DNA of 39,588 nt from a virus. Taxonomy: Duplodnaviria; Caudoviricetes. Shown here piece after piece: positions 1 to 39,588 of the stretch (its first letter is position 1; each line of letters begins with the position of its first letter). A program made the position numbers and the translations under genes. The stretch is from the IMG/VR virus record IMGVR_UViG_3300037755_000237, positions 1 through 39,588 of that record; one strand, 5' to 3'. Below the pieces are notes generated by a model. The model searched no databases, was not told where the DNA came from, and was given only the letters and a program-made list of their open reading frames with translations.

Positions 1-374
1 ACGCCCTCCGTGGACTCCGGTGTGGCGTCGGGCTCGTTTTCCCAAGGAACTCGGCTGGAGAACGCCTCGACCGCAATATCAAGCGTTCTTATGGCTTCCG
101 CAGACTGATCCTCGTAGGCGACGATGCGAGCGGCGATAACCAAGTCGACAACATCTTGCGGCAGACGCTTGCGCCTATCCGTCACGGCAACGGCTATTTC
201 GTAGTGATGCCTAGCTGTCGTCTTTGGTTTTCTGATCGTGCGCCCGTCGCATAGGTCTTCTATGATGCGCTGTAGGTCGATGCTGTAATCCGACCATTTT
301 TCCAGCTCGCCTCTGACCTTTTCAGGCTCGCCGATATGCTGCTCGTCAACCGTCTTATCTTCGCGCGCGGTCAT
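1..374 (-). CDS. Leftward early hypothetical protein (runs off window edge)
   Basis: Own translation MTAREDKTVDEQHIG...PESTEG from the ATGA overlap at 371-374; open to position 1. Confidence 0.55.
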   Translation of the reverse strand, partial: MTAREDKTVDEQHIGEPEKVRGELEKWSDYSIDLQRIIEDLCDGRTIRKPKTTARHHYEIAVAVTDRRKRLPQDVVDLVIAARIVAYEDQSAEAIRTLDIAVEAFSSRVPWENEPDATPESTEG

Positions 375-691
375 GGCGTGGACTCCGCACGTAGGGAAAT
401 TGACAGCGACTTGACGAATTCGCGTGCTCGCAACAATGCTTCGCTGTCGGGTACGAAGTTTGGGTCATCATCAATCCGGGCGATCAGATCGGATATGATG
501 GTGCGCGCGTCGATGGCTTCTTGCGCTATGATGCAGAGCGCCATCATCATGTCGGAGTCAGACTGAACTTTTCGTTTTCCGAATTGGATCGCCATGTCGG
601 TAAGCCCGACGACTTCGCCGAGACCTCCCGTCAGCAAATACCGCCGCGCTTCATCGAAGTTTGGTTCCCAGTTATCGGTAATTGTCACCAT
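371..691 (-). CDS. Hypothetical phage protein
   Basis: ORF 371..742; ATG at 691 preceded by AGGAG. Confidence 0.6.
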   Translation of the reverse strand: MVTITDNWEPNFDEARRYLLTGGLGEVVGLTDMAIQFGKRKVQSDSDMMMALCIIAQEAIDARTIISDLIARIDDDPNFVPDSEALLRAREFVKSLSISLRAESTP

Positions 692-805
692 CTCGCGTCT
701 CCTATTGCAGCCGGATAAGCATCTCAGCCGCGCACATGGCACCGAACGCCGCGATAAACCCGCCGACGCAAAGGCCGTAAAAGCCGTGGATGATGTCGGT
801 CGTGG

Positions 806-1129
806 TCATGACAGCCCCTTGATGCGATCAAGCCGTTCAATTTCTGCTATGATGAGCGCGGCGGCGCGAACGAGGTCACGGCGCGGGTTTTTGGGCTTCC
901 ACCACTCCCGGTCCCACGGCCATTCGCAGGGGACCGCTTTGATCCGATAGTTGATGCCAAATTCATCCGCGTCACGAAACTTTGCGGAGTGGATTGCATA
1001 AGCCGAAGCCGCTAACGCCATTTCGCCCTTGTCGTGACAATCATCATGCTCGACCGCCCAGCCTTCGACTTCGATCTGTCGGCGGCGCTCGGCAAGAACG
1101 TCTGTTTCGGCTTTTGTCAGTTCGCTCAT
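806..1129 (-). CDS. Conserved phage hypothetical protein (ERRRQ...GW...EHDD / WPW...WWKP...RRDLVRAAALIIAEIERLDR family)
   Basis: Motif pattern common in phage early regions; AAGGAG before ATG 1129. Confidence 0.75.
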   Translation of the reverse strand: MSELTKAETDVLAERRRQIEVEGWAVEHDDCHDKGEMALAASAYAIHSAKFRDADEFGINYRIKAVPCEWPWDREWWKPKNPRRDLVRAAALIIAEIERLDRIKGLS

Positions 1130-1234
1130 GTCCGCTCCTTCACAAAAACATCGCGGCCAGCGCATAGCCGCCGGTAAAACCAAACGCGCCAGAAATGAGA
1201 AACCCGGACAGGCGGTCGGTGAACGGGGTCATGG

Positions 1235-1579
1235 CTATGCGGCTTTCACGTTGTCGCCGAGGATTTCATCAACGGCGGCGGCAATATTTGATTTCAGGGT
1301 GAGGTGGCCGGCGCGCTCCAATTGCTCCGCGACATGAAAGCGGATGTAGCAATAGTCGGGCTGGTTATGATCTGAGGCCCGACCGTAGAGCGAGCGGATC
1401 AGGCGCTCCTGAACCTCACACATCCGGTTCCAGTCATCGTCGTTCCACTTGGACCGACCGGCGGCGCGCATGTGCATGTCGCCAGCGTCCTGAGCCGAGG
1501 CGCGGATGAAAGAGGGAAGTGGGTTGAGACCGTTCGGCATCGGGTTCTCCTTTGCGGACAGGCGGTCGAGAGCGGTCAT
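1235..1579 (-). CDS. Hypothetical phage protein
   Basis: ORF 1235..1717; start at ATGA overlap 1579 (alternative 1540). Confidence 0.6.
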   Translation of the reverse strand: MTALDRLSAKENPMPNGLNPLPSFIRASAQDAGDMHMRAAGRSKWNDDDWNRMCEVQERLIRSLYGRASDHNQPDYCYIRFHVAEQLERAGHLTLKSNIAAAVDEILGDNVKAA

Positions 1580-1758
1580 GGGGTGGAGCCCGCGCGCGAC
1601 TTGTCTTGGTTGAGCCAGCGCTCGACGATTTGCCACGCCTCTTCGGCATCGCGTCGCCAGCAATCCCGCAGCACCTCGTCCTTTGACCGATCGGCCATTT
1701 CGTGGCACCGCTCCCATGCGAGAACGGCGGTGAGCGCGCGGGCGTCAGATATGCTCAT
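1576..1758 (-). CDS. Small hypothetical phage protein
   Basis: MSISDARALTAV...; AGGA upstream; coupled to neighbours. Confidence 0.5.
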   Translation of the reverse strand: MSISDARALTAVLAWERCHEMADRSKDEVLRDCWRRDAEEAWQIVERWLNQDKSRAGSTP

Positions 1759-1760
1759 CG

Positions 1761-1928
1761 CTAGAGCCCGTGTTCCTGCCGGAAGGCGTATTCCGCGTCC
1801 GCCATCGCGCACCAAGCGAGATAGTTCTTGCCCTCCTCGCCAAAGACCGTGCGGGCATCCTCTTCCGAGCCGCGCATCATTTTCCGCCAAGCCCTGGCTT
1901 CCGCCTTCATCAGTTCCTTGAGGGTCAT
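1761..1928 (-). CDS. First gene of leftward early operon, hypothetical
   Basis: MTLKELMKAEARAW...; GGAG upstream; directly downstream of PL. Confidence 0.55.
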   Translation of the reverse strand: MTLKELMKAEARAWRKMMRGSEEDARTVFGEEGKNYLAWCAMADAEYAFRQEHGL

Positions 1929-1956
1929 CGGGTCGCTCCATTCGTTCAATGGAGAC

Positions 1957-2002
1957 ACCATAGCGTTAATCGCTACGCGGTGTCAATGCGAAAAACGCCA
2001 TG
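1957..2002 (-). promoter_or_regulatory. PL promoter with operators OL1 (1959-1977) and OL2 (1984-2002)
   Basis: Minus-strand TTGACA (1986-1981)-N18-TATGGT; CATAGCGTTAATCGCTACG and CAATGCGAAAAACGCCATG resemble the perfect palindrome at 2797-2815. Confidence 0.75.
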
Positions 2003-2054
2003 CCCTGTGCAAAAATTGCCAAAGCATTGCGATTGTTAAAAAATCAAGACGGTT

Positions 2055-2753
2055 TTAAATGTCGCGAACGACCTTGACGACGCGGCCGATCACTTCGACC
2101 TCAAGGCCGCCGTCCGTGGTGGCCTCAATCGGCACGACAATCCGCTTGTGACGCGGATTCGAGCTAACTGGCACGAACTCAACCCTATCCGGGTGGACCT
2201 CCACACGCTTTACGGTGCGCTCCCGTTCGGCTCCGTCGATCCGGCGCTCAACAACCACTACCTGACCGTTTTCTGGCTGCCAGCCGCCGTCCTGAGTGTC
2301 GAGGGAGACGACAAAATCACCGTCAATGATGCCGGCGCGGTCCATTGAATCGCCGCGCACCAGCCAGCCATGATAGCTGGACAGGGCGGCGTTGCAACGC
2401 ATTGGAATAATTACAGATTTTGGTAAGCCCGCTTCAATATCGTCTTCTATTGGACGGAAATGGCCTGCCTCAAGCGTTCCCCGCATCATTACCTCCACAA
2501 CATTTATATCTTCGACGGTTTCTCCCATTATGGTTGTTGAATGCCGGTCGGCGGGCGGGATGGATATCCCCAGGTATTTAGCAATGACGGGCAGCTCGTC
2601 GGCCTGAATTTTTCTGGTGCCCTGTTTCATGCGTGAAATGGCGGTCGGGTCGAGGCCAAGAGCCGCAGCCAACCCGCGCTGCGACTTGTCCGTATTCGCC
2701 AAGCCTTCAATTAACCATTTCCTATACATGGCCCTGTTTTGCCAAACTCCCAT
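2055..2753 (-). CDS. cI: CI-like repressor (N-terminal HTH plus S24 peptidase domain)
   Basis: HTH SQRGLAAALGLDPTAISRM; S24 motif VRGDSM...TVKR; divergent from cro; start 2753 if leaderless, otherwise 2729. Confidence 0.9.
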   Translation of the reverse strand: MGVWQNRAMYRKWLIEGLANTDKSQRGLAAALGLDPTAISRMKQGTRKIQADELPVIAKYLGISIPPADRHSTTIMGETVEDINVVEVMMRGTLEAGHFRPIEDDIEAGLPKSVIIPMRCNAALSSYHGWLVRGDSMDRAGIIDGDFVVSLDTQDGGWQPENGQVVVVERRIDGAERERTVKRVEVHPDRVEFVPVSSNPRHKRIVVPIEATTDGGLEVEVIGRVVKVVRDI

Positions 2754-2760
2754 ACGCAGG

Positions 2761-2817
2761 ACCATAGCCATTAACGCATTTTGAGGCTTGACAGTCCATA
2801 GCGATTATCGCTATGCT
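2761..2817. promoter_or_regulatory. OR region: PR, PRM and operators OR1 (2797-2815) and OR2 (2763-2781)
   Basis: Perfect 19-bp palindrome CATAGCGAT-T-ATCGCTATG between TTGACA (2788) and TATGCT (2812); minus-strand TATGGT (2766-2761) lies 7 nt before the cI ATG. Confidence 0.8.
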
Positions 2818-2824
2818 GACTTTC

Positions 2825-3067
2825 ATGCAATTGGACCCCGCAAAATCTGTCATCGAAAAATTCGGAGGCCCGGCGGCCGTAGCGGCAATTACCGGGCGGC
2901 ATGTAACCCGCGTCTATCGCTGGATGCGGGCGCGGGAAGATGGCGGCACTGGCGGTCTGATCCCCAACAAAGAGGCTTTGAAGCTTCTCGCTGCCGCGCC
3001 TGACAAGGGCGTCGACCTTACGCCGGCCGATCTGTTCGACATGCCAGAGCAGGAGCCGGCCCAATGA
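2825..3067 (+). CDS. cro: Cro-like HTH regulator
   Basis: IEKFGGPAAVAAITGRHVTRVYRW...GGTGGLIP; divergent from cI. Confidence 0.85.
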   Translation: MQLDPAKSVIEKFGGPAAVAAITGRHVTRVYRWMRAREDGGTGGLIPNKEALKLLAAAPDKGVDLTPADLFDMPEQEPAQ

Positions 3068-3347
3068 ATGCGACCCGGCCCGCAGTTTCCCTTGCAAGAG
3101 AAAGGACAGTTCCAGTTTTGGGTGTCCGCACACTCCAAGCGAGCGGGTCGCACACTAACGAGCTTGCCCGAGGGCCACTTTTGGGCGGGGGGCTGGCAGA
3201 TCGGCAATGCGGCGTACTCAAGACGGGGCCGTATCTGTCAGCCACACTACCCGACTAAGCCATTGAAGGGCAACCCGTAAAAGTACCAAGCGCGTTCGAT
3301 GCCGGCACGACATGGCCGGCGGGATATTTCGACGGGGAGGCCCCGCC

Positions 3348-3632
3348 GTGTTTCACGTTGGACAGATCGTCGCCTGCATTTACGACGGTCGCGAGCACTT
3401 CAGCGATTCACCGCTGCTCAAGGGCACCGTCTACACGATCCGCGATATCAAAACGTCGATGTGGCGCGGCGAGCCGGCAGACGCACTTTGGTTTGTCGAA
3501 GTGGAACCGCCGATGGGCTGGTTTGGTTTTGCCGGACCGTGCTTCCGCCCGCTCAAAGACACCGCTCTTGAAGTCTTCCGCCAGATAGCCATTGCGCCTC
3601 GCAAGCCCATTCGGGTTTCGGAGGACGCATGA
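3348..3632 (+). CDS. Hypothetical phage protein (MFHVGQIVAC...)
   Basis: GTG start with GGAGG; ATGA-coupled to next ORF. Confidence 0.65.
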   Translation: MFHVGQIVACIYDGREHFSDSPLLKGTVYTIRDIKTSMWRGEPADALWFVEVEPPMGWFGFAGPCFRPLKDTALEVFRQIAIAPRKPIRVSEDA

Positions 3633-3871
3633 AGAACGACCTTCCGACCGCCGAAGAACGCGCCCGTCTTGGTTTGCCGAGCGACGAAATCATGCGGCAG
3701 ATGTCAAAGCTGGCACTGGAAACCGCGACTGAATTCTTCGCGAAGCAAGCCGAAGAATTTGCGTCGAATCTTCCACCAAGAATTTCAGCGTCGCAAGCCC
3801 TGAAAGCATTTGCCGCCGCTATCCGCAGCACAAATGCGAAACAATTTCCGAAGGGGCCGGTGTCCGCATGA
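3629..3871 (+). CDS. Hypothetical phage protein
   Basis: ATGA-coupled ORF with GGAGG. Confidence 0.6.
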   Translation: MKNDLPTAEERARLGLPSDEIMRQMSKLALETATEFFAKQAEEFASNLPPRISASQALKAFAAAIRSTNAKQFPKGPVSA

Positions 3872-3959
3872 AGGTCCTCTTCGCCTGCGACCCCAGCTAT
3901 GCCGCCGCCATTGGTTACATCCTCGGCGTGCTGACCGCTATTGGCTTCGCGAGGCTGGT

Positions 3960-4127
3960 ATGACGGTGCCAGCCGCAAAACTCAATTCAAAGATCGTCCT
4001 GTGGGCCGGCGAATACCTACTCACGGTCGCTTGGGATGGCTGCGTGTATGTCTGGACGGCGCAAAGGTGGCGCGGGCCATTTCAAACGCTAGGTGAAGCC
4101 GAGTCGATAGCGGCGGGGCTGTCATGA
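3960..4127 (+). CDS. Small hypothetical protein
   Basis: MTVPAAKLNSK...; GAGG upstream; ATGA-coupled. Confidence 0.5.
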   Translation: MTVPAAKLNSKIVLWAGEYLLTVAWDGCVYVWTAQRWRGPFQTLGEAESIAAGLS

Positions 4128-4378
4128 CCCGCCTCGTTTACTCCGAATGCGGCAAGACGCGGCAATGGCTGTTCGTTATGCCGTTCGGAACATATCGCCT
4201 GACTATCGACGATATCGGCTGGCGGTTCCGGCGCGCACGGGAAGAGTCCACGCAGGAAATTCTAACATACCTGCAACCGTTCACCGAACCCTACTCGGCA
4301 ATTTTCATGCGTCTTGAGGCCGACGAACTGCGCGAAGGCGTTGAACGAATTTCATACGCAAAAGAGGTGGTTTTATGA
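4124..4378 (+). CDS. Hypothetical protein
   Basis: ATGA-coupled ORF in operon. Confidence 0.55.
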   Translation: MTRLVYSECGKTRQWLFVMPFGTYRLTIDDIGWRFRRAREESTQEILTYLQPFTEPYSAIFMRLEADELREGVERISYAKEVVL

Positions 4379-4755
4379 ACACGCTGTCGTGTCTGCTCTA
4401 CGCGGCCGATGTCATTCCAAACGTCGGTACAGCGTTTGTAATGTTTGCAATTGCCACGTTCTTTGCAATTGGAGGCGGAGTCTTAGCTGGCGGGTTGATG
4501 CGTGATTACAAGAGCCATGATTCCGAAGAATGGAAAACTGGTGTCGCGCTCCAAAAAAAGAGTTTGAAGTTTATTTGGGTTATTCCCGTCTGCATACTGA
4601 TTGCCGTCGTTATCCCCGGCAAGTCCACAATCTACATGATCGCCGCCTCTGAAATGGGCGAGACGGTCGTCACCAATCCCGAAGTCAAAGAAATTTTCGA
4701 CGCCATGAAGGCGAAGGTCAAAGAGTACCTCGCCGTCGAGGAGTCGGACAAGTGA
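4375..4755 (+). CDS. Phage membrane protein (two TM segments)
   Basis: Two hydrophobic helices followed by PGKSTIYMIAASEMGE. Confidence 0.7.
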   Translation: MNTLSCLLYAADVIPNVGTAFVMFAIATFFAIGGGVLAGGLMRDYKSHDSEEWKTGVALQKKSLKFIWVIPVCILIAVVIPGKSTIYMIAASEMGETVVTNPEVKEIFDAMKAKVKEYLAVEESDK

Positions 4756-4902
4756 ACACACACTCTGCAAAAGAGTGTGGAGCTGCCGGGGGGGGTGGGC
4801 GTCTCAACCCTCCCCAATCAGTACCCAGGTCCACGCCCGGCAGCGCTTATTCCAACCCCGCGACAAGCGTTTCAATTCCTCCCCAGGAACGTCGCGGCCA
4901 AC

Positions 4903-4938
4903 TGCTGGCGGGCGCAAATGCCCGTCAGCATATTTATT
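4903..4938 (+). terminator. Intrinsic terminator-like hairpin upstream of the methyltransferase
   Basis: TGCTGGCGGGCG-CAAA-TGCCCGTCAGCA followed by TATTTATT. Confidence 0.5.
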
Positions 4939-4948
4939 GAGGTGACGA

Positions 4949-5974
4949 GTGGCTGAAACACCAAGCACCGTACACGGTCGTTTATTGGAGTCGGCCCATA
5001 TCGCTGGCTATACTTTCAAGCGAGCGTGGGACGAGTTGAAATGGTTGCTCCTAGAGGACCGTTGGAAGGAACTTGGGTTTGCAGATGGTGCGGCTTTTGC
5101 TGAGAGTATCTACGGGCTCTTTTCTGAGTTTAAAGGGACCGTCGAGCAACGCAAGGAGGTAGCAAGTTCTCTTGCGGGAATTGCTAGCCAACGTGCAATT
5201 GCAAAGGTGCTTGGTGTTGGCAAGGATACTGTTGGACGCGCACTTGGCGTCCGTGGCGCAAATGCGCCAGAGCCACAGGAAGAACCGACAGGGGACAAGG
5301 AGTCTACGGAACACGTTGGCGCAAATGCGCCGGCTGCCTTTCAGCGCGACGTTGATCCCTATGCGCTTGCGAAGAAGCAGGAGAAGCAGGAACAGCGACG
5401 TGAAGAACGGTTAGATAATATTGCCGAGATTTCCAAGGGCAACCGCGACCTCGGAACGACGACTCGTTATCCGATTATCTACGCGGACCCTCCGTGGCGC
5501 TACGAGAATCCGCCGATAGGCGCGTCAAACCGTTCTATCGAAAACCACTATCCGACAATGACGCTGGATGAGATTTGCGCGCTGCCGGTGAGCAACCTCG
5601 CGACCGACGACGCGCTGCTCTACCTCTGGGCGACCGCTCCCAAACTAGCCGAGTGCATGAAGGTCATTGAAGCCTGGGGCTTCGACTATCGCACCAATAT
5701 GGTTTGGGACAAGGAAGTGATTGGCATGGGCTACCATGCCCGCAACCAGCACGAAATTTTGCTTATAGCGAAGCGCGGCGAGATACCACCACCTGCCGCT
5801 GGCACGCAACCGTCGTCGGTTCACCGCGAGAAGCGGACCGACCATAGCGTCAAGCCGATTTTCTATCTGGAAATGATAGAGCGGGCTTATCCGCAGCTTC
5901 CGAAAATTGAACTGTTCGCGAGAGCGGACCGCGCCGGCTGGGCCTCATGGGGGAATCAGGTCGAAGCGGCATGA
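4949..5974 (+). CDS. MT-A70-family N6-adenine DNA methyltransferase with N-terminal HTH-like region
   Basis: IIYADPPWRY, HYPTM, LYLWAT, HEILLIAKRG, HSVKP, KIELFAR; SQRAIAKVLGVGKDTVGRAL. Confidence 0.9.
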   Translation: MAETPSTVHGRLLESAHIAGYTFKRAWDELKWLLLEDRWKELGFADGAAFAESIYGLFSEFKGTVEQRKEVASSLAGIASQRAIAKVLGVGKDTVGRALGVRGANAPEPQEEPTGDKESTEHVGANAPAAFQRDVDPYALAKKQEKQEQRREERLDNIAEISKGNRDLGTTTRYPIIYADPPWRYENPPIGASNRSIENHYPTMTLDEICALPVSNLATDDALLYLWATAPKLAECMKVIEAWGFDYRTNMVWDKEVIGMGYHARNQHEILLIAKRGEIPPPAAGTQPSSVHREKRTDHSVKPIFYLEMIERAYPQLPKIELFARADRAGWASWGNQVEAA

Positions 5975-6495
5975 CAACGGTTCACGACTTCCACGAATCT
6001 CTTGAACGGTCGCAAGGCTATGCCGATGCGCCGTGGTGGTTCGACGTGTACCGCGAAGCCTTTCCCAATTTGCGTACCGCTGTGAACGTCAGGGACGACG
6101 GCTGGGCGCAACGCGGCGGCATTGACCGGGTTATCACGCTTGCCAGCGGCAAGACGCTAACGGTTGACGAGAAGGTCCGTGAAGAGGACTGGCCGGATAT
6201 CCTCCTCGAATACTGGAGCGACCGCGACCGCAAGATTCCGGGCTGGGTCGCCAAAGACCTTGCCTGCGATTTTATCGCCTATGCGTTTGTGCCTTCGCAG
6301 ACCTGTCACCTGTTGCCGTTTCTGACGTTGCGCCGCGCTTGGCAAATAAACGGCCGCGAGTGGGTGAAGAAATACAAGAAGGTCGAGGCGCAGAACAAAG
6401 GCTACGTCACCGTATCGGTCGCGGTTCCGACCAAACTTCTCATGTCGTCATTGACCGCAGCCATGACAGTTTCGTGGGCGAGCGAGGCCGCATGA
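5971..6495 (+). CDS. Putative PD-(D/E)XK restriction-endonuclease-like protein
   Basis: QRGGID...TVDEKVR catalytic-type spacing; ATGA-coupled to the MTase. Confidence 0.65.
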   Translation: MTTVHDFHESLERSQGYADAPWWFDVYREAFPNLRTAVNVRDDGWAQRGGIDRVITLASGKTLTVDEKVREEDWPDILLEYWSDRDRKIPGWVAKDLACDFIAYAFVPSQTCHLLPFLTLRRAWQINGREWVKKYKKVEAQNKGYVTVSVAVPTKLLMSSLTAAMTVSWASEAA

Positions 6496-6833
6496 CCGAG
6501 TTCGACATCCAGAAAGCCGTTGTCGGCCATCTGCAAGCCCGCGCACGGCCAAACGTGTTCTGGTGTTCCATTCCCAACAATCCGCGCTCCAAGGTCTCTG
6601 GTGCCCGTCTTAAGGCGGCCGGGATGCGAAGCGGCGCGCCGGACTTATTGCTGGTCCTTTCTGGTCGCGCTTACGGACTCGAATTGAAAACTGATCGTGG
6701 CAGACAGTCACCGGCTCAAAAGGAAGTTGAAACCCAATGGGAGGACGCCGGCGGGGATTACTTCGTGGCGCGCGGCCTCGATGAAGCGCTCGATATTTTG
6801 GAACTGATAGGGGCGTTGAGGGGGGCACCATGA
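6492..6833 (+). CDS. VRR-NUC domain nuclease (Holliday-junction resolvase-like)
   Basis: EFDIQ...GAPDLLL...LELKTDRGRQSPAQ. Confidence 0.85.
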   Translation: MTEFDIQKAVVGHLQARARPNVFWCSIPNNPRSKVSGARLKAAGMRSGAPDLLLVLSGRAYGLELKTDRGRQSPAQKEVETQWEDAGGDYFVARGLDEALDILELIGALRGAP

Positions 6834-7582
6834 ACATTACCGATTTTTCGCCAGACTGGCGGACGCGCAAACGTGAAAAGGACCGCGTCCGCAGCCAACA
6901 GAACCGGGCACGGGATAGGGAACTTCGTTCTGCCGGCGTCAAGGTAGCGCCGCGTAGGACAGGAGACGGAGACCTAAGCGACTTTCAAGCCGCGACCCGA
7001 GAAGCCAATGTGCAGGTGTCGCAGCGGATGCTGGCGCTGCTCATCAAACATCATGGGGATAGCCCGCCCGATTTGTCGGCGCGCCTGGCCGTCGAGAAAA
7101 TCCGCGAGCAGTGTTTCAAGCCAAGGATCATGCGTAAGGCAAAATCGAACGACCGGCCGGTATCGCTGGTTTGCTACGAGGTTCAGGAGGCGGAAACCGA
7201 ACGCCTGTTGCAAGAGGCGGTCGAGAAAGAACTGACGAATTCGAGAAATGCGCAACGGCAGAAGATCATTGCACGGATAGAGCGGGCGCGCGAGGTGGCG
7301 AAAGTTTACCTGAAAAAAAATATGCTGGATATCGCTGAAGATGTCGCCCGGAAACACGGCGTGACCGTCAACGACCTGACCGGCAAAGAGCGCAAATTCA
7401 ACCTTGCCCGGCGCGAGGCTATCTGGAGGTGCCTAAAGGAAACCGGCCAGTCGTCGGTGCGGGTCGGCTGGTTCTTCAACAGGGACCATTCGACAATTCT
7501 CTATGCCGTCAATGCTTTCAACAGGAGCTGTGGAAATGGCTTTTCCACTCCCCTTGCACATTCTCCGCAACGGGAACAGTAG
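6830..7582 (+). CDS. Protein with DnaA C-terminal-type HTH domain
   Basis: VARKHGVTVNDLTG...ARREAIW...FNRDHSTILYAV. Confidence 0.8.
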   Translation: MNITDFSPDWRTRKREKDRVRSQQNRARDRELRSAGVKVAPRRTGDGDLSDFQAATREANVQVSQRMLALLIKHHGDSPPDLSARLAVEKIREQCFKPRIMRKAKSNDRPVSLVCYEVQEAETERLLQEAVEKELTNSRNAQRQKIIARIERAREVAKVYLKKNMLDIAEDVARKHGVTVNDLTGKERKFNLARREAIWRCLKETGQSSVRVGWFFNRDHSTILYAVNAFNRSCGNGFSTPLAHSPQREQ

Positions 7583-7589
7583 AATAGAG

Positions 7590-8462
7590 ATGGCACGAAT
7601 TCGCACAATCAAGCCTGGGTTTTTCAGGCACCGTCAACTTTATTTGGCTGAGAAAGAAACCAGCCTCCCGCTGCGTATTGCGTTTGCCGGGTTATGGACA
7701 GTTGCCGACCGCGAGGGCCGGTTCAAATGGGAGCCGGAAGAACTCAGGCTCGACTGCCTGCCTTACGATGATGTCGACTTTTCCGCAGTCATGGATGCTC
7801 TGGCCGATAATGGGTTCATTGCACGGTATGAGCATAGCGGCGACCAGTACGGTCATATTCCAAAATGGTTGAAGCATCAACACGTTAATCAACGCGAAAC
7901 CGAGTCTGATATTCCTGCACCCGATGAGGATGGTGCACGCACGTGCAATAACATTCCTGCACGTGGGGAAGGGAAGGGAAGGGAACAGGAAGGGAAGGGA
8001 ACGGAGTCGCGCGCGAGTGAAATTCTTGCACCGAACGAATTCGACCTTCTCGAAAGCCAATTGCGTGAAGCCGCAGGGCAAGAGGAAAACCCAAACATCG
8101 GCATGAAAGACCTGTCGCCGATGATCGGCCTGATCGACGCCGGCTATGATCTGCACCGCGACATTCTGCCGAAACTTCGCGCCAGCAAGGCGTCTGGGAA
8201 AGCCCCCAATTCCTGGCGCTACTATGTCAAGGGCATCGAAGAATCTAAACAGGCCAACGCGGCTATTAAACCGCTTGCCAAGGTGGTTGCGCCAGTCGAG
8301 TGGATTCCTTGTGTCGACTCACGCTGGACGGCATTGGCGGAACGTTACCGTGCCGAGCATGGCCGCAGCCCGCCAACCACCTCTGGTGCCAACGGCATGG
8401 GCCGACATTTCCCGGCCGAATGGATAGCCCAGCCCGAACCAATGGAGGCTACGACGCAATGA
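7590..8462 (+). CDS. Phage replication initiator (replisome organizer-like)
   Basis: MARIRTIKPGFF...GLWTVADREGRF...W.KHQ; GEGKGREQEGKG linker; position after early genes. Confidence 0.8.
   Translation: MARIRTIKPGFFRHRQLYLAEKETSLPLRIAFAGLWTVADREGRFKWEPEELRLDCLPYDDVDFSAVMDALADNGFIARYEHSGDQYGHIPKWLKHQHVNQRETESDIPAPDEDGARTCNNIPARGEGKGREQEGKGTESRASEILAPNEFDLLESQLREAAGQEENPNIGMKDLSPMIGLIDAGYDLHRDILPKLRASKASGKAPNSWRYYVKGIEESKQANAAIKPLAKVVAPVEWIPCVDSRWTALAERYRAEHGRSPPTTSGANGMGRHFPAEWIAQPEPMEATTQ
7911..8031. other. Putative replication origin inside the initiator gene
   Basis: ATTC(C/T)TGCAC at 7911, 7953 and 8022, extra TGCAC copies, and a strand-biased GGGAA-repeat purine tract at about 7965-8001. 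Confidence 0.45.
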
Positions 8463-8641
8463 CCGACACCCCCACGGCCAAGCTGGTGAGCGCGCTGCGA
8501 CGGCGAGCCGAGGAAATGCGCGGCGTTAACAACCCGTATTATTTGCAAGCCGAGACGGACTCCAAAATTGCGATAGCGCGTGAATTTGCGGCCCTCGCCG
8601 ACGAACTAGAGGCACCGGAGGCAACAGACGGTGACGCTTAA
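8459..8641 (+). CDS. Small hypothetical protein
   Basis: ATGA-coupled, GGAGG upstream. Confidence 0.55.
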   Translation: MTDTPTAKLVSALRRRAEEMRGVNNPYYLQAETDSKIAIAREFAALADELEAPEATDGDA

Positions 8642-8837
8642 GCCACCCAGCAAGTTCGACATACCGTTCGGGCTTGGCGACACGGTTATAGTCGACGGCG
8701 ACGGTTCGCTGCACATGAGGGTGACGGCGCTTTGCTGGCGGGCCACCATGCCGGAAGTCGAGGTTTCATGGATGCACAACGGATCGATGAATTCTAGCTG
8801 GGTGCCGCCGTGGCGGCTGTCCCTAGAGGCACCGGAG
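8606..8837 (+). repeat. Direct repeat CTAGAGGCACCGGAG (8606-8620, 8823-8837)
   Basis: Exact 15-nt match; both copies encode LEAPE and contain the GGAG RBS of the next gene. Confidence 0.85.
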
Positions 8838-8849
8838 ACAGGCAAATGA
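8631..8849 (+). CDS. Small SH3-like/beta hypothetical protein
   Basis: FGLGDTVIVDGD...VTALCWR...VEVSW; flanked by 15-nt repeats. Confidence 0.6.
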   Translation: MTLKPPSKFDIPFGLGDTVIVDGDGSLHMRVTALCWRATMPEVEVSWMHNGSMNSSWVPPWRLSLEAPETGK

Positions 8850-9268
8850 CGAACGAGGAACGGATAGAAGCGGCTGCTTGGAGAATTCATGAATCTCGGC
8901 CGAAGCTAAACACGGACATTGATTGTGCGTGGCCTGATCTTTCGGATGATTGGAAAGCCGTATTTCGCACGCAGGGGAGGATAGTTCTTGAAACGGCCTT
9001 CCCCGAACTGTTCGCCGACCCGCCTACGGCATGGATAGCGCCATGGGAGTTTAGCAAAGAGGACAAGTTGGAGATCATTACGAAGTGGGCAATCTGGACA
9101 CAGCAAGAGGTTAGCGAAATAGCCAAGTCGATTGATTACGAAAAAATGGGTGTCGATGATTTGATGCGCGCTCAGGATAAGGGATGGCGTCAAGGGTTTC
9201 AATCGCTATCCAGTTGCGAGTTTGATGTTGTCTGGAACGCATCGCGCGATCTCGGGAGGCAGGATTGA
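8846..9268 (+). CDS. Hypothetical phage protein
   Basis: MTNEERIEAAAW...; ATGA-coupled. Confidence 0.6.
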   Translation: MTNEERIEAAAWRIHESRPKLNTDIDCAWPDLSDDWKAVFRTQGRIVLETAFPELFADPPTAWIAPWEFSKEDKLEIITKWAIWTQQEVSEIAKSIDYEKMGVDDLMRAQDKGWRQGFQSLSSCEFDVVWNASRDLGRQD

Positions 9269-9849
9269 GCCTATCGAAATTCGAGCGCCGACGCCGCAAG
9301 GCCATGCTGGACGACTTGCGGGACGCAGGGGAGCCGGTACGCGGTCGGCCGCCTAATGACTGTCTCCGGGAGCCGTCAGGCCGCCCGTCACGCGCGAAGG
9401 AACACCCAATGAAAACCGCCATAGAGGCCCGTCAGCGTGTTTATGGCGTATCCGAGACAGAAGCCCCGCGTCAGGAGGCTGGAAGCGCTGTAGGCCGCCT
9501 GTGGGCGCGCGGCGCGGTATCCCAGGTTCAGCTCGACGCGGCCAAGTCCTACCGCCAAATCCATGCCTTGGCACTACGCTACGAACAACCCCCGCACGGC
9601 CTTGAAGTTACCGGCGGCGGCCGGCCGGTTGATTGGGACGCCGAGGGCTTCGATCAGGAAGCCTATACCGACCGAGCAATCTCAGCGATAGCCCGCTATC
9701 ATGGCCTTAGAATGGCATTGGAAAACATCGCGGCGGAACGGGTAATTTACCATACGGTCATCGAGGACAGGGACACCCCCGGTTGGACATTGGTCAAGCT
9801 ACGCGAAGGTCTTGATTTGATTGCGCGGAATGCACCGTTGAAGGCTTGA
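9265..9849 (+). CDS. Putative late-gene transcription regulator (Q-position gene)
   Basis: Last early gene, followed by TTGAC and a noncoding leader; REPSGR...GSAVGRL...QLDAA...LREGLDLIA pattern. Confidence 0.55.
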   Translation: MSLSKFERRRRKAMLDDLRDAGEPVRGRPPNDCLREPSGRPSRAKEHPMKTAIEARQRVYGVSETEAPRQEAGSAVGRLWARGAVSQVQLDAAKSYRQIHALALRYEQPPHGLEVTGGGRPVDWDAEGFDQEAYTDRAISAIARYHGLRMALENIAAERVIYHTVIEDRDTPGWTLVKLREGLDLIARNAPLKA

Positions 9850-9879
9850 CGACCGGGGTATTAAATGCCATGTCATACT
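9846..9879 (+). promoter_or_regulatory. Putative late promoter
   Basis: TTGACG overlapping the regulator stop codon; -10 unclear (CATGTC or CATACT). Confidence 0.4.
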
Positions 9880-9933
9880 AAATTCCCGATTTGCACGTTT
9901 CGCCCCGCCGCCCATCGCGCGGGGCACCATGAA

Positions 9934-10185
9934 TCTGGCGAGCGGTATTCGCAGAAATATCGAAAGTGGAGAGTCCAAGGGGGCTGCGCCCTTTGGCGCT
10001 GGAAACGCAGAAACGGCGTAACGCGCTCCGGCCTCGCCAGACACCTTCCGGGCTCCGGCCCGAACGATATCGGCGCGGCGTCGTGGAATGCAGACACGAG
10101 CGCGAAGCCCGGCACGAACCTTCACGCAGAAGGCCAGTGCGATAACCCGGACGAGAGTGTAGCGACTCTCCCGCGTCGATTCCCA
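9934..10185 (+). ncRNA. Structured late-leader RNA including a tRNA-like cloverleaf (10069-10185)
   Basis: Closing stems TCTGGCGAG/CTCGCCAGA and ATCGGCGCGG/CCGCGTCGAT; arms TCGTG/CACGA, CCTTC/GAAGG, GAGAGT/ACTCTC. Confidence 0.45.
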
Positions 10186-10260
10186 TCACCAAGGATAACG
10201 AGATGCGCGAGATATTTCCGCTCATTGAAGGCGACAGCGGCCTCGATATCGAGAAAGACA

Positions 10261-10536
10261 ATGGCTTCTAAAGCCACCTCCGACCGTATTTCCTCCATTG
10301 CCGGCAAGTACATGAACATGGACACGTTCGACCATATCCCGACCGACGAGGAATGGGCTGAGATGAGGTCGTGCTTTGCCAGTTGCGTTTCGCAAGACGA
10401 AACACCAGCTCTTGTTTTAACTGGCGTATCTGCCACTGACGGCACCGCTGACGGCTCCAATACGGCTAAGGTCGAAATCTCCGCCGGCAAGCGCCCTATC
10501 CACGAGTGGGATGAGAGCGAGGCGGAGGAAGCATGA
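10261..10536 (+). CDS. Small hypothetical late protein
   Basis: MASKATSDRISSIAGKY...ASCVSQDETP; GAAAG upstream. Confidence 0.65.
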   Translation: MASKATSDRISSIAGKYMNMDTFDHIPTDEEWAEMRSCFASCVSQDETPALVLTGVSATDGTADGSNTAKVEISAGKRPIHEWDESEAEEA

Positions 10537-10829
10537 GCAAGGTCGCCATTCCCGAAAGCGTCAGAGCCTATGAGGGCGAATGTAGGGCAATTCTATCGTG
10601 GCTGAAGAATGACGAGTGGATTGATCAGCATGAATTTGACCGCAAGTCTTTTGAATGGGCGTTGTCGGGTGGCTCAGGGCAGTTAACTTATTATACCCCA
10701 GAAACACTTTTGCCGCCGCTGTTTGGCGGTGATGTGAATTTGATGATCTTGCATGAATTCCAGCGTGAGAATTTGGTGCAAGCGCGTAAACGCAACGGCA
10801 AAATTGAGTACCGTTTGTTGTCGGCATGA
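10533..10829 (+). CDS. Hypothetical protein (AT-richer)
   Basis: ATGA-coupled at both ends. Confidence 0.6.
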   Translation: MSKVAIPESVRAYEGECRAILSWLKNDEWIDQHEFDRKSFEWALSGGSGQLTYYTPETLLPPLFGGDVNLMILHEFQRENLVQARKRNGKIEYRLLSA

Positions 10830-11326
10830 CCACCCACTGTTTTCTATTCTACGGCCTAGGTGGGGATACATGGTCGGAGGGGATGGATGCGCTTGCGGGG
10901 AAGCTGGACGACATCGATGCACTTTGGGACAGCCCACAGTCGTTTCACGATTGGCGCGTGGCCGTTAAGCACATAGACAAACTTAATGGCAGTCAGCGCG
11001 TTGTCCTCATGGGCCACAGCCTTGGTGCCAATTCCTGTTCGCTCATAGCCTCTGAAACCAAACGCGACATAGACTTGATCGTATCTTTCGATGCCGGCGG
11101 CTGGTTCACATCGAAGCGCAGCATCGGCGCTAACGTCAAGCACCTGATCAACATCCATTCGACCAACTGGTCCAATTGGCTTGGTCACGGTAAGTTAAAG
11201 CCCAATCGCAAATTCAAGGGCAAGCTCCAGGAGTACAAAACCAAGGCCAGTCATGTCGCGGTTGACAACCGGCCTGAGCTACACGAAATCGCATTGGCAG
11301 CAGTGAGAGGATTGTCCGATGCCTGA
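10826..11326 (+). CDS. Alpha/beta-hydrolase fold protein
   Basis: LFYGLGG oxyanion region, VVLMGHSLGA nucleophile elbow, SFDA, ASHVAVD. Confidence 0.8.
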   Translation: MTTHCFLFYGLGGDTWSEGMDALAGKLDDIDALWDSPQSFHDWRVAVKHIDKLNGSQRVVLMGHSLGANSCSLIASETKRDIDLIVSFDAGGWFTSKRSIGANVKHLINIHSTNWSNWLGHGKLKPNRKFKGKLQEYKTKASHVAVDNRPELHEIALAAVRGLSDA

Positions 11327-11489
11327 CACCACACCTGTTGTCGTAAACCGTCCGCTTCGAGCCAATGAGGAATGGCCGATGGTAGAAATCGGCTATCGCT
11401 TCACTGGGGATCAGGATGGCAATCCAGTGGGCAATTTCTACCGCAAGGTTGTGCCGTGGAAGGATAGTATGCCCGATGCCTGACACCAC
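11316..11489 (+). repeat. Direct repeat CCGATGCCTGACACCAC (11316-11332, 11473-11489)
   Basis: Exact 17-nt match containing an overlapping stop and start. Confidence 0.85.
11319..11483 (+). CDS. 54-aa hypothetical protein in a repeat-bounded cassette
   Basis: Own translation MPDTTPVVVNRPLRANEEWPMVEIGYRFTGDQDGNPVGNFYRKVVPWKDSMPDA*. Confidence 0.5.
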   Translation: MPDTTPVVVNRPLRANEEWPMVEIGYRFTGDQDGNPVGNFYRKVVPWKDSMPDA

Positions 11490-11847
11490 CCAGCCAAAGC
11501 ATCCGGGGGGCAATGGCAAGGCAATTGCAAAAACAGTACCCAAACAATTGACCCCGTGGAAGCCGGGCCAATCAGGCAATCCAGCCGGTCGTCCACAGGG
11601 CGCACGCTCTAAGCTGGGCGAGGCCTTCATCAAGGCCATGCTGACCGACTTCACCGAGCATGGTAACAACGCCATTGAAGCGGTTCGCGCTGACAAGCCA
11701 GACCAATACCTTAAGGTCATTGCGATGATCCTGCCCAAGGAAATCGTTGCCGAGGTCTCGCATCGCTTTGTCGCTCTCATGCCGGCCCCGATAGAAACCA
11801 CGGACGAATGGCAGAAACAGCATTCTCCGAACCAGCGGATTCAGTAG
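11476..11847 (+). CDS. terS: Terminase small subunit
   Basis: PWKPGQSGNPAGRPQGARSKL motif; immediately upstream of terL. Confidence 0.75.
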   Translation: MPDTTQPKHPGGNGKAIAKTVPKQLTPWKPGQSGNPAGRPQGARSKLGEAFIKAMLTDFTEHGNNAIEAVRADKPDQYLKVIAMILPKEIVAEVSHRFVALMPAPIETTDEWQKQHSPNQRIQ

Positions 11848-13409
11848 AGGTCATCTGGCAGCCCCAGCCGGGGCCACAGACGGCGCTGGTCACATGTCCG
11901 GTCTTCGAGGTCTTCTACGGCGGGGCACGCGGTGGCGGCAAGACTGACGGGGTTCTAGGCGACTTCATCGGCCATGCCGATCAGTACGGAGAACACGCGG
12001 TCGGGCTGATGATCCGCCGGGAGCGGACGCAGCTCATCGAGACGATAGAGCGTAGCCGGCAAATCTACGCGCCGCTCGGGGCCAAGTATCACGAGCAGGA
12101 CAAGATGTGGCGGTTCCCTAACGGGGCCAGACTGCGCTTTGCCTATCTTGAGCGGGATGCCGACGCGGAAGCCTACCAGGGACATAGCTACACGCGGGTT
12201 TACATCGAGGAGTTGGGCAACTTCCCGACGCCAGGGCCGGTGCTTAAGCTCATGGCGACATTGCGTTCGCCGACTGGCGTTCCGGTAGGCTTCAGGGCCA
12301 CTGGCAACCCCGGTGGACCGGGGCATAGCTGGGTCAAGACGCGCTATATCGATCCGTCCCCGGTGGGCTGGGAACGGCTGGTTGACGAACGGACTGGGCT
12401 GGAGCGAATCTACATACCGTCACGGGTAAGTGATAATCACTATCTCGGGGCGGACTATATCCAGCGTCTCAGGGCCTCGGGTTCGGACGAATTGGTCCGG
12501 GCATGGCTTGAGGGCGACTGGAGTGCTATCGAGGGGGCGTTCTTTGACTGTTGGAGCACGGAAAAGCATGTTGTCGCGCCGTTCACTGTTCCGGGCCATT
12601 GGCTTAGGTTCCGCAGCATGGATTGGGGGTCTGCTGCCCCGTTCAGCGTCGGCTGGTGGGCGGTTGCCAGTGAACCATTCAGACTACGTACTGACGGGTG
12701 TGTCGGAGTTGGAGAGATCCGTAATTCCGGTCAATATTCTGAAGCGGCCACTGGGATGGCAGATGACGATGGACGACAGGGGCATAATCCATCATTGGAT
12801 ATTGGGAGAGGAAGTGTCGCGCGAGGAGTTTCACTCCCGCGTGGGGCGCTTGTCCGCTACCGAGAATGGTACGGAACCGGCCAAAAGCTGACTGCGGAAG
12901 ACGTTGCGCTCGGCATTCTTGAAAAGGAAGTCTCTGACGTTGACGAGGCCGGCAAGTCGCTGATCCAGTATGGCGTTCTCGATCCTTCCGCATTTGCACA
13001 GGATGGCGGGCCTTCAATAGCCGAACGAATGCACCGGGTAGGCGTTACCTTCCGCCGGGCTGATAACAAGCGTGTCCCGCAACGCGGCGCAATGGGCGGC
13101 TGGGACTTAATGCGCCATCGCATGGTGGGCGACTTGGACGGCAATCCAATGCTGGTGGTGTTTTCGACCTGCAAGGATTTCATTCGCACGGTGCCGGTGC
13201 TGCAGCACGACCCGGACAGGCCCGAGGATTTGGACACCGAGGCGGAAGACCACGTGGCTGACGAGACACGTTACGCCTGTGCCAGCCGTCCGTGGGCGCG
13301 CCCTACACCACGGCCAGACAAGCCCATTGTCGATTTGTCCATACCGACGCTCAGGGATGTGCTGAAAGCCGATGCGCGCAATCGGGGTAGGGCTGGAGAC
13401 AGGATATGA
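11808..13409 (+). CDS. terL: Terminase large subunit
   Basis: PQPGPQ, Walker A GGARGGGKT, Walker B VYIEE, ATGNPGG, MDWG, EDHVADETRY. Confidence 0.95.
   Translation: MAETAFSEPADSVEVIWQPQPGPQTALVTCPVFEVFYGGARGGGKTDGVLGDFIGHADQYGEHAVGLMIRRERTQLIETIERSRQIYAPLGAKYHEQDKMWRFPNGARLRFAYLERDADAEAYQGHSYTRVYIEELGNFPTPGPVLKLMATLRSPTGVPVGFRATGNPGGPGHSWVKTRYIDPSPVGWERLVDERTGLERIYIPSRVSDNHYLGADYIQRLRASGSDELVRAWLEGDWSAIEGAFFDCWSTEKHVVAPFTVPGHWLRFRSMDWGSAAPFSVGWWAVASEPFRLRTDGCVGVGEIRNSGQYSEAATGMADDDGRQGHNPSLDIGRGSVARGVSLPRGALVRYREWYGTGQKLTAEDVALGILEKEVSDVDEAGKSLIQYGVLDPSAFAQDGGPSIAERMHRVGVTFRRADNKRVPQRGAMGGWDLMRHRMVGDLDGNPMLVVFSTCKDFIRTVPVLQHDPDRPEDLDTEAEDHVADETRYACASRPWARPTPRPDKPIVDLSIPTLRDVLKADARNRGRAGDRI
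12568..12891 (+). CDS. Overprinted ORF inside terL with twin-arginine-like signal peptide
   Basis: +1 frame MLSRRSLFRAIGLGSAAWIGGLLPRSASA...; spans a terL segment that looks like an insertion. Confidence 0.5.
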   Translation: MLSRRSLFRAIGLGSAAWIGGLLPRSASAGGRLPVNHSDYVLTGVSELERSVIPVNILKRPLGWQMTMDDRGIIHHWILGEEVSREEFHSRVGRLSATENGTEPAKS

Positions 13410-13768
13410 ACATGTTTCGCAGACTTATTGATTTTTTCGCAGGACATTCACGAGAGGAAAAATGGTCTCCGCCACTTGATCTTGTTGAGTGGAGTCACCG
13501 GGTAAATAGCCTGGATGCCGACAAATTGGCTGAGTTGGAAGAGCAGGACAGAGCGCGCTACTTTGTTCTCGGAAAACCGTATTGGGGGACGCCGCAGATG
13601 TTCGTTCTTGGGATGCCGGTGGCGTCGCCTGTGGTCGATAATGGCCCGTCAATGATAACGGAACCTCTTTGTTATAGCTATCGGCCAACGGGTGCTGGTG
13701 ATTATTTCTGGATTGGCGACGGAGACAACGTTTATCCGTTACATAAGCCCAAGTCGGATGCAGCCTGA
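13406..13768 (+). CDS. Cassette gene 1, hypothetical
   Basis: ATGA-coupled to terL; ends SDAA*. Confidence 0.6.
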   Translation: MNMFRRLIDFFAGHSREEKWSPPLDLVEWSHRVNSLDADKLAELEEQDRARYFVLGKPYWGTPQMFVLGMPVASPVVDNGPSMITEPLCYSYRPTGAGDYFWIGDGDNVYPLHKPKSDAA

Positions 13769-13782
13769 ACAAGGCAAGGGAT

Positions 13783-14031
13783 ATGACGATGTATGAAATT
13801 TACGAAAGCAAACTGTATAATATCCCCTATCCATCCGCCCGCGATCTTATTGAAGACCGTATTCGATGCTTCGAAATGGACATTCGCAATGCTGAGAGAC
13901 GTATTGAAAACGCACACGAGACTATATCGGCGGATACAAATAGGATACAGCGCGCGCAAGTATATTTGCAGGAATTGCGCGACGCGCTAGGGGCGATTGC
14001 CGGGGGGACTAGGGAGTCGGATGCAGCCTGA
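13783..14031 (+). CDS. Cassette gene 2, coiled-coil hypothetical
   Basis: Heptad-like helix; ends SDAA*. Confidence 0.6.
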   Translation: MTMYEIYESKLYNIPYPSARDLIEDRIRCFEMDIRNAERRIENAHETISADTNRIQRAQVYLQELRDALGAIAGGTRESDAA

Positions 14032-14049
14032 CAGGGCTGGAGACAGGAT

Positions 14050-14211
14050 TTAGTCCTTGCGTTCGAAATGGCGGGCGAACTCGCGAAAGTGTTCTTCTTC
14101 GCTATAGTCCACGGTCACAGTTCCAAGGCTTTCGACAAAGGTTTTCTGGAGAATGACCGCCAGTTCATAGGCGGTAATGTCTGGCTGTGGATTGAAGCGA
14201 TATTTCGTCAC
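14050..14211 (-). CDS. 53-aa hypothetical protein
   Basis: GTG with AAGGAG; MTKYRFNPQPDITAYELAVILQK...RHFERKD*. Confidence 0.55.
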   Translation of the reverse strand: MTKYRFNPQPDITAYELAVILQKTFVESLGTVTVDYSEEEHFREFARHFERKD

Positions 14212-14238
14212 GGCAAATGCTCCTTTAGCAGGCTGTAT

Positions 14239-14688
14239 CTAACGCCATACACGTACCGTGCAATCAGGATAGGCTTTGCAGGCGTCAAGGTAGTCGCCAA
14301 CGAACTTGACCAGCCCTTCGTAACTCCCCCAGCCATTCGTAGGGTTGTGGGCGCGGAATGTCACAGGATCGGCCTGTAACCTTTCAAGTCCGGTGGTTAG
14401 TGGCTCGATTAACTGTTTGGCTTGGCCGATGCCGATCTCGTCAGGCCGCCACAAGTACTTATAGACGCCAGCCGCATCAGCCATCTTGCCGAGATTGTGA
14501 GTGATGTTGGCGTGGTAGACAAGGTCATCGCCGTCACCAGTGAATGTCACGGGTTTGCGACCGGGAAACTTGGCGTCCCATTCCTCGCGCGAGATTTCTT
14601 TTTGTTGGCCGTCCTCTCTGACAAAAATGCCGTCGCCAACTCCGACAGGTGCCAGCGTCGCACCTTCGAGATAAACGTCTAGGCTCAT
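14239..14688 (-). CDS. Conserved phage hypothetical protein
   Basis: MSLDVYL...ANITHNLGKMA...NPTNGWGSYEGL. Confidence 0.75.
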   Translation of the reverse strand: MSLDVYLEGATLAPVGVGDGIFVREDGQQKEISREEWDAKFPGRKPVTFTGDGDDLVYHANITHNLGKMADAAGVYKYLWRPDEIGIGQAKQLIEPLTTGLERLQADPVTFRAHNPTNGWGSYEGLVKFVGDYLDACKAYPDCTVRVWR

Positions 14689-15110
14689 TTCAAATACTCC
14701 TCTAGCAGTTCACGGATGGCCTGTGGGCGGGTCTTTCCGCCACGGTAGGCGTCAAGTCTAGCCAGCAAATCCGGTTGAAGCCTGACGCCGACAAGCGTGC
14801 CTATACCGTCAGGTGCATGGGCGCCATTGCGAACAGCTTCGATGGCTTGCTCAATAGCAGCTAGGGCCTCGGTTTCAGTAACGTCAAACCATTCGCCCCC
14901 CGCTCTCGCGTAGGCAAGGAGACTGTGTGCCATCTTTTCTACGGCGCGGGCTGACAGTCGGTCTGGCAAAGCCGTAGAAACAAGGACGCGAAGCGGTATG
15001 CCGCGCTCGTTTTGTAGCGTCTCAGCGCGAGCGTGGGGCGCGCGCGAAATGCCAACTTTAATCGCTCGCTGCTCTTCGGTGCCAATCGCGTAGATGTGGA
15101 TTGGGGTCAT
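14685..15110 (-). CDS. GIY-YIG-like (T5orf172/Mug113-type) nuclease domain fused to C-terminal ribbon-helix-helix
   Basis: HIYAIG...IKVGIS..P..R...LQ...E...H...GEWF; VGVRLQPDLLARLDAYR...RPQAIRELL. Confidence 0.75.
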   Translation of the reverse strand: MTPIHIYAIGTEEQRAIKVGISRAPHARAETLQNERGIPLRVLVSTALPDRLSARAVEKMAHSLLAYARAGGEWFDVTETEALAAIEQAIEAVRNGAHAPDGIGTLVGVRLQPDLLARLDAYRGGKTRPQAIRELLEEYLK

Positions 15111-15292
15111 AGTCCAGTTTCCTTCCCGGCTGTAGTTAGTTCGGCGGTCGCCTTCTGGCGTAGCGCCATGCGAATCCATGCCGAAATGGACAGGCCAGAT
15201 AGTTCGGCCGCCTTGGCGAAAGCGTCCTTTTCTTTCTGATTGACCCTGATCCGCAGGAATTCGGGTCGCCCTAAGCCTCTAATACCTTTCAT
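15107..15292 (-). CDS. Ribbon-helix-helix DNA-binding protein
   Basis: LRIRVNQKEKDAFAKAAELSGLSISAWIRMAL. Confidence 0.75.
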   Translation of the reverse strand: MKGIRGLGRPEFLRIRVNQKEKDAFAKAAELSGLSISAWIRMALRQKATAELTTAGKETGL

Positions 15293-15378
15293 GAGTGTGC
15301 CCACATGATACCGCCTTTCGCGGCATTGTGTAGCACCACTTGCGGGGCACAACAAGCCCACGCGGGAGAATGCCTTGA

Positions 15379-17838
15379 ATGGCTGACAACGAAGACCTGC
15401 CCGCTCCAGAGACCGCCGATGGCTGGCTCGAAGAAATCGACCGCGCCCTTGAGCGGGAGAAGAAATGGCGTGAGCGTGGCGACAAGATCGTCAAACGCTA
15501 TCGTGACGAGCGGACGGCCAAATCATCGACCAAGCAGGACTCCAAGGTCAATATCCTGTGGTCGAATACCGAAGTCCTGAAGGCCGCGCTCTATCCCTCG
15601 ACCGCCAAGCCGGATGTACGCAGGCGCTTTCCCGACACGCCTGAGACGACGGTTCTATCCCGCACCGCCGCCGAAGTGGTTGAGCGCAGTCTGTCCTATG
15701 CCATTGATGTGGAGGATGTCGACGATCCGATTGAATCGGCAATCGAGGACGATCTGCTGCCCGGTCGTGGCGTGTGCTGGGTCAGCTACGAACCCTCGCT
15801 CGGAAAAGACGATTACGGCGTCGAGACCGTCAACGGGCAAAACCTATGCCTGGATTTTGTTTATTGGAAGGATTTCTGTCACGGCAAGTCTCGTGGCTGG
15901 AAGGGCGTTCCGTGGGTTGGTCGTCGTCACGGTATGCGGCCGGACAAGTTCAAGGAGAAGTTTCCGAACGCCAAGCCTGCCGTTCCCAATCGCGATTACA
16001 GCCTGACTGAAGGCAAGGGGCAAAGCGAACCCGACGATATCGAGGTCTGGGAAATTTGGTCGAAGGCCAGAAAGCAGCGGCTCTACGTCGCCCGAGGCTA
16101 TCTCGATATTCTTGCCCCGACCGACGATCCCTATGGGCTGACCGGGTTTTTCCCGTGCCCCAAGCCGCTCTACTCAGTCACGACCACGGACGGGCTGATC
16201 CCCGAGCCTGAGTTCTGCCAGTACCAGGACCAAGCCGGCGAGCTTGACCGGATTTCAACTCGCATCACCCGCCTGACCGAGCAACTGAAATGGAAGGGCA
16301 TATACGACTCGTCGATGGACGACAGCGAGAGCACGCTGCAAAACCTCGCCTCCGCCGATGATAACGAATTCCTGCCATACGCCAATTGGATGGCGCTCAA
16401 GGACAAGGGCGGTATTGAATCCGGCGTCGGCTTCTGGCCGATGGAGCGGATTATCGGCGTGCTCAAGGAATTGCATATCCAGCGCGCCCAGTTGATCCAG
16501 ACCATATACGAAATCACCGGCATTTCCGACATTATTCGCGGTTCAAGCGATCCTAGGGAGACCAAGGGCGCGCAGCAACTAAAGGCCCAGTTCGGCTCGA
16601 TGCGGATGCAGGCCCGCCAGAAGGAGGTCCAGAGGTTCATCCGCGACTGCTACCGGCTGATGGCGGAAATTATCGCCGAGCATTTCACGGTTGAAACGTT
16701 AGAGGGCATTACGGGCATGAGCCTGCCGGCTGAAAAGCCGATGCAGTTGCCGGCCACGGTGCCTCCGCCAATGCCGTCCATGCCTATGCCCGCACAAATG
16801 GGGCAGGCACCGCCGAACAGTCCCCCGATGGGGACCGGCGGTGGCGAGGGCGGGGCGATGAACCCCGCCCTTTCCGATTCAGCGCCGAACATGCCTGAAG
16901 TTGCGCCGACTCCTGCCATGCAGGCGGCTCCAAAGCCGTCATGGCCCGAGGTCATGGAAATCCTGAGATCTGACAGGCTTCGTTCGTACCGCATTGATAT
17001 CGAGACCGACCAGACGGCGTTCCAGGATTCCGAAGAGGAGAAATCCAAGCGCATCGAGTTCATGACGGCGGTCAATGAAATGCTGGAGAAAGCCTACCTC
17101 GCCGCTACCAACGCGCCGACCATGCTGCCGCTGATCCGCGAGACCTTCATGTTTGCGATCAGATCGTTCAAGGCCGGTCGGACACTGGAGCAGGCAGCGG
17201 AGGATGCATTCGACCAGCTAATTCGCAATCCGCCACCAGCCAAACCCGATCCGAGAGCGGCTGAAGTCAAAGCCAAGATGGAGCAGGAGAGCGCGACATT
17301 TGAACTTAACCGTAAGGATAAGGCCGAGCGGCTGATGATGGATCAGGACGACATGGCCCAGCGGCGTGAAGCCGACCTGTCTCACGAGGCCCGCAAGCTG
17401 GACATGCAGGCGGCGGCGAAGCCTCTGGCTTTGCCGGCACCGGAGCCCGACCCGACGATGCCAAGCGAGCGTGAGAAATTCGATTTTGAGCGGTCATTGA
17501 AGGAACGCGAATTCAACCTGAAGCGCGCCGCACAGAACAAGCAGATCGCGACCGAAGCCGAGGGCGAAATGGGCCAGCCTAAGGAAATAGACGCCCAATC
17601 GCCTCTGGAAATGTTGATTGCCGGCGTTGCCCAGTTGGCCGGATCGATTGCCGACTCGAACCGGCAACTTGCCGAACAGATTGCGGCAGGACAGGCCCAG
17701 ATCGCACAAGGGCAGGCGCAACAGTCGGAGCAATTTGCTCAACTGGCCCAGCTTATTGCCGCACCCCGTAACGTCGATCTGAAACGTGGCCGCGACGGCA
17801 AGGCAACCGGCGCAACTTCATCCATTTCGCTCAACTAG
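15379..17838 (+). CDS. Portal protein
   Basis: 819 aa downstream of terL; NILWSN, PGRGVCWV, DPYGLTGFFPCP, IYEITGISDIIRG; long coiled-coil C-terminus. Confidence 0.85.
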   Translation: MADNEDLPAPETADGWLEEIDRALEREKKWRERGDKIVKRYRDERTAKSSTKQDSKVNILWSNTEVLKAALYPSTAKPDVRRRFPDTPETTVLSRTAAEVVERSLSYAIDVEDVDDPIESAIEDDLLPGRGVCWVSYEPSLGKDDYGVETVNGQNLCLDFVYWKDFCHGKSRGWKGVPWVGRRHGMRPDKFKEKFPNAKPAVPNRDYSLTEGKGQSEPDDIEVWEIWSKARKQRLYVARGYLDILAPTDDPYGLTGFFPCPKPLYSVTTTDGLIPEPEFCQYQDQAGELDRISTRITRLTEQLKWKGIYDSSMDDSESTLQNLASADDNEFLPYANWMALKDKGGIESGVGFWPMERIIGVLKELHIQRAQLIQTIYEITGISDIIRGSSDPRETKGAQQLKAQFGSMRMQARQKEVQRFIRDCYRLMAEIIAEHFTVETLEGITGMSLPAEKPMQLPATVPPPMPSMPMPAQMGQAPPNSPPMGTGGGEGGAMNPALSDSAPNMPEVAPTPAMQAAPKPSWPEVMEILRSDRLRSYRIDIETDQTAFQDSEEEKSKRIEFMTAVNEMLEKAYLAATNAPTMLPLIRETFMFAIRSFKAGRTLEQAAEDAFDQLIRNPPPAKPDPRAAEVKAKMEQESATFELNRKDKAERLMMDQDDMAQRREADLSHEARKLDMQAAAKPLALPAPEPDPTMPSEREKFDFERSLKEREFNLKRAAQNKQIATEAEGEMGQPKEIDAQSPLEMLIAGVAQLAGSIADSNRQLAEQIAAGQAQIAQGQAQQSEQFAQLAQLIAAPRNVDLKRGRDGKATGATSSISLN

Positions 17839-17847
17839 GACAATCCA

Positions 17848-18264
17848 ATGGCTACCTATGTCAAATACGAGCACTTCATCGAGGCGCTGGTCAACGAGGA
17901 GGTGGATATGTTTGGAACCACCGATACGTTTAAGGCGGCGATCCATTCGGACGCACCGACTGTTGCCACCGATGATGAGCTGGCCGATCTGACCCAAATC
18001 ACCGGCACCGGCTACACGGCTGGCGGAGACGATATCCAGAACGATTCGACCCGTACCGGCGACACGGTGACTATGACTGCCATTGATGTGGTGTGGACGG
18101 CTGGCGCGGCAGATTGGGATGAGGGCCGCTATGTGTCGATCCATGACGACACGTCCACGACCGACATTCTGATGAACTCATACGACTACGGCGCGGCGTT
18201 CACGGTCGGTAATGGCGAGACCTTCACGCTCAATTTTGGTGCCAGCCTTAACACCATCGTATAG
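17848..18264 (+). CDS. Virion structural protein (beta-rich)
   Basis: TDTFKAAI...GYTAGG...VWTA...DYGAAFTVGNGETFTLNF. Confidence 0.65.
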   Translation: MATYVKYEHFIEALVNEEVDMFGTTDTFKAAIHSDAPTVATDDELADLTQITGTGYTAGGDDIQNDSTRTGDTVTMTAIDVVWTAGAADWDEGRYVSIHDDTSTTDILMNSYDYGAAFTVGNGETFTLNFGASLNTIV

Positions 18265-18272
18265 GCCATTTC

Positions 18273-18644
18273 ATGCAGCCGCATTCACTCCAGACGCTCA
18301 CGCTCGAACCTCCGAAATCTCCGCCGAACGTGCTTGAGCGGCGCTTTGGCAAATACGTCAAGGGCGCTGTGCTGCCGGAAGCTCAAATCCCGTGTAGCCC
18401 AAGGCGCAAGGTCTCGGACTTCCCGGCGGGGTTTATTCCGGCCAGTCTTTACGAGCGCAATCTTGAGCAGAACCAGAAACTTGCCCCGTGCTGCCGACAT
18501 CCTGAGAACCATGAGATCGAAGGGCGGAAATCCCACCCGGACGAGAAGGCGGTCGATATCTACATTTTTCACTGTGACGGCTGCGGTCGAAAGCACCGGG
18601 TATTCTGCGTCGGGATGGGCGATCCAAGACCTGAGTGGAAATAG
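18273..18644 (+). CDS. Small Cys/His-rich (zinc-binding?) protein
   Basis: CCRHP...HCDGCGRKH...C. Confidence 0.55.
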   Translation: MQPHSLQTLTLEPPKSPPNVLERRFGKYVKGAVLPEAQIPCSPRRKVSDFPAGFIPASLYERNLEQNQKLAPCCRHPENHEIEGRKSHPDEKAVDIYIFHCDGCGRKHRVFCVGMGDPRPEWK

Positions 18645-18649
18645 GCTAG

Positions 18650-19297
18650 ATGACCGCCAAATCCCGTGCCACGCTCAACAGCGACGCCGATACCAATTTA
18701 GCTGACAATTCGGCCGGGGATATTTCGGCTGCGGATGTGCGGGCAGCCGTCAAGGACTTGGCGGATAGCAACTTCAACCCATTGAGTGATGGCGTTCTTC
18801 CCATAGGGGCAGTTATTCCCTACGCCGCCGCGACTGCACCTTCGGGTTGGCTGCTGTGCTTCGGCCAGAACGTCTCGCGGACGACATACTCCGACTTGTT
18901 CGACGCGATCAGCACGGTTTTTGGTGTTGGTGACGGCTCGACCACCTTTGGGCTTCCCGACCTTCGCGGTCGTGGTGTGGCCGGTGAAGATGATATGGGC
19001 GGCACATCGGCCAACCGTCTGACGACACCGCTCAACGGCGACACGTTCGGGGCGGTAGGCGGTGCGGAAGGCGTCGCGCTGACAATTGCCAATCTGGCAG
19101 CACATACCCATGCGCCGTTGAATGGTGCGGATTTTATGGCTCGGGGCGGCACTGACAATCGACTCGATACCAATGCCGGGACTGATTGGACCGATGAAAC
19201 CAACGAGACAACCGGGTCTACTGGCTCCGGCACCGCTCATGCCAACGTCCAGCCGACGATCATCCTCGCCTACATCATCTATACGGGAGTTGCGTGA
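18650..19297 (+). CDS. Tail-collar-domain fibre protein
   Basis: PIGAVIPYA...APSGWLLCFGQNVSRTTYSDLF...GDGSTTFGLPDLRGR; AHTH; NVQP. Confidence 0.9.
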   Translation: MTAKSRATLNSDADTNLADNSAGDISAADVRAAVKDLADSNFNPLSDGVLPIGAVIPYAAATAPSGWLLCFGQNVSRTTYSDLFDAISTVFGVGDGSTTFGLPDLRGRGVAGEDDMGGTSANRLTTPLNGDTFGAVGGAEGVALTIANLAAHTHAPLNGADFMARGGTDNRLDTNAGTDWTDETNETTGSTGSGTAHANVQPTIILAYIIYTGVA

Positions 19298-19644
19298 TGG
19301 CCGTGCAGATCACCCGCGCCATTGCCGACAAGCTCGGCTTCGACATTCAGAAGGCAGTCGATGACTTCGCCGCTGCCAAGGATGCACACCGCTTCACGGT
19401 GAACGTGCCGGCCCCGACCGCGCATCATCTGGTCGAGGAAATCTACTACAAAGGCGAAGGCTTAGAGGTCGTCGAGGAAGACCCGAGCAGCGGGGAGAAA
19501 GTGCCGCAGAACACTATCAGCGCCTTGCAGTCTCGGCTGAACGCAATCGAAGCGAAGAACGTCGAGTTGGAGGCGAGAAGCGCGACACTAGAAGCCGAAG
19601 TAGAGACCCTCAAAGCTGAACGCTCAGCCCGCAGCGTCGTGTGA
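19297..19644 (+). CDS. Hypothetical protein with C-terminal coiled coil (possible fibre chaperone)
   Basis: Coupled to the collar gene; LQSRLNAIEAKNVELEARSATLEAEVETLKAE. Confidence 0.6.
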   Translation: MAVQITRAIADKLGFDIQKAVDDFAAAKDAHRFTVNVPAPTAHHLVEEIYYKGEGLEVVEEDPSSGEKVPQNTISALQSRLNAIEAKNVELEARSATLEAEVETLKAERSARSVV

Positions 19645-19803
19645 GGCTAGATCGGCAGGCGGCTCGAACTCGATCATGATCGAGCCGTCCGGCATCATCT
19701 CAAGTTTTGCGTCTTCACCATAAAACGCATAGGCCGCCGCGATAATCAGCGCGCCGGTCTGTTCCGGCTGGTCCGGGTCATGAAAGCCGAGGCATAGGCG
19801 CAT
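19624..19803 (-). CDS. Antisense 59-aa hypothetical protein (moron-like)
   Basis: Fills an intergenic gap; TTCACC-N17-TAGAAT-N7-ATG. Confidence 0.45.
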   Translation of the reverse strand: MRLCLGFHDPDQPEQTGALIIAAAYAFYGEDAKLEMMPDGSIMIEFEPPADLASHDAAG

Positions 19804-19847
19804 GGCAGCCATTCTACTCCATTCCGCCCATCCGGTGAATACCTGAC

Positions 19848-20909
19848 ATGGCCGGCGCTTTCTCCAATGCCTTTTCCAATGCGTTCGATATCGCGGTCGC
19901 GGAGCCAATCGAACTCGCGGCCGACGCCGGTTCCTATGCCCTAACCGGCACAGCGGCGGCTCTTGAACTAGACCGACAAGTCGTCGCCGGGACAGGCTCA
20001 TATGCCCTGTCTGGAACCGACGCGACGCTCAGCGTTGGTAAGGCGGTCAGTGCGGAAGCCGGGTCGTACAGCCTTAGCGGCTCAGACGCGGTCATGCTTC
20101 ATGTCAAGCATGTCATTGCCGAGGAAGGATCATACGCCCTAAGCGGCACGGACGCCGGGCTGAGTGTCGGCAAGTCGGTTATAGCTGAAGCTGGTTCCTA
20201 CGCGCTGTCGGGCAGCGATGCGGCATTGGAACTCGACCGTCAGGTCATAGCCGACGCTGGTAGCTATGAGTTGTCCGGGCAGGATGCCGATCTGCTTCTC
20301 GGTCGGCAGATCGTGGCCGATGCGGGGTCTTACGCCCTGTCCGGTTCGGATGCCGAACTCACGCATGAAGTACCGGGCGCAATCGAGCTTGTTGCCGATG
20401 CGGGTTCGTATTTATTGAGCGGAGCACCCGCAGGACTATTGTGGACTCGCGTTGTTGTCGGTGGGGTTGGGACTTACGTGTTAACCGGCTTTGATGCCGG
20501 CCTGACGCTGACTGAACTATCAGAGCAAGTTCAAGATACCCACGACGGCGGCGCTCCGTGGGAATACGAATCCGCCGATGAAATCCGCAAACGCATCAGG
20601 CGCGCGGAAGAAGCGCAGGACAAATCGCGCCGCAAGCGCAAGGACGCCGAGCGGAAACTAGGCGACGAACTAGACCGTGCCTATCGCAAGCTGGTCCTGA
20701 ACGAACCTGAGATAGCCGAGGAAGTCGTTGAAGCGGTGCGGTTGGTTGCGCCGGAAATCGGCTTTGAGTCGATGCCGAATATCGACTGGCGTGGGCTGGC
20801 CGATATGATCGACGCATCGCGTGCCATGCTTGCGGTGATCGAACGGGATCGTCTCGATGGGTTTGCGGAAGACGAGGACATAGAAATTCTATTGATGGCG
20901 ATGTCATGA
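19848..20909 (+). CDS. Repeat-containing virion protein (nine ~22-aa xADAGSYALSG repeats)
   Basis: Repeats at about 19908-20513; N-terminal AFSNAFSNAFD; charged C-terminus. Confidence 0.75.
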   Translation: MAGAFSNAFSNAFDIAVAEPIELAADAGSYALTGTAAALELDRQVVAGTGSYALSGTDATLSVGKAVSAEAGSYSLSGSDAVMLHVKHVIAEEGSYALSGTDAGLSVGKSVIAEAGSYALSGSDAALELDRQVIADAGSYELSGQDADLLLGRQIVADAGSYALSGSDAELTHEVPGAIELVADAGSYLLSGAPAGLLWTRVVVGGVGTYVLTGFDAGLTLTELSEQVQDTHDGGAPWEYESADEIRKRIRRAEEAQDKSRRKRKDAERKLGDELDRAYRKLVLNEPEIAEEVVEAVRLVAPEIGFESMPNIDWRGLADMIDASRAMLAVIERDRLDGFAEDEDIEILLMAMS

Positions 20910-21229
20910 GCCGAAAAGCCTATCGCGAGAATTACGCGGAAATCGAGTGGAAGGAATTACCACTCGAATCGATACAAAAAACCAAAGGCCCTTCGGGGCC
21001 ATTTTTCATGGCTGACATTCAGCCATTCGTTTCGCCGCTCGACTTCACGACGATTTCGTCGCGTTCGCAACTTCGCGAGCATGAGAAGCGCCACGGCGTC
21101 AGGCAATGCGGTGAATTGAAGTCGCATACCGATTTCGCGAAGGAGACCCAGCGCTGGCCGGACACTGCCTTCAACGAGAAGAATTTCGACCAAGCCTTCA
21201 GAAAGGCAGTCGAGAAAACGGGCCTATAG
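20906..21229 (+). CDS. Conserved head-region hypothetical protein
   Basis: DIQPFVSPLD..ISSRSQLREHEKRHG; precedes the scaffold gene. Confidence 0.65.
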   Translation: MSRKAYRENYAEIEWKELPLESIQKTKGPSGPFFMADIQPFVSPLDFTTISSRSQLREHEKRHGVRQCGELKSHTDFAKETQRWPDTAFNEKNFDQAFRKAVEKTGL

Positions 21230-21250
21230 CCCACAACAGGAGAACATTTG

Positions 21251-22363
21251 ATGCCTGATGTAGACGGCGCGAGCAGCCAGGAAACTGGCCCTGCCGCCGC
21301 AGACAGCGCCTTCGACAAAGCCTTCAACGCGGCTGTTGAAAGCAGTTCAATTGACGAAGACGTTTATCAGCCCGCAGCGGAAGCTACGGGAAAGCCGGTC
21401 GTATCCGATTCCATCGAACCTGCCGACAGCCCACCCGCTGACGGAAAGCCAACCACCAAGGCCGATAAGGCGCAGGAAACACCTGCCGTTGCGCCCGCCG
21501 ATGGTGTGTCAGCTCCCGCCAACTGGGATGAAAAACGCCGTGCGGCATTTGATGCGCTGCCTACCCCTGAAGCCAAGCAAGTCATGCTTGATATGGCAAA
21601 GGGGATGGAGGCCGAATTCACGCGGAAGACGACGGAACATGCCGGGGATTTGAAACTAGCCAACGGCATTCGTTCGCTCATCACGGACCAGCACCGCGCG
21701 CAGATGCGTAGCGCCAACATGGATGAGGTACAGGGCGTCGCCCACCTTATCAAGTTGAACGACTACGCGACCCGCGATCCTGCCGGTTACATCAGATGGG
21801 TGATCGAACAGACCGGGGTAGGCCCCAACGACGTGTTCCCGAATCTCGCCGGAGCGGGAGGCGAGCCGAGCCAAGAGCAAGGCCAGCAACCCGATCCATA
21901 CAATCAATTCTACGGACTCCTCCAGTCTTTGGGGAGCAAGGTAGAGAGCTTCGAGCAGAAGCAGGCGCAGACGGAACTTCGTCAGGCGTCACGGGCAATC
22001 GATACATTCCGCGCGGCCAAGAACGATGGTGGTGAATCCGTTCATCCCCATTTCGACAAGGTCGAGCAGGAAATGACCCGGCTTCTGATGACGCCACAGT
22101 ATCAAGCCATCGAGGATTTCGGTGAACGGCTCAATCGGGCCTACGACACAGCGGTCTACATGGACCCTGATATCCGAAGTCAGAATGTCGAGAGCGAGGT
22201 ACAGAAGCGTCTTCGTGAACAGCAAAAAACCGACGATGTCGCCAAGGCCAAACGTGCGCAGGCTCCGGTCAAATCGACTCCGACCGGCCCGGCAAAGACC
22301 AAGGCGACAACGATAGACGATGCTCTCAACAATGCTATGTCAATGACGGGAGTTGGTTCGTAG
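21251..22363 (+). CDS. Capsid scaffolding protein
   Basis: Acidic disordered N-terminus, APANW, helical body, HPHF, AYDTAV; directly before the capsid gene. Confidence 0.75.
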   Translation: MPDVDGASSQETGPAAADSAFDKAFNAAVESSSIDEDVYQPAAEATGKPVVSDSIEPADSPPADGKPTTKADKAQETPAVAPADGVSAPANWDEKRRAAFDALPTPEAKQVMLDMAKGMEAEFTRKTTEHAGDLKLANGIRSLITDQHRAQMRSANMDEVQGVAHLIKLNDYATRDPAGYIRWVIEQTGVGPNDVFPNLAGAGGEPSQEQGQQPDPYNQFYGLLQSLGSKVESFEQKQAQTELRQASRAIDTFRAAKNDGGESVHPHFDKVEQEMTRLLMTPQYQAIEDFGERLNRAYDTAVYMDPDIRSQNVESEVQKRLREQQKTDDVAKAKRAQAPVKSTPTGPAKTKATTIDDALNNAMSMTGVGS

Positions 22364-22388
22364 TCCATCTTGAAAGGACTAGGGATCA

Positions 22389-22579
22389 ATGCCTATCCCT
22401 TCCTCAACCTACACGGAGTTGGTGACAACCACTCTGGATAATTATCGCGCCACGCTGGCCGATAACATTACCAACCACAATCCATTGCTGGAGCGTGTCA
22501 AGCGCAAGGGCAATGCCGAGCCGGTCGGCGGCGGCGTCAAGATTCTTGAGAATCTGATGTATGCGCAGAACTCTACCCT
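22389..22579 (+). CDS. Major capsid protein, exon 1
   Basis: ELVTTTLDNY...LADNITNHNPLL...GG...YAQNST. Confidence 0.85.
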
Positions 22580-23202
22580 TAACAAACTTCTGCTCGCTGC
22601 TTGAGGTAGGCGAGGTAAAGCGAATAGTCTTCGTTCCAGAATTTTTTGCGGTTACAGGTTCGACATAGCGTTTGAGCATTCGATCTCTCGGTAGTTCCGC
22701 CGGCAAAGCGGGGCTTCTTATGATCGAGTTCAAGATTATGCGTCGATCCACATTTCTCGCACTTATCACCCTTCCATTCCTGCTTTTGCCAATTGGTGAA
22801 CATGTTTCGTTCGCCACGCTTGCGTAGTTTTCGGCGGAACAGGTTGGCGCAGGCGCGAGAGCAGAACTTGGCAAGGCCGAGATTGACGCTCCAACTCAAG
22901 GCTTCGAATTTAGCCCTGCACTGGAGACATTCTCGTTCAATGCGCGGATGACGCCTTAGTGCGAAATGGCAATCCCGCGAACAGCAGTTGCCGAAGCCAA
23001 GTTTTTCGGAACTGGCGGTTCTGTAAAAATCCTTGCCGCAGTTTTCGCAGTTTACCGTTTTGCCTTTGTCGCGAAAGTGACGAGCCGCACATGTTCTTGA
23101 ACATGTGATGGCTGGCCATTTGGCGACGTGGCTTGGCGGTTTGTAGAAATCAGTGCCGCATACAACGCACGTTCTGGACGGGCCTAATCGCTTTCTTCCC
23201 AT
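22579..23202 (-). CDS. HNH homing endonuclease with three CxxC...CSxxC zinc-finger repeats
   Basis: CEKCGS...LELDHKKPRFAGG...SNAQTLCRTCNRKK. Confidence 0.9.
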   Translation of the reverse strand: MGRKRLGPSRTCVVCGTDFYKPPSHVAKWPAITCSRTCAARHFRDKGKTVNCENCGKDFYRTASSEKLGFGNCCSRDCHFALRRHPRIERECLQCRAKFEALSWSVNLGLAKFCSRACANLFRRKLRKRGERNMFTNWQKQEWKGDKCEKCGSTHNLELDHKKPRFAGGTTERSNAQTLCRTCNRKKFWNEDYSLYLAYLKQRAEVC

Positions 23203-23467
23203 GCCGAAAAGTATAGCAGAATCTAGGGGGTATTAAAATCTTTCCTGATTGACTTGGAAGCCCCAAGCGGGGGCGACAGGGCGGAAGCAGGGCTTAACAG
23301 CCTGGGCACCGTGAACGACTGAGCGGAAAGACCCCGAAAGGGGATGCGACAGTCTGCTCTCCCGTATAGCGCTTGAAAAACAAGCGGGAGAGGGCGATCC
23401 GAAGAGGTTGCCCCGCCATCGCAAGGTGGTCAGTAGCGGTTTCCCGAACCGTGAAAGTAACAGAATG
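22580..23467 (+). mobile_element. Group I intron (888 nt) with endonuclease gene in L1
   Basis: Splice after U22579 and after G23467 restores NSTLLWYSG in frame; 323-aa product. Confidence 0.85.
23223..23467 (+). ncRNA. Group I ribozyme core (IGS, P3-P9)
   Basis: IGS GGGGTA 23227-32 pairs with exon TACCCT; P3 TCTTTCC/GGAAAGA; P5 CCCC/GGGG; P7 GACTG/CAGTC; P8 CCCC-GAAA-GGGG; P9 hairpins; terminal G. Confidence 0.85.
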
Positions 23468-24248
23468 CTTGTGGTACTCGGGGCTTGAGCTTCTGACCGT
23501 CGAGCAGTCGGACGTTCTGACTTCCGCTAATTTCGACTGGAAGGAACTGAACGTCAACGTCGTGATCTCGGGACTCGAAAAGGCCCAGAATTCTGGGACC
23601 AAAGAGTCCGTCCATAACCTCCTCAAGTCGAGGATCAAGGTGGCGGAAATCACGATGCAGAACGAGATCGCGGCGGCGCTGTTCTATAGCAACACCGAGA
23701 ACTCAGGCAAAAGCATTGGCGGCCTCCAGCATCTCGTGGCTGACCTTCCGACCGCTTCGGCGACCATCGGCGGGATCAATCAGTCGACGCAGACTTGGTG
23801 GGCAAACCAATACTACGACTTCTCTGTCGTAGGCCCGACGCCTTCTGCCACGACCATCCAGGCGGCGATGAACCAGAACTACATCAATACCTCTCGGGGT
23901 AAAGACAAGATCGATATGTTCATCGGCGACTCGATCTACTTCAACTACTACCTCACGAGCTTGCAGACCAACCAACGCTTCATGTCCGAAAAGGAAGCCG
24001 GCGCTGGTTTCTCGGCTCTCAAGTTCTGGGGTGGCGCGGCGGATGTCTTTTACGACTCCAACGTACCCGCTTCGCACATGTACGGGCTGAACACCGACTA
24101 CATCCACTATCGCCCGCACTCCGATTACAACTTCGTCACGCTTGACGACAAGGTTTCGGTCAATCAGGACGCGACCGTGGTGCCCATGTACTGGAAGGGC
24201 AACACGACCGTTTCCAACCGCAATCTTCAGTCGGTCATCTGTGCATAA
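23468..24248 (+). CDS. Major capsid protein, exon 2
   Basis: WYSGLE...FDWK...ISGLE..QNSG...LLKSRI...GGLQ...GGIN...YGLNTDYI...NQDA. Confidence 0.85.
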
Positions 24249-24269
24249 GAGCGGAAAGGAGAAACGGAA

Positions 24270-24764
24270 ATGGCTTTTCGCAACAAGACCTCATCTGTCC
24301 TCGCGCAAGCAATTGCCGATAACAGCACGACCCAGAAATATCCTCTGGGTTATATCATCCAGGCTACCGATCCCACTTGGGGAACCGGCGAGTTCATTTA
24401 CCTGAAGGGCATCAACAGCACGATTGTTGGTTCCGTCGTGACGTACCATCTTTCGACGTTCACGACAGCACTAGCGACCAGTGTGGTTGGCGTCTCCAAC
24501 CCGGTTGCGGTGGCAATGTCGGCCTCCGTTACCAATGAGTTCGGCTGGTATCAGATCAGCGGCATTGCCCAAATGGGCAAGGCGAATACGCTTTCGCTGG
24601 CGGTGACGTTGCCGCTGGCGGTTGCCTCCGGTCTGGTGATTGCCGCAGCGACGACCAATCGGCTTTCCGGTTGCGTTACCGCTGCCGTCGCGTCGGCAAG
24701 CACGCTTGTTATCACCGTGCCTTGCATGATCTCGCGCCCGACAACGGGTGGCGGCGAAGCATAA
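24270..24764 (+). CDS. Capsid decoration/cement-like protein
   Basis: Follows the capsid gene; PLG...DPTWGTGEFIYLKG...VAVAM...GWYQISG. Confidence 0.65.
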   Translation: MAFRNKTSSVLAQAIADNSTTQKYPLGYIIQATDPTWGTGEFIYLKGINSTIVGSVVTYHLSTFTTALATSVVGVSNPVAVAMSASVTNEFGWYQISGIAQMGKANTLSLAVTLPLAVASGLVIAAATTNRLSGCVTAAVASASTLVITVPCMISRPTTGGGEA

Positions 24765-24783
24765 TTGTAAACTGAATCACTCC

Positions 24784-24813
24784 AAGGGGCGGGCTAAACA
24801 CCCGCCCCTTTTT
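24784..24813 (+). terminator. Rho-independent terminator after capsid and decoration genes
   Basis: AAGGGGCGGG-CTAAACA-CCCGCCCCTT-TTT. Confidence 0.85.
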
Positions 24814-24825
24814 CATGGAGCCTAC

Positions 24826-26208
24826 ATGCCTGTACCGCGCGATAGAGTGAGGCAACTGACCTATCAAAATCCTCATGCGACGGGGCCGCTGTTCATGCCT
24901 CTGCTCGTACGTTGCAATACTCCGGACGAAGAACTGATGGGTAATGTCCGGGTGAACTCGTCAAGAGAGGAATTGGAATGGCTTGCGGCTAAAGAACCGC
25001 ATGAAGGGATTGCCGTCATGGTTGGCGGCGGGCCGTCCGTGGAAGACTTCCACATCGAAATTATGGAGATGGCAAACGATCTTGACGCTACCGTTTTTGC
25101 TATGAACGCCGCGTCGCAATATCTGAACGAACACGACATCAGGGTTGATTATCAGGTCATCGCGGACGCCAAGGAGGAAACGGCGACGCTGGTCGATCCC
25201 AAGGCTGGTGCCCACCTGTTTGCTTCTCAGGTGAATCCGGCAACCATGCGGTCTGTCGATCATCCAATTGTCTGGCATTTGGAAAACATTGATTCCGGCA
25301 ACGTCGAAACCGCACTTGAACCAATCCGCATGAAGCGTGGCGGCTACGCGGTTATCGGAGGCGGGGCTTCAACCGGCAACGCAGCACTCTGCGTGGCGTA
25401 TTGCATGGGCTTCCGCGATCTTCGCCTGTTCGGATACGACTCTTCCAATCGCGGGCAGAGATCACACGCTTACGAGCAGACGATGAACCGGATCATTCCG
25501 GTAACGGAAGTCGAGTGGGGTGGGAAGATTTACAGTTCGTCGGTGTCGATGAGATCGCAGGCCGAAAAGTTTCAGTTCACGGCGCGGGAATTGAAGGGGC
25601 ATGGATGCAAGATCACCGTCTATGGCGAGGGTCTGTTGCAGGCGATGTACCTGACGCCGCCAGATCTCTTGTCCGAGCGCAACAAGTATCAGTTGATGTG
25701 GCAGTTCGACGGATACCGTAATTTCTCGCCGGGAGAGGATGTTGTTGACCTGTTTCTGGATGTCGCCGAGCCGGACGGACTAATCATCGATTTCGGCTGT
25801 GGCACAGGTCGGGCCGCCCTGACGTTGTACAACAAGGGCTACGACGTCATTCTTGTCGATTTTGCCGATAATTGCCGGGACGAAGAGGCCGAGGGGCTGA
25901 CATTTGTCGAATGGGATTTGGTAAAGCCGATTTCGCTGCGTGCTCCATTTGGTTTCTGCACCGATGTCATGGAGCACATACCGCCAGCCGATGTCGACAA
26001 GGTTCTGACCAACATCATGGAAGCGGCGGAGACGGTGTTTTTCCAGATCGCGACAGTCGATGATGAATTTGGCGCGGTGATCGGCCATCGGCTGCACAAC
26101 ACAGTTCAGCCGCATGAATGGTGGGCTGAAAAAATCGTATCGCTCGGGTTTGATATCGAGTGGGAGAAAGTCGTGAAGCCGGGCGCGTCGGCTTTCCTGG
26201 TAGAGTGA
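24826..26208 (+). CDS. Maf/DUF115 (MptE-like) domain fused to class I SAM methyltransferase
   Basis: VMVGGGPS, FAMNAA, ASQVNP, GGGASTG...AYCMGFRDLRLFGYDSS...HAY; then IIDFGCGTGR, CTDVMEHIP. Confidence 0.8.
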   Translation: MPVPRDRVRQLTYQNPHATGPLFMPLLVRCNTPDEELMGNVRVNSSREELEWLAAKEPHEGIAVMVGGGPSVEDFHIEIMEMANDLDATVFAMNAASQYLNEHDIRVDYQVIADAKEETATLVDPKAGAHLFASQVNPATMRSVDHPIVWHLENIDSGNVETALEPIRMKRGGYAVIGGGASTGNAALCVAYCMGFRDLRLFGYDSSNRGQRSHAYEQTMNRIIPVTEVEWGGKIYSSSVSMRSQAEKFQFTARELKGHGCKITVYGEGLLQAMYLTPPDLLSERNKYQLMWQFDGYRNFSPGEDVVDLFLDVAEPDGLIIDFGCGTGRAALTLYNKGYDVILVDFADNCRDEEAEGLTFVEWDLVKPISLRAPFGFCTDVMEHIPPADVDKVLTNIMEAAETVFFQIATVDDEFGAVIGHRLHNTVQPHEWWAEKIVSLGFDIEWEKVVKPGASAFLVE

Positions 26209-26795
26209 GCAATTTTCGACTGCTGAATCCGGATTGCGTATTTATTCATATCCCCAAGACCGGCGGCACCTCTATTCGGCGCGGTGTCTGGGGCAGTCAG
26301 TACGTCGGCCCGATGTACGGTGAGATACCGGCAGAGTGGGATGGGCTATGGCGATTTGCATTTGTGCGCCATCCTCTCGAACGTCTCATGTCGGCGTGGG
26401 ACATGGCTTGTCGAAAACAAGTTTATGGCCCGCCTGTAGCGCAGACCATTGAGGCGTTTCTGGCCGTCGTGATGGATGACGATATTCCGCACGATTATAA
26501 AAGTCCCATGCGTACAGAGGGCGAGCGAATTCGACATCATACGATCCCGCAGACGCATCCGTTCAACTGTCTTGAGGCGGCCGATTTCGTCGGTCGGTTT
26601 GAACACTTTCAACGGGATTATACGGTCGTAGCCAAGCGGATGGGAATAACCTCCCGCGATTTGCCGCACATGTATCCGGCCACGCAGCCCCGCCAATGGT
26701 CGGATGTTTTGTCAGGCGAATGCCTGCAACATTGTGTCGATTACTATCGTCGAGATTTTGAACAATTGGGTTACGAGTTGCCCGCAAATCACTAA
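26205..26795 (+). CDS. Sulfotransferase family 2 protein
   Basis: 5'-PSB FIHIPKTGGTSI; 3'-PB FVRHPLERLMSAW; FVGRFE; YRRDFEQLGY. Confidence 0.9.
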   Translation: MSNFRLLNPDCVFIHIPKTGGTSIRRGVWGSQYVGPMYGEIPAEWDGLWRFAFVRHPLERLMSAWDMACRKQVYGPPVAQTIEAFLAVVMDDDIPHDYKSPMRTEGERIRHHTIPQTHPFNCLEAADFVGRFEHFQRDYTVVAKRMGITSRDLPHMYPATQPRQWSDVLSGECLQHCVDYYRRDFEQLGYELPANH

Positions 26796-26804
26796 CGGAG
26801 CCTG

Positions 26805-27341
26805 ATGATGACCGCTCTCAATCCAGTCACGCTGTTCTTTCCGTCGCCTGATGGAACTGTCGTCGGCCATGCTGACGGGGCCTACGTTCCGACGCTTGGC
26901 TACCGTGTCACCAAAGTTGAAGATGTCGAAACGGCGACCGGCGTTGACCTTTTCACGGTCACGGGAAATATCCTGCTGACGACATGGGTTGGCGAAGTCA
27001 CCAATGCGCTGCACACAACCGTTACCGATTACAAGCTGCGGATAAAAACCATTGACATCGATCTTTGCGCGGCAACGAACCTGTCAAGCGCCGTCGTCGG
27101 ATACAAATTTGCACTATCGGGCGATGCGACGAAAACAATCCTGACCGGCTCCGACTATGCGGTCTCTGTCGCCAAGGCAAATTCTATGAAGGGCCTTGGC
27201 CTCGCTTATCGCTTTATCGGTTCAATCGGCGGGACTTGCACCTTGCAGTCCAATCGCACGGCTGGGGCGGCAAGCGATTCCATCACGCATACGATTTGGT
27301 ATTGGCCTCTCGAAGCAGATGCAATCGTCGTAGCGACCTAA
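26805..27341 (+). CDS. Putative virion structural protein
   Basis: Thr/Gly/Ala-rich beta protein; DLFTVTGNIL. Confidence 0.6.
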   Translation: MMTALNPVTLFFPSPDGTVVGHADGAYVPTLGYRVTKVEDVETATGVDLFTVTGNILLTTWVGEVTNALHTTVTDYKLRIKTIDIDLCAATNLSSAVVGYKFALSGDATKTILTGSDYAVSVAKANSMKGLGLAYRFIGSIGGTCTLQSNRTAGAASDSITHTIWYWPLEADAIVVAT

Positions 27342-27355
27342 CAGGAGACACACCA

Positions 27356-27595
27356 ATGACTGTTGCAGTGAATGTCTACAAGGGCCGGATTCTGATTGGC
27401 GCTGGAACGGCCACGGGCGGTTCCGACACAATCGCCTCCTATACCGAAGTCTATCCCGCTTACGGTGGCCGGAACGTCCAGGTGACGGTGACGGAAGAGG
27501 CGGCCAACACGATTGGCATGACGTTTTCTACCCGCGTCGTGACCGACGAAACCACATCACTTGTCCTCAAGGACGCATGTCCCTTCACCGATTAG
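27356..27595 (+). CDS. Small putative structural protein
   Basis: AGGAG RBS; MTVAVNVYKG... Confidence 0.55.
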   Translation: MTVAVNVYKGRILIGAGTATGGSDTIASYTEVYPAYGGRNVQVTVTEEAANTIGMTFSTRVVTDETTSLVLKDACPFTD

Positions 27596-27605
27596 GATAA
27601 TCGCT

Positions 27606-27926
27606 ATGAGCTTTCCTTTCATGCTGGCGGGGGATCACGTCACGATCTCGGCGGCCGGTTCTTCGCAATCCGATGCCGCTATTGCAGGTTCCGCCATCGT
27701 CTCGGTCAATGCCGTGGCGACCGGCGAAGGTGTCGTCCTGATGGCCAAGGGGCCTCGTGTCATCTCGATGGTCTCAAACGAAGATGCCACTGAGTCGCTT
27801 TACGTCTATCCGTGGGTTGGCGCTTCGATCAACGGCAATGCGGCCAACGCCCCGGTCGATCTTCCCGCCGGTCATGCTGCGATGTTCGTCGAGATCGACA
27901 ACACGCACATTATCGGCATGTTCTAG
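27606..27926 (+). CDS. Putative structural protein
   Basis: AAGSSQSDA...GEGVVL...LYVYP..GASING. Confidence 0.6.
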   Translation: MSFPFMLAGDHVTISAAGSSQSDAAIAGSAIVSVNAVATGEGVVLMAKGPRVISMVSNEDATESLYVYPWVGASINGNAANAPVDLPAGHAAMFVEIDNTHIIGMF

Positions 27927-27938
27927 AAGGAATGTTTC

Positions 27939-28487
27939 ATGGCTGAAAAATGGTATCCCGCCGCACTGCCGGAAAAAGGCGTTGTCGGCTATTTCGAATA
28001 TTTCGAGATCATCGACGCACCGGCATCGCTGGCGGCCGACGAGGAGCGTTATAAGAACGCGATTGTCTGCTACACGAAAGCCTCCGGTTCGTCCGATGTT
28101 TCCGCCGTCAAGGTCAAGGAAGGCAACCAGCGGGAACTCGTGAGGAGATTTCCCGAAGCATGGGCGGCCTTTCAGGGCGAGGAAGTCAATATCGACGGAA
28201 CACCGCTGTCCGATCTGGGGATTCCCGATCAGCGCATAACCGAGTTTCAGTTGAACGGCGTTCTTTCGGTTGAACAATTGGCCGAACTATCCGACATTGC
28301 CTGCCAGAACATCGGGTTTGGAGTACGTCGGCAGAGGGGTGAGGCGCAGGACTATCTGAAGGACGGCAAGGCGGGGCTTGCGGCCAACAAAATAGCCAAT
28401 GGCAGTGATCCGGTGAAGAAAAAGGGCGGTCGGCCCAAGGGCTCAAAGAACAAGCCTCACGTCGAGGCCGGGGCGACGGCGGCTTAA
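27939..28487 (+). CDS. Conserved head-completion-region protein
   Basis: RRFPEAWAAF...GTPL...SVEQLAELSD. Confidence 0.65.
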   Translation: MAEKWYPAALPEKGVVGYFEYFEIIDAPASLAADEERYKNAIVCYTKASGSSDVSAVKVKEGNQRELVRRFPEAWAAFQGEEVNIDGTPLSDLGIPDQRITEFQLNGVLSVEQLAELSDIACQNIGFGVRRQRGEAQDYLKDGKAGLAANKIANGSDPVKKKGGRPKGSKNKPHVEAGATAA

Positions 28488-28490
28488 TCC

Positions 28491-29186
28491 ATGTCCCTCC
28501 TGACAATCGCACAGACCGTCCTTCGCGAGACTGGCAAGTGGCAGGTGCCGTCAACCATTGTCGGCAACAACGACCCGACCGCCGTGCAAATGCTGGTGCT
28601 TGCCAACCGGACGGGAAGGACGATTGCCCAGGATCATCGCTGGAGTTCACTGCTTGTCGACTACACCTTCAATACGGCGGTAAGCACGGTTGCCTATGAA
28701 GTGCCCGACGACTTCTCGCGCTTTGCCAGCCTGACCTTCTGGGACAACTCCAACGATACGCGGGTGAGAGGTCCGGTCAGCGCCGCCCAATGGCAATATC
28801 TCAATTCGTCCGGTCTGGGTGGCGCTTCCGTATTCGACAAGGCGTTTCGTATTGCCGGCGGCCAGTTCAGCATCTATCCGACGCCGACAGCCATCGAAGT
28901 CATTGCCTATCAATACTGGACGCGGAACTGGGTGACGGGCGACAAGGCGGCATTCGATGACGATGACGACACGACCCTGATCGATGAGGATTTGATTATC
29001 CTTGGCGTCAAGTGGCGGTGGCTACAGGCCAAGGGCGATGCGTTCGAGAATGAGAAACTGGAATTCATGCAACGCCTCGATTCGCTGAAGGGAGCGGACG
29101 GCGGGCGCGACATGCTGCGCTTTGGCCAGCAGCTTCTGATCGGCGACGAAGCCGGCAATCTTCCTGAGAGCGGATACGGTCTCTGA
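28491..29186 (+). CDS. Head-tail adaptor (tail tubular A/P22 gp4-like position)
   Basis: MSLLTIAQ...LPDDF-like VPDDF...GPVSAAQW...IYPTP...LGVKWRW. Confidence 0.7.
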   Translation: MSLLTIAQTVLRETGKWQVPSTIVGNNDPTAVQMLVLANRTGRTIAQDHRWSSLLVDYTFNTAVSTVAYEVPDDFSRFASLTFWDNSNDTRVRGPVSAAQWQYLNSSGLGGASVFDKAFRIAGGQFSIYPTPTAIEVIAYQYWTRNWVTGDKAAFDDDDDTTLIDEDLIILGVKWRWLQAKGDAFENEKLEFMQRLDSLKGADGGRDMLRFGQQLLIGDEAGNLPESGYGL

Positions 29187-30685
29187 TGCCGCGCATTTCT
29201 CAGCCGATACCAATTCCCAGTCCATATGGAGGCATTAACACCCGCGAGGGCATCGGCTCGCTTCAACCGCATGAAGCGCGTTCGCTCATCAACTGGGAGC
29301 CGTCCGGCAACTCATGCAAGCCGCGCCCCGGCCATGATTTTTATTCCGAGGATGGAGCCTCGGAGGAACCAGTTGAAACGCTGGCTTCGTTCAACGGGTT
29401 GGCCGGAGAAGCGCTGATCGGTGTTAATGGCGGCTCGATCTGGGATTTCTCCAATTCGGTAGCTGTAGAGCTTCTAGCGGCTGGGTTTACCGACAGCCGG
29501 TTTCAGACCGAGTGCTACAACAATCGCTTGTTTGGAGTGAACGGCACCGACACGCCGTGGGTTTACAATGGCACGACGGCCAGCACATCGACAGGATTTT
29601 CCGGGTCAGGTCTGACACTCAGCAATCTCACCAACATCGCCAAGGTTCGCAATCGTCTCTGGTTTACCGAAAAGAATTCCGCCGATGTCTGGTATGGCGG
29701 GCTCGGGCTGATCACCGGGGCGCTGACCAAATTCCAGTTGAGCCAGGTTGTCGGTGGCGGTGCCTGTATTGCCATAGGTGCGCATTCGCAAGACGCCGGA
29801 GACGGGCCTGACGATTATACGGCGTTCGTCATGTCGACGGGCGAGGTCGTGATCTATGCCGGCGATCCGTCGACGACGTTTTCCAAGGTCGGCAATTATT
29901 TCATGCCGCCGCCGGTTGGAAAGCGGTGTCTGGTCAATATCGGCGGGCCATTGGCGGTCCTGACCCATATGGGTCTTGTGCCGCTGCAAGCCGCTGTCAC
30001 GGGCATTGCCTTTGATCAAATGGCGGTCGGGAATTTCGGCAAGGTGTCGCCGTCGATCAGGCGGGATGTCGACAGGTTCGCTAGTTTGCCGGGCTGGTTT
30101 GCAATTCAGCACGAGGGCCGGATCATCATCAATGTGCCGACTTCGACGGAATCGTCGAGGCAGTGGGTTTATAACGCGCTCACCGGCTCATGGCATGAAT
30201 GGCACGGCATTTCGGCGGCCAGCATGGCAGTCGGGATTGACGATCTGCACGGACTTTACTTTGGTTCGTGGTCGGATGGGGTCGTCGACAAGATTGACGG
30301 GATTCTCGATCGGGGCGAACCGATCATGGTTGCCTCGCGCGGGGCATTCGCGGTTCTACCCGGCGGGGTTCTCCAGACCACGACCGGCATTCGTTTCGAC
30401 ATGGCGATTGAAGGAGCCATTTCAGGAAAGTTCGGCATCGATACCGACTATACCGAAACCGATCTCAGTTCCTATCCGACCCTCGACATTGCATCCTCGA
30501 CCGCGTCCACCCCGTGGGGATCGCCGTGGGGTTCCGACTGGTCGGATTCGAGCAAGCATCCCGGCTTGTGGATGTCGGCCTATGCCGAAGGTCATTCGGT
30601 GGCTCTGGCAATGGAAGCCACCGTCAACGCAGTGAGCGAAGATTGGCTGGGCGCGCATCTCCTGACCCGCCAGACCGGCATCTGA
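29186..30685 (+). CDS. Tail nozzle / DNA-stabilisation protein (P22 gp10-like position)
   Basis: PSPYGGINTRE, beta-propeller-like NNRLFGVNG and NRLWF; size and position. Confidence 0.7.
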   Translation: MPRISQPIPIPSPYGGINTREGIGSLQPHEARSLINWEPSGNSCKPRPGHDFYSEDGASEEPVETLASFNGLAGEALIGVNGGSIWDFSNSVAVELLAAGFTDSRFQTECYNNRLFGVNGTDTPWVYNGTTASTSTGFSGSGLTLSNLTNIAKVRNRLWFTEKNSADVWYGGLGLITGALTKFQLSQVVGGGACIAIGAHSQDAGDGPDDYTAFVMSTGEVVIYAGDPSTTFSKVGNYFMPPPVGKRCLVNIGGPLAVLTHMGLVPLQAAVTGIAFDQMAVGNFGKVSPSIRRDVDRFASLPGWFAIQHEGRIIINVPTSTESSRQWVYNALTGSWHEWHGISAASMAVGIDDLHGLYFGSWSDGVVDKIDGILDRGEPIMVASRGAFAVLPGGVLQTTTGIRFDMAIEGAISGKFGIDTDYTETDLSSYPTLDIASSTASTPWGSPWGSDWSDSSKHPGLWMSAYAEGHSVALAMEATVNAVSEDWLGAHLLTRQTGI

Positions 30686-31101
30686 AGATCGTCGGCGGGG
30701 AGAAGGAACGAGTCGGACTCTGGATGCTGGAACGGTTGCCGGAGATCACGGCGCTTCCAGGAGGCTATGAGGCAATCGGAGTAGAGCGCGCCGGTCGGTT
30801 GATCGGTGGCTGTCTGTTCACCGAATATGTTCCGTATAAGGGCGGCGGCACGATCACGATATGGGCGGCCGGTGAACGTGGCTGGGTATCGCGTCGCGTC
30901 ATCCAGACCATGCTGGGATACCCGTTCAATCAATTGGGGTGTCATCGCATTACCGCGCTGGCGGCCAAGGACAACAAGCCGTCACGAAAACTTCTGGAAG
31001 ATTTGGGCTTTCGCTTTGAGGGTGTCGCGCGACTTGGCTTCGGGCCGCGTCGTCATGCCTGCATTTACGGACTTTTGAAAATCGAACAAGGCTGGGTTTA
31101 A
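30682..31101 (+). CDS. GNAT-family acetyltransferase-like protein
   Basis: YPFNQLGCHRITA...NKPSRKLLEDLGFRFEG; start CTG 30682 or ATG 30724. Confidence 0.8.
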   Translation: MKIVGGEKERVGLWMLERLPEITALPGGYEAIGVERAGRLIGGCLFTEYVPYKGGGTITIWAAGERGWVSRRVIQTMLGYPFNQLGCHRITALAAKDNKPSRKLLEDLGFRFEGVARLGFGPRRHACIYGLLKIEQGWV

Positions 31102-31102
31102 C

Positions 31103-32116
31103 ATGGGCAAGTCTACACCGTCTCCGCCTGATCCGTTTGAGACGGCACAGGCTCAATCCGGGGCCAACAAGGAAGCGATTCAGGAGTCGGCGAAAGTCAG
31201 CGCCGTCGATCAATTCGCCCCGTGGGGATCGTCAACTTTTGGGCGAGACGAAGCCGGCGTGCCGACAAAGCAGACAATCGCGCTCGGACCAGCCGAACAG
31301 CAATTCTACGATCAGTCGAATTCGATCAAGAATGCACTGGCTGGGAAGGCCGGCGGGTTTCTCGATTATCTCCCGAATGAACAATTCACCGGACCGGATC
31401 AGGGTGCCGGGGATGCGGTTTCCAAGGCACTGTACGACCGCAATCTTGCCCGGATCAATCCGCAGCTCGAAGAAGCGCGCAAGGGCATCGAACTCAATCT
31501 CTCAGAGCGCGGCATTCCGATAGGTTCGGAAATCCAGCAAAACGAAATGAACCGCTTCGACAGGACGCGTAATGATGCACTGACCGGACTGGCTCAGGAT
31601 GCGACGCTGGCCGGTGGACAGGAATACGACCGTCAACTTGCCAATGCGTTGACCATCAGGGCGCAGCCGTTCAACGAGATTTCCGCCTTCCTGCAAGGCG
31701 CGCCGGCAATGAACCAACCACAATTCCAGGGTACGCCGGCATTCCAGCAGGCGGCTCCGGATATCGCCGGGCTGATCAACTCGAATTATCAGAACCAGTT
31801 GGCGGCATCGAACTCGCGCAATTCGGCATTGTCGAGCGGCCTGTTCGGGCTTGGTTCGGCGGCTATCGGTCTGTCGGATCGTCGCATGAAAATGAATGTT
31901 CGCCGGATTGGTCAACTCGACAACGGCCTTCCGGTTTACGGATTTAGATACATCGACGGCATCGGGCCTTATCAGATTGGCGTCATGGCGCAGGAAGTCG
32001 AGGATATCGTACCGGAAGCGGTCATCAAGATCGGCAAGGACAAGATTCGCATGGTCAATTACGAGAAACTTGCCAAGGCGATCCGGCCTGAAACGACGGA
32101 AATAGAAGTTGCCTGA
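31103..32116 (+). CDS. Ejection/pilot-like protein with C-terminal S74 intramolecular chaperone domain
   Basis: MGKSTPSPPDP...; GLFGLGSAAIGL-SDRRMK...GVMAQEVE..VPEAV...VNY. Confidence 0.75.
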   Translation: MGKSTPSPPDPFETAQAQSGANKEAIQESAKVSAVDQFAPWGSSTFGRDEAGVPTKQTIALGPAEQQFYDQSNSIKNALAGKAGGFLDYLPNEQFTGPDQGAGDAVSKALYDRNLARINPQLEEARKGIELNLSERGIPIGSEIQQNEMNRFDRTRNDALTGLAQDATLAGGQEYDRQLANALTIRAQPFNEISAFLQGAPAMNQPQFQGTPAFQQAAPDIAGLINSNYQNQLAASNSRNSALSSGLFGLGSAAIGLSDRRMKMNVRRIGQLDNGLPVYGFRYIDGIGPYQIGVMAQEVEDIVPEAVIKIGKDKIRMVNYEKLAKAIRPETTEIEVA

Positions 32117-33227
32117 TTTTCAGCTTCGCCCGTTCAATGCTGGTGAATTTGTCGATAACGGTGATGGTACTCGTAGCACTGAACGTTCACGAACATTTCA
32201 AGATGCATCCGGCAGATGGGTCAACGCACCGTCACTTTGGATGGGGTCAAACGGTCCAGTTGATCTTGGTTATATGAGTGACGATCAAATCGCAAAAGTA
32301 ACCGAGATGTTTGAACAACAAGCCGGCAATAGATTTCGTCGATTTGACGATATGCAAAGTGCTGAAACCGCCGCGCGGCGTCGTAGTGATGCTGGCGGGG
32401 CCGGATCATCTGAAAGTCGATTTGAAAAGGCAAAAGGAATGGCGATTACAGACTCCCAGCGCCTCATGGCGCGGAAGGTGTTGTCCAACACCAAGGGACG
32501 TGTTCTCAGGCGCGGCTCACGCGGGGTATCCGTCAGGGCGCTGCAAGCCTTCCTGTCTGACCAGGGCTTCGATGTCGGCAAACTGGACGGCATCTTCGGC
32601 AAGCAGACCCAGAAGGCCCTGAAGGACTTCCAGAGGTCAAACAAACTGGCGGTCGACGGTCGCGCCGGGGACCAGACATTCGGCAAGGTGCGGGATTTGA
32701 TGCCAGAGCCGGTCGAGGCGGTCGCTTCGCTCGATATGGCCGGCGCCGACGCTCTGGAACTGCCTACACCTCCGCCTATCGATATGCCGGTTGAGGCCCC
32801 GGCAGGCCAGTTTGCGGAAATGCCATCTGATCCTGGTCTGGCTGGAGCGGAAATGGCCCCGCCGGTCGATCCAATGATGGCTGGTTCCGAAATGGCCCAA
32901 AAGCCGTTCGGGGATGAGATGTTTTCGCCGGCCCCGCCAAATTTGCCCGAGCAATACGCCCAGCCGGAACGGTCGAACGATCTGGCAAGCGGGATAGACA
33001 CAATCCGTTCAACCATGACCGGCCAGCCTTACGAGAACGTCGCCGCCGGTCGGCGCATGAATACCCCGGAACAATGGCAGGCAAGGCCCGGAGACGGCCT
33101 AGATGGGCTCAGGGCGGCATTGCTTGGCAAGGTTGACCAAATGCAGCAGCCGGCCGCCGTAGGGGCTGGAATGTCGCCTAATGACGCGGCCATGAATGAG
33201 ATGCTGAAAGCCCTGCTGGCGCGCTAG
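32109..33227 (+). CDS. Virion protein with peptidoglycan-binding domain
   Basis: LRRGSRGVSVRALQAFL...DGIFGKQTQKALKDFQRSNKLAVDGRAGDQT. Confidence 0.75.
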   Translation: MPDFQLRPFNAGEFVDNGDGTRSTERSRTFQDASGRWVNAPSLWMGSNGPVDLGYMSDDQIAKVTEMFEQQAGNRFRRFDDMQSAETAARRRSDAGGAGSSESRFEKAKGMAITDSQRLMARKVLSNTKGRVLRRGSRGVSVRALQAFLSDQGFDVGKLDGIFGKQTQKALKDFQRSNKLAVDGRAGDQTFGKVRDLMPEPVEAVASLDMAGADALELPTPPPIDMPVEAPAGQFAEMPSDPGLAGAEMAPPVDPMMAGSEMAQKPFGDEMFSPAPPNLPEQYAQPERSNDLASGIDTIRSTMTGQPYENVAAGRRMNTPEQWQARPGDGLDGLRAALLGKVDQMQQPAAVGAGMSPNDAAMNEMLKALLAR

Positions 33228-33592
33228 TAAGGTGGGTGGTCGCCGGCCCAGCCGAAACAATGCCCCTTTTCGTGGATGAGCATGGCTTTGGTCAGTTCAG
33301 GTGAGAGATTGTTGGCGATGAGAATCCGGCAGTTGCCGGGTCTTACCCATGCGCAGGCAATGTCCTCGAATTTGCCGGCGGCTTCCGAGCAGATGCGGGT
33401 GACTTGCGGTTGAGGGCCATATTCGATGTCGATCTTGACCATGCTGGCGAAGGGCGGGTCGATGTATTTGGTCGGAGGCCGGATAACATCACCGTATCCG
33501 CCACCTGGGGTTATGTAGCTGTTGGGCGATAGGTTTTCGGCTCCGGCAAGCGTCGGGTAGAGCAGAAAAGCTAAGGCCAATATCCAGCGCAT
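33224..33592 (-). CDS. Antisense secreted protein with HExxH zinc-peptidase motif (moron)
   Basis: Signal peptide MRWILALAFLLYPTLAGA; LIHEKGHCFG; own promoter TTGAAT-N17-TAGATT. Confidence 0.75.
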   Translation of the reverse strand: MRWILALAFLLYPTLAGAENLSPNSYITPGGGYGDVIRPPTKYIDPPFASMVKIDIEYGPQPQVTRICSEAAGKFEDIACAWVRPGNCRILIANNLSPELTKAMLIHEKGHCFGWAGDHPPY

Positions 33593-33626
33593 AGCCTAAA
33601 TCTATTCATTTCTTTGGGACAATTCA

Positions 33627-35531
33627 ATGGCGGTTGAGATTGGCTATACCTATGGCAATGTCGGCGACAGGAAGTCCGGCAAGTCTCGCTATGGGGCAGT
33701 TGCTCCTAAAACCCGCTCTCTTCTGGATAGGGCAACGGAATTAGCCAATCAGTCTCTACTTTCCGGCAAGCGAATTGGCCGTATTGAGGTCTTTTCAGGT
33801 GGCCAGCCAGCTGGTCAGAAAGTCCTGGGAACCAAGGTCAGGAAGGCGATTGTTCCGGGGGTTGGCGGTGGATTTGGCAGTCCGCGCCATGATTTCGGAG
33901 GGGCCGCCGATGTCCACGTTTACGATCAGAACGGCAATCGGGTCGATTATTCGACCACTGCCGGCAAGAACATTTTCAATGCCTTAGCCCGTTCGGCCGC
34001 TCAGGTCGGGGCAACCGGGATCGGCTTCGGCACCGGCTATATGGGCAATGCGACGATCCATATCGGGTTCGGTGGACAGGCGACCTGGGGCGGAATGCCC
34101 TCCGATATGAAAAGGGCGGTTCAATTTGGTTGGGATAATCGGCTTCCCGACGCGATCTCATGGAATCCACGGGACGAAGCGGCAGCGCAGATTAGCCGTC
34201 TTGGCTATGTCGACGCCCAAGGCAAGCCGGATGTAGCGGCGTTCCAAAGGGCGGTCGGCGCTCCGGTCGATGGCGTTCTTGGTCCCGTGACCATGACGCA
34301 CGCATGGACCGCCAGTGTAGATGCTACCGGCAAGCAGGTTGTTTCGCTTGCCAAGGCGATTTCACCGGGAACCAACGATCCACTGCCGTCCTATGCCGAT
34401 GCCAAGACGGCGCGAGAAGCCGCATTGGCCGGGACTATAGTGGGTAATAACCCATCCGTTAACATCGCTGTTTCTGAACTGACGGGCCAACCCCGCACGT
34501 CATCCCTGTTCGGCGGGAATCCGTTCGATATAGCCAAGGCACCATCGCCGGGACTTATCGGGAGGCGGCCCGATTTCGATTCCGTAGTTGGTCCGGCCAA
34601 TGCGCCCGTGCAGATGGCGGAAGCCCTGCGTCGTCCGGCAGTCGATACAACCGGCATTAATCTCTATCGCCCGAATACTTCTCCGCGTCCGGTAGCAGCG
34701 CAGCCAATGGCGGCTTCCTCCCCGTCACGCGCTCCCGGCGCGGTACTACAAAGGGCGGTTGCCGATGCTGCCGCCAGACGGGCTTCAAGTCCGGCGCGCG
34801 GCGCACAAGCAGCGTCCGGCTTGCAGAGTTACGCACCAAAGGCGGCGCTGAAAACAGCAACACTGGCAGCGGCGGCCAGACATGCCGCAAGCCCATCTAG
34901 AGGCGCACAGGCGGCCTCTGGCCTACAAGGATTCAAAACAGCACCCACGGCGACAGTCACGCCGCGCCCACAGGCACCGTCGGCACAATATAAGCCCAGC
35001 CCCGCACAGGCCGCGCGAGCCGCTTCAAGCCTCGGTGTCACGCCAAGCCCGGCGATGGGCGCACGGGGCGCGTCCGAACTGCAAGGTTACACGCCGTCAA
35101 TCGGTTCAGTATCGCTCGATGATTCGGTTCTTGCGGCCTCAATGACGCCGACCAATGTGCCCTTGACCGGGACCGTTCCCGCCGTCGCGCCAATGCCGGT
35201 GCCGGCACAAATGCCGCAAGTCCTGCCGCCGCTGCCTCCGGCGCTCACGGTGACAAAGCCGACCGTGTTCAATCCATATGCGGCTCCGGTTCCGATGGGC
35301 GGCGTTCACGCCCTCGCCCAGAGACAGAATTTGTCTAACATCAAGACCGGCACGGCTCCGGTGTCCGGCATCAACTACGCCACCGGCACGACCAAGGGCG
35401 GCGACAATGTGCTGACCTACACGAACTCCAAGGGCAAGACGATCACGACGCCTGCTTCCGGCGGTTCAAGGCGCGGCCATCTGAAAAAGATAACACGAAT
35501 TTCACGCTCCACGGGCGGTACGGTTTTCTAG
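33627..35531 (+). CDS. Virion-associated peptidoglycan hydrolase-like protein (M15-like Zn peptidase, PG-binding, Ala/Pro/Ser-rich tail)
   Basis: GSPRHDFGGAADV...IHIG; VAAFQRAVGAPVDGVLGPVT. Confidence 0.65.
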   Translation: MAVEIGYTYGNVGDRKSGKSRYGAVAPKTRSLLDRATELANQSLLSGKRIGRIEVFSGGQPAGQKVLGTKVRKAIVPGVGGGFGSPRHDFGGAADVHVYDQNGNRVDYSTTAGKNIFNALARSAAQVGATGIGFGTGYMGNATIHIGFGGQATWGGMPSDMKRAVQFGWDNRLPDAISWNPRDEAAAQISRLGYVDAQGKPDVAAFQRAVGAPVDGVLGPVTMTHAWTASVDATGKQVVSLAKAISPGTNDPLPSYADAKTAREAALAGTIVGNNPSVNIAVSELTGQPRTSSLFGGNPFDIAKAPSPGLIGRRPDFDSVVGPANAPVQMAEALRRPAVDTTGINLYRPNTSPRPVAAQPMAASSPSRAPGAVLQRAVADAAARRASSPARGAQAASGLQSYAPKAALKTATLAAAARHAASPSRGAQAASGLQGFKTAPTATVTPRPQAPSAQYKPSPAQAARAASSLGVTPSPAMGARGASELQGYTPSIGSVSLDDSVLAASMTPTNVPLTGTVPAVAPMPVPAQMPQVLPPLPPALTVTKPTVFNPYAAPVPMGGVHALAQRQNLSNIKTGTAPVSGINYATGTTKGGDNVLTYTNSKGKTITTPASGGSRRGHLKKITRISRSTGGTVF

Positions 35532-35543
35532 GAATCAGCGAAC

Positions 35544-36731
35544 ATGGCACTCAACCCCTATCGCCCACAGCAGCCGGTCAATGCCTTTGCCGTTGCCCCG
35601 CAGGGACAGCCCAAAAAGGCCCTGCCGCTGTTCAATCAGAATCCGCCCAAGTCGGACGCGCTCGCCAATGCATTGATGCAATCGGCCTATGCCAGCCAGC
35701 CCCAGTCGCCCTTCGATGCGGTTGGCAAGCTCGCCATGCTTTGGTCAGGCAAGCGTCAGAAAGATCGTTACCTCGAAGGCCAGGAGGCCAAGGAACGCGC
35801 CCCGTTCGATGCATTGAGGGAAGCGCTACAAGGCGGCGGTGACATTGAGGCGGCCCTTCTCGCCAGCGAAGACCCGAGCCTGTTCACGATGGGGCTGGAG
35901 AAGAGAATGACGCCGGCTGAGCGTTGGGAGGATACCGACATCAACGGAATGCCGGGGCAGCGCAATTCCGTCAGCGGAAAGTTTGATCCGTTCCCCGTCG
36001 TAAAACCTGACGTGTTGTCGCCAGAGGCAGAGGCACAGAAACTCCGTCTTGCCAGAGCCGGCAGCACAAACGTCAATGTCGGGGCTGGCGAGAAGGCATG
36101 GGACACGGAAAGCGCCAAACTATTTGCTAAGCGGTATGACGATATCGCGACACAGGCACAGTCGGCCAATGAAATGCTGGGTCTTTACGACGTGGCGTCG
36201 ATGGCCCTCAATTCCGGCCTCCGCACTGGTACGCTCGGCAGCGAAGAACAAGCGATCCGCCGCCTTGGTCAGATAATCGGAGTCGGTGATGCGGACACGG
36301 TGGCAGCTGGTGAACTCCTCACCTCCATCCAGAATCGCATGGCGCTGATGATGCGTTCGCCGGATTCCGGTATGGGTATGCCCGGTGCGGTTTCGGATCG
36401 CGACCTCATCTTTCTCAAGGACGCCCAAATTGGCCTAGACCGTTCGGAAGAAGGCAACCGCCTTATGCTCGATGCGTTCCGTCGCCTTGAGCAACGCAAG
36501 ATTGAAATTGCCCAGCTTGCCGATGAATATGTTCGAAACAACCATCAGCTTGATTCAGGGTTTTATGCCGAAGTGCGGCAATATGCCGAAGCCAATCCGC
36601 TGTTTGATGATGTCGCGGCGTCAGGCGGTGCCAACGGTGCTAGTGGCGCTCTAACGCCGGAACAGGAAGCTCAGGCGCAGGCCGCTGGTTATGTGCGCGG
36701 CCCGGACGGACTTTGGAGAAGGGCGCAATAG
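35544..36731 (+). CDS. Putative internal/ejection protein
   Basis: Helical; GAVSDRDLIFL motif; position. Confidence 0.65.
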   Translation: MALNPYRPQQPVNAFAVAPQGQPKKALPLFNQNPPKSDALANALMQSAYASQPQSPFDAVGKLAMLWSGKRQKDRYLEGQEAKERAPFDALREALQGGGDIEAALLASEDPSLFTMGLEKRMTPAERWEDTDINGMPGQRNSVSGKFDPFPVVKPDVLSPEAEAQKLRLARAGSTNVNVGAGEKAWDTESAKLFAKRYDDIATQAQSANEMLGLYDVASMALNSGLRTGTLGSEEQAIRRLGQIIGVGDADTVAAGELLTSIQNRMALMMRSPDSGMGMPGAVSDRDLIFLKDAQIGLDRSEEGNRLMLDAFRRLEQRKIEIAQLADEYVRNNHQLDSGFYAEVRQYAEANPLFDDVAASGGANGASGALTPEQEAQAQAAGYVRGPDGLWRRAQ

Positions 36732-38291
36732 ATGGCCGAAACGCTGACTGACGCCCAACTCAAGCAGGCGCTTGCCGGTGGCGTCGGTGTTCAGCCGCGC
36801 GGCCCGCTGACATGGGGCCAAGTTCCAGGTGAAGCACTCAGGAATACTCCGCAGAGCGCGGCGAATTTCGCCACCAACATGGCCCATCCGTTTCTTCATC
36901 CGATAGAAACAGCGGAAACCTTTTACGATCTCGGTCGGGGGTTGCTCGCCAAGGCGGGAATGCTCGATGCTCCGGACGCCGAAGAAAAGGTCAATGCGGT
37001 CGGTCAGTTCTTTGCCGAACGCTACGGCAGCATGGAGGGCCTGAAACAAACCCTAGCCACTGATCCTGTCGGGGTTCTGGCCGACGCCTCGGTCGTTCTC
37101 GGCGGCACTGGTCTTGCTGTGAGAGGGCCGGGCCTTGTTGGCAAGGCTGGCGAGGTCATGCGGTCTGCCGGTGCTGCCGTTGATCCGGTCAAGGCGGTCG
37201 GCAAGGTAGCGTCAACGGTTGGCGGAAAAGTTATCGCTCCCATTCTGGGGACGACCACGGGAGTCGGTGCAAGGCCCATTCAAGAGGCTGGGAAGGCCGG
37301 ATTGACTGGCAATCGGAAATTCGTCGAACACATGCGCGGGAAGGGCGATATCAACGAACCAATCGATCTTGCCAAGCGTGGGGTGAGCGAACTGCGTCAG
37401 CGCCGGAGCGATGCTTACAAATCAGGTCAGGCCGGATACATCAATGATCCGACCCATCTCAACGCAGAACCGATTGGTAAGGCGCTTCATGATGCAGCCA
37501 AGAAGATTTCCCCACACGGCGTACCTAAGAGCGACGCGGCGGCAAAGACGCTTCAGCAGATTTCCGACAAACTCGACGAGTACCTGCATCTTCCGCCGAC
37601 CGTAGATGTTCTTGACGATATCAAGCAGGCGATTGGTGAAATCCGCCAGAAAACCGAATTTGGAACGTTGGAACGTGTCGTTGCGGACGACATCTACAAC
37701 GCCACGAAAGACGTTATCGTCAAGCAGGCTCCGCAATATGCCGACACGATGAAAGTCTATAGCGAGGCGTCGGATAATCTCACCAACATGACAAAGACGC
37801 TTTCTCTCGGAGAGAAGGCGACCAAGGACACCGCGCTTCGTAAACTTCAGTCGACGATGCGCGATAACGTCAACACCAATTATGGTCAGCGCACGAAACT
37901 TGCCGATGAACTGGCGGCGCTCGAACCGGATTTGATGCCGGCGCTGGCTGGACAATCCCTTAGTTCGGTCGCACCGCGTGGCATCCAACGGGCGCTTGCC
38001 GGGGCAGGCGTGGTTGGCGGTGGCGGCGCGGCGGCCGCCGGAATGCTCAACCCGTGGGCGCTGGCGGCAATACCCCTTGCCTCGCCACGCGTGGTCGGTG
38101 AGGCGGCTTATCTGACAGGCGCGGCCGGACGGAAAATTGGCAATGCTGTTTCCAAGGGCTCAGGCCCGGCGCAACAGCTCGGTCGACTTGCCATCAATGA
38201 CGTACCGGCATTGGGGGCAAGTCTTGAATCGCCCCCTGAAAGCCTGTCCGATAGGGACATGCGCGAACTGCTCAAGGAACTGTCGCGCTAA
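36732..38291 (+). CDS. Putative internal/ejection (DNA transfer) protein
   Basis: Gly/Ala-rich; DPVGVLAD; SPRVVGEAAY. Confidence 0.65.
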   Translation: MAETLTDAQLKQALAGGVGVQPRGPLTWGQVPGEALRNTPQSAANFATNMAHPFLHPIETAETFYDLGRGLLAKAGMLDAPDAEEKVNAVGQFFAERYGSMEGLKQTLATDPVGVLADASVVLGGTGLAVRGPGLVGKAGEVMRSAGAAVDPVKAVGKVASTVGGKVIAPILGTTTGVGARPIQEAGKAGLTGNRKFVEHMRGKGDINEPIDLAKRGVSELRQRRSDAYKSGQAGYINDPTHLNAEPIGKALHDAAKKISPHGVPKSDAAAKTLQQISDKLDEYLHLPPTVDVLDDIKQAIGEIRQKTEFGTLERVVADDIYNATKDVIVKQAPQYADTMKVYSEASDNLTNMTKTLSLGEKATKDTALRKLQSTMRDNVNTNYGQRTKLADELAALEPDLMPALAGQSLSSVAPRGIQRALAGAGVVGGGGAAAAGMLNPWALAAIPLASPRVVGEAAYLTGAAGRKIGNAVSKGSGPAQQLGRLAINDVPALGASLESPPESLSDRDMRELLKELSR

Positions 38292-38317
38292 TAAAAGTTA
38301 AAATTAACAATCCAGCC

Positions 38318-38346
38318 AAGGCGGTCCAGACGGGCCGCCTTTTCTG
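38318..38346 (+). terminator. Rho-independent terminator
   Basis: AAGGCGGTCC-AGAC-GGGCCGCCTT-TTCT. Confidence 0.75.
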
Positions 38347-38362
38347 TTTCTGGAGCCGTCGA

Positions 38363-39502
38363 ATGCCTTTCACTGGAACAGCACCCAATAAGACGTTCAG
38401 TCGCGATACCGGCCAATTTTCCGGCTCGACCGCATGGGCACAGACCGACGCGGCTGGGCGGGGAATTGAATCTTCGGATCACGATACCCATGACCAGGAT
38501 CAGGCGGCGGCAATCAACACGTCTCTCCAGAAGGACGGGTCCAACAAGCCAACGGCCGACATCGACTGGGGCGGACAGAAAATCACCAACCTTGGCGATC
38601 CGACATCGGCTCAGGACGCCGCGACCAAAGCCTATACGGATTCGGTTGCGGTTGGCTTTACCAATATCGAGGTCAGGGCGGCGAGCACTGCCAACGTTAC
38701 ACTTGCAAGTGCTGTCGATGATGGATCGTCGTTTGACGATCTGACGCTTGCGACTGGAGATCGGATTCTCCTCAAGGATCAGTCGGACGCCAGCGAGAAT
38801 GGTTTGTGGATCGTCGCCGCCTCTGGCGCGCCATCCCGGCCGACTGACGGCGATGCCTATGACGAATATGTAGGTATGATCGTCAACATTTCGGTTGGCA
38901 CTGCGAATGCTAATACGGCTTGGCGCTGCACCAACAATGCCGGCGGCACGCTGGAAACCGACGATCTTGATTTTGCGCCGTTCGGGTCAGCTATTTCGCT
39001 GCCGCTTTCTGTTGGAAACGGCGGCGGTGGCGGCAACACGGCAGCAGATAGTTTCAACAATCTCAAACAAGCAGCAACGAGCGGCGCGTCCGGCGTTGTG
39101 GAGCTTTCGACGAATGCCGAGGCGATTGCCGGCACCGATACGTCACGTGCTATAACGCCGGCCAATGCGTCCGCCGTGGCACAAACGGTTGTTGCCCTTT
39201 CGGATGGTGCAACACCGGCTCTCGACGCTTCTCTCGGTAATGTCTTTTCCCTGACGGCGGCCGGCAATCGGACAATTGGAATTCCGACCAATCCTGTCGC
39301 CGGTAAGAAGATCGTCATTATGCACCTTGCATCCGGTGGAGCCAGAACCCTGTCGCTTAATTCCGGTACAGGCGGGTTTCGTTTCGGCGAGGATATCGCG
39401 TCTCTCAGTTCAACCACCAGCGGCAAGACCGACTATATCGGCGCGATCTACAATGCGACCGCCAACAAGTGGGATGTCGTCGCCGTGTCGAAGGGTTACT
39501 GA
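38363..39502 (+). CDS. Tail fibre/spike protein
   Basis: KITNLGDPTSAQDAATKAY; GDRILLKDQ...ENGLW; AITPA. Confidence 0.8.
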   Translation: MPFTGTAPNKTFSRDTGQFSGSTAWAQTDAAGRGIESSDHDTHDQDQAAAINTSLQKDGSNKPTADIDWGGQKITNLGDPTSAQDAATKAYTDSVAVGFTNIEVRAASTANVTLASAVDDGSSFDDLTLATGDRILLKDQSDASENGLWIVAASGAPSRPTDGDAYDEYVGMIVNISVGTANANTAWRCTNNAGGTLETDDLDFAPFGSAISLPLSVGNGGGGGNTAADSFNNLKQAATSGASGVVELSTNAEAIAGTDTSRAITPANASAVAQTVVALSDGATPALDASLGNVFSLTAAGNRTIGIPTNPVAGKKIVIMHLASGGARTLSLNSGTGGFRFGEDIASLSSTTSGKTDYIGAIYNATANKWDVVAVSKGY

Positions 39503-39504
39503 GC

Positions 39505-39588
39505 GTGATCGGTCATTTGGACTTCTCACGTCAGGCTCCGGCCATCCTGGTTCCGGAGCCGGCGCGATGGCTGCGCGAGGCTGGAATC
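39505..39588 (+). CDS. Partial ORF at window end
   Basis: GTG 2 nt after the fibre stop; open to the end of the window. Confidence 0.35.
   Translation, partial: MIGHLDFSRQAPAILVPEPARWLREAGI

What the first reader, a model, noticed from the sequence alone, without database searches (positions are those of the whole stretch)
22389..24248. Major capsid gene split by a group I intron
Seen: the capsid ORF breaks after YAQNST and resumes at LWYSG. A complete ribozyme core lies at 23223-23467: IGS GGGGUA pairs with exon UACCCU with a U-G wobble at 22579, plus P3, P5, P7 (GACUG/CAGUC), P8 and P9 hairpins and a terminal G at 23467. Joining 22579 to 23468 gives an in-frame 323-aa protein (NSTLLWYSG). 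Known: classic phage group I introns sit mainly in DNA-metabolism genes (td, nrdB, nrdD, polymerases) of lytic phages. Inference: here virion assembly of a temperate phage depends on splicing of its most abundant late mRNA, and unspliced RNA yields only a 71-aa stub.
Basis: partly seen in the sequence, partly recalled or inferred. Interest (0 to 1): 0.85.

Follow-up and report, generated by a model that had tools for sequence, protein, structure and literature searches.

The report
Capsid intron with backward HNH nuclease
The major coat-protein gene of this uncultured phage is split by an 888-base insert that has the co-varying structure of a group I intron and a DNA-cutting enzyme gene on the opposite strand, so it is likely spliced out of the RNA; the same layout is already shown in mycobacteriophage LittleE, so this is a new example of a known kind.

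Summary
The split is real. Removing 22580-23467 gives a 323-aa capsid protein that aligns without a gap at the junction to 101 of 101 full-length homologues; it is the only length-preserving register with exon U and terminal G. Rfam finds nothing, but it also misses 8 of 8 related cores. In 79 related cores P3, P6, P7 and P8 co-vary, and P1 tracks each exon in 10 same-site introns (59/60 pairs). Relatives of this HNH lie beside capsid exons of this family in 42 of 61 loci, 36 antisense, at six sites within 40 nt. Splicing itself is untested; temperate lifestyle is likely, not shown. The rarity claim fails: LittleE (temperate, capsid intron, bottom-strand endonuclease, RT-PCR proven), Tuc2009 and crAss-like phages are in print, and this scan noted the layout 16 times on other DNA. 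Open points: the core fits no subgroup I could compare, and it is common in capsid genes.

The parts
22389..22579 (+). Major capsid gene, exon 1 (63 codons + 2 nt); ends in U that pairs with G23227
   Evidence: PHROG 9953 positions 5-65, E 6.6e-13; register test
22580..23467 (+). Group I intron, 888 nt; in-frame stop at 22602-22604 gives the 71-aa unspliced product; terminal G at 23467
22579..23202 (-). HNH endonuclease ORF, 207 aa (three Cys-rich zinc-ribbon-like repeats + HNH domain), filling the 647-nt P1 loop; its stop codon includes the last exon base
   Evidence: PF01844 E 1.2e-9; phrog_1271 E 1e-22; invariant residues in 38 sequences; stop position
23210..23218 (-). Predicted extended -10 element (TG-n-TATACT) 7 nt before the HNH ATG, i.e. 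a probable leaderless promoter
   Evidence: same spacing in 8 of 12 related antisense loci; not found by the generic scanner
23223..23232 (+). Internal guide sequence: 23227-23232 pairs with exon 22574-22579 (P1); 23223-23226 pairs 3 of 4 with exon 2 start (P10)
23239..23355 (+). Catalytic core: P3 23239-45/23325-31, P4 23253-56/23277-80, P5 23260-64/23270-74, P6 23282-84/23309-11, P7 23315+23317-21/23350-55 with G23317-C23354, P8 23332-35/23340-43; no P2, no P7.1/P7.2
23356..23467 (+). P9 region, four predicted hairpins, then the 3' end shared with relatives
   Evidence: fold; shared ends
23468..24248 (+). Major capsid gene, exon 2
   Evidence: PHROG 9953 positions 63-327, E 2.9e-64; 1306 homologues

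Best explanation
An 888-nt insert with the structure of a group I intron splits the major capsid gene and carries an intact HNH endonuclease gene on the opposite strand; it likely self-splices from the late mRNA to restore a 323-aa capsid protein, and the nuclease likely spreads it by homing. Shown: split gene, junction fit, co-varying helices, intact HNH ORF, recurrence at one capsid motif. Inferred from established group I chemistry: after about 650 nt of loop are transcribed the guide sequence pairs with the exon end (P1, U.G), guanosine bound in P7 attacks after U22579, and the exon then attacks after G23467; the in-frame stop 23-25 nt into the intron keeps ribosomes out of the core. Inferred: the HNH gene is read from its own sigma-70-like leaderless promoter inside the P1 loop, nicks or cuts intron-less capsid alleles near the insertion site in mixed infections, and repair copies the intron across.
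For: Register and homologue fit. Covariation in 79 cores: P3 7/7 pairs change on both sides, P8 3/3, P7 3/6, P6/P6a 2/5; 92.8% of cells paired against 37-50% when partners are slid. P1 follows the exon in 10 same-site introns, 59/60 pairs, 0 of 20000 permutations as good. A model built from the cores scores 15 loci outside its training set at 97.6-119 bits and none of 4 intron-less capsid loci. An ORF-less intron at the same site (L155, 10-nt P1 loop) shows that the HNH is cargo. HNH homologues lie beside capsid exons in 42 of 61 loci. Precedent with RT-PCR: LittleE (PMC3706429, passages).
Against: No transcript or in vitro data. No Rfam RF00028 hit. Core folding z only -1.64. P10 is weak in the window (3 of 4) and the guide sequence beats the next-best partner of the exon end by only 1.1 kcal/mol. 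P4 and part of P6 were fixed by my search pattern, so their invariance is no test. The promoter motif was drawn from the same sequences that it was counted on, is absent in 4 of 12 type-A and 13 of 13 type-B loci, and the generic scanner found no promoter. No nuclease target was tested; Foldseek gave no match at E<=0.001.
Confidence: 0.88

Rival explanations
1. The intron is real but needs a protein (the HNH as a maturase, or a host chaperone) to splice in vivo, because the guide sequence lies 647 nt from the 5' splice site and the core lacks P2 and P7.1/P7.2.
For: Long P1 loop; weak P10 and small energy margin for P1; compact core.
Against: ORF-less versions of the same core exist at the same site (L155) and in other genes (L188, L189), so the HNH is not needed; tested phage group I introns spliced without factors in vitro (PMC11878797, passages).
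Confidence: 0.06
2. The capsid gene is dead (defective prophage) and the insert is a relic or a free-standing nuclease cassette.
For: No integrase in the record; no expression data.
Against: Both exons, the HNH ORF and every helix are intact; the same arrangement with compensatory changes recurs in unrelated samples.
Confidence: 0.03
3. No splicing: the capsid is made as two polypeptides, the 71-aa stub plus a 259- or 291-aa product from an in-frame TTG (23469 or 23373).
For: Both TTG-started frames are open.
Against: No ribosome-binding sequence before either TTG, unlike the capsid ATG; it would not explain P1 covariation or the exact U/G register.
Confidence: 0.02
4. Assembly artefact.
For: Metagenomic record.
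Against: One contig covers both junctions with no difference; same site occupied in nine other loci.
Confidence: 0.01

Closest known systems
Mycobacteriophage LittleE major capsid gene intron (Cluster J; Pope et al. 2013, PMC3706429; abstract, outline and passages read; record JF937101)
   Same: Temperate phage, major capsid gene split by a ~0.8-kb intron with exon U and terminal G, endonuclease gene on the bottom strand; splicing shown by RT-PCR and N-terminal sequencing.
   Different: In LittleE the endonuclease lies 3' of the core, here in the P1 loop with its stop on the 5' splice site. Different core type (RF00028 hits LittleE at 30.7 bits; my model does not), different capsid and nuclease families.
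Lactococcus phage Tuc2009 major head gene intron (NC_002703 annotation; cited in PMC3706429)
   Same: Capsid gene in two ORFs joined after excision of a group I intron that holds an HNH gene.
   Different: HNH is on the sense strand inside the core; RF00028 detects the core; no hit with my model.
Group I introns in MCP genes of crAss-like phages, Delta and Zeta groups (Yutin et al. 2021, PMC7886860; passages)
   Same: Capsid gene as a usual intron host.
   Different: Other phage order; inferred from endonuclease domains; RNA structure and orientation not given in the passages seen.
Antisense HEG I-DirII in the Didymium rDNA intron (review PMC3073962, passages)
   Same: Intron endonuclease on the antisense strand with its own promoter.
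   Different: Eukaryotic rDNA and RNA polymerase II; not a phage gene.
T4 td/nrdB/nrdD introns with I-TevI, II, III (review PMC2988022, passages)
   Same: Phage group I intron with a promoter inside the intron for its endonuclease; homing by cleavage of the intron-less allele.
   Different: Sense-strand HEGs in DNA-metabolism genes; subgroup IA2 with P7.1/P7.2 (recalled), which this core lacks.

Membership tests
Group I intron | 5' exon ends in U paired with G of the internal guide sequence (P1) | tested here: met
   U22579.G23227; 59/60 pairs in 10 same-site introns, one of them C.A
Group I intron | Terminal G and in-frame exon ligation | tested here: met
   G23467; only U/G register; 323 aa, no gap against 101 of 101 homologues
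Group I intron | P3-P7 pseudoknot with invariant G-C pair next to a bulged base, and P8 | tested here: met
   P3 7/7 and P8 3/3 pairs with two-sided changes; P7 99.8% paired, G-C 79/79, first pair AU 56, GC 20, UA 3
Group I intron | P4-P5-P6 domain | tested here: met
   P6 third pair CG 47 / GC 32; P6a co-varies; P5 5/5 in the window. P4 letters were fixed by the search pattern, and my P5 columns were off by one (48.7%)
Group I intron | Guanosine-dependent self-splicing | not testable with these tools
   No RNA run listed
Rfam RF00028 model (a detector, not a defining trait) | Score above the model's threshold | tested here: not met
   No hit at E<=10. Control: misses 8 of 8 cores of this type; scores LittleE 30.7 and Tuc2009 43.2 bits, both under the cut-off of 50. 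Published misses in archaea: PMC6125680
Subgroup IA (IA2/IA3) | P7.1/P7.2 stems between P7 and P3 | tested here: not met
   Only 3 nt (23322-23324) between P7 5' strand and P3 3' strand, so in 79 cores; the IA3.1 example has these stems
Subgroups IB4, ID, IE2 | Subgroup core motifs | tested here: inconclusive
   By-eye comparison with parts of the GISSD alignments in the PMC6125680 supplement showed no motif match; subgroup models could not be run and other subgroups were not seen
HNH homing endonuclease | Intact HNH domain encoded in an intron loop | tested here: met
   PF01844 38.6 bits, cut-off 21.4; D160, H161, N175, N184 and 20 Cys invariant in 38 sequences
HNH homing endonuclease | Cleaves or nicks the intron-less allele near the insertion site | not testable with these tools
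   Only indirect: HNH clades largely group by insertion site (kin share labels)
Temperate phage | Repressor and integration module | tested here: inconclusive
   CI-like repressor 2055-2771, E 2.3e-20; no PF00589 in this linear record; relative G001 with the same intron has one

The most novel reading that the evidence does not exclude
The core belongs to an unclassified group I subgroup that Rfam cannot see, present in roughly 540 IMG/VR stretches and mostly in capsid genes, so capsid rather than DNA-metabolism genes are a main home of phage introns. In Mx8-like capsid genes a 40-nt motif is an invasion hotspot (six sites, two intron types) served by one zinc-ribbon HNH family; its antisense, leaderless, host-polymerase promoter lets it be made outside the late programme, possibly from the prophage, where it would cut the capsid gene of incoming intron-less relatives.
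Probability: 0.22. Interest if true: 0.65.

Novelty: new member of a known kind. Interest (0 to 1): 0.36.

Why it matters
As a single case it repeats LittleE. Its value is practical: gene callers report such capsids as 250-290-aa fragments (5 of 17 short homologues begin with read-through of this intron's 3' end), Rfam misses the RNA, and two GenBank phage records carry it unannotated. If the subgroup and hotspot hold, they shift the picture of where phage introns live, and offer a set of site-specific nucleases with neighbouring targets and a test of whether intron nucleases act in phage-phage competition, as reported for phiPA3 (PMC11620839, search listing only).

Tried and rejected
Rfam at gathering and at E<=10: nothing relevant. 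No RNA holder listed; contigs laid are DNA and say nothing on splicing; the two small-share runs gave only short pieces. Generic promoter scan: 0 sites. Exact pattern for this intron's 3' junction in viral contigs: 0. My model over 151 genomes of the family of G002: no match in those searched, with no known positive among them; over 7 further capsid loci: none. Foldseek of the HNH model (pLDDT 91.6, pTM 0.54): no match at E<=0.001; best nuclease row Geobacter HNH nicking enzyme 4h9d, E 0.021. Automated junction calling failed or mis-anchored in 15 of 36 loci; one search picked a wrong exon end for L131, corrected. An early idea that the second core type is IB4 was dropped: it has P7.1/P7.2 and resembles the IA3.1 example. 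Look-ups of earlier notes by place and by HNH sequence were empty. A paper search on C.A pairs at the 5' splice site was not completed.

Full report
Setting. The window is a whole 39,588-base virus record. It has a CI-like repressor (2055-2771, minus), replication initiator, large terminase, portal, tail and lysis genes. The closest capsid proteins among GenBank phages are those of Bradyrhizobium phage ppBjS10J-1 (42.6%) and Myxococcus phages Mx9 and Mx8 (40-42%), searched with the intron-less homologue P0002. That Mx8 is temperate is recalled. A 69%-identical capsid lies on a 1.13-Mb contig and is named from Bauldia sp. (P0024). No tyrosine integrase is in this linear record; G001, which has the same intron at the same site, has one (E 5.9e-27). 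Temperate is likely, not shown.

The split. ORF 22389-22604 (71 aa) and the frame ending at 24248 match positions 5-65 and 63-327 of PHROG 9953, major head protein. Exon 2 finds 1306 homologues, 120 listed. Ten registers keep the length at 323 aa; only 22579/23468 ends the exon in U and the intron in G. The joined protein is 81-87% identical to the four best homologues and has no gap over residues 58-71 against 101 of 101 full-length ones; the 18 short hits (one is the window's own) and P0087 were left out. A Logan contig covers 22277-23637 without a difference, probably from the same sample.

The RNA. As a control I scanned 13 loci: RF00028 hit four introns of another core type and the documented LittleE and Tuc2009 introns (only 2 of its 7 hits reach the cut-off), and none of 8 cores like the window's. 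Misses by this model are published (PMC6125680; part 2 of 4, passages and three supplement parts read; the supplement is held cut). A P4-P6 motif from the window fetched 121 viral loci, about 540 stretches estimated. Of 110 distinct matches 83 had a compact core and 79 were aligned after dropping four near-duplicates. P3 has two-sided changes at 7 of 7 pairs (98.7% paired), P8 at 3 of 3, P7 at 3 of 6 with G-C invariant in 79 of 79, P6/P6a at 2 of 5; the structure is 92.8% paired against 37-50% for slid partners; P5 scored 48.7% because I set its columns one off. P3 and P8 were not constrained by my patterns; P4 was. A model from this alignment scores the window 115 bits (in training) and 15 loci outside training 97.6-119 bits, and does not hit 4 intron-less capsid loci, LittleE or Tuc2009. 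In 10 introns at the window's site the six bases at a fixed distance before P3 pair with their own exon end in 59 of 60 cells (six different exon hexamers, mean 4.4 of 6 across loci, 0 of 20000 permutations; the loci are kin); nine have U.G and L126 has C.A at the splice site. Against: folding z is -1.64 and P10 is 3 of 4. The core lacks P2 and P7.1/P7.2, so I do not file it under IA; by eye it matches none of the IA3.1, IB4, ID or IE2 rows that I saw. The subgroup is open.

22579-23202 on the minus strand encodes a 207-aa HNH protein (PF01844) with 69 homologues and invariant Cys, Asp-His and Asn residues. It fills the 647-nt P1 loop. Scans with its alignment returned 61 loci; 42 hold exons of this capsid family, 36 with the HNH antisense and 6 sense (my tally; three pairs are near-duplicates; the other 19 are mostly weak motif hits or short contigs). 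In 21 of 36 loci a canonical U-or-C/G junction could be called; they fall at six sites, -23, -14, -5, 0, +8 and +17 nt from the window's. Two unlike core types are involved. The HNH tree groups largely by site, with weak deep support and one exception, L159. In 9 of 19 loci the HNH stop codon ends on the last exon base. A -10-like hexamer lies 6-7 nt before the HNH start in 8 of 12 loci with this core type, 0 of 13 of the other type and 9 of 1288 window ATGs; the motif came from the same sequences, so that contrast is optimistic, and the generic scan found no promoter. L155 has an ORF-less intron at the same site, so the HNH is cargo.

Host genes. Of 72 distinct viral loci with long flanks, 42 have a major-capsid ORF beside the core, 15 ribonucleotide reductase, 3 tape measure, 3 the terminase-portal boundary, 1 RtcB, 1 is a chance match and 7 are unassigned (my tally; 127 of 139 flanking frames were scanned). 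Most capsid cases are one family (phrog_1357), so they are not independent, and the pattern came from a capsid intron.

Mechanism. Shown: split gene, junction fit, co-varying core, intact HNH, recurrence. Inferred: two-step guanosine-dependent splicing restores the capsid mRNA; the in-frame stop just inside the intron is the usual arrangement (PMC3073962, passages); the HNH, read from its own promoter, cuts or nicks intron-less alleles and drives homing (PMC2988022, passages). Related zinc-ribbon HNH enzymes of phages are nickases (PMC3592412, abstract). Confidence 0.88.

Comparison and novelty. LittleE already shows a temperate phage, a capsid intron, a bottom-strand endonuclease and splicing by RT-PCR (PMC3706429); Tuc2009 and crAss-like phages add capsid introns. 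The scan's notes hold 16 findings with this layout in other genomes (unchecked AI notes). In eight answered paper searches I saw no listing on this core type, this capsid hotspot or this HNH family; most listings were not opened, subscription journals are missing, and the intron database of PMC11835236 (part 2 of 4 read) could not be queried. Verdict: real, well supported, new member of a known kind; interest 0.36.

Noticed in passing
L155 3252-3367 and 2266-2521 (minus): Two introns in tandem in one capsid gene: an ORF-less core of the window's type at the same site, a mini-exon, then a second core type with an antisense HNH.
   Followed up: partly
L126 (= record G001), 5' splice site: C.A instead of U.G at the 5' splice site, with compensatory changes in the rest of P1 and a 5-bp P10.
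   Followed up: partly
L012, L018, L069, L075, L089, L093, L109: A further insertion site near profile position 299, close to the C-terminus of the same capsid family, holds this core type with no ORF in P1.
   Followed up: no
L188 (OR420741.1 about 35055-35456) and L189 (MW202674.1 about 16871-17089): Unannotated introns of this type split the ribonucleotide reductase of cultured Roseobacter phage CRP-118 and a P22-like coat gene (110 and 119 bits).
   Followed up: partly
L184 9650-10723: Rhizobium aouanii 1AS14I contig: capsid gene of this family split by the other core type with an antisense HNH; a cultured test system.
   Followed up: partly
L135, L139, L183: Same HNH family on the sense strand of the P1 loop; in L139 and L183 it stops just before P3, so the gene has been inverted or inserted twice.
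   Followed up: partly
window 14685-15179 (-): Free-standing gene between terminase and portal with weak matches to a homing endonuclease family (E 1.5e-6) and a small repressor domain.
   Followed up: no
window 24748-26795 and 30514-31101 (+): MptE-like/methyltransferase fusion, sulfotransferase-like and acyltransferase genes inside the structural block, possibly virion-modifying enzymes.
   Followed up: no
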